Positions 1 through 64,000 of a stretch of DNA of 64,000 nucleotides are shown one piece after another. Each line of letters starts with the position of its first letter. Positions within the stretch are counted from its first letter, which is position 1. This DNA is from Mustelus asterias. Lineage: Eukaryota. A program made the position numbers and the translations under genes. The DNA lies in NCBI RefSeq assembly GCF_964213995.1, contig NW_027590139.1:124001-188000 (forward strand), in the 5' to 3' direction. The notes beneath the pieces were generated by a model. That model saw nothing but the letters and a program-made list of their open reading frames with translations. It had not been told where the DNA came from and did no database searches.

Positions 1-290
1 AAAACAAACCAAGCCTACCAAACTCGCTTCATAACTTAAATATTCTATCCCACGTAGTATGCTGGTAAACATTTTCTGCACTTCCTCCAGTGCAATCACA
101 TCCTTCCGAGAATGTGGCGGCCAGAACTGCAACGGTACTCTAGCTGTGACCTCACCAAAGTTCTACACAAGTCCAACATGAGTTCCCTGCTTTTGCAACC
201 TACGTCACGATTGACAAAGTCAAGTGTCCTGTATGCCTTTTTCACCACCCTACTAACATACTCTTCCACTTTCAGACATATGTGGACAAA
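1..290 (-). mobile_element. CR1 LINE fragment (ORF2 C-terminal region)
   Basis: ORF 96..329 contains VVKKAYRTLDFVNR...LVRSQLEY, a degenerate CR1 ORF2 motif. Confidence 0.8.
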
Positions 291-1230
291 CACAAAGTTC
301 CATTCGTTCCACATAACACAAACTACCAATCGTGATGGTCACGTTCATAACGTGGTCGAACATGTTGATTATCAGCCTGTAAATCCTTTCAGTATTGCTG
401 ATGGCAGGTGATGGGGACGGAACAGATTCCTGGTCAATAATACTGCGGAAGTCAATGGCAAACCGCTGGAGTGCTTTGAAACCACAAAGTGATCAAATTG
501 AAGTCCATGGCGACCAATGCCCCATTGGGGCATGGTAACTGGGAGAGGAGGAGGTGGATGACACAGGAGGCTTAGAGAGTGGGCTCTACAAATAACTGCA
601 TTCCAATGTCACTAAGCAATCTGGGTAACAAGGTTTGCACAACGTTGCACATCAATAAACAAATCTTCTTAAAAATAACGGTGTCCACTGATCCGTATTT
701 GTTAACCAACAAAACCACAGTCTTCCATTATAAATTAATGTCGGTACTTGAAATTTTGATTAAATTAACCCGTCAGGCCTGCTTCGACAGCACCTTCCGA
801 ATCCGGAATCTCTTTCATCTCTAAGGATAAGAGGAACAGATGCACGGGAACACCACATTCTGTGGCACCACTTCAAGCCACACACCATCCTCATTTTGAA
901 CCATATCGCCGTTCCCTTGCGTCAAAATTCTGGAAATCGTTTTGTGCTTTGGATTACAGGCAGAGGACAACCAATTAGAAAAGTATGGAAGGAGAAATGA
1001 AAGAAGGTGTGTCATTACGAGTGCGAAATACAAAGCCAACTGATGGGGGGAGGACAGAAAGGAAGAGATTCAGAAATGACACAGAATGCACTGTTCTTTC
1101 AATTCATTTATATTTCCCTCGCGTCTGTTTATATAGTTCAATTGTTTGAAAACACGTCTCTCAATAAAAGGCCGCTGGAATCTGCCCATCGACAACCTTG
1201 CACTTGCCGACAGTGTCACGTACTCTGAGT

Positions 1231-1249
1231 CACCGTCAGAGGGCGCAGT
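1231..1249 (+). promoter_or_regulatory. CTCF-like motif
   Basis: caccgtcagagggcgcagt resembles the CCRSYAGRKGGCGC core. Confidence 0.45.
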
Positions 1250-1391
1250 CGTCACATGTTTCTCCAAGCTTGAAATGACGCGGGCAATGTCTTTGGTACC
1301 ATTGGCATACCGTTGCTATTGGCAACAAAACCCACAGTCTCTCTCTCTCCCCCTCTCTCTGGCCCACCTCACGTATCCTGCATTACTGAAT

Positions 1392-1600
1392 GGGCGGTAC
1401 GGTGGCACAGTGTTAGCATTGCTGCCTTACAACGCAAGGAATCCAGATTCAATTCCAGCCTTGGGTGACTGTGCGGAGTTTGCACGTTCTCTCCGTGTCT
1501 GCCTGGGTTTTCTCCAGATGCTACGGTTTCCTCTCACAGTCCAAAGATGTGCAGGTTAGGTGCATTGGTCATGCTAAATTGTCTCTTAGTGTTACGGGGA
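1392..1600 (+). mobile_element. tRNA-derived V-SINE (HE1-like)
   Basis: ggcggtacggtggcacagtgttagcattgctgcc head plus ggagtttgcacgttctc V-domain; many copies in the window. Confidence 0.85.
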
Positions 1601-2253
1601 TATTTCCCGAACTGTAGAGTTATAGACTCGGGGAGAAGGAAGCAGAACCACAACGGACCTCTCCTCATCAATGTATCACTTTTCACTTCGCGTTTCCTTC
1701 CCAATTGAAAGTAAAGAATATGCTATTCTCCTGAACGCTATAACTCAGGCATTGCCATTATTCAAATGAGATGAACTCTTTTTTAAAAATTATTCATTGG
1801 GCGTCGGTGACAGGACAATATTTCTGTCCATCACCAATTACCCTCGAACCAGGCTGGGATATTTGAGAGTTCGTTGTATTGTTGTTGTTCTGTAATCACA
1901 CACAGTCCAGGCCATGCTAGGCTGGCATATTTCCTTCCACAAAGTGCATTAGTGAACTAGGTGAATTTGTAGTGAAATTTGTGGTGCGTTCAGGCACCAT
2001 CGATGCGACTAGCTTTCAATATCAATTAATCACATTTAAATTTAACCTTTACTTTTCTAAATTTAAATTTTGACTACTTTTCTCCAAAATCGAATTGAAA
2101 TATAACGAGTTGATACGGTGGAATTTGAACTAATTTTCCCAAAGCATTACTCTGGGCTCGTGAACTACTTGTCCAGTGACCCCCATGTTGATAATGATTA
2201 AGAAGAAAAAGCGCAAGTTCTTAAAGTTGACACTTCCTAGTACATTATATCAG

Positions 2254-2510
2254 AATGGGACCACAACCACACAGTGCATCGGGTTGTCTCTGAGTGGACC
2301 TTTGAAGAAACGGCAATGTCACAATTAGCTGCACCATGACAATTTCATATCCTAACCCTGCTGATTTCAGACATGGTCAGCTTTCAGGACAGCACCCACA
2401 GTACACGCTTTACATTATCTCAGGAATAATATACAGGCAACTGGACTTCATTGCTTGGTTTCTCTGTACCTTTAGTAAAACAACGAAGATTGCAAGGTAT
2501 CTCACAGCCT
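2254..2510 (+). pseudogene. Highly degenerate TCR V relic
   Basis: After a cag acceptor: HTVHRVVSEWTFEE/(frameshift)NGNVTISCTMTISYPNPADFRHGQLSGQHPQYTLYI...FIAWFLCTFSKTTK. This follows the FR1-Cys/FR2/FR3 pattern; no YYC or RSS remains. Confidence 0.5.
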
Positions 2511-3085
2511 GTCCACCGATAACTGAACATTCGAACATAAAAATTAGGCTGCCTGCAAATTTGCTCTACCATTCAGTCAGATTACAGTTCATCTGATCTT
2601 CCGTTTAAATCCACTTTTCTGCCTTGATCTTCGTGAACCGTGACATTAATTTTAGTTAAAATGTTGGTTTCACTCAGCTTTAAAAATCTTCTGTCCCATG
2701 GCCTCCACCGTTCTCTGGACTCTCACTGAGTCTCAGGCACCAATGCTCGGATGGTAAAGCTAAGAGAATGTGCACAGAACATTGATTGGAAATCCACCAA
2801 ATCCATCAACACTCCTTGCTCCTCCGTTCCAATAACAAAATTAAGGTTTTTTTCTTGACATCCCGTTTCCAAAGCGGAACAATTCGCCCAACAGGGACAC
2901 CGAATGGTTGGGGAGCTTCTATTCACTGACAGTCACCAGAGCAGTTACCAATCTCACGGTGACACTGGCGAGACACGAAACTGACGCGTGAGCATTCTGA
3001 GACACGTCATCAGATTATTAAGGGTGGGGATTAGAATGGGTGTCTTCAAATATCGGATTCCCTCTTTACAGAGCGGACAGAGACA

Positions 3086-3543
3086 ATGCGGGTACTCGGC
3101 ATCTGGATTGTGTGGGGGGCATTTCTAACAGGTATTTCTGGACATCACGTTTGTTTACTCATTTCCAAAACTTGGGTTGAATCTTACTGTTGAGTCACGT
3201 CACTCTATTCTTTATCTATTTGAACATATTTTCCAGGTCTGACCCATGGAGATTCTGTCACTCAGCCGCTGTCCTCAGATGTTAAGAGAGAAGGAGACGT
3301 GGTGACATTAAACTGCAACTATGATACTGCAGAAGCCGACTATTATTTATACTGGTATCGACAGCATCCAGACTCCCAGCCCGACTGCATACTGTGGAAG
3401 GATTCGGGGGATGATGAATATAAAGCAGATTTTGCTAAAATCCGTTTCTCGGCTGACCTCCAAACCTCGAAGAAATCCATCAGTTTGACTATCTCGGGTC
3501 TGCAGTTGTCTGACGCGGCCGTGTATTACTGCGCTTTCAGCCT
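3086..3543 (+). CDS. Intact T-cell receptor alpha/delta-type V gene segment (leader exon 3086-3131, V exon 3237-3543)
   Basis: Leader MRVLGIWIVWGAFLTG with a phase-1 GT-AG intron (3132-3236). V exon LTHG-DSVTQPLSSDVKREGDVVTLNCNY...LYWYRQ...DAAVYYCAFS is open, has the conserved Cys/Trp/Cys and is followed by an RSS. Confidence 0.95.
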
Positions 3544-3582
3544 CACAGTGATGGAAAGCAGTTTGACTCCTGTACAAAAACT
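3544..3582 (+). other. 23-RSS (V(D)J recombination signal)
   Basis: CACAGTG (3544-3550) + 23-nt spacer + ACAAAAACT (3574-3582). Confidence 0.97.
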
Positions 3583-4717
3583 GTCTCAGCAAGGCAAGTG
3601 AGAGCTCCTCTCTACTGTGTAAAACCTCTCGCAGATGCAGCCACAATCAGCAGCGGCACTGTCAGCCGCTCAAACAAACACTGAGAGGAAACCACATGAA
3701 CCTCGGATCAAACTGTCACTCAACTGTCTCCAGGAGAGGCCGAGAAAACAAACTGCAGTATCGTTTTAGGCCAACAGGCCCACCACATAATGAATGTGTC
3801 ACTTAATTCGTCCCTTCTACTACTAATCAGCTCTGTATTCCTCTAAAATTTGATCTCCAAATATCCGTCAAACCTGGCCGTCAAGCGTCACACAAAAAGC
3901 AGACGTACAGTTCGCCACGTTTGAGTGATGTCCTCTGATCCCGAAGTCCCTATTGGTCCTTTCCTGCATTTTCTGTGCCTGCCTATCATATTGAACATCC
4001 ATCGTTCCATCTCCCTTTTCAGTTTCTGGGAGCCTTTGAGGGCGGGGAGTTCATAGCGTTTATTTGATCATTATTGCTACATTCGAGACATTTTGCACAT
4101 CTTGGACACATTTCATAAGGCTGTGACATTGATTTCTCAAACAAGCCTGAAGTACACAGCAGCCAATTTCCACATCTCCCTGACTGTCTCCACCGAGTAC
4201 TAGGGTAGCATTACACTTCATATCATATCCGCCTTATTCATCTGTTTCTCGCTACTCCTTATTTCTGCAAATCAGATTAATATTTCAATCCTGTTAAGGA
4301 AACATTGTGAAATTCACTGGCCATTGGTGTAAATCTGTACAAGGGGCTTGTTTGAATGATCAAAATTAAAACGTTGTGAAATCTGTTCAGTTTTCATAAA
4401 CTGCCTCTGACCCAAATTCTGATCAAATAAAAGCGCAGAACTGACCTCGGGTCAAAGGTTCCAGAAATCTGACAGGGAAGATGGAGAAGGGTTGTTCGGT
4501 GTTACAGACAGGTATGGAAACAGCTTCAAAACACCAAGTGAACTAAACAAATCAAATACATTTATAAAGGCGAGCTTTATTATGAACGTGAGTTAAAATC
4601 AACTAATTAAATTCCGCAAGTGTTCCTCGCTCCTTCTTATGGATGGTTATATTTTGTTTTTTGGGAGGTCCCTATGACTCTCATTAGGTTTAATTATTGC
4701 TCCTATTTATCTGTGTG

Positions 4718-4736
4718 ACAGCGCCATCTGCTAACT
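4718..4736 (-). promoter_or_regulatory. CTCF-like motif
   Basis: Reverse complement reads agttagcagatggcgctgt; it lies just 3' of the inverted V's RSS. Confidence 0.45.
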
Positions 4737-4776
4737 GAAACTCCCATTGTGAGGATTTTTCCCGCTCCATCTCTGC

Positions 4777-5224
4777 AGCTGTGTGTGCTCCATTGCACAG
4801 AAGTACACGGCAGTATCCGACAGAAGAGCCCGGCCGATATTTAAAGGAACTGTTTTGTTTCTCTTCGGTAAATCTGCAGAGAACCTCTCTGGTAAGTTTG
4901 GGAACCTGTCTTCACCCTCTAAGCTATATATATCTCTTCAGCAATATCTCGGAGCTTCCGCGGAATACTGCATCTACCAGAGTAGAGTTGGGGTAGTGTA
5001 GGTTGTCAAGTAACGGCAGTCCAGACCACACTGCCCTTCCCGAATTGCTAATTGGGAATGAGCCTGGAACACTGAATTTTCGCCACTCATTCCTGTCACA
5101 CAAATACAGAATGGCTCAAAAGTCAGGGTTTAAAAATGACCACTGGATGACATGGTTACCATTTAATAATGGACTCGCCAGGCAGCAAGATCATTATTAT
5201 CAGTAAGGAGCTTGGGGAACAGAT
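4777..5224 (-). pseudogene. Inverted TCR V pseudogene (leader 5224-5179, V exon 5092-4784, degenerate RSS)
   Basis: Minus strand: leader (ATC)CSPSSLLIIMILLPG with a GC donor; exon GMSG-ENSVFQAHSQLAIREGQCGLDCRYLTTYTTPTLLW*MQYSAEAPRYC*...ERFSADLPKRNKTVPLNIGRALLSDTAVYFCAMEH, then CACAGCT. Start codon lost, two stops. Confidence 0.9.
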
Positions 5225-5605
5225 GGTTTCCGTATATTGACCTCGATAGAAAGTAACAGAATGATCTAATTCTGCCGATGATTCCAAACTAGTGTGAAGG
5301 GTAGCCCCGATTATAATCTGGTTTAATTTTAGAGAAACTGAGGGGCGTTTCCCAGGGACAGGATTGGCTACTCTGCCAGAACTGATGGATATTCCCCGCC
5401 AATAAATGAGCTGTAAAAATCACGTTTTCTGATTAGTTTTGTGTCTCATGTGACTTTCCTCATAACTCTGTCTTATTGCCTCTGTCTCTCATTTATACCA
5501 ACCGCTCCTTTTTGTAAACCTCCTTAAAATGACAGGAAATTAATTCGAATAATTCAAAGGGTGACGCCTGAGTTTGACAAACTCGACAAGCAAAGTTACC
5601 CGAAA

Positions 5606-5624
5606 TAACCAGCAGGTGGCGCGA
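5606..5624 (+). promoter_or_regulatory. CTCF-like motif
   Basis: taaccagcaggtggcgcga, close to the consensus core. Confidence 0.6.
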
Positions 5625-6129
5625 CCGTCATTGCGGAGTTTTCACATCGCTACCTGACGATCAATGTGCCCTTTCTATTTGTCTCATTTAATGAAACCGT
5701 CATTACTAGAGACCATGAGAATGGCGGTGTAAATAAGAAATATGTAGCTAAAGTTAACGACATACATTTAAGATCACGTGTGTTCTCTGCACTTGGATTG
5801 GTTGGAAATGGATAATGTTCACCACATTTAAGCAGTGATCCTGCCTTGCTGATCAGCCCCACTTCTCGCCATCAGCAATTGCTGAAGCGATTGATTCCGC
5901 TGCTGTCTGTACCCCGTCAAAGATGGTGAAGGCAAAAGTAGCGGAGCAGATCATGGCTGCATTTGGCGTTTCATTGACAGTCATCCAGTGGAGCAGCACC
6001 ACCTTATCCTCACTGCTCACATCCGCGCAGCGAAGTGTGTAAACCACCAAAGAAATTCTGTAAATTCAGAACATTTGCAGATCGTGCGATGGGTCATTCA
6101 CCCCATCGTGCGTGCTTGGCTGTCATTAA

Positions 6130-6450
6130 GTGGTACAGTGGTGTCAAGGTGGTTAGCACTGCTGCCTCATAGTTCCAGGTATCCGGTTTCAGTTCCAGGC
6201 AACGTGGAGTTTGCAGATGTTCCCAGTGTCTGTGTGGGGTGCCCCTTTTCCTCCGACAGTTCAATGATGTGCAGGTTAGATGCATTTAGCATGCTAACTT
6301 GTCAAAAGTTTGTGGGTTAGAATAAATAGCCACGAAAAATCTGTGGTGTTACGGTGATGGAGCAGGGGAGAAGACCAGGAAAATATACTCTGTCGGAGAG
6401 TCGCTGCAGACTCGAAGGTTCTGATGGCCTCCTTTTGCACTGTATGGATT
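6130..6450 (+). mobile_element. V-SINE (degenerate)
   Basis: ggttagcactgctgcctcatag head, V-domain and CR1-like tail. Confidence 0.75.
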
Positions 6451-7199
6451 CGAAGACAATTATTGATCTTTTCATCAACTGCATTCCCTAAACTCCATAT
6501 TCCTTATGCAAACGTAATTGGAGCAGCGCTGGTAAGCTTACTTCCAGCAATCTAGCTCAAACATACGTGAGAGTTTCTTTATTGAATTTTCAGTCATCTA
6601 CCTGAATCACTCAAACATTCTGGTTCACTGCGTACCATTCAGGATACCTGTCACTGAATCAAGCGGTTAGCTGATTTCCGTCAAACACTTACTCATCTCG
6701 AACCTCTTAATGAGGAAGTATGATCTGTATTGCTGAACGTTCCCCTCCAGTTATTTCTCGGATCTGATCTGCTTTCTTCCCGACTACAAGATACAATAGC
6801 AAACCTTCCCTTGTTGGTGTTTTTTCCAACATTTCGGATTATATAAGCATCTAAAACCAATCGTAGAAGCTATTCGGTTACCTCCTTTACCGACTTCTTG
6901 CATAGAATTAATACGAGACAATATATATCTCCATTACTATTGTTGCATAATTTGTCTGCATATTTCTTCCACTATCTTCCTTCCCGGTGCAGAGACATGG
7001 TGAGGGACACAATAAGTTCAGATACAGGGTTGTCGAGGTGAAGACCTATAGAGTGACACGAAGATATACAGAGTCAAAAAGATACTGAGAAAGAAACTCC
7101 TGATATTGAGTTTGGTGTAACGGTTAAAATGCACTCAGTGTAAACGTTTGCATCCCATCTTCTGATTCTGATTCGCACGCTGTCTCTCAAAGGCAATAA

Positions 7200-7392
7200 A
7201 GAAAGACTTCAATTTATATACCGCCGTCCATGACATCAGGACTTCACAAAGAGCTTTACGCCCAAAGAAGTCTTCGAATTTTCATCACTGTCTTAATATA
7301 GGAGACGTGGCAGTTAATCGGCGCGCTTCAAAATCCACAAAGAACAAAGTGATAATCAGGTCATCGATTTTAGTGATATAGATTGGAGGGCT
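7200..7392 (-). mobile_element. Old Deu-type SINE/L2-tail fragment
   Basis: aatttatataccgcc...aaagagctttac is the reverse complement of an L2-type 3' tail. Confidence 0.55.
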
Positions 7393-7944
7393 GATGGAAA
7401 GTGACATCTGTCAGAAAACCTGTCATTCTGTCATCTAAGTTGCCATTTCCGCTCATCGGTCGCACAGATATACATTCAAGTTCTCATTTCAGGTTTTGGC
7501 TCATTTAGTTCCACTGTTGAGGTGGAGGGTGGGTGATGCACTTTTATAGGAAAGTTCAGTAGATCCGCAATGAGTCTCGATTCCCTCATATGCCTGAGTG
7601 TTTTTCCCCCCTATTTCTTTGTTGTGAAGAACGATTTTAAAAAAAGAATCTTCTGGCAAATATGCGCCATTTCCCATAGATCACTTACAATATCACTTGT
7701 GTCAGTCTTCTATTAGAAAAGTTTCAGATGGTGATTCACGATGTTAGTCTGCACCTATAATCCCATTAAATTCTGTTGTACAATGAGTCTGTCAAAAAAC
7801 TATCAGCATTAATTATTTTACGGTTAATATTTGCCGAGGTCAGAGCAAAGATAATATGGTTCTAACATCGAGATTCGGGTAATTTTGAGCAACGAACTGC
7901 AATCATACGGATTTTGCCCACTCGACATGAAAAAGTTTAAGGAA

Positions 7945-8006
7945 TGTTTCGAACCGCGGCCCTTTCGCATGTGAGGCGAACGTGATAACCACTACAATAC
8001 AGAAAC
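7945..8006 (-). pseudogene. tRNA-Val(CAC) pseudogene
   Basis: Minus strand gtttctgtattgtagtggttatcacgttcgcctCACatgcgaaagggccgcggttcgaaaca; the 3' T-stem/acceptor strand is deleted. Confidence 0.9.
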
Positions 8007-9151
8007 AGCTGGCAACAGCTTAAAACAAATCGGCCTGTCTGCAATGTTCAACTGCGCTGTGTTGCTGCAGATTCCAATGGTTCGACTGAGTGCCAATGTC
8101 ACTTAAATCGGAAGACAACCGTTACTTACAACCTGATTGCTCAACTTAACTTTAACGTCAAAGTTTAAAAGCGTTCGTCCATCATTTTTCTAAGGGAGCA
8201 AAGATTTCGGCTCATTCATTAATTTTCATCTTTCTTCGAATAATCTCAACCAATTGTACTCAGTAATAAAAGCAAATTACTGAGGATGCTGGAATCTGAA
8301 ACCAAAAGAGGAAATGCTGGAAAACCTCACAAGCATCTGTGAGGAGAGAAAGGAGCTGACGTTTCGTGTCCAGATGACACTTCATCAACGCTCATTGTAC
8401 AATTGTACTCAGTATTTGTTTCAATATTTAGTATCAACACATTATTTAACACACGTCTTCATGATGAATTGAATATCTCTGAAATTGAATATCACTCAAT
8501 TGCAAACATAACTGACCACCAAATGAATCGAGTCACCGGGTAATACAGATCGCAATTTTGAGAATGACCATAGTCAGCTTTTAAACAAAGTCAATTACAT
8601 TTAAATGGAAGGGATTGAAGAATTATCTCTTAGTTACACTTGAGCCTTTTTTTGTCATGGGCGCGAAACATTCAGACGCATGAATTCCGGCCATCTATGG
8701 GAAAGTCCAGTAGATCCGCACTGAGTCTCGATTTCCTCATCTGTCTCAGTGGCTTTTCCAATTTTTTGCTATGAAGAACGATATAAAAACTCTTCTGGGA
8801 AATGTGCGCCATTTCCTCTGGTTTACTTACAGTATCACTTGTGTCTGTCTTTTTGAGCACACACTACTATTTGTCATGTTCCAGATGGTGATTATGTCAT
8901 TCTGCACTGATAGACCCATTAAATTCGGTTGTAGACTGAAAGACATGCGAATATGTACACGTTGTCAAAGTCGAAAGGTTTCTTTCCTGTCAGTGCGTCA
9001 AGAGATATCAGCATTTCTTATTTTACAGAAAGCATTTGAGGCTCAGGTCAGAGCAAAAATAATTTGGCTGTCACATCAAAGTTCGGATAATGTTGAGCAA
9101 CGAACTGAAATCATGCAGATTTCTTCACCCGACATGAGAAAACTTAATGAA

Positions 9152-9208
9152 CGTTTCCCCCCGGGGACCTTTTGCGTGTGAGGCGAACGTGATAACCACT
9201 ATAGAAAC
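9152..9208 (-). pseudogene. tRNA-Val(CAC) pseudogene
   Basis: Minus strand gtttctatagtggttatcacgttcgcctCACacgcaaaaggtccccggggggaaacg; the T-loop/B-box and 5 nt near the 5' end are deleted. Confidence 0.9.
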
Positions 9209-10682
9209 AGCTGGCAGCAAACTCCAGCAAATCTATCTATCTGCAATGTTAACTGCGCTGTGTTTCTGCAGGTTCCAATGGTTTGACTGAGAGCCCATGT
9301 CACTTGTTTCAGGAAGAAAACCGTTACTTTCAATCTGATTGCTCGCATTATCTTGAACTTCAAAATTTAAAAGCGTTCGTTTGGCAAATATCTACGGGAC
9401 CAATGATTTCTGCTCATTCATTAATGCATCCATTCTCATCGTCCATTGAAAATTCTCAACCGATTGTGCTCATTAATAAAAGCAAATTACTGAGGATGCT
9501 GGAATCAGAAAACAAAAGAGAAAATGCTGGAAAATCTCACGTGGTCTGGCAGCATCTGTGAGGAGAGAAAGGAGCTGACGTTTCAAATCCAGATGGCACT
9601 TTATCAAAGCTCATTGTACAATTGTACTCAGTATTTGTTTCAATATTTAATATCAATGCATTATTTAACACATATGTCTTCATTATGAATTGAATATCTC
9701 TGAAATTGAATATCACTGAATTGCAAACAAAACTGCCCAACAGAAGCAATCGAGTCACCGGATAATAGAGATCGCAATTTTGCGATTGACTATAGTCAGC
9801 GTTTAAACAAAGTCAACAACATTTAAATGGAAGAGGTTGAAAACATATCTGTTAGTTACACTTGGCCTTTTTTATTTTGGGCCTGAAACATTCAGGTGTA
9901 TAAATTCCGGCCATCTACAGGAAAGTCCAGTATTTCCGCGCTGAGTCTCGATTTCCTCATCTGGCTGAGTGATTTTTTCCTATTTCTTTTTTATGACGAA
10001 CGATTTGTAAAAAATATTCTGGGAAATATGCGCCATTTCCTCTCGTCCACTTGCAGTATCACTTGTGTCTGTCTTTTTGAGCACACACTACTATGAGACA
10101 TGCTTCAGGTGGTGATTAACGATGTTAGTCTGCACCTATAAACCCATTCAATTCTGCTGCAGACTGAACGAGATGCGAATATGCGCACGGTGTCAAAATC
10201 GAAACGTTTCTTTCCTTTCAGTGCGTCAAAAAAAATCAGCATTTCTTATTTTACAGAAAACATCGCTCTCACCGGCTCCTGTGAGATCGAGTCTGCAGCA
10301 ATGACACCTGCAGAAATTTAGAAACATCAAGCGTTAAGATGTCATTATCATTTGATTGTAAATAATAGCATTAGGGAACGGATCACATTGTAATTTGCAA
10401 CAAAGCGAAATTAAATTAATGTCGAAGTTGCTTGCAAGAGGAAGATTGTGTAAATTGCTGACTGAGCAAGTAAGAGAGCTGAAACAGTGAGAACTTAATA
10501 CAAACGAGACCCTACATGTTTGCAGCAAGTTTATTGCGGAATTAAACAGAATGGGTGAACCTGTAATTGTTTCTGTGAAGATATTCATATATATCCGGTC
10601 TCTCCAGCGATTGGTTCATTCCTGAAAGAATCAACTGGTGACGTCTCATCAGCTCCACGGCCTCCTGTTCTCCAATTCATCC

Positions 10683-10795
10683 GTCACCTGATGAAGGCGC
10701 AGCGCTCCGAAAGCTCGTGCTACCAATTTTAACCTGGTGTTGTGAGACTACTCATTGTGCCTACCCCAGTCCAACGCAGGCAACTCCACATCATG
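10683..10795 (+). mobile_element. Penelope-like element pseudo-LTR with minimal hammerhead motif
   Basis: cacCTGATGAaggcgcagcgctccGAAAgctcgtg...aacctggtgttgtgagac; the family recurs at 38.6-39.3, 53.5, 54.5-55.0 and 56.8-57.3 kb. Confidence 0.7.
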
Positions 10796-12130
10796 GCCAA
10801 TTCATCCAATCAGCTCACAGACCCTTTGATCTCCAATTCATTACGTCAGAGCAGCTTCAGCGAATCAGTCAAGTTGATTTTTAGAGAGACGAGAATTCGC
10901 TACAATATTGGCCCCTTACACAGCGTGGGAGGTGATGGCCGTGAGGGGAAACAGTTAATGTTGTTGTAACAATGTCGGAAGTTCCAATTCGATAGTTTCA
11001 ATATTTTGCATATCTCTTTTCATATTATATCAAATTGAAAACATACACAACTAAGAACCAATGTCCCAAAATACCTTTTTTTGATTTTGGGATGCCTCGC
11101 ATTTAACATCAGCAGGGTTCTTATCAAACATCACAGCAGCGGGTGGGGGCGGTGGAGGGGGAAGGGGTATGGTTCCATAGATTGATTTTCCAGATTCAAT
11201 ATCATCGAGGAGATTCTGAACAGGCGTTGGAGTGTGGAGACTCGGGGATTTTCACAGTAACTTAATTTCAGTGTGAATGTAAGCCTACTTGTGACTAATA
11301 AATAAACTTTATACTTGCCTCAGAATGTTCCTGGAAACATCTCTTTTCTCAGGAAATCCATCTCCGGCCTCAGAATTTATATTTATCTAAATTAACTGCA
11401 TCTAACACTCGTAGGCAATGAGTTTCTGGTTCTTAGTGCTCGCTGCGGAAAAATGTTCCTTCCAAATCTTCTCTGCGCCCGCCTTGCCAAAAATCTTTAA
11501 ATTTGCCTCTTCCCCCTCAAAACTTATCCTAATTTAGTCCACCTCGATTAAATCACTCCTCAATCTTCTTCGCTCAAATGGAGAATAATCGCAGGGTCAT
11601 AAACCTCGCTAATTTTAACTTTTCTAAACGAAACTTACTTCAAAGAAATTCCTCAATGGAATTTAACTAGAATTTCTCAACTTTTGAAAAAACATTTCGA
11701 TGGAACTTGAGTATTTTGTGAACTTCTTTCTATGAAAGATATTTAAATTAAATTCCTTCGCAGAGTTTTACAAATTTTCATCAACTTATTAGAAACTATT
11801 TTCACCATTTTCAAAAATGTAAGATTTCCACGTTATTTATCTAGAAATTCCCAACTTTTTAAAAGATAGCTTAAAATACTTGTTCCAAATAATTTCACGA
11901 AAATTCGTAATTTAAAGAAAATAATTTAAACATACTCAATGAAAGTTTATCAGTGGAATCTTACTTAAAATGGCCAACTTTCTTTTGAAAATTAATGACC
12001 TAAGATAAATTTCTTCATCGAAGGTGACTGGATTGAGTAAACATTTGTCTGAATTGGTTTAAAGTTACTGAAAATACATTTTTTCATCGAAACTGAAATG
12101 GAGTTTACGAACTATTTTAAAAGTTTACAC

Positions 12131-12203
12131 CGAGCCAGCCAGGAGTCGAACCTGGAATCTTCTAATCCGTAGTCAGACGCGTTATCCATTGCGCCACTGG
12201 CCC
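12131..12203 (-). tRNA. trnR-ACG: tRNA-Arg(ACG), near-canonical
   Basis: GGGCCAGTGGCGCAATGGATAACGCGTCTGACTACGGATTAGAAGATTCCAGGTTCGACTCCTGGCTGGCTCG, 73 nt. One C>T gives a G.U pair in the anticodon stem; TTTT lies about 9 nt downstream. Confidence 0.93.
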
Positions 12204-12439
12204 ACATATGGGGAATTTGCAACATTTGCTACATATTGGCCAGACGGTTCAAAGCCGGGCAGAAACCAATACGTTTAAGTGAGGAAAGGTTGCTTAATTC
12301 ATATTTTATTTACTGCCATCCCTAATGGCCCTTGAATTCAGTCAATCTGCTGTGTTGGAATTCAGCCTGCTTCTCTGCGTTTAATTTCCAGCGACAGTAA
12401 CACGACTCAACCCCTAACTACTCCCTCTGTGAATCCACT

Positions 12440-13075
12440 GCCGAACATTACCCGAGTAGAATATCTTACAATCAAAGACATTGGCTCTTACTTATGCCTA
12501 AAAATACATTCAGGGAAAAAGAGAAGTGCTGAAAATTCACAACAAAATGAACAGGAAAGAAGATGCGCTTATTGTGACTCAGGAGACATTTTATCAGTTC
12601 GAGGTGGCTACAAGAGCAGGTCAGAGGCTGAGAAACCTGCGGCGAATAACTCACCTCCTGACTCCCAAAAAACAGACCACGATCTACAAGGCACAAATCA
12701 GGAGTGTGACAGAATACTTTCCACTTGTCTGGAGGATGCAGGAATTCACCAAACGCACATTAGACAGCACCTTCAAAACCCAAGACCACTACCACTGGCA
12801 GGTTTGCCCCCATTCCCCCGATCCACTGCATACCCCCTTCCCCCCCCCCCCCCCCCCAACTCAAGTCACTCAGCATTCTGATTTGGAAATATATCACCGT
12901 TCCTTCACTGTCATTGGGATAAATTCCTGGAATTCTCTCCCTAACAGCACTGTGGGTGTACCTACACAAATACACTGCAACGTTTCAAGAAGACAGGTCA
13001 CCACCACATTCTCAAGGGTAATTACTGATGGGCAGTCCATGCTGATCTAACCAAGCGACACCCACATGAACAAAA
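12440..13075 (+). mobile_element. LINE (CR1/L2-group) 3' fragment
   Basis: ORF 12526..13050: RAGQRLRNLRRITHLLTP...IYKAQIRSVTEY...WNSLP, a LINE ORF2 C-terminus. Confidence 0.8.
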
Positions 13076-13464
13076 AGAAACATCCAGCCAGTTCCCCGAA
13101 CCCTCAGTCATGGGGTCAGCTGAAGAGGTGAATGGGGATAAAATGAATGCCCAGTTGCATAGCCAACCCTGTTGAACGTATCTTGATTGTCTATCGAGTG
13201 TGTTGTGCTGATAGATTCCCCGCAGTTTGTGCTCAGGTTCTCAAACTAAACCCCATGAGAACCAATCCCTTCATCTGCACCGCAAAGAAATAAACAAAAT
13301 CTGCAATTTATAGAATCTCATAGAATTTTGTGGGAGAGGACGCCACAATGGTTAGATCTGCTGCCTCAGCATGCCAAGTACGTTGTTTCGATTCCTGGCT
13401 TAGTCACTATCTGTGATGATGAAGATTTGCAGCTTTTACAAGCTGCAGCAATAGCACGAATGCA

Positions 13465-13537
13465 ACCCCATTGCCGTAATGGGTAAGATACTGGCTTTAT
13501 AAACCACGGGTTGTGTACTCGAGTCCCATCTGGAGTG
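13465..13537 (+). pseudogene. tRNA-Arg(CCT)-derived pseudogene
   Basis: accccattgccgtaatgggtaagatactggctttataaaccacgggttgtgtactcgagtcccatctggagtg is co-linear (73 nt) with vertebrate tRNA-Arg-CCT; the anticodon and B-box are mutated. Confidence 0.8.
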
Positions 13538-14095
13538 CAGATATCAAACGGTTAGGTGTCCAACGCTGGCAAATGCATTTCTTATAGACCCTGGCTGTTT
13601 CTGGGAAGATGCATTTTGGGTTAGCACTGCTGCCTCACAGCGCCAGGGTCCCAGGTTCAATTCTTGACCTCGGGTCACAGTATGTGTGGAGTTTGCACTT
13701 TCTCCCTGTCATTTCCTCCGGGTGCTCCGGTTTCCTCCCATAGTGATCTATCTAGATAGATAGTTATATAGTATGCTGCCTTCTGTTAGGCTTTATATAT
13801 GTGCTTGTATATAATGCAGTATACTGCAGATTCTGTAAATCTGAAATAAAAACAGAAAATGCTGGGTTATTTCAGTAGTTCTGGCAGTATCTGCGGAGCG
13901 AGAAACAGAGTTAACGTTTCCAGTCCAGATGTCAGATGGCCAACCCGGACACGATGGGCCGAAGGGCCCCTTTCCGTTCTGTAAAACTTTGTGCCTCTAT
14001 GATCCTTTTTCGGAGTTGGCCAGCGGAAAGCAATCCCGCCGTTTGCACCCGAAACAAATCACAATACCTGACTTGGTCAAAAGGAGGCAATTAAA

Positions 14096-16141
14096 GGGCT
14101 CGTCTAGGATTTGAACCCGGAACCTCCCGCATGTCTCATCGACTAAAATACCCGAGGCTTATGTTCGGATGAGACGTGAGCACTCGGGTAGTGCACTAGA
14201 AAGCTTTAGATTGGCTAAGAGGGAGTTGAAGAGCGAGCTTAGAAGGGCTAAAAGGGGACATGAGAAGACTTTGGCGGATAGGGTTAAAGAGAATCCTAAG
14301 GCGTTCTATAGGTATGTCAAGAACAGAAGGTTGGTTAGGGCAAGTTTAGGGCCAGTTATAGATGGCAGAGGGAAGTTATGTGTGGAACCGGAGGAGATTG
14401 GTGAAGCATTGAACCAATATTTCTCTTCGGTGTTCACGCAAGGGGACATGAATATAGCTGAGGAGGACACTGGGTTGCAAGGGAGTAGAATAGACAGTAT
14501 TACAGTTGATAAGGAGGATGTGCAGGATATTCTGGAGGGTCTGAAAATAGATAAATCCCCTGGTCCGGATGGGATTTATCCAAGGATTCTCTGGGAGGCA
14601 AGAGAAGTGATTGCAGAGCCTCTGGCTCTGATCTTCAGGTCGTCGTTGGCCTCTGGTATAGTACCAGAAGATTGGAGGTTAGCGAATGTTGTCCCATTGT
14701 TTAAGAAGGGGAACAGAGACTTCCCCGGGAATTATAGACCGGTGAGTCTCACTTCTGTTGTCGGCAAGATGTTGGAAAAAATTATAAGGGATAGGATTTA
14801 TAGTTATTTGGAGAGTAATGAATTGATAGGTGATAGTCAGCATGGTTTTGTGGCAGGTAGGTCGTGCCTTACTAACCTTATTGAGTTTTTTGAGAAAGTG
14901 ACCAAGGAGGTGGATGGGGGCAAGGCAGTGGACGTGGTATATATGGATTTTAGTAAGGCGTTTGATAAGGTTCACCATGGTAGGCTTCTGCAGAAAATGC
15001 AGATGTATGGGATTGGGGGTGATCTAGGAAATTGGATCAGGAATTGGCTAGCGGATAGGAAACAGAGGGTGGTGGTTGATAGTAAATATTCATCATGGAG
15101 TGCGGTTACAAGTGGTGTACCTCAGGGATCTGTTTTGGGGCCACTGCTGTTTGTAATATTTATTAATGATCTGGATGAGGGTATAGTTGGGTGGATTAGC
15201 AAATTTGCTGATGACACCAAAGTCGGTGGTGTGGTAGACAGTGAGGAAGGGTGTCGTAGTTTGCAGGAAGACTTAGACAGGTTGCAAAGTTGGGCCGAGA
15301 GGTGGCGGATGGAGTTTAATGCGGAGAAGTGTGAGGTAATTCACTTTGGTAGGAATAACAGATGTGTTGAGTATAGGGCTAACGGGAGGACTTTGAATAG
15401 TGTGGAGGAGCAGAGGGATCTAGGTGTATGTGTGCATAGATCCCTGAAAGTTGGGAATCAAGTAGATAAGGTTGTTAAGAAGGCATATGGTGTCTTGGCG
15501 TTTATTGGTAGGGGGATTGAATTTAGGAGTCGTAGCGTTATGTTGCAACTGTACACAACTCTGGTGCGGCCGCACTTGGAGTACTGTGTGCAGTTCTGGT
15601 CCCCACATTACAGGAAGGATGTGGAGGCTTTGGAGAGGGTGCAGAGGAGGTTTACCAGGATGTTGCCTGGTATGGAGGGGAGATCCTATGAGGAGAGGCT
15701 GAGGGATTTGGGATTGTTTTCGCTGGAAAGGCGGCGGCTAAGAGGGGATCTTATTGAAACATATAAGATGATTAGAGGTTTAGATAGGGTGGATAGTGAT
15801 AGCCTTTTTCCTCTGATGGAGAAATCCAGCACGAGGGGGCATGGCTTTAAATTGAGGGGGGGTAGTTATAGAACCGATGTCAGGGGTAGGTTCTTTACCC
15901 AGAGGGTGGTGAGGGATTGGAATGCCCTGCCAGCATCAGTAGTAAATGCGCCTAGTTTGGGGGCGTTTAAGAGATCCGTAGATAGGTTCATGGACGAAAA
16001 GAAATTGGTTTAGGTTGGAGGGTCACAGTTTTTTTTTAACTGGTCGGTGCAACATCGTGGGCCGAAGGGCCTGTTCTGCGCTGTAATGTTCTATGTTCTA
16101 TGTTCTATGTTCTAATAATCATGCTCTTCGACCAACCAACC
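14096..16141 (-). pseudogene. Intron-containing tRNA-Pro(CGG) pseudogene split by a CR1 insertion
   Basis: 5' part 16141-16115 (ggttggttggtcgaagagcatgattat). 3' part 14155-14096: tCGGg + 19-nt insert (14150-14132) + tgcgggaggttccgggttcaaatcctagacgagccc. Confidence 0.85.
14156..16114 (+). mobile_element. Young 5'-truncated CR1 LINE; uninterrupted 614-aa ORF2 part (RT domain)
   Basis: ORF 14169..16013 has GVPQGSVLGP and KFADDTK, followed by an (ATGTTCT)n tail. Endonuclease domain absent. Confidence 0.97.
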
Positions 16142-16576
16142 TACCCAAAAGCAAGCGTAAGCAAAATATAGCTCATTTCTCTTTCGCCAAAGCAGTTTAG
16201 CCATCTCTGATGAAAGCCGACATTGTTGAAATAATCCACCACATCAGCATTTGTGGACTTAAAGCTCCAGCAAAATATCCGCCCAATATTGCGAACTCGA
16301 CTGGGCGCTTTTGTGTATGAAGTACACATATTACCCGCCAGGCTACACAAAGAATGCCGAATGCCAAGCTGAACGAACGAGAATATTTGCAGTATACCAA
16401 CAGTAATAGCAACTTTGAAAACTCATAATATATCTCGTGAAACAATATAAGTTTGCTATCAATGCTAAAATATTTCTGTTCCGACATTTGCTCTTTTAAT
16501 TACATTTTCTCAATAATGTTACTGGCCACGACTGGAGACTGCAAATAGCCCCGAGCCTGAACGCAACATGGTATCG

Positions 16577-16610
16577 TCCTGCCCTCTGGTGGCAGAGATA
16601 TGGAACTACA
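16577..16610 (-). promoter_or_regulatory. CTCF-like motif with upstream (U) module
   Basis: Reverse complement tgtagttcc-atatct-ctgccaccagagggcagga = TGYAGTTCC U-motif + spacer + core. Confidence 0.7.
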
Positions 16611-16786
16611 AAATGCAGCTTTCTCCCACCTATGAATCTTCAAGACTCATGTTTGTGTTCGACAATTTCCGACGATAAATTCTTCCGCGTTTTTATTTAT
16701 TCCCTTTTTCAAATCTGAGACTGCACCTCGGGTGTAGAATCATTTTTCATGAATCTACCTCTTCTGGAAAAGGCAAACTTTTCCAG

Positions 16787-16885
16787 ATGTGGCTCATGGA
16801 GACTCTGTCACTCAGCCGCGGTCCGCAGCAGTTAAAACAGAAGAACAGGTGACTTTAAAATGGAGTTATAATACCACATTTTACC
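16787..16885 (+). pseudogene. Truncated TCR V fragment (FR1 only)
   Basis: ttccag|..VAHG-DSVTQPRSAAVKTEEQVTLKWSYNTTFY is a paralog of the V at 3237. The first Cys is changed to Trp and the remainder is missing. Confidence 0.85.
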
Positions 16886-17229
16886 CTCTGAAAAGGGCAA
16901 CATTCTGAACAGGTCAATAAAGTTACTTTTCGTACCTCCCTTGTTATAAGCCAAAGAAACCAAATTAGTCTGTTAATCCCTGACACTATTCTGATTTGTA
17001 ACCAATTTGTCCAAACTATGGGTGTTCTCCCGATTTTGTCGTCCCAGGATTTGAACAGCGAACTCCAGCCATGATTTTCACAGATTTAGCATCATTTTCC
17101 CAAATAAATATCAACAGTCACAAAGACCGTGTCTAAAGAGCCGCAATTTAGATTTTTCGGCAGCATGTGTGTCTTGTTCTGTATTGTGGTGAGGAACCCA
17201 GTCAACAGCCTAATTCCAGCGCGCAGAAC

Positions 17230-17248
17230 CCGCCACCAGAGAGCGCCA
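17230..17248 (+). promoter_or_regulatory. CTCF-like motif upstream of V leader
   Basis: ccgccaccagagagcgcca, about 290 bp upstream of the ATG at 17519. Confidence 0.55.
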
Positions 17249-17518
17249 CATTCTAGCCTGGGTGCCAGAAACTCACGTGATATTATCACTGACACCTGCA
17301 TGGATGGTAGGCTTGTGAGGTCACAATAGACACAGCCCCCCCCCCCCCCCCCCCCCAACACCCACAAACACAGACACATAAACTCACACTGAGCCACGCA
17401 CACTGACACTCTCACAAACACACTCACTGCAATGAGCTGAACAGAGCCCGGGTTCCCTCTCTCCTTCTCAATCTCTGACTCACTCCGTTCCCATTCAGTG
17501 AGATAGATTCACTCAGAC

Positions 17519-18064
17519 ATGTTTCTGATCTTCCTGGCGGCGCTCTTGCACGGTAAGCACTGGGTAACGTACATCAAGCCAGATAAACACATTAGATGGT
17601 AATATAATTAACCATCACAATTATCGATGTGAGGGGTGAATGGGGGTGGGGGAGGTGGGGGTGGGAGTGGGGGAGGTGGGGGTGGGGGGTGGGGGGGGGG
17701 AGGGGCGGGTGCTGCAGAAACGATCGCAGACACAAACATTAACTCTTGATATTTCATTCCTCTACCTTCACAGGCGGACTGTGCGCAGATCCAGTAGCAG
17801 TCATCGCTGCCAATAACCGCATCAGAAGGGGATTCAGTGCAGTTGGGTTGTGAATATACAGACAAGGGTATGTACAGCATGCAATGGTATCAGCAGGAAC
17901 CGACACAACCAGCGACATGGATTATTACCAAAGCATTAACAGTGAAGGAAGATGAAGTTTCGGGTCGATATCTGGCGGCTTCTGACGCGTCTAAACAGAA
18001 CGGTTACCTCAATATAAGCACCCTCAGTGTGGAGTACGGGGCGGTCTATTACTGTGCAGTGAGG
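17519..18064 (+). pseudogene. TCR alpha-like V segment with 2-nt frameshift (leader 17519-17552, V exon 17774-18064)
   Basis: Leader MFLIFLAALLHG|gtaag. Exon GLCADPV-(g)-QSSLPITASEGDSVQLGCEY...WYQQ...GAVYYCAVR. Leader frame and V frame differ at about 17797. Confidence 0.9.
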
Positions 18065-18103
18065 CACAGCGTTAGATTAAAGGTAAAACCCCGTACAAAA
18101 ACC
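18065..18103 (+). other. 23-RSS
   Basis: CACAGCG + 23 nt + ACAAAAACC. Confidence 0.95.
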
Positions 18104-18258
18104 TCAGCGAGTATTTACAGCTCCATTAAGTTTCCTCCTGCGCGAATGGTTTGACCCGGCTTCAAGAAGACAGTCATTTCTATTTAGGGTAGAGCCGACG
18201 GGATGATTGGATATCACCTGAAGACTCTGTCAGCAATAAGCCAATAAGCAGATGGTGT

Positions 18259-18766
18259 TGTGGTGAACCATCGTTGGTTCCCACTAGGTAGTACTGAGCC
18301 AGGGTCTGGCCAGTACGACGAGTCTGTATATATGTTGCTGTTGGGATTAGGGATGGGTTGTTCTATTTGTTACTGTTGGGGTTAGGGTTGGGCTGTTACA
18401 CCTGTATTATAGTTATTATGGTACATCCCAGTCGGGCTCCACCTCCTGGGAGAGGTATAAAGGTCACTGCTCTGCTTGGGACCCCTCAGTCTGGGATCGT
18501 GTACTATATATGGTAGCTTCGTTGTAATAGTAAATAAAAGCCTTTATTTCCTTGAGCATCTCAAGCCTCGTGAGTAATATCGCGCATCAATTTTATTTAC
18601 TATTAATTAAACTCTCGTCGTTAAAAAAAAGGAAAACGATACAGAGAGTATGGAACAAGTAGAACAACCCATCCCTAACCCCAACAGCAACATATATACA
18701 GACTCGTAGTACTGGCAAGACCCTGGCTCAGTACTACCTAGTGGGAACCAACGATGGTTCACCACA
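18259..18766 (+). mobile_element. LTR-derived fold-back element with 113-bp inverted termini and 5-bp TSD
   Basis: 18259-18371 is the reverse complement of 18654-18766 (about 4 mismatches). GGTGT flanks both ends (18254-58, 18767-71). TATAA at 18456, AATAAA at 18533, LTR-like end gcatCA at 18589. Confidence 0.85.
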
Positions 18767-18926
18767 GGTGTTATCTAATATTCTCTTAATTCTCGATCCA
18801 GTGATCTCAGCTCTTCCTCCCATTGATTCTGTAGGATGTGACATCCACTGCTCTCAGCTTTATCTCGTTCGATATTCTGCAACTTTCGGAGACACAAGTC
18901 TCGGGAATCCAGGAGCAGCAGCAGCG

Positions 18927-19845
18927 ATGCGGAGCTCCCTTCTCGCTGTTTTCTGGGTGACATTCATTGTCGGTAAGAAGTTTGAAACTTGAAAAAGAGT
19001 AAAAGGGAGTTTAATTTATGGAGGAATAAGTTTGAAAAGCAGGACTTTCGTGTTAAACAAGTATTAGACCTGCCTTAGAGCACAAATGAATCTTTGTGGC
19101 TTTGGTCTTTTGGAGAACAGGTTCTAAAAGCGCACAGCAAAGGCGATTTAAAGAGATGGTACCAGGGTTGGAAGATGAGAGCTATCAGAAAGCATTATAA
19201 AAATTATGATTACTCTCTCTCTGGACGAGAAGACAATCAGGTAATCTGACTGATTTCTGGACAATGATGATCAAATCAATTTAAATAATAATAAAGCAAA
19301 TCAAAGAGATTTAGTGTGCTGGACGGGGAGAGGATGATTCCATCTGGGGAGAATTACATATCTGTGTCCCATAAATCTAAGTGAAACAAAAAGATCAACT
19401 GGGAATTACAGAGAAACTTTTTTTGAAAGAGTTCTGTAGAAGTGACTCACACTGACACAATGAACTGTTGAGGAGAGGAGTAACGATGCATTTGAGGGCA
19501 AACTAGAGAACCCGCTGAGGTAGAAAGGGATAGAGGTATTTGAGATGAGGCAGGAGGGAGGATTCTCTGAGGGATTGTGAAAGGGGAGATAGATCAGTTG
19601 GAGTGAATGTGTTAGAATTTAATACCTTCTTTTATGTTACACTGATTTTTCACCCTTGCTTCAAGTGAACTTTTAATCAATGACTTTTGTTTGTTAACCT
19701 TGTGTTCTCGATCTGAACGATGGAGATTCTGTTACTCAGCGGGAATCCTCACTCACACAGACAGAGGGAGAAGATGTCACTTTAATCTGCACCTATACCG
19801 ACGATGCTTATTATTTATTCTGGTATTGTCAATACCCAGGCAGAC
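18927..19845 (+). pseudogene. TCR V pseudogene truncated in FR2 (leader 18927-18972, V exon from 19711)
   Basis: Leader MRSSLLAVFWVTFIVG|gtaag; acceptor mutated (tcg). Exon LNDG-DSVTQRESSLTQTEGEDVTLICTYTDDAYYLFWYCQYPGR then runs into CR1. The intron is expanded by an old CR1 relic. Confidence 0.92.
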
Positions 19846-20925
19846 ATCCCTCCAAACTATCCACAACACCATCAACTTTCGTGTCGTCGGCAAACTTACC
19901 AACCCATCCCTCCACTTCCTCATCCAGTCATTTATGAAAATGACAAACATCAAGGGTCCCAGAACAGATCCTTGGGGCAATCCACTGGTGACCGACCTCC
20001 ATTCGGAAAAAGTCCCATCTACAACCACTCTCTGCCTTCTGCAGGCAAGCCAGATCTGAATCCACAAGGCAACAGCCCCTTGGATCCCATGCCCTCTCAC
20101 TTTCTCGAGAAGTCTTGCATGGGGGACCTTATCGAATGCCTTGCTGAAGTCCATGTAAACCACACCTACCGCCTTTCCTTCGTCAATGTGTTCAGTCACA
20201 TTTTCAAAGAACTCCACCAGGCTCGTAAGGCACGATTTGCCTTTGACAAAGCCGTGCTGACTATGTTTGAGCATCCTAAACTTCTCTAAATGTTCATAAA
20301 TCCTGTCCCTCAGGATTTTCTCCATCAACTTACCAACCACTGAGGTTAGACTCACCAGTCGGTAATTTCCTGGGCTATCCCTATTCCCTTTCTTCAATAT
20401 AGGAACCACATCCGCAATCCTCCAATCCTCCAGAACCTCTCCCGTCTCCATCGATGATGCAAAGATCATCGCCAGAGGCTCTGCAGTCTCTTCCCTCGCC
20501 TCCCACAGTAACCTGGGGTACATCCCACCCGGTCCCAGCAACTTATCTATCTTGATGCTATTCAAAATTTCCAACACATCCTCTTTCTTAATGTCCTCAT
20601 ACTCAATCTTTTCAGTCCACCTCAGTCCTGTAGTACAACCACCCATGTCTTTTTCCACCGTGAATACCGAGGTAAAATATTCATTAAGCACCTCTGCTAT
20701 TTCTTCCAGTTCTGTACAGACTTTCTCACCTTCATATTTTATAGGTCCTATTCCTTCACATCTCATCCTTTTACTCTTCACATATTTATAGAACGCCTCA
20801 GGGTTCTCCTTAATCTTACCTGCCAAGGCCTTCTCGTGACCGCTTCTTGCTCTCCTAATTTCTTTCTTAAGTCCCTTCCTACAAGCTGTGTACTCATCTA
20901 GATCCCTATCATCGCCTAGCTCTCT
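19843..20925 (-). mobile_element. CR1 LINE internal fragment lacking both ends
   Basis: ORF 19777..21051 has CR1 RT motifs (DFSKAFDKVPH, GLPQGSVLGP); the element stops just past FADD with no 3' tail. Confidence 0.95.
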
Positions 20926-21519
20926 TTTATGAACTCTCTGAATATTCAATTCAGAATGAGGAGATGCATAATAAATAAATGTATTGATGTTAAGTGTTGA
21001 ATAATGAAACAAATACCGAGTAAAATAGATTGACAATGATGCATTTACCACAGTGGTTCATTTTCAGTTTTTGTTTCAGATTCCAGCATCCACAGTTTTT
21101 TGCTTTTATTTATTCGCTCTGACCTGGGCCTCAAAATTCATTCAGGGCATTCGGAAATACTGGATTTTCATGAGAAGAAAAAGAGGAGCATGTTCTCCAG
21201 GAGCACCTGGAGAACGTGCAGACTCCGCACAGACAGTCACCCAAGCCGAGAAACGAACATGAGTCCCTGGTGCTATAATGGTTGTCCACAGAGAGAATGT
21301 GGACAGCCATTAGCAGTCTTTTCCCCTGGTTTCTGTGGCTATGGCTCATCTTTCATTCCCTCACCCTGCAGTATAAATACCTCCCACTTGCTATTTCTTT
21401 TTGCTTTGATAAAGGGTCATCTGGACTCAATATTGCAAATATCTCTGACATTAAGTGATGTCCATCTTTGTGCGGGGCAAACGTGCTCCATTTGGACAGA
21501 AGGTGAAGTGTCGGAATAG

Positions 21520-21708
21520 ATGCGCCCCTAAAAAAGATGACGACGATGTGGGGGCGGGGCTTTGGGCGGTGCCCGCAGAACGCTAAGGCGGTTGGGCTTG
21601 CACATGCGCATTGGAGCGGGAGTGTTTTGTTGACGGAAATACGCGGCTTCTTCTCTTGATCGGAATCAGATTTGAAAGGGGGGACGATTAACTGTCGGCG
21701 GCGTTGTC
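21520..21708 (+). promoter_or_regulatory. CpG-island promoter of the EMC4 copy
   Basis: GC box ggggcggggc, NRF1-like tgcacatgcgca and ETS cggaaat in a CpG-rich stretch. Confidence 0.7.
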
Positions 21709-23533
21709 ATGGCTGCAGGGGCGGGGCTTGACAACCGCGCGTGCTGGCACAAGCGGACCCTGAGCGGCACCAGCAGGTGCGGAGGCCGCGCGGGGAGCCG
21801 GGGTCTCGAGTAAGCGACAAGCCGGGTCAGCCCGCCTCTCCCGAGGGGACGCCACCGCACACTGACCCGGGGACGTGGCACCAACCCAAAACTTCCCAAC
21901 CCCGGGTTTTTCGCGCCTCTTTTACCCCTCACCGAGCTCCTCAGCACAAAGCAGCCCCTCAAATCCCCCAGAAACCACTCAGACCCCACTTGGCATCTTT
22001 TCCCCAGGTCATGACCCTGAGATGCCCTTTTGGTTTCAGCCCCTCCACCTGATCAGGTGCCAACTGCGGTGGTGGTTGGAGGACCGATTGCTCGTTTCCA
22101 GGGCCGGGTGCTGAACTGGATCTCTCTCAATGTCCCGCAGTGTTTGTTTTCAAGATACAATTTGGTAGCTCTTTCGGCACCAATCAAGTAAACGAACTCA
22201 AATTAACTTAGGGACAAAGTAAAAGGGGCGGCTCCCCAAAAGGAAGGGGGGAACAGCCCGAACCAAAATCAAAGTCGAAAGGAAACTTAAAACGTCAAAC
22301 CAAAAGGTGATTATCGGGGTCGATAATACACCCCAGCCCCTGCGGCGCCCAGCGGTCGCGGAAGGCGTCAACCGCGCCCGTGGACACCACATGCTCCCTC
22401 TCCAGAGACACCTGGCCGCGAATGTAGCCGCGGTAGAGGGGCAGACAGTCGGGATGGACGGCCCCGTTGATCGCCCGCTGCCTGGACCTATTGATGGCGC
22501 GTCTCGCCAGGCCCAGGAGCAGGTTCACGAGGAGGTCGGCATCCCGACCCGCCCCTCTCCGCACCAGGTGCCCGTAGATCAGGAGCGTGGGACTGAAGTG
22601 CAAACAAAACATCAGTAAAAGGTGTTTGAGGAAACCAAAAAGGGTGTGCAGCCTAAAACACAGAACGTAGACATGGTCCACGGACTCCACGAGGCCACAG
22701 AAAGGGCAGTCTTGGGAGCCCGTGTACCGGAAAAACCTACGGTTGCACGGCACTGCTGCGTGCAGCACCCTCCACCCCAGGTCCCCGAGATAATTTGGTA
22801 CATGTGGTGATTTGTCACTTTGTCCCTAAATGGAGGGCAAGCGGATTGGCACCCTGATTATCAATTCACACTAAATCCACTTCTGCAGCCCTCCATTCCC
22901 GTGGCAGTTCAGTGGACACAACGGCAGTGTGTGTCTGAGGTTTGCCCAAGCTTTAGTTCGTGCTGGCACTATTGCCACCATGTTGGGGTCGTCAACAGAG
23001 AGACTCCCTCTTTAAAGAAGGTCTTGAAAGGGTGACCCACTTGTGTTTTCTGTTTCTCATAGGAGCCGTGATCAACAGTGTGGCCAGAGAGACTCCATGT
23101 ACCCAGTCGTATATTCGGACAAACAGCTACCGGACATCTGCGTCCAAGAAACAGACCGGATCCTGGTTGAGAAAGTAAGTTGGATTTGAATGTGTCTTTA
23201 GTGTGTGGCTGACAACGCCCCTGGTTTGTCCACGGTGGTGAAGTACCTTGGTGAACCACAGCAGCCTGTGTGTTAAAGGGTTAATCGTCATCCTTACTTC
23301 CAGGCCTGGGTATAAGATCAGCATATGGCCTCCCCAAACCGGCCCCCTTTACTGATACCCTGCTCACTTTCTGTTTTCAGTCCTGCTGGGACACCGCCTT
23401 GGGCCCATTGAAACAGCTGCCCATGAATCTGTTCATCATGTACATGGCTGGCAACACCATCTCCATCCTCCCTATCATGATGTGTGCATGATGGCCTGGA
23501 GACCCATACAGGCCTTGATGTCCATGTCTGCAA
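21709..23533 (+). pseudogene. EMC4: Unprocessed, 3'-truncated EMC4 (TMEM85) pseudogene; exons 21709-21776, 23063-23174, 23381-23533
   Basis: MAAGAGLDNR.../[71 protein letters not shown](-1)[20 protein letters not shown] junctions intact, 1-nt deletion in exon 3, downstream exons not found. Confidence 0.93.
22168..22791 (-). mobile_element. Tx1-clade non-LTR retrotransposon 3' end in EMC4 intron 1
   Basis: ORF 22295..22768 has the CPFCGLVESVDHVYVLC zinc knuckle and LVNLLLGLARRAI; 9-bp TSD aatttggta (22159-67, 22792-800). Confidence 0.85.
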
Positions 23534-23924
23534 GTGAGTATTGTATTGAATCTACAGCTCAGAAACAGCTCTGAACCGGCATCACTTGAGTGCAGCTTAG
23601 AATATAATTCTGGGAGTTGGGTAATTAAGGGAGTTAGGGAAGGAAGGGAAAGAGGTGCCCTTTTGCTTTCTAACTTTCTCAGCCTTTGGGAAGTGATCTT
23701 ACTCTTCGACAGGAGAAGAAGCCAGATTTTTGGTGAGTATCTGCTAAGTAACGAAGATTTATTCTGTTCCTAAGGATCAAAATAGTATAGCAACAGGTGT
23801 TAAGGTTAATAAAATACTTAAAAACCAAAATAAATTATCATTGGATAAAAGAAATAGTTTATCAGTACACATTCAAGCTGCAGCATTTGGGAGTTCCTGG
23901 GTGTCAGTTTGATCCAGGGCAAAC

Positions 23925-24660
23925 AGGGCATAGAGGTTTACAGCATGGAAACATACCCTTCGGCCCAACTTGTCCATGCCACCCTTTTTTTAAAACCCCT
24001 GAGCTTGTCCCAATTGTCCGCATTTCGCCCATATTCCTCTGTACCCATGTCTAAATGCTTTTTAAAATACAAAATTGTACCCCCTCTACTACGACCTCTG
24101 GCAGCTTGTTCCAGACACTCACCACCCTCTGTGCGAAACAATTGCCCCTTTGGACATTTTTCTATCTCTCCCCTCTCACCTTAAACCTATGCCCTCCAGT
24201 TTTAGACTCCCCTACCTTTGGGAAAAGATATTGACTATCTAGCTGATCTATGCCCCTCATTATTTTATAGGCCTTCATAACATCACCCTCAGCCTCCTCA
24301 GACCAAGAGAAAAAAGTCCCAGTCTATCCAGCCTCTCCTTATAACTCAAACCATCAAGTCCGGTAGCATCCGAGTAAATCTCTACTGCACTCTTTCTAGT
24401 TTCATAATATCCTTTCTATAATAGGGTGACCAGAACTGTACATAGTATTCCAAGTGTGGCCTTACCAATGTCTTGCGCAACTTCAACAAGATGTCCGAAC
24501 TCCTGTATTCAATGTTCTGACCAATGAAACCAAGCATGCCGAATGCCTTATTCTCCACTCTGTCCACCTGTGACTCCACTTTCAAGGAGCTATGAACATG
24601 TACCCTTAGATCTTTTTGTGCTATAACTCTCCCCAACACCTACCATTAACTGAGTAAGTC
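23925..24660 (-). mobile_element. CR1 LINE 3' fragment
   Basis: ORF 24382..24639 (LVRPHLEYYVQFWSP) plus a CR1 tail. Confidence 0.9.
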
Positions 24661-27132
24661 ATACATAGAAAATAGAACAGGCCCTTCGGCCCACGATGTT
24701 GTGCCGAGCTTTATCTGAAACCAAGATCAAGCTATCCCACTCCCTATCATCCTGGTGTGCTCCATGTGCCTATCCAATAACCGCTTAAATGTTCCTAAAG
24801 TGTCTGACTCCACTATCACTGCAGGCAGTCCATTCCACACCCCAACCACTCTCTGCGTAAAGAACCTACCTCTGATATCCTTCCTATATCTCCCACCATG
24901 AACCCTATAATTATGCCCCCTTGTCATACCTCCATCCACCCGAGGAAATAGTCTTTGAACGTTCACTCTATCTGTCCCCTTCATCATTTTATAAACCTCT
25001 ATTTAGTCTCCCCTCAACCTCCTCCGCTCCAGAGAGAACAGCCCAAGCTCCCTCGACCTTTCCTCAGAAGACTTACCCTTCAAACCAGGCAGCATCCTGG
25101 TAAATCTCCTCTGCACTCTTTCCAGCGCTTCCACATCCTTCTTATAGTGAGGTGATCAGAACTGCACACAATATTCCAAATGTGGTCTCACCAAGGTCCT
25201 GTACAGTTGCAGCATAACCCCACGGCTCTTAAACTCCAACCCCCTGTTAATAAAAGCTAACACACTATAGGCCTTCTTCACAGCTCTATCCATTTGAGTG
25301 GCAACCTTCAGAGATCTGTGGATATGGACCCCAAGATCTCTCTGTTCCTCCACAGTCTTCAGAACCCTACCTTTGACCCTGGAATCCACATTTAAATCTG
25401 TCCTACCAAAATGAATCACCTCACATTTATCAGGGTTAAACTCCATCTGCCATTTTTCAGCCCAGCTTTGCATCCTATCTATGTCTCTTTGCAGTCTACA
25501 ACAGCCCTCCACCTCATCCACTACTCCACCAATCTTGGTGTCATCAGCAAATTTACTGATCCACCCTTCAGCCCCCTCCTCTAGGTCATTAATAAAAATC
25601 ACAAATAGCAGAGGACCAAGCACTGATCCTTGTGGCACTCCGCTAGCAACCTGCCTCCAGTCCTAAAATTTTCCATTCACCACCACCCTCTGTCTTCGAT
25701 CAGATAGCCAGTTACCTATCCAATCGGCCAACTTTCCCTCTATCCCAACCTCCTTACTTTCATCATAAGCTGACCATGGGGGACCTTATCAAACGCCTTA
25801 CTAAAATCCATGTATATGACATCAACTGCCCTACCTTCATCAACACACTTAGTTACCTCCTCAAAAAATTCTATCAAATTTGTGAGGCACGACTTGCCCT
25901 TCACGAATCCGTGCTGACTATCCGCTGATTAATCCACATCTTTCTAAATGGTCATAAATCCCATCCCTAAGGACCTTTTCCATCAACTTACCAACCACCG
26001 AAGTAAGACTAACCGGCCTATAATTACCAGGGTCATTTCTATTCCCTTTCTTAAACAGAGGAACAACACTCGCCACTCTCCAGTCCTCTGGCACCATCCC
26101 CGTGGACCGTGAGGACCCAAAGATCAAAGCCAAAGGCTCTGCAATCTCATCCCTTGCCTCCCAAAGAATCCTAGGATATATTTCATCAGGCCCAGGAGAC
26201 TTATCGACCTTCAGTTTATTCAAAACTGCTAGTACATCCTCCCGCCGAACATCTACTTCCTCCAGCCTATTAGCCTGTAACGCCTTCTCTTCCTCAAAAA
26301 CATGACCCCTCTCCTTGGTGAACACTGAAGAAAAGTATTCATTCATCACCTCTCCTATCTCTACTGACTCCATACACAAGTTCCCACTACTGTCCTTGAC
26401 CGGCCCTAACCTCACCCTGGTCATTCGTTTATTCCTCACATAAGAGTAAAAAGCCTTGGGGTTTTCCTTGATCCGACCCGCCAAGGACTTCTCATGTCCC
26501 CTCCTAGCTCTCCTAAGCCCCTTTTTCAGCTCATTCCTTGCTAACTTGTAACCCTCAATCGAGCCATCTGAACCTTGTTTCCTCATAAGCTTCCCACCTC
26601 TTTTGTGAACCATGGTTCCCTCACTCGGCCATTTCCTCCCTGCCTGACAGGGACATACCTATCAAGGACACACAGTATTTGTTCCTTGAAAAAATTCCAC
26701 TTTTCATTAGTGCCTTTCCCTGACAGTTTCTGTTCCCATCTTATGCCCCCTAATTCTTGCCTAATCGCATCATAATTACCTCTTCCCCCAATTATAAACC
26801 TTGCCCTGCCGTACGGCCCTATCCTTCTCCATTGCAATAACAAAAGACACCGAATTGTGGTCACTATCTCCAAAGTGCTCTCCCACAACCAAATCTAACA
26901 CTTGGCCCGGTTCATTTCCCAGTACCAAATCCACTGTGACCCCATCTCTTGTCGGCCTATCCACATATTGTGTCAGGAAACCCTCCTGCACACACTGCAC
27001 AAAAACTGCCCCATCCGAACTATTCGACCTACAAAGGTACCAATCAATATTTGGAAAGTTAAAGTCCCCCATGACAACTACCCTGTGCCCCCCACACCTA
27101 TCCATAATCTGCTTAGCAATTTCTTCCTCCAC
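24661..27132 (-). mobile_element. CR1 LINE, 2.5 kb (endonuclease end to 3' tail), frameshifted
   Basis: ORFs 26776..27132 (VVMGDFNFP, SDHN), 25918..26613, 25156..25638 (FADD) and 24727..24987. Confidence 0.95.
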
Positions 27133-27207
27133 CTGGTTTCAGCAGCAGGTGAGCTGAGGCCAGGACAAAGTGGGGCGATGTCACTGAGGTGGAAATAGGT
27201 AGTGTAG

Positions 27208-28010
27208 GTGGTGATGTGGCAAATAGAGTTAAATACAGATCAGTGTGAGGTGTTGCATCATGGAAAGTCAAACCAAGGTAGAACTTTCACAGTGAATGGT
27301 CGGACCTCAGGGAGTATCGTGGAACAGAGGGACCTTGGAGTCCAGGTGCACGGTTCTCTTAAGGTGGAGTCACACATAGATAGGGCAGTGAAGAAGGCTT
27401 TTGACATGCTGGCCTTTATCAGTCAGGGCATTGAGTATAGGAGTTGGGAAGTTATGTTGCAGTTGTACAGGACTTTGGTGAGGCTGCACCTGGAATATTG
27501 TGTTCAGTTTTGGTCACCTTGATTTGGAAAGATGTTATTAAACTGGAGAGAGTGCAGAAGAGATTTACAAGGATGTTGCCAGGACTCAAGTTATAGGGAG
27601 AGATTGGATGAGTTAGGACTTTTTTCTTTGGAGCGTAGGAGACTGAGGGGTGATCTTATAGAGGTGTGTAAGATCATGAGAGGCATGGATAGGTTGAATG
27701 CACTCAGTCTTTTTCCCAGGGTTGGGGAATTAAGAATTAGAGGGCATAAGTTTAAGTTAAGAGGAGAAAGAATTAATGGGAACCTGAGGAGCAGCTTTTT
27801 TACACAGAGGGTGGTACGTATGTGGAATGAGCTGCCGGAGGAAGTGGTTGAGGCAGGGACATTGTCAACATTTAAAAGGCATTTGGACAGATACATGGAT
27901 AGGAAAGGTTTAGAAGGATATGGGCCAAATGGAGTTAGCTTACATGGGCATTTCTGGTGGGCATGGACCAGTTTGGGCCGAAGGGCCTGTCTCCGTGCTG
28001 TAGATTCTAT
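27208..28010 (+). mobile_element. CR1 LINE 3' fragment inserted in an older L2-like relic
   Basis: ORFs 27208..27522 and 27532..28305; L2-like sequence on both sides. Confidence 0.9.
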
Positions 28011-28720
28011 GAGGATATGTTTGGAAGCTCAGTTTGAAGTGAAACATGTTACTGAGACTGTGAATACTCCGGTTCAGCCTCAGACAGTCGCAATGGGGAC
28101 AGATGGAGTCAGTGGTTCGGAAGTGGAATTTGTTGCAGGGCTGAAGATGATAGCCTTCATCTTCCAATATTTAACGAAGGCAATTACTGCTCATCCAATC
28201 CTGGGTGTCAGACAAGGGAGGATGGTGTGTAAAGTTGGAGGGAATTTGGAGATGATGGTGTTCACATACACCTCTTACCCTGATCCTTCTCGGTGTGCAG
28301 GTTAACGGTTTTAAGGTTCAAACCACTGGTTGAGTTGTAGATACATTAAGTCCCTCCTTTGCCCCCACCTCTCTCTCCATCCATTGAGGCCAGAGCCTTG
28401 TGTAGTCCCAGACTGGATGGCAGATTATCTTCCCTGAAAGGCATTAGTGAACCAGTTGAGGTTTTATGACAATCCAGCAGTTTCCATGGTAACTTTTTCT
28501 AGTGCCGGCCCCACAAATGACCAGATTCATTCAGCTCAATTTCACAACCTGCCTTTGTGTTTTTGTGGGATCTCTCTCACTCCCTTTTCACTGTTTTAAA
28601 TCAATTTCACAGAGTTTTAGAAGGGGAGGATTTGCGTCAGGAAACTCAGACCAAACATCACATCAGGATCTGACTGAGTCGCCCAATTTATTGTAACCTG
28701 AATATAACTGAACCTTGAGC

Positions 28721-29917
28721 ATGGAAGGGAAAACCACCATTCACAATGGGGCAAAACTGTACACGTGTTCTGTGTGTGGACAAGGATTCAGACAATCATC
28801 TGGCCTGTCAAGACACAAGTGCAGTCACACTGAGGAGAAACCGTGGAAATGTGGGGAAGGATTCAGAGACCTGTCTGAGCTGGAAATTCACCAATACAGT
28901 AACACTGGGGAGAGGCTGTTCACCTGCTCTGAGTGTGGGAGAGGATTCACTCAGTCATCCACCCTGCTGACACACCAGCGAGTTCACACTGGAGAGAGGC
29001 CATTTATCTGCTCCGAGTGTGGAAAGGGATTCACTCAATCATCTAACCTGCTGACACACCAGCGCACTCACACTGGGGAGAAGCCATTCACCTGCTCTGA
29101 ATGTGGGATGCGATTCACGCAGTCATTCAACCTGCTGAGACACCAGCGGGTTCACAAGGGAGAGAGACCATTCACCTGCTCCGAGTGTGGGAAGGGATTC
29201 ACTCAGTCATCTACACTGCAGACACACCAGCGAGTTCACACAGAGGAGAGACCATTTAAATGTCCAGAATGTGGCAAGTGCTATAAAAGTTTAAAGGAAG
29301 TGATGTTCCATCAACGTGTTCACACTGAGGAGAGACCATTTAAATGCCCAGACTGCGAGAAGTGTTATAGAGGTTCCAGAGAACTAATGTTCCATCAACG
29401 TGTTCACACTGATGAGAGACCGTTCAGGTGCTCTCACTGCGGGACTGGGTTCAGGTGGTCATCTCAACTCACTGAACACCAGCGAATTCACACTGGGGAG
29501 CGGCCGTTCACCTGCACCGACTGTGGGAAGGGATTCACTCGGACATCACACCTCATGGCACATCAGCAAGTTCACACCGATGAGAGACCGTTTAAATGTC
29601 CAGATTGCGGGAAGTGCTGTAAAAGTTCCAGCAATCTAGTGTCCCATCAACGTGTTCACAGTGAGGAGAGACCTTTTAAATGTCCAGACTGCGGGAAATG
29701 CTATAAAAGCTGCAGCGATCTGATGTCTCATCAACGTGGTCACACTGATGAGAGACCGTTCAAGTGCACTCACTGCGGGACTGGGTTCAGGCGACCATCC
29801 CAACTCACTGTCCACCAGCGAATTCACACTGGGGAGAGGCCGTTCACCTGCTCCAAATGTGGAAAGGGATTCACTCAGAAATACAACCTGTTGAGCCATC
29901 AGCGAGTTGACAAGTGA
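28721..29917 (+). CDS. C2H2 zinc-finger protein ZNF-A (13 intact + 1 degenerate finger, no KRAB)
   Basis: Open 398-aa ORF from ATG 28721 with HTGERPF linkers. Acceptor ttcacag at 28612; AATAAA about 29990. Confidence 0.92.
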
Positions 29918-30079
29918 CTGCTGGAGTTTGATTCTGCTGTTTATCACAAATCACAAACATGTTGATTGTGGTCATTCGCCTCTGATGTAAATAAATTTGA
30001 GCCCACATATAAATACTAATGTCCTGGATGAAAGTCAAATAAATCTGCTTTTATGTTAAACAATCTGTTGAAACTTTTT

Positions 30080-30560
30080 TTATCTCTGACTCAAGTCCAT
30101 TCCTTTCGAATGGCTCTCCCTCTCCCCTGTCTCCTCCATCCTGACCCCCAACAAAAAGTGTGATGAAGTCATGGAGCTTCTTTGTCACTCGGATTGAGCC
30201 AACCCATTCAGCTGCCCCTGCTGCTTCCCTCTCTTCCACCCTCCCACTGAGCCAAACTAATGTGTCTAAAGCCTCTCCCTGTCTGAGCCCCGAACCCACA
30301 TCTTTCAACAGTTTCTTTCCTGTTTTGCCCTGACTCCATTTCCACTAAATTGCCGACCATCCAACTTCTCCATATTGGCTGACATTGTTAATGATTCTCT
30401 CCCTCTCTTCTCGTTTTGTTCCTCTCATTTTTAAATACACAAATATCACCCTTTCTGAAAAAAAACCCTTTGATCCCACTTTGCTTGCAAATTATGGCCC
30501 CATCTCCAGCCTCCCTTTCCTCTCCAAAGTCTTTGAACTTGGTGTCTCCCAAGGAGACTT
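30080..30560 (+). mobile_element. L2 LINE fragment
   Basis: KKPFDPTLLANYGPISSLPFLSKVFE (ORF 30385..30630). Confidence 0.8.
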
Positions 30561-30577
30561 TTGGTCTCCTATTTGGG

Positions 30578-30995
30578 CAGCAAGGTGGCATGGTGGTTCG
30601 CACTGCTGCCTCTCAGATCCAGACACCTGAGTTCAATTTCAACCTGTGTGGAGTTTGCACATTCTTTCTGTGTCTGTGTGGATTTCCTCCGTGTGCTCCG
30701 GTTTCTTCCACACTCCAAAGATGTGCTCGGTGGAATGGCCATGCTAAATGTATGGGTTATGGGTATAGGGTGGGGAGAGGGACAGCAGATTTCCTTCCCC
30801 AGAGGACGTTAGTGAGCAATCAGCAATTGGCCGTGCTAAAATTGCCCCTTAGTGTCCTGGGATGTGTAGATTAGAGGGATTCGTGGGTAAAATATGTAGG
30901 GATATGGGGGTAGGGCCTGGGTGGGATTGTGGTCGGTGCAGACTCGATGGGCCGAATGGCCTCTTTCTGTACTGTAGGGTTTCTATGATTCTCTG
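30578..30995 (+). mobile_element. V-SINE(s)
   Basis: SINE head/V-domain plus gactcgatgggccgaatggc tail. Confidence 0.8.
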
Positions 30996-32221
30996 GTTTC
31001 ATGGTCAGAGCATTGCCCTGGGGTCTCTGGATTACTGTGCTAGTGACAATATCACTCTGCCACTGCCTCCTCAATGTACACACATAGGAAAAGGCCATTC
31101 ACCTGCTCCGTGTGGGAAAGAATTTATGCATCCAATTTGAAGGGCTGTGATCACAATAACCTCAGACCTCCGGACTATTTTGTTTGTGGTGGATATTTAG
31201 TAAGGATACTACCTACAACTGTTGTGGAGAATCAAAGACACAGCTCCAGTCTGATACGGACCTTGTTCATTTAACCAAGACCTGATCACATAAACCCCAG
31301 TGTAATCTAACAGGTCTTTCACAGGTCTATTGGACACGACCTCTCACCTGACAAGTACATGGGATTCTTTCATATTGAAACATCGCAGACAAGTGATAAC
31401 TATGAAGATTCAGAATATGAATGCCTTTTTGTAATTCCAACATTCATCCACTCTTGACCATAAGACATAGGAGCAGAATTAGGCCACTCGGCCCATCGAG
31501 TCTGATCTGCCATTCAATCATGGCTGATATTTTCCTCATCCCCAGTCTCCTGCCTTTTCCCCATAACCCCTGATCCCCTTATTAATCAAGAACCTATCTA
31601 TCTCTGTGGAAGCCACTCAATGACCTGGCCTCCACAGCCTTCTGTGGCGAAGAGTTCCAACAGATTCACCACTCTCTGGCTGAAGAAATTCCTCCTAATC
31701 TCTGTTTTAAAGGATCATCCCTTTAGTCTGAGGTTGTGCCCTGGAGTATTCCGGTTAACACACTGGAATACTCCCTTAGCCCTTTAGGATAATGTCACTG
31801 CAGTATATGGGATCTGCAGAAACATTCAATTAAATTCTACCAGCCACCTGGTATGCTTAACTGTGGAAACCCTTTTCCATTAAGGTCTCAGATTACTACA
31901 GCAGCTATGCATTGTTCTGACTCGACCAGCCGGGCTGTGGAATTAATTGGATAGATCTTCCAGAGAGCCAGCAGAGACATAATGGGCCAAATGGTTTCTA
32001 TTTATGCTGTATCATTCTCTAAAAGAGTGAATATTCAGTACCAGTGACAGAGAGAAGAACCAGTGACTGTGCAATTGAACCCAGCCAGAATCAGCACCAT
32101 AAAGGGAGGAGTGAGGGGGAAACGGTATAAAAGCTTTGAAACCATTGCATGGTCCTGCAGTAGAACTTTGAAAAATAGAGCACAGCATATCACCAATTCT
32201 CAATATTTCAGTCATTTACCT

Positions 32222-32788
32222 TTATGCTGCAACTGTACAGGATCTTGGTGAGACCACATTTGGAATATTGTGTGCAGTTCTGGTCACCTCACCATAAGAA
32301 GGATGTGGAAGCACTGGAAAGAGTGCAGAGGAGATTTACCAGGATGCTGCCTGGTTTGGAGGGTAGGTCTTATGAGGAAAGGTTGAGGGAGCTAGGCCTG
32401 TTCTCTCTGGAGCGGAGGAAGCTGAGGGGAGACTTAATAGAGGTTTATAAAATGATGAAGGGGATAGATAGAGTGAATGTTCAAAGACTATTTCCTCGGG
32501 TGGATGGAGCTATTACAAGGGGGCATAACTATAGGGTTCATGGTGGGAGATATAGGAAGGATATCAGAGGTAGGTTCTTTATGCAGAGAGTGGTTGGGGT
32601 GTGGAATGGACTGCCTGCAGTGATAGTGGAGTCAGACACTTTAGGAACATTTAAGCGGTTATTGGATAGGCACATGGAGCACACCAGGATGATAGGGAGT
32701 GGGATAGCTTGATCTTGGTTTCAGATAAAGCTCGGCACAACATCGTGGGCCGAAGGGCCTGTTCTGTGCTGTACTGTTCTATGTTCTA
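32222..32788 (+). mobile_element. Young CR1 3' fragment
   Basis: ORF 32224..32712 is nearly identical to the 3' end of the CR1 at 24.7-25.2 kb. Confidence 0.95.
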
Positions 32789-32879
32789 AATGCTAACAAT
32801 GTTATTTTGAACTAACTATATGAAGTTTCAATGGCGGTCATTGCCCAGCATTCGCTGCGGGTGTGAAAGTGCCCTATTC

Positions 32880-33226
32880 ACTCCACAGGAGCCCAGTACG
32901 CAGGCGCAGCGCTGTATCTGGGGCATGCGCAGTGTCACTTTGCTCGGAGCCCGCGAGTCCGGGAGACACTTGTTTCAAGGGGTGAGAATCGGTGCGGCGG
33001 AGGGAGGAATGGAGCCGGGTGTCGGGGTGGGGAGGGAACAGAGGCTTCATAAACATCTGCTGTAGGCCGCAAGGTCTGAATAAGAGCCTTCCGGTCCCGG
33101 GTTTGCAGCTCCGTGGATTTTATCCGGGATCAGGCCCAGTGCCGCGGCCGCCATCTTTGTTTAGCGGGGAGCAGAGCGCATGCGCGGCCGGTGGGCGGAG
33201 CTTCAGGATTTGGGTGACCAGGTGAG
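32880..33226 (+). promoter_or_regulatory. CpG-island promoter/first exon (probably of ZNF-B)
   Basis: NRF1 gcgcatgcgc motifs, YY1 gccgccatctt and donor ccag|gtgaga at about 33221. Confidence 0.65.
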
Positions 33227-35611
33227 ACAATGTTTGAGTCATTGACTGACAGGCCGGGTTAATGGATGCTGCCTTTCACCTTCTCAATTTGGAGCGGCGG
33301 CTCGCCGTCTTTTATACACTTTAATCATACAGACATTAGCGGTTACTTCGTCATTAGCTTTGGGTGGTGACATGTACTTAGCCAATTGGGCTCCCCTAGC
33401 AACAATTGACCTCCAATCACATTCCTTCAAAAACAACCGTGAACAAAAACCCACAACTTATTGTTTCAGTTCCCCTTTATCTTAAGCTCAGCCGACCATC
33501 TGGACCTCGCGATCTGGTTTTTTTGTCTGTTCCGTACTTTTTATACAATAACAGGATGTAGCTCAAAGGTTAGTTCGTTATTTAGTCAGCAACAGAATGA
33601 TCTTTGTTAACCACAGGATAAGTGCTGGGCACAGCCAGTCCCGTACGCATTAACTTTCAAAGGTCGCAGTCTTAGTTTCACTCCAACACTCATCTCATTT
33701 ATCTAAAATCCAATGAGCATAGATGCACCCTGCCTAACCTTTCCTCAAAAAACAGACCCCTTCATGCCCAAAATCAGCGAGTGAACCTTGTCTGAATTGC
33801 TTCCAATGTAAGTATATTCCATCTTAAGTAATCTTATGCTAGAAAACAGGAGGGGAGAATGTTATGGATTTATATTCAGGTCTGACAAATGACTGTTGGG
33901 GGTGACACAGTGGTTAGCACTTCTGTCTCAAAGCGCCAGAGACCCGGTTCAATTCCAGCCTCGGGTGATTGTCTGTATGGAGTTTGCCCATTCTCCCTCT
34001 GTGTGGGTTTCCTCTGGTTGCTCTGGTTTCCTCCCACACTCCAAAGAGTGGGTTGATCGACCGTGCTAAAGTGTCCCTTTGTGTCCCAAGATGAGGGGGA
34101 AGGAAAGGATTAGTGATGTACGTACATCAGGTTACAGGGATAGGGCCTGAGTAAAGGTGCTCTGTTAGAAACTTGGTGCAGACTCGATGGGCTAAAAGGC
34201 CTCCTTCTGCACTGCAGAGATTCTGTGATTTTGGAATTTCCTTTTACAGATGGTTAGAAGAAGAGGATTTTGACAGCAATCTCAAACCCCCCAAAAAATG
34301 TGTATTTCTTAATTTCAAGCCACAATTGACACATGACTCTTGTAATCTCCTTTTGCAGGGAGTTAGAGTGGGCCAAGCCTGAGGCAGCTGTCGTATGTAT
34401 ATTTATAGAGAGAGAATAGACTAACATTTTGAGTCTGGATGACCCTTTGTCAGAACAAGGGTCATCCAGACTTTAAATGTTGGCTCTACTCTCTCTCCAC
34501 AGATGCTGTCAGACCTGCTGACATTTTCCAGCATTTTCTGTTTCTGTTTTTTCCAGCATCCGCAATATTTTGCCTTTATATGTATTTATATATCCAAATG
34601 TGCTATGTTAACAAAATGGACAGTTACTAACCGAAATATAAAGCATCATGTGATTTAGCTGACTTGACCATATTCCTATAGTTATTCAGTCATTAAAGAC
34701 ACAGTCATGGAGCATTAAACTTGCCGCGCAGGGCCCCTTGTATCAGCACACAGGCAGCTGCTTTGTGAGACTGCGAGCAGCACAGACAAGTCAGAGATAA
34801 GAGTGTCCTGAGAAGAGCGATTCATTGTGAAAGCTCAGGGATGGTTGATAGGATGTAGGAATTCTATGATTCTAATGAACATTCTTTCCTCTCTCATTCC
34901 CCAAAAGCTGTAAATCTCCATCCCACTCACTCTCCCTCCATTCTCACTCTGCTGTATCTAATATTCACCCTCCCAATTCTCCTGAAGGTGCTGATTGAGG
35001 CTGATTGACAGATCCATGCTCACTGCTTCCTGTCCACCACACACAAATCATAAGAAACAGGAGCTGCAGTTGGCCATTCAGCCCATCGAACTGCCTCAAC
35101 CATTCATTGAGAATTGGCTGATCTACCGCAGCATCATTTCCCACGTTATCCCCCAGATAGAGAGAGAATAGAGCCAATGTTTCGAGTCTGGAGAGAGGAA
35201 AGAATGTTCCATAGAAACTAGAATTGTCTGTTCTGAATTTCTATCCTGCACTGACACTGATGACCTCTGTAAACTTGTTTTACAGGATACTGAAAGAGGA
35301 ATCACAGACCGAAATCTCAGACGTTGTGTCTAGATCTGACAGAGTCATATTCCTTAGGACCTGAATATCATCGGCCTTTGAATCGAGGAGAAATGGTTGT
35401 CCGGTCTGATGACTTGAAAAGATTTCAAACATTAATGTGACTGGAAAAGCGCCAACACGCTGCCACACTGGAGTGAGTGTGTTCCAGTGCACTGAGCTTG
35501 AACCAGTTACACAGCCTGAATAAATATCACACCATTCACAGCGGGGGTGGGGGGACTGTTCTGTGTGTGGACGAGTCTTCAACTGAAGAGAGAGGAAAAG
35601 ACACCTGCACC

Positions 35612-36202
35612 ATGGAGAAACCATGGAAATGTGGGGACTGTGGGAAGGGATGCAGAGCCCCATCTCAGCTGGAAGTTCATCGGCGCAGCCACACTGGGGA
35701 GAGACCATTCACCTGCTCTCAGTGTGAGAAGGGATTCACTGATTTATCCACCCTGCGGACACACCAGCGAGTTCACACTGGGGAGAGACCATTCACCTGC
35801 TCTCAGTGTGAGAAGGGGTTCAGTCAATTAGCTAACCTGCAGAAACACCAGCGAGTTCACACTGGGGAGAGACCATTCACCTGCTCTCAGTGTGGGAAGG
35901 GATTCACTCAGTTATGCAGCCTGCAGACGCACCAGCGACTTCACACTGGGGAGAGGCCATTCACCTGCTCTCAGTGTGAGAAGGGGTTCAGTCAATTAGC
36001 TCACCTGCAGAAACACCAGCGAATTCACACTGGGGAGAGACCATTCACCTGCTCTCAGTGTGGGAAGGGATTCACTCAGTTATCCAGCCTGCAGACGCAC
36101 CAGCGACTTCACACTGGGGAGAGGCCGTTCACCTGCTCTCAGTGTGGGAAGGGGTTCAGAGCTTCATCCCACCTGCTGAGACACCAAAACGCTCACGAGT
36201 GA
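35612..36202 (+). CDS. C2H2 zinc-finger protein ZNF-B (7 fingers)
   Basis: [12 protein letters not shown]... 196 aa. The terminal exon starts at 35286 (tttacag). Confidence 0.9.
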
Positions 36203-37026
36203 TTCCAGAGGTTGGATTCTGCTGTTATTGTTTCTGCTCTCAATTACATCCAGGACTGCATTTTGTTCATTCTCACAGTTGGTCAATGGGGAGGGTCGGA
36301 GGGTTTCTTTCTGCTGGACTGGCCGGTCTCATGACTTTGCCTCCAGTGGGCTGATGCTCTTTGAGTCTTGTTGTGAATATCTGGTATCAGATTTCGCAAG
36401 GATCACAGAGTGACAGGGTGTTAGGAAGTTCAGAGATATTTAGTCAGCATTTCTGTTTGAAACCTCCCAATGCCCATCCAATTTCCTTTGTAATTGTTTA
36501 TTGTCTCCATTTCCTCCATCCTCCTCGGCAGCGAGTTCCAGGTCATTACCATTCACTCCATCAAAATATTCTTCCTCACATCCCCCCTTCCTCTCTGACC
36601 CAAAACCATAAATCTGTGTCCCCCTCATCCTTGTCCCATCAGCTAATGGGAACAGCTTTTCTTTGTCCACCTTATCTAAACCTGTCAGAATCTCGTTCAC
36701 CTCTATCAAATCTCCCCTCAACCTCCTTTGCTCCAAGAGGAACAACCCTAGCCTGACATCGACAATAAAGATCAAACTAACAGAATATGTTAATACCTGA
36801 AATCAAATGGGAATGTTTAATTTCTGTTTTAAAGAAATAATGAATATATTGTCACGTACAATAAAAGGATTTGAATAACTCAGCTTGGGTGCAGTTGAAT
36901 GAATTGTATCAATCTCGTATCCACCCACAGTCTAGAGGAAGTGTGGAATGTGTAGCTGGAAATCCCTCCCTAACAGCACTGTGGGTGTACTTACACCTCA
37001 GGCATTATAGCAGTTCAGGAAGGCAG

Positions 37027-37318
37027 TGTTGGCGCTGATCGTGGCCGAGGCAGCTACATACAGCCACATATTCTGTTATAATTGAAGGACAGCAGATTGA
37101 ATGTGAGGCATTATGGGACTGGACTATCTTGACCACATTCCTGTGACTGCTCAGTTTCTGCAATCACGGACCATTAAAGCTGCTTAGCAGGGCCCCGACA
37201 GAGGACCTGGTGAGAATATTTACTCAGAATGAGTTAGAATTAAACTTATTCCAGGACCGGCTGGTGTTCAGTGGCTGAGATTCCTGAATCTGTAAAAAGG
37301 GGGTCTGACCAATCAACA
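37027..37318 (+). mobile_element. Putative LTR (292 bp) with short internal stub
   Basis: TGTTG...CAACA termini, ATTAAA, followed by aacagTGG. It interrupts a LINE tail; an inverted paralog lies at 49934-50553. Confidence 0.55.
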
Positions 37319-37499
37319 AACAGTGGTAGGTAGTTCAGAAGCGTTCTCATGCATTGTTTAAATTATTTTATCATAAATTTGTGATTAGAACTGTGAGGGA
37401 CTTGTAACCCAATAGTTGTTGAATTGACGGTAAACACCAAGTAGCACTGGACTGAAAAGGGGGTCTGACCAAGAAGTGAAGTGATCTCAGGCATTGTTT

Positions 37500-38075
37500 A
37501 AATTACATCATCATTGGCCAATTTCCCCTTTGTGACATCACAGTGGAGCCATCCTTGAATTAGCCAATAGGAATCACTCTGCTCCGCGGTGACGTCTCCG
37601 GGTTCCAGTGCGCAGGCCCGGCCGCGCGGACCCGGGAGCCCCGCCCCCACCCATTGTTCCCCTCCCCCTACACCACATCGAGCCAAGGTTTCCAGGTAAC
37701 CGGCTGGCGGCTCCGGCCAGAGCGAGAAGCCGCTCAGTGATCTCCCCCTCCCCCCGGCCAAGGACGGCGGCTGTCCAAGGGAGAAGCGCATGTCCAGGGG
37801 AGAGTCCATCCCCTGCCCTTCTGAGGTGTTCACTAATAGGAAGAGTTGGAGGACCGAAAGGACTCTGGTTCTCCAGCTCATCAGAGCGCCGGCTTTGCGT
37901 GAATGAAGATTGCGCTTCAGACAGACTGAAACTTCCTCCTGTCTCCAACATCTGAGAGTAAAACACTTTCTTTTCTCCCCCTTTCCATTTCTTTTCTCAT
38001 TCTGGGGGAAATTGGGGACTTGCAGCAACTGAAGGAAGGAAGTGAATCCAGGGAGGGTGCAGACTCCGGAAAGGT
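37500..38075 (+). promoter_or_regulatory. CpG promoter/first exon of ZNF-C
   Basis: CCAAT boxes, GC box and CpG-rich core; paralogous to 53.7-54.3 kb. Confidence 0.65.
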
Positions 38076-38533
38076 TGGCCCAGGTCTCTCTCTCTTAAAG
38101 ACATTGACATCCTTTGCTCCCTCAGCTTGACACATCTATTTGTCTGGCTAAAAGGATGGTCTCTTTCCTAATGTTCACAATTGAAGGGCTGCTTTCCCCA
38201 GGAGATGGCTGACATTTAAGGGGACAGTAAATTAATATAGGACAGAGATATGTCCAGTGTTGTTGTATCAGACAGGTTTATTCCTGGTCCTGCAATAAAT
38301 GCATTTATCATTCCAATCTTGTCATATTGTACTGTAGCTGCATTATATATTTCCAGTTATAGAGTCATTACAGCACAGAAGGAGTCCATTGGACAACTCG
38401 AGTCCATGCCGACTCTCACAGTAACTTCATAGTTTTTTTGCACTTTTTTCATGATTTTCAAGTGACTTCATTGCAGTGTTAATGTAAGCCTCCTTGTGAC
38501 ACTAATTAATAAACAATCAAAACTAAACTATAA

Positions 38534-39290
38534 ACCGCCTTGGCGAACACTTACCCGAAGATCAGAGGCTGAATGCCCTTGATCTTCGGGTAAATGTTCT
38601 CCAAGGCGGCCTTCAAGACTCACGACAGTGCAGAATCGCTGAGCAGAAACTGATAGCCAAGTTCCGCACACACGAGGACGGTCTCAACCAGGATCTTGGG
38701 TTCATGTCACACTATCTGTAACCACCACAACTTGCTGGGCTTGCAAAATCTCACTAACTCTCCTGGCTTGAGACAATTCAGTAAGAAGTTTAACAACACC
38801 AGGTTAAAGTCCAACAGGTTTATTTGGTCGCAAAAGCCACACAAGCTTTCGGAGCTCCAAGCCCCTTCTTCAGGTGAGTGGGAATTCTGTTCACAAACAG
38901 GGCATATAAAGACACAGACTCAATTTACATGAATAATGGTTGGAATGCAAATACTTACAGCTAATCAAGTCTTTAAGATACAAACAACGTGAGACAATTG
39001 AGACAACATTGAGACAATTCACACCTCTTTAACCTGTGCTTAACCCTCTCTCCACTCACATTGTACCTGGAAAGACTTGATTACCTGTTAAGACTTGCAT
39101 TCCAACCATTATCGTATAATGGAGTTTGTGTCTATATATGCCCTGTTTGCGAACCAAATCCTGCACACAGCTGATGAAGGAGCAGTGCTCCGAAAGCTCC
39201 TGCTACTAATAAACCTGTTGGACTTTAACCTGGTGTTGTGAAACTTCTTACTGTGTCTACCCCAGTCCAACGCCGACATCTCCACACCCA
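38534..39290 (+). mobile_element. Penelope-like element 3' part with inverted segments
   Basis: The ...IAEQKLIAKFRTHEDGLNQDLGFMSHY ORF end matches GIY-YIG C-termini. There is a 5' fold-back at 38534-38610 and a nested inverted pseudo-LTR. Confidence 0.75.
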
Positions 39291-39525
39291 GGACAGGAAG
39301 CAGTGAGCATGGATCTGTCAATCAGCCTGAATCAGCACCTTTTGAAGAATTGGTAGGGTGAATATTAGATACAGCAGAGTGAGAATGGAGGGAGAGTGTG
39401 TGGGATGGAGATTTACAGCTTTTGGGGAATGAGAGAGGAAAGAATGTTCCATAGAAACTAGAATTGTCTGTTCTGAATTTCTATCCTGTACTAACACTGA
39501 TGAATCTTTTAAACTCCTTTTGCAG

Positions 39526-41600
39526 GATAGATTTGCAGAAGGTGAGGATTTACAGGCAGAAATCTCAAATCAAACAACACATCAAGACCTGACAGAGTTA
39601 TTCATTTGATCAGGACCTGAATATCATTGGCCTTTGAATCTAAAAGGAGAAATCTTTTTCTGTTCTGTCTGCTTCAGAATTTTTTTTAACATAAATGTAA
39701 CTGAAAAATCACTGAGACACAGATACACCCGAGTGAGTGTGTTCCAGTGTACTGTGTGGGAAGAGATTTAACCAGTTACACAGCCTGAAAATACACCGCA
39801 GCATTCACAGAGGGGAGAGACTGTACCCGTGTTCTGTGTGAGATTTAACTGATTGTTTAACCTGGAGAGTCACAAGAACACCCGCACCAGGGGGAAACCG
39901 TGGAAATGTGGGGACTGTGGGAGGCGATTCAGGGTCCCATCACGGCTGGAATCTCATCGACACATTCACACTGAGGAGCGGCCATTCACCTGCTCTGTGT
40001 GCGGGAAGGGATTCACTCAGTTCTCCAGCCTGCAGAAACACAATCTCACCCACACCAATGAGGGATCCTTTAAATGCTCTGACTGTAGCATTGGCTTCAA
40101 AACCTCTGGAGAACCAGTGTCCCACCAGGTGTCACACTGAGGAGAGACCGTTCAGCTGCTCTCACTGCAGAAAGAGGTTTAAAAGCTCACCCAATCTGCA
40201 GAGACACCAGCGAGTTCACACTGGGGAGAGACCATTCACCTGTTCTGACTGTGGGAAGGGATTCACTCAGTTATCCCACCTGCTGAGTCATAATCTCACA
40301 CCAATGAGAGATAGAACCATAGAAAATTACAGCTCAGCAACAGGCCTTTTGGCCCTTCTTGTCTGTGCCGAACCATTTTATGCCGAGTCCCACTGACCTG
40401 CACTTGGACCATATCCCTCCACACCCCTCTCATCCATGAACCCGTCCAAGTTTTTCTTAAATGTTAAAAGCATTTACCACTTTATCCGGCAGCTCATTCC
40501 ACACTCCCACCACTCTCTGCGTGAAGAAGCCCCCCCTAATATTCCCTTTAAACTTTTCTCATTTCACCCTTAACCCATGCCCTCTGGTTTTTTTCTCCCC
40601 TAGCCTCAGCGGAAAAAGCCTGCTTGCATTCACTCTATCTATACCCGTCAAAATCTTATACACCTCTATCAAATCTCCCCTCAATCTTCTACGCTCCAGG
40701 GAATAAAGTCCCAACCTATTCAATCTCTGTCTGTAACTCTGCTTCTCAAGTCCCGGCAACATCCTTGTGAACCTTCTCTGCACTTTTTCAAACTTATTTA
40801 CATCCTTCCTGTAACTAGGTGACCAAAACTGTACACAATACTCCAAATTCGGCCTCACCAATGCCTTATATAACCTTACCATAACACTCCAACTTTTATA
40901 CTCGATACTCCGATTTATAAAGGCCAATGTACCAAAGGCACTCTTTACGACCCTATCCACCTGTGACGTCACTTTTAGGGAATTCTGTACCTGTATTCCC
41001 AGATCCCTCTGTTCAACTGCACTCTTCAGAGTCCTACCATTTACCGAGTACGTTCTTCTTTGGTTTGTCCTTCCAAAGTGCAATATCTCACACTTGTCTG
41101 CGTTAAATTCCATTTGCTTTAAATGCTCTGACTGTGGGAGCAGATTCAAAAGCTCTGGAGAACTGGTGTCCCACCAGCGAGTTCACACAGGGGGAGAGAC
41201 CATTCACCTGCTCTTTGTGTGGGAAGGGATTCACTCAGTCATCCAGCCTGCTCAGACACAAAGTCACTCACACCAATCTGAGACCTTTCAAATGCTCTGA
41301 CTGTGGAAGTGGCTTCAAAAGCTCTGACGAGCTGATGTCCCAACAGCGCATTCACACTGAGGAGAGACCGTTCAGCTGCTCTCACTGCTCAAAGAGATTT
41401 AGAATATCTTCAGCACTGCTGAAACACCAGCGAGTTCACACTGGGGAGCTGCTCTCAGTGTGGGAAGGGATTCACTGAGTCATCCAACCCATGGGGACTT
41501 CAGTGAGTTCACACTGGGCAGAGGCTGGTCACCTGCTCTGACTGTGATTCACTCAGTCAGCAAACTTGGTGAAACACCAGTGAGTTCACAAGTGATTACA
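39526..41600 (+). pseudogene. ZNF-C, frameshifted C2H2 zinc-finger pseudogene interrupted by CR1
   Basis: Fingers lie in shifting frames (ORFs 39853, 39908, 41094, 41134). The initiator of the paralogs is changed to AGG; CR1 sits in a linker. Confidence 0.88.
40310..41117 (-). mobile_element. CR1 3' fragment inserted in ZNF-C
   Basis: ORF 40559..41149; junctions aatgagaga|...|tttaaatgctct rebuild NERPFKC. Confidence 0.93.
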
Positions 41601-42104
41601 GTTCTGGGATTATTCTTGAGAATCTTTCTTGCCCCTTCTCCAGTGCCTCTATTTCCTTTTTCTAAATGGAGATCACAAATAGAACGTAGAACAGTACAGC
41701 ACAGGAACAGACCCTTCAGCCCACCATGTTGCGTTAAACATGATGCCAAATTAAACTAATCCCTTCTGCCTGCCCTTGGTCCATATTCCTCTATTCCTTA
41801 CAAATTCCTGTGCTTATCTAAAAGCCCCTATTGTATCTGCCTCCACCACCACCCCTGGCAGTACAGGGAATCCCTGTAACTCTTTCCTCCCCAGCTGTTG
41901 CTAAACCTCAGACTGCCTGTCGTTCTGCTAATTAACCCAGAACCCCTTCCACACCATTTGTTAGTGGTTTCTCCGACAAGGTGGCAATTATACTCCGGAA
42001 ACCAATGTCACAGTATAAAGGTAAAACTTCATTAAAAACCAGTGATCAATGGGAGAAATTATATTGATGGTCTCAGATACAGAATACCCAGACCGTTCTA
42101 ATGT

Positions 42105-42845
42105 AATCATAAGACCATAAGATATAGGAGCAGAATTAGGCCATTTGGCCCGTCAAATCTGCTCTGCCATTCAATCATGGCTGATCTGATTCTTGTCCCC
42201 ATTCTCCTGTCTTCTCCCCGTAACCCTTGATCCAGCTATTAATCAAGAACCTGCCTATCTCTCTCTTAAAGACACTCAATGACATGGTCTCCACAGCTCT
42301 CCTTCCAAAGATTCACCACTCTGGCTGAAGAAATTCCTCCTCATCTGTTTTAAAGGATCATCCCTTCACTCTGAAGTTGTGCCCTCGAGTTCTACACTCT
42401 CCCACTAGTGGAAACATCCTCTCCACATCCACTCTCTCCAGGCCTCTCAGTATTCTGTAAGTTTCAATTAGATCCCCCCCCCCCCCCTCATCCTTCCAAA
42501 CTCCAATGAGTACAGACCCAGAGTCCTCAACCGTTCCTCATACGACAAGCTCTTCATTCCAGGGATCATTCTTGTGAACCTCCTCTGGACCCCTTCCAAG
42601 GCCAGCACATCCTTCCTTAGATAAGGGGCCCAAAACTGCTCACAATACTCCAAATGGGGTCTGACCAGAGCCTTAGACAGCCTCAGAAGTACATCCCTGC
42701 TCTTGTATTCTCGCCCTCTCGACATGAATGCTAACATTGCATTTGCCTTCCAAACTGTCAACTGAACCTGCATGTTAACCTTCAGAGAGTCCTGAACCAG
42801 AACTTACAAGTCCCTTTGTGCTTCTGATTTCCTAAGCATTTCCCC
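42105..42845 (-). mobile_element. CR1 3' fragment
   Basis: ORF 42468..42773. Confidence 0.9.
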
Positions 42846-43374
42846 AGACCACAATCCCATCAGGCCCTATCCCCATAACACCACTTATTTACCCTGCTCG
42901 TTCCGCTGACATGAAGGGACAATTTACTATGGCCAATCAACCTAACCTGCCAATCTTGGACTGAGGGAAGAAACTGGAGCACCCGGATGAAACCCACATA
43001 GACATGGGGAAAATGTGCAAACTCCACACAGACAGTCACCCAAGGCCAGAATTGAACCCGAGTCCTTGGCGCTGTGAGGCAGCAGTGCTAACAACTGTGC
43101 CACCATGCCAACCTTTATATTCTTCAGTGCAGTTCCACTGTGTACTGTCGGATGTCAGTTCCTTCACAATTTACAAACCACCTCTGCAATCTCACATCGG
43201 TGTTCCAACTCCTTCTTTAACCCTCTGTTGGAGTCTCACGCTCATAAGCCATCTTCACACATGTCCCTTCCTGTTAAACGTTGCCTCTCATTTTATTTTT
43301 AACCAGACAGTGTACTTTTGTCATGCTTGTTGGCATCTCTTTTCCCTCTCCAACAAATCATTGTTTTACATTTG

Positions 43375-43800
43375 TCATAGAAGTCATAGAAGTCATAGAA
43401 ACCCTACAGTGCAGAAGGAGGCCATTCGGCCCATCGAGTCTGCACCGACCACATTCCCACCCAGGCCCTACCCCCACATATTTACCCGCTAATCCCTCTA
43501 ACCTATGCATCTCAGGACTCTAAGGGGCAATTTTTAACCTGGCCAATCAACCTAACCCGCACATCTTTGGACTGTGGGAGGAAACAGGAGCACCCGGAGG
43601 AAACCCACGCAGACACGAGGAGAACATGCAAACTCCACACAGACAGTGACCCGAGCCGGGAATCGAACCCAGGACCCTGGAGCTGTGAAGCAGCAGTGCT
43701 AACCACTGTGCTACCGTGCCGCCCCAACCACTGTGCTACCGTGCCGCCCCAACCACTGTGCTACCGTGCCGCCCCAACCACTGTGCTACCGTGCCGCCCC
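43375..43800 (-). mobile_element. Young V-SINE with tandemly quadruplicated 5' end
   Basis: Full SINE; 43701-43800 = 4 x aaccactgtgctaccgtgccgcccc. Confidence 0.9.
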
Positions 43801-46800
43801 TTTGTGGAAGGTTTATCAGGTCTTTTGGGATTGTGCTGTGTTTTTTACCAATCAGTTTCATCATCCTAGATTCCACTTTCTTACAAAAGAAGCACCATTA
43901 AATAATTCTGTCAGAATCTTCAGAAGAAAGTCAAAAGTCAGAGTCAAAGGGGTTCTTCATCTCAATGTCTTTGCTTATTTCCCCCTGTACAGTCCCAATG
44001 TGTCAGATGGTGGCCAGATTATCAAATTCAGTTCTCTCAAATAGTTCATAGACAAAGAAACAAATATCTCCAAGAGAAAACTGTCACCTCATTCATCTCA
44101 TCTAGATTTCCCTTTCACTCAAATCTTCATAAACACCCAAATGTATGGATTGCTTTAAACTACACTTTCAGGAGTTCTGGAGAATCTTTGGAGTCAAATA
44201 AATCATTAAGTATTCTCATAATATCTTTTAACAGAAACCGAACATTTCTGTTTGATTCCAGGCATTATCAATTTTGTTCTTTCCCTTAAACACCAGGTAA
44301 TTTCCATTTTAAATGCTTGAAATAGCAACTCATGTCAGATATTTATCAATTCCAATATCAAAAGCAGGCTTGTTGGCTTTCTGAAAGGTAAAGTCTTTTA
44401 TTCTCTGCTTTAATTCTCAAAACTGCGGCCTCCACTCGGATTGTTTGTGAGTGAAACCGTCATCACCTGTTTAAAAAAACAATCCATCTGGCTCTGGCCA
44501 AGATCCCAGTGAGTTAATATGTCCAATCATAGGTTACATTAAAAAACAAAGGCTGTTTGGAGATTTATAAAAATCAACTGTCTGCTGAAAGGGTTAACTT
44601 CTCTGTGGAACCGAGAGAGGCGGGGAGTGGGCAGAGGAAACTTGGCAATTGCATCAACTTACATAGTTTAAAAAACTTCTCTCATGTCATTTTCTTCAAT
44701 TTTGCTCAAATTTCATCTCTTTTGTCTGTCTTTTTTGTAAATGCCAATTTCCAATATTTGCTACTTAATCGAAGTTGAAAGAAATACTTTGTGAAATATG
44801 TTGTTAACCGAATCTCAACAATTTTAACTCAAATGTTTTGGAAAGTTGGAACTGGTTTGCTGCCAAACTGCAGCCTTATCTTTGTGTTTTGGGAGCAAAT
44901 TGGCCTTCACAATTCTAACCTTGAACAACTTAATTTCAAACCCAAATACATTCCTTTCACATTTTAGTACAGTCTGAGTTTATTTCAAACAGAAACACAC
45001 GGCATTTCAAATTATATTAATTGCTACTCCCTTTCCAAACTAAGTCTTCGAATCTATGATACTTGCAAAAAACACGCTGCTTTAAGAATTCCTTCAACTG
45101 GGCAAACCAACTTGGAGTAAGGGTTGTGGATCATGATGGTGCAGAAGTCATGGCTAACCTCACACACCTGCATTCCCTTATCACACAGGAGAGGCAGAGG
45201 AGAGGGAGGAGTGCTTTCAGTGGCCTTGGTTTTGGAGAAAACAACTACATCTTCTCACTGGTGACTGATTTGTGTCTCAGGTTGTTTGATTTTAGCTAAA
45301 CACGGGGAGTGGTCTGCTTCAGGGAGGTGTCACTTTGTGGCTGAATTCACTTCCTCAAAGTCCCCATGGCATCTTCTAACTCTTCACTTGATCTGATATT
45401 TTCTGACTGTAAATCAATATCTTGTTCCAAAGTTTGGCCAAACTCTGAGATTTTTCTGAGCTCCACTCACCCTATCATCTGCCCCCTGTTCCCAATGTAA
45501 CTGATTGTCCAGGTCAGACGTGCTCTCCTGCCAGCAATCAGCTCCATTCTGCAGCTTATCCACCAATTCCCTCAACTCTTTATATTTTGTACTCAGCTGT
45601 GAGGCAACAGGTTTCCAATGTAACTAAATTAATTTATTCTGGACTTTTTCCAACTCACTATTTCCTTTCTGAATCTCTTTAGAAAACCTATCAAGGACCC
45701 GCTCGTAATCTCCGTCACATTCTTCTCCACCTCCCAGGGTATCTTTTGCTCCTGATGCCCTTGACTCCATTGTCAAACTGTCAGTCACATTGTAGCAGAT
45801 GCCAAAGCCATTGTTGTATTTGCTTTTTTGAGGCAGCAGTGCGAACCACTGTGTCACTGGATGGAATGCTGGCCCAGTGGAGAGAAACATAGAAACTAGA
45901 AGCAGGAGTAGGCCATTCGGCCCCTTGAGCCTGCTCCACCATTCATCTTGATCATGGCTGATCATTGAATTCAATTTCCTGATTCGCCCCTTCCTTCCAT
46001 ATCCCTTGATCCCTTTAGCCCCAAGAGTATATCTCATATCTTCTTGAAATCAGACAATGTTTTGGCCTCAACTATCGGGTGACATGGTGGCACAGTGGTT
46101 AGCACTGCTACCTCACAGCGTCAGGCATTTAATTCCAGCCTTGGGTGAGTGTCTGTTTGGAATTTGCATGTTTTCCCTGTGTCTGCGTGGGCTTCCTCCG
46201 GGTGCTCCAGTTTCCACCCACAGACCAAAGATGCCCAGGTTCAGTGGATTTGCAATATTGAATTCCCTCTTAGTATCCCAAGCTGTGTGGGTTAGATAGG
46301 TTAGCCATGGTAACTGTGTGAGATTACAGGGATAGGGCAGGGGAGAGGGCCTGGGTAAGGTGCTCTGTTAGAGAGATGCTGCAGACTCGATGGTCCGAAT
46401 GGTCCCTTCTGTACTGGAGGGACTCTATGATTCAATGAACACAGGAATGGTCAGAATCATTTCACATGTCCCAAATTTTAAATCACCATTACAATTAAAA
46501 CTCTCTCATACTCACATGTGTGAGTTTGAATCCGAATTAAAATTCCCACAAGTTTAGCAAAGTATCCTGGAATCATGTCTCTGGCCAGTAAATGTGGCTC
46601 CAGGTTCACAACTTTTGTGAAAAAAAGCTTTATTAATTACACGTCCTTTATTTAAATCTGTTTGATTTAAATCACAGACAGAAAACCTGAAAGCTTGAAG
46701 CATTCAACCCACAAATATCATCCATACACAAGCAGAGAAACTTAGCATGTGCTTTACAACAATAACTGAAATTAATTCCTGAAGCGTTCTTGTGGTTCTG

Positions 46801-47029
46801 TTTCTAAACTTCGAGAAATGCCTTTAATTAAAGACTCAAGGTAAGGTTAATTCCCCAGAAAGATAAACCTTAACAAATGTAGCCCAAAACAATAATAAAA
46901 CACATCTACAAACATCCACATAAAACAAATGAAACACACAGGTTCTCACAGCTCGTAAATTTCAAACAATGAATCCTCAGCATTCTCTCTCGCAGCTATA
47001 GCTTCTTAAAGTGACAGAACATCACAAAA

Positions 47030-47945
47030 GTTTCACAATATACATTAATGATTTGGAAGATGGAACTGAAGGCACTGTTGCTAAGTTTGCAGATGATACA
47101 AAGATATGTGGAAGGACAGGTAGTATTGAGGGAGCAGGGGGGCTGCAGAAGGACTTTGATGGGCTAGGAGAGTGGGCAAAGAAGTGGCAGATGGAATACA
47201 ATGTGGAAAAGTGTGAGATTATGCACTTGGGTAGGAGGAATGGAGGCATCGACTATTTCCTAAATGGGGAAATGCTTCAGAAATCAGAAGCACAAAGGGA
47301 CTTGGGAGTCATTGTTCAAGATTCTCTTAAGGCAGGTTTAGTTGGCAGTTAGGAAGGCAAATGCAATGTTAGCATTCATGTCAAGAGGGCTAGAATACAA
47401 CAGCAGCGATGTACTTCTGAGACTGTATAAGGCTCTGGTCAGACCCCATTGTATTGTGAGCAGTTTTGAGCCCCACATCTAAGGAAGGATATGCTGGTCT
47501 TGGAAAGGGCCTGGAGGAGGTTCACAAGAATGATTTCTGGAATGAAGAGCTTGTCGTATGAAGAATGGTTGAGGACTCTGGGTCTGTACTCATTGGAGTT
47601 TAGAAGGATGAGTGGGGATCTTATTGAAACTTAGTAGGAAAAACTTGAACTCGAGGGCACAACCTCAGGCTAAAGGGATGATCCTTTAAAACAGAGATGA
47701 GGAGGAATTTCTTCAGCCAGAGAGTGGTGAATCTGTGGAACTCTTTGCCGCAGAAGGCTGTGAAGGTCAGTTCATTGAGTGTCTGTAAGACAGAGATAGA
47801 TAGGTTCTTGATTAATAAGGGGATCAGGGGTTATGGGGAAAAGGCAGGAGAATGGGGATGAGAAAAATATCAGCCATGATTGAATCGCGGAGAAGACTCG
47901 ATGGGCCGAGTGGCCTAATTTTGCTCCTATGTCTTATGGTCTAAG
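47030..47945 (+). mobile_element. CR1 3' fragment
   Basis: FTIYINDL...KFADDTK (ORF 47011..47352) through to the tail. Confidence 0.92.
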
Positions 47946-50004
47946 CTCACAACTCCTTGATTAAAATAAGATACAAGATCCTTAATTCCCCTTCATTATA
48001 ACTTAAACTTTTTTTAGCCAACTTCCAAAGCCTGATTTTATAGGAAACATCTAGTCTTTGTTGATTTAAAATCCCAAACATGTTGCCAGCTGCAAAATCT
48101 TTGTTCTTTATCTGGGGTTGTGGTGACAACATGATAAAATCCTCACAGTTCTTCCAAATTCCTCCAGGCTCCACATAAAATTTCCACATTTAACTGGTTC
48201 CCTTAAATCCTCAATCAAAAACTAAAATAGACACATGAGTTTCCAGGTGATTTACAAACAAATGGACTGTCTGCTGAAAGGGTTAACTTTTCTACAGAAC
48301 CTAAAGGGGTCGGGAGTGAGCAGAAAAAACTTGGCCCACAATTACTTCACTTTACATATGATGGGGGCGAAGTATTGAGCTGAACCCAGTTAATACAAAG
48401 ATTTGCAAAAGACAGTATACTGGTTAAAGACATTCTTTATTGACCAACACGCGCTGGGAGAAAGGCAGCTGGGCAGTCCAACTCCTTTCTAAAGTTACAA
48501 TACATTGGCCGTGTAGTTATACTATTTTGAAAGTTCATTTCACCCGCCCACTCTGTCATCCTAACTGGATGCTCCAATCATGTTCGTGCACAATATTTAC
48601 CTTGGCCAATAACATCCTATCTTCTGGAAGAATGGGAATTCAGTGGTCTGTAGAATCTGAAAGTTCCTGCCCACTGTTACTTTGCAACTTTCACTTACGT
48701 AGGTCCATAGGGTTCAAAGGTTGCTTCCTAACTGACTCTCAGCAACTTCTATTACATAGCTTATAGGGTTCAAAAGTTCCTTTCCACTGTCTGCTGAGCC
48801 ATCCCTTATAACTCATACTGATAAAAACTGTGCTCTGTGGCTTCACTGTTCTGACAGAATGTGGCCTGTCTCACTCAGCTTTTATCCCATTATGCTTTAG
48901 GTCAGTCTGCAGTTTGGCCAAGGTATACATTTTAGTACAAAAAGTCCATATTTAAATCTGAAATACATGTTTAAATTCGATACCAGTGGTTATATGTGTC
49001 TCTATGCAGACAGTACCTTTGTATAATATAAATAAGGCACGTTGTGGTCCTTATTCTACATTAGTCTAAGTCAGTCCACCCTGTTTCAATAGCCTTTATT
49101 AGTTTTTAATCTCAAGGTATCCTGAACCCTTCTAACAAAATAACTTTAAAAAACTTAAAGTTTATAATTAGTCTCAAGTAAGCTTACATTAACACTGCAA
49201 TGAAGTTACTGTGAAAAATCCCCTCTCGAACAACAAAAGAAACTTGATTTTAAATTTCATCTATTAATTTTTTTGTTATATTCCTCAACCTATTTTAATT
49301 TGATCCGTTTTTTGTTAGGGATGGGTAATTTCTGTTCTTTATAAACTGGTTCACTCATTTTGTTAATTCTACATGGGCTCGGAGAATGAGAACCCAGACT
49401 CTATCATCCATATCCTTATTCTCCTTTTGCCACCACTTTCTCTCTGTTTTGCGGGAGGATCGTGGGGATTCCAATCAGACCAAATCATTTATTATAAAAG
49501 TAAAACAAAAACAGAAAATGCTGGAAAATCCCAGCAGATCTGACAGTATCTGTAGGGAGAGAATAGAGCCAACGTTTCAAGTCTGGATGACCCTTCATGA
49601 GAGCTCCTATGAAGTGTCATCCAGACTAAAAATGTTGGCTCTATTCTCAAATCATTTTATCGATAGGTTTCTTGTTCTTAGTTTCCAAAAGACAGGTAAG
49701 AAATCTGTCCGGTCCCTACTCGAGCTCTGAATTTTTCACTGGCCATGCTTGGGTAAGATTATAACGATTAGAATCCACTCTTAGAGGTCCACTTTTCAGT
49801 CCAGTGCTACTTGGAGTGTACCGTCACTTCACCGACTACCGGGTCACAAGTTCCTCACAGTTCTTATCACAAATCTATGATAAAATAATTTAAGCAATGC
49901 CTGAGAACGTTTCTTAATCTACTTACCACCGTTTGTTGATTGATCAGACCCCCTTTTTACAGATTCGGATATCTCAGCCGCGGAATATCAGCTGGTTATT
50001 CATA

Positions 50005-50320
50005 GATTCATAGAATCCTACAGTGCAGAATGAGGCCATTTGGCCCATCGAGACTGCACCGACTACAATCACGCCCAGGCCCTATCCCCCATGCATTTAC
50101 CCTAGCTAGTCCCCCTGAGACTAAGGAGCAATTTAGCATGGCCAATCCACCTAACCCGCACATCTTTGGACTTTGGGAGGAAACCGGGGCACCCGGAGGA
50201 AACTGGGACACGGGGAGAATGTGCAGACTCCACACAGACAGTGACCCAAGCCAGGAATCGAACCCGGGTCCCTGGCGCTGTGAGCCAGCAGTGCTAACCA
50301 CTGTACCACCGTGCCGCCCC
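50005..50320 (-). mobile_element. V-SINE
   Basis: Full-length head, V-domain and tail; absent from the paralogous position at about 37.25 kb. Confidence 0.9.
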
Positions 50321-51132
50321 AGTTTAATTCCCCAGTTTAATTCTAACTCATTCTGAGTAAATATTCTCACCAGGTCCTCTGTTGGGGCCCTGCTAAGCAG
50401 CTTTAATGGTCCGTGATTGCAGAAACTGAGCAGTCACAGGAATGTGGTCAAGATAGTCCAGTCCCATAATGCCTCACATTCAATCTGCAGTCCTTCAATT
50501 ATAACAGAATATGTGGCTGTCTGTAGCTGCCTCGGCCATGGTCAACCCCAACACTGCCTTCCTGAACTGCTACAATGCCTGAGGTGTAAGTACACCCACA
50601 GTGCTGTTAGGGAGGGATTTCCAGCTACACATTCCTGACAAGATTCTGATAGGTTTAGATAAAGTGGACAAAGAAAAGCTGTTCCCATTAGCTGATGGGA
50701 CAAGGACAAGAGGGCACAGATTTAAAGTTTTGAATCAGAGATACAGGGGGGGATGTAAGGAAGAATATTTTGATGCAGTGAATGGTAATGACCTGGAACT
50801 TGCTGCCTACGAGGGTAGAGGAAGTGGAGACAATAAACAATTACAAAGGAAATTGGATGGGCATTTGGGGAGGTTCCAAACAGAAATCCTTACCAATTAT
50901 CTCTGAACTTCCTAACACCCTGTCACTCTGTGATCCTTGTGAAATTTGAAACCATGTATTTGCAACAAGACTCAAAGAGCATCAGCCCACTGGAGGCAAA
51001 GTCGTGAGACCGGCCAGTCCAGCAGAAAGAAACCCTCCGACCCTCCCCATTGACCAACTGTGAGAATGAACAAAATGCAGTCCTGGATGTAATTGAGAGC
51101 AGAAACAATAACAGCGGAATCCAACCCTGGAA

Positions 51133-52311
51133 TCACTCATGAACTTGTTGGTGTCTCAGCAGCTGGGATGAAACTCTGAATCCCTTCGCACACTGAGAGC
51201 AGGTGAATGGTTTCTCCCCAGTGTGAACTCGCTGGTGCTTCCGCAGGTTGGATGAATGAGTGAATCCCTTCCCACACTGAGAGCAGGTGAATGGTCTCTC
51301 CCCAGTGTGAACTCGCTGGTGTGTCTGCAGGGTGGATAACTGACTGAATCCCTTCCCACACTGAGAGCAAGTGAATGGTCTCTCTCCAGTGTGAACCCGC
51401 TGGTGTTTCCGCAGGTTGGATAACTGACTGAATCCCTTCGCACACTGAGAGCAGGTGAATGGTCTCTCCCCAGTGTGAACTCGCTGGTGTATCTGCAGGC
51501 TGGATAAATTAGTGAATTCCTTCCCACACTGGGAGCAGGTGAATGGCCTATCCCCAGTGTGAACTCGCTGGTGTGTCTGCAGGCTGGACAACTGACTGAA
51601 TCCCTTCCCACACTGAGAGCAGGTGAACGGCTTCTCCCCAGTGTGAACTCGCTGGTGTGTCTGCAGGTGGGATAATTGAGTGAATCCCTTCCCACACTGA
51701 GAGCAAGTGAACGGCCTCTCCCCAGTGTGAACTCGCTGGTGTCTCCGCAGGTGGGATGTTTCATTGAATCCCTTGCCACACTGAGAGCAGGTAAACGGCC
51801 TCTCCCCAGTGTGAACTCGCTGGTGTCTCCTCATGCGGGAAGATTCACTGAATCCCTTCCCACACTGAGAGCAGGTGAACGGCCTCTCCCCAGTGTGAAC
51901 TCCCTGGTGTGCCCGCAGGTTGGATGAATCACTGAATCCCTTCCCACAGTGAGAGCAGGTGAACGGCCTCTCCCCAGTGTGAACTCGCTGGTGCTTCCAC
52001 AGGTTGGATGAATTAGTGAATCCCTTCCCACACTGTGAGCAGGTGAATGGTCTGTCCCCAGTGTGAACTCGCTGGTGTGTCCGCTGCTCGGATAACTGAC
52101 TGAATCCCTTCCCACACTGAGAGCAGGCGAACGGCCTCTCCCCAGTGTGAACTCGCTGGTGTGTCCGCAGGTGGGATATTTCACTGAATCCCTTGCCACA
52201 TTGAGAGCAGGTGAATGGCCTCTCTCCAGTGTGACTGCGCCAATGAACTTCCAGTTCTGATGGGTATCTGTATCTCTTCCCACAGTCCCCACATTTCCAT
52301 GGTTTCTCCAT
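51133..52311 (-). CDS. C2H2 zinc-finger protein ZNF-D (14 fingers)
   Basis: ATG-EKPWKC, 392 aa open; terminal exon acceptor at 52645; inverted paralog of ZNF-B. Confidence 0.93.
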
Positions 52312-53689
52312 GGTGCAGTGTCCTTGCCTCTCTCTTTGGTGGACAATCAGTTGAAGCCTCGTTAACACACACACAACACGAGTGCAGTCTCTCCCCACTG
52401 TTAATGGTGCGATCTGTATTCAGCTCTTTAGTCAATGCACTTGAACACTCTCATTTGATTGTGGCAGTGTGTTGGTCCTTTTCCAGTCAAACTGACATTT
52501 AAAATCCTTTCAAATCGACAGACCAGACAATCATTTGTCCTTCTGGATTCAAAAGCTGATGATATTCAGGTCCCAAGGAATATGACTCTGTCAGATCTAG
52601 ATGTGACGATTGAGATTTCTGCATGTGATTCCTCTTTCAATATCCTGTAAAACAAGTTTGCAAACGTCATCACTGTCAGTACAGGATAGAAATTCAGAAC
52701 AGACAGTTCTAGTTTCTATGGAACATTCTTTCCTCTCTCATTCCCCAAAAGCTCTAAATCTCCATCCCACACACTCTCCCTCCATTCTCACTCTGCTGTA
52801 TCTAATATTCACCCTCCCAATTCTCCTGAAGGTGCTGATTGAAGTTGATTGGCAGATCCATGCTCACTACTTCCTGTCCAGCACAGAAATAATAACAAAT
52901 TGGAACTGCGATTGGCCAATTGGTCTATCGAGCCTTTTAAACCAGTCCGTGAGATCATTGGCTCATCTACCTCAGCATCATTCTCCCATCACTAAACCCA
53001 TCTCCCTTGATTTCTTCAATATCTAGAAACCAATCGCTCTCTCTCTCTCTCTCTCCTGAAAATTCTTGATGACTGAGGCTCCACAGGCCGCCAGGGTAGA
53101 GAATTCCAAAGCTTCACCACATACTTGAATGAGGAAATCCCTCGTCATCTTAGCTTTCTCTCCATTTCCCCATATGTTCCCCATAAGCCTTGACAGTCTT
53201 GTCAGTCAAAAATCAGTCTAACTCATCCTGGAAGATATTTAATGATTCTTAGCCTGCAATGATCCCTGTGGAAAGGAAATTCAAGAATAACAATTGCCTG
53301 AGGAGATGACTGGAAATATATAACGTAGCTACGTTTCTATAGTACAAGACTATAAATAATAATAAATGTATATTATTTCAGAGTCATAAATAATATATCT
53401 AATCTATATCATATAACAACACTCGACATGTCTCTTTCCTATATTAATTTACTGTCCTCTTAAATGTCAGTAAGAAGTCTCACAACACCAGGTTAAAGTC
53501 CAACAGGTTTATTTGGCAGCAAAAGCCACACAAGCTTTCGGAGCGCTGCTCCTTCGTAATGTCAGCCATCTCCTGGGAAACAAACCCTTTAATTGTGAAC
53601 ATTAGGAAAGAGACCATCCTTTTAGCCAGACAAATAAATGTCTCAAGCTGAGGGAGCAAAGGATGTCAATGTCTTTAAGAGAGAGAGAC

Positions 53690-54340
53690 CTGGGCCAACC
53701 TGTCTAGAGTCTGCAGCCTCCCTGGATTCACTTCCTTTCCCTTCAGTTGCTGCAAGTCCCCAATTTCCCCCAGAATGAGAAAAGAAATGGAAAGGGGGAG
53801 AAGAGAAAGTGTTTTACTCACAGATGGTGCCGACAGGAGGAAGTTTCAGTCTGTCTGAAGCTCAATCTTTATTAACACAAAGTCCGCGCTCTGATTGGCT
53901 GGAAGACCAGCGTCGTTCCGGTCCTCCAACTCTTCCCATTGGCCATTACCTTAGCGTGACGGTCAGGGGGTGGGATCTCCGCCGCGCGGACACGGGAGCC
54001 CCGCCCCCACCCATTGTTCCCCCTCCCCCTACACCTCCTCGAGCCAAGGTTTCCAGGCAACCGGCTGATGGCTCCGGCCAGAGCGAGAAGCCGCTCGGTG
54101 ATCTCCCCGTCCCCCTTCCCCCCCCCGGCCCGGGATTGCGCATGTCCAAGGGAGAGGGGACGCTGCGCATGTGCGGTGAAGCCCATCCCCTTACCGGCAT
54201 GCTGACGTGTTGACCAATGGGAAGAGGGGAGGACCGGAAGAACTCTGGTCCTCCAGCCAATCACATGTCCTGCATTGTGTGAATACGGAAGTTGGCCGAT
54301 GAGCTTCAGACCAAAACCTCCTTCTCTGTGCAACATCTGG
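53690..54340. promoter_or_regulatory. Bidirectional CpG promoter between divergent ZNF-D and ZNF-E
   Basis: Inverted paired CCAAT/ETS modules (53850-53945 vs 54210-54320) flank a GC-rich core with NRF1-like motifs. Confidence 0.7.
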
Positions 54341-56725
54341 GAGGAAATCCAAAGGTGTTCTTTCATCATGTGAAGGGTAGGAGGTGACCAGGGAAAGAAT
54401 AGGGTCCATTAGGGAGCAATGTGGTAATTTGTATGAGGAGCTGGGAGACATTGGTGAGGTTTTAAATGAATACTTTGCATCTGTATTCACTATGGGGGAG
54501 GGTGATGTTGGTATAGAAAGCACAGTAAGAAGTCTCACAACACCAGGGTAAAGTCCAACAGGTTTATTTGGAATCATGAGCTTTTGGAGCGCTGCACCTT
54601 CATCAGGTGAGTCATATAGAAAGCAGAGAGAGGCTTCAACAACTTAACATTGAGAGGGAGGTATTAACAGTTTCAACGGGGCCTAAAATTGTATAAATCC
54701 CCAGCTCCAGATGAGATATATCCTAGGCTGCTGTGGGAGGCAAGGGAGGAGATTGCAGCGACTCTGACAATAATTTTCAAATCTTCTCTGGCCACAGGAG
54801 AGGTACAGTAAGGAGTCTAACACCAGGTTAAAGTCCTGCAGGTTTATTTGGTAGCAAACGCCACTAGCTTTTGGAGCGCTCCTCCTTCGTCGGGTGAGTG
54901 GGAGATCTCTGACTTTAACCTGGTGTTGTTAGACTCCTTACTGTGTTTACCCCAGTCCAATGCCGGCATCTCCACAACAGGAGAGGTGCCAGGGGAATGG
55001 AGGACAGCTGATATGGTACCATTAGTCAAGAAGGGAAGTCGGGGAAAAAACAGCAAACTACAGGCCAGTGAGTCCAACTTCAGCAAGAGGGAAAGTATTG
55101 CAAAAAATTCTGAGGGAGAGATTACTTTCCACTTGGGGAGTAAGGATTAATCAAGGATAGTCAGCATGATTTTGGCAAAGGAAGATCATGTCTTACAAAT
55201 TTGGTTGAACTTTTCGAGGAGGTGTGTAGATGAGGGGAGTGCAGTTGATGTAGTCTACATGAACTTCAGTAAGGCTTTTGACAAGGTCCCGCATGGGAGG
55301 CTGATGAAGAAGGTCCCATGGGATCCAGGGTAATTTGCTAAACTGGATCCAAAAGTGGCAGGAGTCAGAGGGGGATGGTCGAATGCTGTTTTTCTGATGA
55401 GCTGTCTGTGTCCAGTGGTGTTCCGCACGATTAGCGCTGGGTCCCTTGTTTTTAGTGTAAGTTAATGATCTGGATGTGAATGTAGGAGGTATGATCAGTA
55501 GGTTTACAGATGGGACAAAATTGGTGATGTGGTAAATATCAAAGAGCAAAGCCTTAGATTACAGGATGATATCGGCGGGGCAGCACTGCTGCATCACACA
55601 ACCAGAGACCTGTGTTTGATATCGACGAGGCGGCACGGTGGCACTGCTGCATCACACAACCAGAGACCTGGGTTTGATTCCCGGTTTGTGTCACTCTCTC
55701 TCTTTCTTCCCGTGTCTGCTTGGTTTCCTCTGGATTCTCCGGTTTCCTCCCACAATCCAAAAGACGTGCTTTAGGTTAGGTGCATTGGCCATGCTAAATT
55801 CTCCCTCAGTGTATCCGAACAAATTTTCACAGTGACTTCATTGCAGTGTTCATGTTAGCCTACTTGTGACACTAATAAATGAACTTTAAAACTTTAATTC
55901 GATGGGCAGAACAGTGGCAAAATGAATTCAGACCTGAAAAGTTTGAGGTAATGCATTTTGGGAAGACTAACAAGGTAATGTAATGCACAATAAATGGTCA
56001 GATCCGAGGAAGTACAGAAGTTCAGAGGGACCTTGGTGTGCATGTCATAGATCCCTGAAGACAGCAGGACAGGGACACAATGTGGTTCAGAAGGCACATG
56101 GGATACTTGCCTTTATTACCGAGGCATTGAATATAAGAGCAGGGATGTTATGATGGAGCTGTATAAAATGCTTGTGAGGCCACAGCTGGAGTACTGTGTG
56201 CAGTTCTGGTCGCCACACTATAAGAAGGATGTAATTGCACTGGAGAGGGTGCAGAGGAACCTCCCCAGGGTGTTGGCTGGGCTGGAGTGTTTCAGTTATC
56301 AAGAGAGACTGGATAAGCTGGCATTGTTTTTCTTGGAGCAGAGAAGGATGAAGGGGACCTCATTGAGGTGTATAAAATTCTGAGGGGCAAAGATAGGGGG
56401 ATAGGAAGGAACTTTTCTCTTCAGTCGAGGGGTCAATAACCAGGGGCCTGGATTAAAGCTCAGGGGCAGGAGGTTTACAGGAGATGTGAGGGAAAATGTT
56501 TTCACCCAGAGGGTGGTGGGAATCTGGAACTCACTGCCTGAAAGGGTGGTAGAGGTGGGAACCTTCACAACATTTAAGAAGAATTTAGATAAGCTCTTGA
56601 AATTCCATAGCATACAAGGTTACGCACCAAGTGTGGAAAGGGATGAGAATAGAATGGTGCTTGATGGCCGGCACAAACATGATGGGCCGAAGGGCCTCTT
56701 TCCATGCTGTAGAACTCTATGATCA
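54335..56725 (+). mobile_element. Degenerate CR1 with nested Penelope and SINE insertions
   Basis: CR1 ORF2 pieces; the Penelope insert at about 54806-54977 is flanked by acaggagaggt; SINE at 55570-55890. Confidence 0.85.
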
Positions 56726-56834
56726 CCCACGTTGGCAGCAAGTTCAATATCATCATCAGTCACAACCCCCTGTATCTTCACTCACTGAAACAATCCATTT
56801 AAAACATTTTTAGTTGAGGAATATAGTGATATTT

Positions 56835-57278
56835 CTGTTAGGCTGGCATTCTGCATGGAGGCCTTCACGACACACGACAGCGCAGAGTCGCTAAGCAGAG
56901 ACTGATAGCCAAGTTCCGCACACATGAGGACGGCCTCAACCGGGATCTTGGATTCATGTCACACTGTCTGTAACCCCACGACTTGCCTGGGCTTGCAAAA
57001 TCTCACTAACTGTCCTGGCTGGAGACAATACACATCTCTTCAACCTGTGCTTAACCCTCTCTCTGCTCACTTTGTCTGTACCTTTAAGACTTGATTACCT
57101 GTAAAGACTCACATTCCAAACATTATTTTGTAAATTGAGTTTGTGTCTTTATATGCCCTGTTTGTGAACTGAACACCCAGTCACCTGATGAAGGGGCAGC
57201 ACTCCGAAAGCTAGTGGCTTTTGCTACCAAATAAACCTGTTGGACTTTAACCTGGTGTTGTGAGACTTCTTACTGTGT
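56835..57278 (+). mobile_element. Penelope-like element 3' end
   Basis: Same family as 38.6-39.3 kb; hammerhead-like motif at 57182-57216. Confidence 0.75.
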
Positions 57279-57846
57279 CCAGGAAGGAAGCAGTGAGCAT
57301 GAATCTGTCAATCAGCCTCAATCAGCACCTTCAGGAGAATTGGGAGGGTGAATATTAGATACAGCAGAGTGAGAATGGAGGGAGAGTGTGTGGGATGGAG
57401 ATTTACAGCTTTTGGGGAATGAGAGAGGAAAGAATGTTCCATAGGAACTTGAATTGTCTGTTCTGAATTTCTATCCTGTACTGACACTGATGACTTTTTC
57501 AAACTCATTTACAGGTTATCAGAAGGTGAGGATTTACAGAATGAAATTTTGAAACAAACGTCACGTTAACATCTGACAGAGTCACTCAATTCATCGGGAC
57601 CTCAATATCATCGACCTTTGAATCTCGAAGGAGAAATGTTTCTCTGCTCTGCCTGCTTTAGAAGACTTTAAACATCAGTGTGACTGGAAAAGCACTGACA
57701 CACACACACCTGAGTGAGAGTGTTCCAGTGCACTGAGTGTGGAAAGAGCTTTAACCGGTGACATTCACAGCGCGGCGAGACTACCCGTGTTCTGTGTGAG
57801 ATTTAACTGACTGTTTAACCTGGAGAGTGACAAGGACAACCGCACC

Positions 57847-59613
57847 ATGGAGAAACGGTGGAAATGTGGGGACTGTGGGAAGAGATACAGAGCCCCCTGT
57901 GACCTGGAAATCCATCGACGCAGTCACACCGGGGAGAGGCCATTCACCTGCTCGGTGTGTGGGAAGGGATACATTCAGTTATCCCACCTGCTCAGACACA
58001 AAGTCACTCACAGCAATGAGAGACCCTTTAAATGCTCTGACTGTGGAAGCGACTTCAAACGTGCTGCAGATCTGAGAGACCACGAGCGCATTCACACTGA
58101 GGAGAGACCGTTCAGCTGCTCTCACTGCACAAAGACATTCAGAACATCATCCAACCTGCGGCAACACCAGCGAGTTCACACCGGGGAGAGACCATTCACC
58201 TGCTGTGTGTGTGGGAAGGGATTCAGTCAGTTATCCAGCCTGCTGAAACACAAAGTCACTCACTCCCAGGAGAGACCCTTTAAATGCTCTGACTGTGGGA
58301 GAGGCTTCAAAAGCTCTGGTGAACTGATGTCCCACAAACGTTTTCACACTGCAGAGGGACTGTTCACCTGCTCTGTGTGTGGGAAGGGATTCAATCGGTC
58401 ATCCCACCTGCAGACACACCAGCGAGTTCACACTGGGGAGAGACCATTCACCTGCTGTGTGTGTGGGAAGGGATTCACTCAGTCATCCCACTTACAGAAT
58501 CACAAAGTCACTCACAGCAATGAGAGATCCTTTAAATGCTCTGACTGTGGGAGCGGCTTCAAAAGTGCTGCGGATCTGAATATCCACCAGCGCATTCACA
58601 CCGAGGAGAGACCGTTCAGCTGCTCTCACTGCTCAAAGAGGTTCAAAATCTCATCCAATCTGCGGGTACACCAGCGAGTTCACACTGGGAAGAGGCCATT
58701 CACTTGCTGTGTGTGTGGGAAGGGATTCACTCAGTCATCTGGTCTGACAACACACAAAGTCACTCACAGCAATGAGAGACCTTTTAAATGCTCTGACTGT
58801 GGGCGTGGCTTCAAAAGTGCTGCGGATCTGATGATCCACCAGCGCATTCATACTGAGGAGAGACCCTTCAGCTGCTCTCGCTGCACAAAGAGATTTAAAA
58901 GTTCATCCAATCTGCGGAAACACCAGCGAGTTCACACTGGGGAGAAACCATTCCCCTGCTCTGTGTGTGGGAAAGGATTCACTCAGTTGTCCAGCCTGCT
59001 GAAGCACAAAAGCACTCACACCCAGGAGAGACCCTTTCAATGCACTGACTGTGGGACTGGTTTTGAAAGCTCTCATGAACTGTTGATTCACCAGCGAGTT
59101 CACACTGAGGAGAGACCGTTCACCTGCTCTCACTGCACAAAGAGATTTAAAAGGTTATCCACACTGCGGATACACCAGCGAGTTCACACCGGGGAGAAAC
59201 CATTCCCCTGCTGTGTGTGTGGAAAGGGATTCACTCAATTATCCAGTCTGCTGAAACACAAAGTCACTCACACCCAGGAGAGACCCTTTAAATGCTCTGA
59301 CTGTGGGAGAGGCTTCAAAAGCTCTGGTGAACTGATGTCCCACAAACGCTTTCACACTGCAGAGGGACTGTTCACCTGCTCTGTGTGTGGGAAGGGACTC
59401 AATCGGTCATCCCACCTGCAGACACACCAGCGAGTTCATACTGGGGAGAGACCATTCACCTGCTGTGTGAGTGTGAAAGGATTTACTCGGTTATCCAGAC
59501 TGCAGAGACAGAACGTCACTCACACTCTGCAGAGATCCTTTAAATTCTCCGAATGTGGGTGCAGCTTCAAAAGCTCTCGGGAACTGATGAGACGGAGTAC
59601 AGGAATGAGATAG
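57847..59613 (+). CDS. C2H2 zinc-finger protein ZNF-E (~20 fingers; C-terminus supplied by a Rex1 insertion)
   Basis: 588-aa ORF; acceptor at 57514. The last fingers are degenerate and the stop codon lies in LINE sequence. Confidence 0.88.
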   Translation: MEKRWKCGDCGKRYRAPCDLEIHRRSHTGERPFTCSVCGKGYIQLSHLLRHKVTHSNERPFKCSDCGSDFKRAADLRDHERIHTEERPFSCSHCTKTFRTSSNLRQHQRVHTGERPFTCCVCGKGFSQLSSLLKHKVTHSQERPFKCSDCGRGFKSSGELMSHKRFHTAEGLFTCSVCGKGFNRSSHLQTHQRVHTGERPFTCCVCGKGFTQSSHLQNHKVTHSNERSFKCSDCGSGFKSAADLNIHQRIHTEERPFSCSHCSKRFKISSNLRVHQRVHTGKRPFTCCVCGKGFTQSSGLTTHKVTHSNERPFKCSDCGRGFKSAADLMIHQRIHTEERPFSCSRCTKRFKSSSNLRKHQRVHTGEKPFPCSVCGKGFTQLSSLLKHKSTHTQERPFQCTDCGTGFESSHELLIHQRVHTEERPFTCSHCTKRFKRLSTLRIHQRVHTGEKPFPCCVCGKGFTQLSSLLKHKVTHTQERPFKCSDCGRGFKSSGELMSHKRFHTAEGLFTCSVCGKGLNRSSHLQTHQRVHTGERPFTCCVSVKGFTRLSRLQRQNVTHTLQRSFKFSECGCSFKSSRELMRRSTGMR

Positions 59614-60290
59614 AGAATCTGGTGAACTGGTGCGGCGGCAATAATCTCTCCCTCAATGCCAACAAAATGAAGGAGACTGACATCGGTTTCCGGAAGCGTA
59701 AAGGAGAACATGCCACTGTCTACTTCAATAGGGACGATACAGAAAGGGTCGAGAGCTTCATGTTTTTCGGTGTCCCAATCACCAACAACCTGTCCTGGTC
59801 CCCGCCATGCTGACACTATAGTTAAGCCCACCAACGCCTCTACTTTCTCAGAACACTAAGGAAATTTGGCACATCAGCTATGACTCTCACCAACTTCTAC
59901 AGATTCACCAGAGAAAGCATTCTCTCCGGTTGTATCACAGCTTGGTATGGCTCCTGCTCTGTCCAAGACCACAATAAACTACAAAGGTCATGAACAAAAC
60001 CCAATCCATCACGCAAACTGGCCTCCCATCCATTGACTATGTCTACACTTCCCGCTGCCCCCACAAAGCAGCCAGCATAATTAAGGACCCCACCCACCCC
60101 AGACATTCTCTCTTCCACCTTCTTCTGTCAGGAAAAAGACACAAAAATCAGGACACGTACCAACTGACTCAAGAGCAGCTTCCTCCCTGCTGCCATCAGA
60201 CTTTTGAATGGACCTACCTCGCATTCAGTTGATCTTTTTCTGCACCCTCGCTCTGACTGTAACACTACATTCTGCACCAGCTTCTTTCCT
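59588..60290 (+). mobile_element. Rex1/Babar-type LINE 3' fragment
   Basis: DETEYRNEIENLVNWCGGNNLSLNANKMKE...; KAASIIKDPTHPRHSLFHLL. Confidence 0.88.
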
Positions 60291-60899
60291 TCTCGATGAA
60301 TAGATTATCCATTTTACTGTAATTTTCCTCACTTTGTGAGCATGTGCAGTGTGTTTAATTGGATCCTGATTGTTTTGAACTCAGTTTCTCTCTGGAGTGT
60401 GTGTCAGTGCCTTGATGATGTCACAATGTTGTCACAATCCCCTGGCCACATTAACCATTTCATCTCCTGCTGTGTCTCAAGTAGCTGTGTGTGTTTGGGA
60501 CCCGCTCTTCACTCCATCTCACCATGAATTTATGCTTGTTATTTTTCACATGTAACAAATCACATCTGCACACACACTCCGGTATCCCAACATCATGTCA
60601 CACATTCTTAACTCTCAGAGGCGCGGATGAAAAGATCAAAGTGAGTGTCTGTCTTTCTTATCTCCCCCGTTATGGTGCTGATATTTCATGTAGTGGCCGG
60701 GCTTTCAAATGTGGATTTTTAAAAAACAAAGTTCATGGACAAAAATGTAAATATCTCCCAGAGAAAGTGATCAATTTATTCATCCCAGCTACACATTCCA
60801 GCCTTTCACTCACTGTAGGTGGATACCAGATTGATATATTCCATTCAACCACACCCAAGGTGAGTTATTCCAATTCCTTTATTGTCCAGGACAATATAT

Positions 60900-61518
60900 T
60901 CACAATATCTTTAAAACAGAAATTAAACATTCCCATTTGATTTCAGGTATTAACATATTCTGTTAGTTTGTTCTTTATTGTCGATGTCAGGCTGGGGTTG
61001 TTCCCCTTGGAGCAAAGGAGGTTGAGGGGAGATTTGATAGAGGTGGACAAGATTCTGACAGGTTTAGATAAGGTGGACAAAGAAAAGCTGTTCCCATTAG
61101 CTGATGGGACAAGGACGAGGGGGACATTGATTTAAGGTTTTGGGTCAGAGATGCAGGGGGTGATGTGGGAAGAATATTTTGATGCAGCGAATGGTAATGA
61201 CCTGGAACTCGCTGCCTCCGAGGGCGGAGGAAGTGGAGACAATAAACAATTACAAAGGAAAGTGGATGGGCATTTGAGGGGTTTTAGACAGAAATGCTGA
61301 CTAAAGATCTCTTACCTTCCCTGTCACTCTGTGATCCTTGAGAAATCTGAAACCAGGTATTCACAACAAGTCTCAAAGAGCATCAGCCCACTGGAGGCAA
61401 ACTTTGTGAGACCGGCCAGTCCAGCAGAAAGAAACCCTCCGACCCTCCCCATTGACCAACTGTGAGAATGAACAAAATGCAATCCTGGATGTAATTGAGA
61501 GCAGAAACAATAACAGCA
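60900..61518 (-). repeat. Inverted copy of ZNF-B/D 3' UTR and flank
   Basis: Reverse complement of about 36200-36830. Confidence 0.9.
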
Positions 61519-62058
61519 GAATCCAACCCGTGTGATCACACCGTGAGTTCACACCAGGGAGAAACCGTTCACCTGATGTGTGTGGGAAGGAATTCACTCA
61601 TTCATCCAGCCTGCAGAACCATAATCTCACTCACACCAATGAGACCCCCTTTAAATGCTCGGATTGTGGAAGTGGTTTCAAAAGTTCTCGGGATGTGATG
61701 ATCCACCAGTGCATTCACACTGAGGAGAGACCATTCAGCTGCTCTCACTGCACAAAGAGATTTAGAACGTCATCCCACCTGCGGGAACACCAGCGAGTTC
61801 ACACTGGGGAGAGACCGTTCACCTGCTGTGTGTGGGAAAGGATTCACTCAGTCATCCAGCCTGCGGAGACACCAGCGAGTTCACACTGGGGAGAGACCAT
61901 TCCCCTGCTCCGTGTGTGGGAAAGGATTCACTCAGTCATCCAGCCTGCGGGAACACCAGCGAGTTCACACTGGGGAGAGACCGTTCACCTGCTGTGCGTG
62001 TGGGAAAGGATTCACTCAGTCATCCAGCCTGCGGAGACACCAGCGAGCTCACAAGTGA
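61519..62058 (+). pseudogene. Frameshifted zinc-finger tail (probable separated 3' end of ZNF-E or a close paralog)
   Basis: About 6 fingers of the ZNF-E type, frameshift at about 61830, stop at 62058 and a ZNF-type 3' UTR. Confidence 0.8.
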
Positions 62059-62894
62059 TGACAGGGGTTGGATTCTGCTGTTCTTGCTGCTGTTAATCTC
62101 ATCCAGGACTGAACCATGTTCATTCTGACAGTTGGTGAAGTGGGAGGGTCGGAGGGTTTCTTTCTGTTGGACTGGCTGTTCTCACGACTTTACTTCGAGT
62201 TCGCTGATGCTCTTTGAGCCTGGGAGAGCACATTTCCACTGAAAGGACATTTATTTTATCCTGGATAGTAAATAGTGTTTTTCCTACCACGACAGGTTGA
62301 TCTAAAATAAATACACAAAGAGCTGGAAAAACACAACACGTCTTGCAGCATCTGTGGAGAGAGAAACAGTGTTAATGTTTCACACGACTGGATTGGGAAT
62401 CAATCTTGTGAACCTCCTCTGAACTGCTTCCAATGCATTTATGTCCTTTGTTTAATAGGAGACAAAATTGTACCCTGTGTTCAAGCTGCAATCTCAGCAA
62501 CGCCCTGCACAACTGAAGCATAACATCTTTACTTCTATGTTCAATTTCTCTCAGAATAAAGGATAACATTCCATTTATAAAAACTTTGATTTGTTTGAAC
62601 TAAGATTTATGGGGGTTCTCTTGTTTACAATAACCTCCCTAATCGTAAATCACACCAGGTTCCAGTGACTTAACCATATGGCAAGAAAGGATATTTTAAA
62701 TGGTGAATTCAGAAAGTTTATTAACCATTAAAAATGTAACAAGACAGAAAGATAAAAAAGCAAAGTATGGATCAACAGCAAAAGGAGGAAAGCTGAACTT
62801 TAACTTCTCCATCCTTCTCAAACCAGGACATGAAGTGATGGCTCTGAAAACGTGGATAACTTGAAAAACTAACAGCTCTCAACGTCTCTCTGTA

Positions 62895-63180
62895 GGGCAC
62901 AGTGTGAGGCACTGCTGCCTCACAGCAGAGGGTTCGAGTCCCGGCTTGGGTCACTGGTTGTGCGGAGTTCGCCCATTCTCCCCGTGTCTGTGCAGGTTTC
63001 CTCCGGGTGCTCCAGTTTCCTCCCACAGTCCGAAAGACGTGCTGGTTGGGTACATTGGCCATGCTAAATTCTCCCTCAGTTTACCCGAACAGGCGCCAGA
63101 GTGTGGTGACTGGGGGATTTTCAGAGTAACTTCATTGCAATGTTAATGTAAGTCTATGTGTGACACTAATAAACAAACTA
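62895..63180 (+). mobile_element. V-SINE
   Basis: SINE head, V-domain and ctaataaac tail. Confidence 0.85.
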
Positions 63181-64000
63181 TAAAAAAAGTTAACTTTTAA
63201 ACACTTTTACTGAATTGGTTTCTCGAATCCCCTTTTTTATACTTTAAAAATGTAGAAAGCCATCCTCAGCTAATTGTTAGGAATTAGTGAATTGGTCTAT
63301 AACTTGTCAATAATGAAATTGATTTGGTTTTTAGCTAATTGCACATATTGTCTTAATTTGAAGACATATCTTTCTCTCAAACGATATCTCTTAGCTTGGG
63401 GTAGCCTGATAATTGGGTCAACCGATAATTGGTTCACATCAGTCATTCAATGTTGAGACATCTTGAACAGGAGCCGATTTATTCCCTCCAGTCAAGGTTA
63501 ACAAGTCCTTTCATCTTTCTTTATTCTGTCAGCATGGAAGGGAGCATCTGATAATTCCCACAGCATTTTAACCATTCTTAATGTGTTTATAATTCTAAGT
63601 TATAAACTTGTGTTCAAATTTACATTTCCAGCCTTTATAACATATGTATTAATGAATCATTTATTATTTAATTGTCTCACAATTAAGGCTGTCTATTTAA
63701 CTAATCTGGCTGCTTTCCAATTGTGGGAACTTCAGGGCACAAAAAAGGTAGTTAGAGTCATAGAGGTTTACAGCATGGAAACAGGCCTTTCGGCCCAACT
63801 TGTCCATGCCGCCCAGTTTTTACCACTAAACTAGTCCTAATTGCCCTGTAATATTACTCATGATCTGTGCTTCCAAGCATTTTGAATGTGCATCTACAAT
63901 AAGCAAACACATGTGATTCATGAAAGGCCCCCCAAGGGCCACATGTAGTCTGGACCACGGCCTATTAGGCCACTCCCGAGGATGAAGTGGTAATGTCCCC

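Follow-up and report, generated by a model that had tools for sequence, protein, structure and literature searches.

Structure of a 508-bp insert with two U3 ends

What kind of element begins with a complete LTR and closes on an inverted copy of the start of that same LTR? The question is raised by an insert of 508 bp (18259-18766; TG start, CA end, GGTGT on both sides) in the window, the whole 64,000-nucleotide stretch of Mustelus asterias DNA analysed here. A preliminary description made from the letters alone had proposed that a template switch created a DNA with two U3 ends, and had offered two outcomes, a one-off or the founder of a mobilised family. Our main reading, to which we assign a probability of roughly 80%, is that a Gypsy LTR with its leader carries a second, inverted U3 end, which a template switch in reverse transcription likely attached, that the integrase of the family likely inserted the product, and that the eight copies in the genome go back to a single insertion, multiplied when a V-gene region was duplicated. 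The parts of the insert and its nearest neighbour are as follows.

17774..18103, + strand: antigen-receptor V exon (V-set) with RSS; Pfam V-set match, context, and duplication together with the insert
18254..18258, + strand: left copy of the TSD, GGTGT; present as a single copy at 12 empty paralogous sites
18259..18589, + strand: complete 331-bp Gypsy LTR (U3-R-U5); boundaries equal those of family 5' and 3' LTRs
18456..18461, + strand: TATA box (TATAAA); 19/21 normal copies have TATAA at 130-134 nt from the LTR end
18486..18491, + strand: initiator-like motif with a predicted start at 18488; found in 14/21 normal copies at 98-102 nt from the LTR end
18525..18539, + strand: part of R that is the complement of the PBS and the predicted self-primer, with AATAAA at 18533-18538; inverted repeat, fold and covariation
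18591..18605, + strand: PBS, complementary to its own R segment and without a TGG start; inverted repeat and family comparison
18606..18658, + strand: leader followed by the opening codons of gag (ATG at 18650); 22 family 5' ends align collinearly
18654..18658, no strand: putative template-switch junction with imperfect microhomology, the letter of the LTR arm being kept; junction compared with the family
18654..18766, - strand: inverted copy of U3 positions 1-113, the second U3 end; arm alignment
18767..18771, + strand: right copy of the TSD, GGTGT; sequence and empty paralogous sites

The sequence and an arm alignment bore out the anatomy described beforehand, with inverted arms (18259-18371 and 18654-18766) of 113 nt each that are 96% complementary. 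The left 331 bp had been read as one complete LTR, and family 3' LTRs do stop where this segment stops; TATAA (18456) and AATAAA (18533) are both present. We compared 20 paralogues of the left flank (≥96% alike). Eight are filled with the insert and 12 are empty, running into the right flank with a single GGTGT, and the 5-bp TSD is therefore real and as clean as had been claimed. Contigs from public samples contain both insert-flank junctions in X1 and the right junction only in X2 and X4; the empty form (a 513-bp skip) is present in contigs of all three too. The count of about four arm mismatches stands for the window insert. Only the mismatch at LTR position 108 is common to 8/8 copies and the remaining three vary by copy, and the arms were therefore nearly identical at insertion. 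A perfect 15-nt inverted repeat (18525-18539 vs 18591-18605) had been overlooked; its fold has z = -4.4, and 0/200 shuffles were equally stable. The U3 also carries a tandem repeat with a unit of ~35 nt and G-tracts (window 18335-18392). Gain or loss of units is common, and the two LTRs or arms of one element often differ in this respect.

After ATGGA, the family 5' ends read GCAA in 21/22 and GTAA in 1/22. The parental gag starts ATG GAG CAA ATG (MEQM in the nearest relatives), and the MEQV start that had been expected of it is therefore a chimera created by the junction. The microhomology reported at the switch, aacaa(g/a)ta, exists as homology, but the match is imperfect (A-[G/A]-CAA).

The 3.68-Gb genome contains eight full-length matches to the window insert, all with identical flanks and sharing kilobases of surrounding DNA at 96-99%. 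A genome search with the junction pattern recovered the same eight copies and nothing else; copies with different TSDs, proposed beforehand as the mark of a mobilised family, were not seen in it. Eight copies with common flanks therefore represent a single insertion that segmental duplication has multiplied, and not a family. Some of those on small contigs may be haplotype duplicates.

The parent retrotransposon

The parent is an abundant Ty3/Gypsy LTR retrotransposon with direct 331-bp LTRs, as the preliminary description had anticipated. Its LTR start occurs 16,162 times in the genome. We traced 20 family 5' ends downstream, and 19 meet the start of a second direct LTR after the PPT, mostly 4.4 kb away. 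In all 21 same-strand LTR pairs drawn from the first matches on C1, the LTRs are direct, a PPT is present and the 5-bp TSD is exact. The coding domains of one parent copy, read unedited, follow the order PR-RT-RH-IN (Pfam), and the element is gag-PR-RT-RH-IN. The best solved relative of the parent RT is the Ty3 RT (E = 4e-50), and the gag has two CCHC knuckles. No Pfam match to a chromodomain was found after the integrase at E values up to 5 (one copy), and none is listed in 14/14 homologues. A DIRS-like element was rejected because the parent has direct LTRs, an integrase and TSDs.

The family also occurs in other arrangements. Three LTR starts lie on the same strand, spaced about 4.4 kb, at C1:25658720-25667504 (G000); the 5' part is duplicated, with an identical left flank, at C20:28447298-28457000; and at G000:C16:39538934-39539273 one member is inserted, with a 5-bp TSD, within the first 25 bases of another's 3' LTR.

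A primer-binding site complementary to its own R region

The PBS is a 15-nt stretch one base past the LTR and is complementary to LTR nt 267-281. None of the normal copies (n = 21) has a PBS with a TGG start. In 19 of these copies, which belong to varied subfamilies, the PBS is complementary to R of the 5' LTR over 13-15 nt, and in the remaining two the complement is 15 nt with the 3' LTR. The observed mean is 13.6, against 4.8 for cross pairs and 8.8 for the best of 10,000 shuffles; the shuffle value is no strict probability because related sequences share ancestry, although the variants are many. The PBS is thus not tRNA-like and covaries with its own R region across subfamilies, a pattern that points to self-priming of the Tf1 kind.

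PBS-LTR complementarity has been used as a signature for predicting self-priming (PMC6317226). In Tf1, for which self-priming is demonstrated, the primer is the first 11 nt of the RNA and RNase H cuts after the paired bases (PMC7175516). In our family, TATA and initiator motifs predict an RNA start ~37 nt upstream of the pairing segment, and the cut would likewise fall behind the paired bases. Five solo-LTR-like loci (L128, L133, L177, L252 and L136), with normal ends and TSDs, contain a small inverted piece of U5. In four of the five this piece runs exactly to LTR nt 282, where the cut is predicted. These four suggest that minus strong-stop DNA ends at nt 282.

A recurrent class of U3-U3 insertions

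U3-U3 insertions are a recurrent class, made independently and with a hotspot at the self-complementary PBS. We searched the genome for an LTR end plus PBS that has an inverted LTR start 60-300 nt further on. Two pattern searches gave 88 and 36 matches and reversed-pattern controls gave 0. In 115 of the matches the junction falls exactly at the PBS; the rest are the window element (7 copies) and 2 further gag junctions. The 115 PBS-junction loci were all retrieved and placed in classes, partly by hand. Two U3 ends with an exact 5-bp TSD are present in 79 (74 distinct sites), a one-mismatch TSD in 5, and both ends without a TSD in 4. Six continue into inverted PPT and pol, one (L165) halts 2 nt beyond the inverted end and joins pol, five have an opposite-strand copy across the junction (L244 being placed there by flanks common with L243), five are the solo LTRs with a small U5 inversion, and in 10 the left end was not located. 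Cross-paired flanks, used as a TSD control, match in 30/8742, and a length test (4-mer match in 0/80, 6-mer in 1/80) gives a TSD of 5 bp. The U3-U3 elements are uniform in length, near 613 bp. Measured against 12,428 LTR-end-plus-PBS anchors (anchor control 22), their frequency is about 0.7-1% of 5' LTRs, which is only rough because both anchors need an exact match and longer products fall outside the range.

The gag-type elements are, with their left and inverted parts, those of the window (400/113), C19 (408/105), C3 (773/113) and C16 (1485/103). Every gag-type junction occurs at one site only, and the three besides the window each have their own TSD (C19 AATTG, C3 CCAGG, C16 CCATG). Under unbiased patterns the arms of gag junctions measure 113, 105 and 149. 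All four fit a hotspot at U3 103-113, but two of the searches had been designed to find such arms and we do not claim one. Of 46 pattern matches, nine further ones were mapped over longer sequence; deletions of repeat units and interrupted LTRs account for most, and one (C16) was U3-U3. Two convergent LTR pairs on C1, considered as U3-U3 elements, turned out to be separate or nested elements. The choice offered beforehand between a one-off and a mobilised family therefore misses the actual case on both sides: no mobilised family was found, and the window element is the rarer gag-junction variant of a recurrent, independently made class. In the literature searched, which takes in few subscription journals and not Repbase, we found no description of a class of integrated U3-U3 LTR products.

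We assessed independence on 75 of 109 loci that have both ends, a TSD with ≤1 mismatch and a length of 480-660 bp, after removal of duplicates. Pairs with a common non-CpG left/right difference number 55, vs 55 in the opposite-direction control, and pairs with two such differences 1 vs 2. The class is spread over many LTR subfamilies, and its PBS letters are subfamily-specific. Median arm divergence is 1.4%, vs 0.8% between the 5' and 3' LTRs of 37 normal pairs (P = 0.006). One element has arms that derive from two subfamilies, with 20 differences. Signs of two source templates were detected in 3/75 elements vs 0/37 normal pairs (rank test not significant), and a nearest-neighbour test of the arms gave 26/75 vs 19/37. 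As only 3/75 elements have two-template signs, fold-back on self and priming on a second molecule are indistinguishable for most elements. One narrow search at the 3' LTR yielded no full copy with TIR ends and an integrase; its 3 matches were one nested insertion counted twice and one complex element with normal ends.

Proposed mechanism and alternatives

We propose that R nt 267-281 would pair with the PBS and that the RNA would be cut after nt 281. Because the element would prime itself, the plus-strand strong-stop DNA would end in a copy of the primer, and this end would therefore match R as well as it matches the proper acceptor. In ~1% of events the strong-stop DNA would prime on R and recopy U3; its template could be R of a second RNA's 3' LTR, another plus strand, or the strand itself. 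The double strand might arise by PPT-primed synthesis or by pairing with a second plus strand. A clean U3-U3 finish would come from PPT-primed copying and trimming at CA, or from the pairing of two folded plus strands, and the integrase would accept the two U3 ends. In the window element and three others, the same switch would have happened later, inside gag, by short imperfect homology to U3 nt 103-113.

Several loci resemble intermediates of this route. The six PBS-junction loci that run past the inverted U3 into inverted PPT and pol are joined by a gag-junction locus on C4. The template at these seven was therefore a plus-sense 3' LTR, probably that of a second RNA. In L258-L264 (e.g. G000:C22:26946000-26955900), which have a TSD, LTR plus PBS is followed by U3-PPT-pol in inverted orientation, after which the sequence switches to a normal 3' LTR again. 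The loci that retain the PPT all have a normal U5 end, and thus document the priming step and not the origin of the clean second U3 end. The opposite-strand loci may reflect synthesis back across the junction, and the stop of L165, 2 nt beyond the inverted end, is more in keeping with DNA than with RNA as the template. At the window junction, the weak homology and the retained arm letter make the polarity uncertain, and the direction of priming may be the reverse. The insert has the 5-bp TSD of the family, in agreement with the earlier claim that a DNA with two U3 ends was inserted, and exact ends with direct TSDs argue that the joints were made by integrase and not by chromosomal rearrangement. 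Products that lack the PPT and a 3' copy of R should not retrotranspose and are likely dead ends.

Another route to the same joints, which we consider improbable though the least so of the alternatives, is that two cDNAs each supplied one U3 end in a concerted integration and that their inner parts were then connected, at the R/PBS complement or at microhomology, through host repair or branch migration. A correct TSD would be expected, two fold-back hairpins could provide both strands, and the element with arms of two subfamilies, together with the arm divergence of 1.4% over the 0.8% of normal pairs, is in its favour, although age or sampling could explain the higher divergence. The loci with inverted PPT and the opposite-strand intermediates, however, place the junction within a single cDNA with normal ends, and the R/PBS complement is needed here too, so that this route overlaps with the template switch. 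Short inverted repeats promote chromosomal fold-back, and an integrated normal element could in principle have been rearranged if a replication fork had switched templates at the 15-nt inverted repeat and returned to the right flank at the terminal CA. L181 does resemble a simple flip of the U5 loop. Such an event would not be expected to stop at LTR base 1 and restart at the TSD, which happens exactly in 79 loci, or to leave the arm without inverted left-flank DNA behind it, as in those same 79; the exact ends largely refute this origin, and we regard it as the least probable of all.

Hardly more credible is that the mini-elements form a mobilised non-autonomous TIR family, MITE- or Ginger-like and moved by integrase. 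It would account for the many sites, the varied TSDs and the uniform length near 613 bp, and the TG..CA inverted ends are sized like the TIRs of Ginger (PMC2836005). Against it, the elements belong to many LTR subfamilies that differ in their PBS letters, and share asymmetries only at the control level; gag-type junctions are confined to single sites, and all multi-copy cases, including the 8/8 copies of the window junction, have common flanks. On these grounds we rejected mobilisation, and with it the suggestion that the window insert founded a family. A template switch in reverse transcription followed by integration remains our preferred reading.

Comparison with known systems

The result that would have spoken against the preliminary description, an ordinary MITE or Ginger element with no direct-LTR parent, did not materialise: the parent exists, and neither kind of element fits. 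Amplification of one unit at many sites, which characterises MITEs, was not detected by flanks, the shared-difference test or the TSD survey. TRIMs and solo LTRs are small non-coding LTR derivatives with 5-bp TSDs that have direct repeats, or one LTR with a U3 and a U5 end. The present elements are likewise small, non-coding and flanked by 5-bp TSDs, but have two U3 ends and no PPT. We found no transposase between the TIRs in the elements examined, and the window element is not a Ginger element. Ginger1 and Ginger2 have TG..CA inverted termini too, of 100-280 bp and read by a Gypsy-type integrase, with a sequence-biased 4-bp TSD (PMC2836005); here there is no internal transposase, the 5-bp TSD is unspecific and no sign of mobilisation was seen.

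Tf1/sushi elements are a close likeness, with a non-tRNA PBS complementary to an LTR segment, an RNA cut predicted where the duplex ends and a 5-bp TSD (PMC7175516, PMC5341516, PMC6317226, bioRxiv 10.1101/2022.12.06.519325). In our family, however, the pairing segment is 13-15 nt long, overlaps the poly(A) signal and lies ~37 nt past the predicted start instead of at the 5' end, and membership among the Tf1/sushi chromoviruses fails on the chromodomain, which was not detected. The parts of the Tf1/sushi literature consulted make no mention of integrated U3-U3 by-products. HIV-1 minus strong-stop DNA can self-prime in a comparable manner, its end pairing with a wrong self-complementary site and being extended into an inverted product (PMC6088434). 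That case concerns the minus strand and is a dead end in vitro, suppressed by nucleocapsid and not seen in endogenous reactions (PMC6088434), whereas here the plus strand would be involved and the germ line carries the products as insertions with TSDs. The CsRN1 clade is similar only in LTR start motif and length (PMC3601003); it has a tRNA-Trp PBS, a 4-bp TSD and a CHCC gag motif (PMC2582038), and the self-complementary PBS, 5-bp TSD and two CCHC knuckles found here argue against membership.

Implications

The single window element is an ordinary dead copy within a mechanistically informative recurrent class. One reverse-transcription error has left a fossil series in this genome, with finished products and several intermediates side by side, which provides sequence evidence for self-priming in a vertebrate Gypsy family and for the position of the RNA cut. 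Self-priming would carry a cost, about 1% of 5' LTRs becoming U3-U3 products, and acceptance of two U3 ends by a Gypsy integrase in vivo is indicated. In annotation, such elements would be mistaken for MITEs. We predict that Tf1/sushi-type families elsewhere carry U3-U3 elements and that tRNA-primed families do not.

Bao et al. considered the route from LTRs to TIRs unclear and suggested two LTRs incidentally in opposite orientation (PMC2836005); the class described here, in contrast, yields TIR-type ends in one event, and the gain of terminal inverted repeats by LTR elements becomes testable. We offer as a speculation, which we consider more doubtful than probable, that self-priming LTR retrotransposons routinely emit TIR-ended DNA for clean insertion by integrase. 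In the present chromodomain-less Gypsy lineage the agent would be an undescribed internal self-primer that overlaps the poly(A) signal, and the process would supply the missing link, in one step, between Gypsy LTR ends and TIR ends of the Ginger type. An integrase gene could lie within longer switch products, one of which already covers 1.5 kb of coding sequence.

Genomic setting

The RSS of the neighbouring V exon (18065-18103) consists of a heptamer, a 23-bp spacer and a nonamer, and the insert lies ~155 bp downstream of it. The exon, which may be TCR-like judging by its motifs, has an in-frame stop at codon 8 when read from the likely splice acceptor. Elsewhere in the window, ARAGORN called a tRNA-Arg-like gene at 12130-12204 on the - strand.
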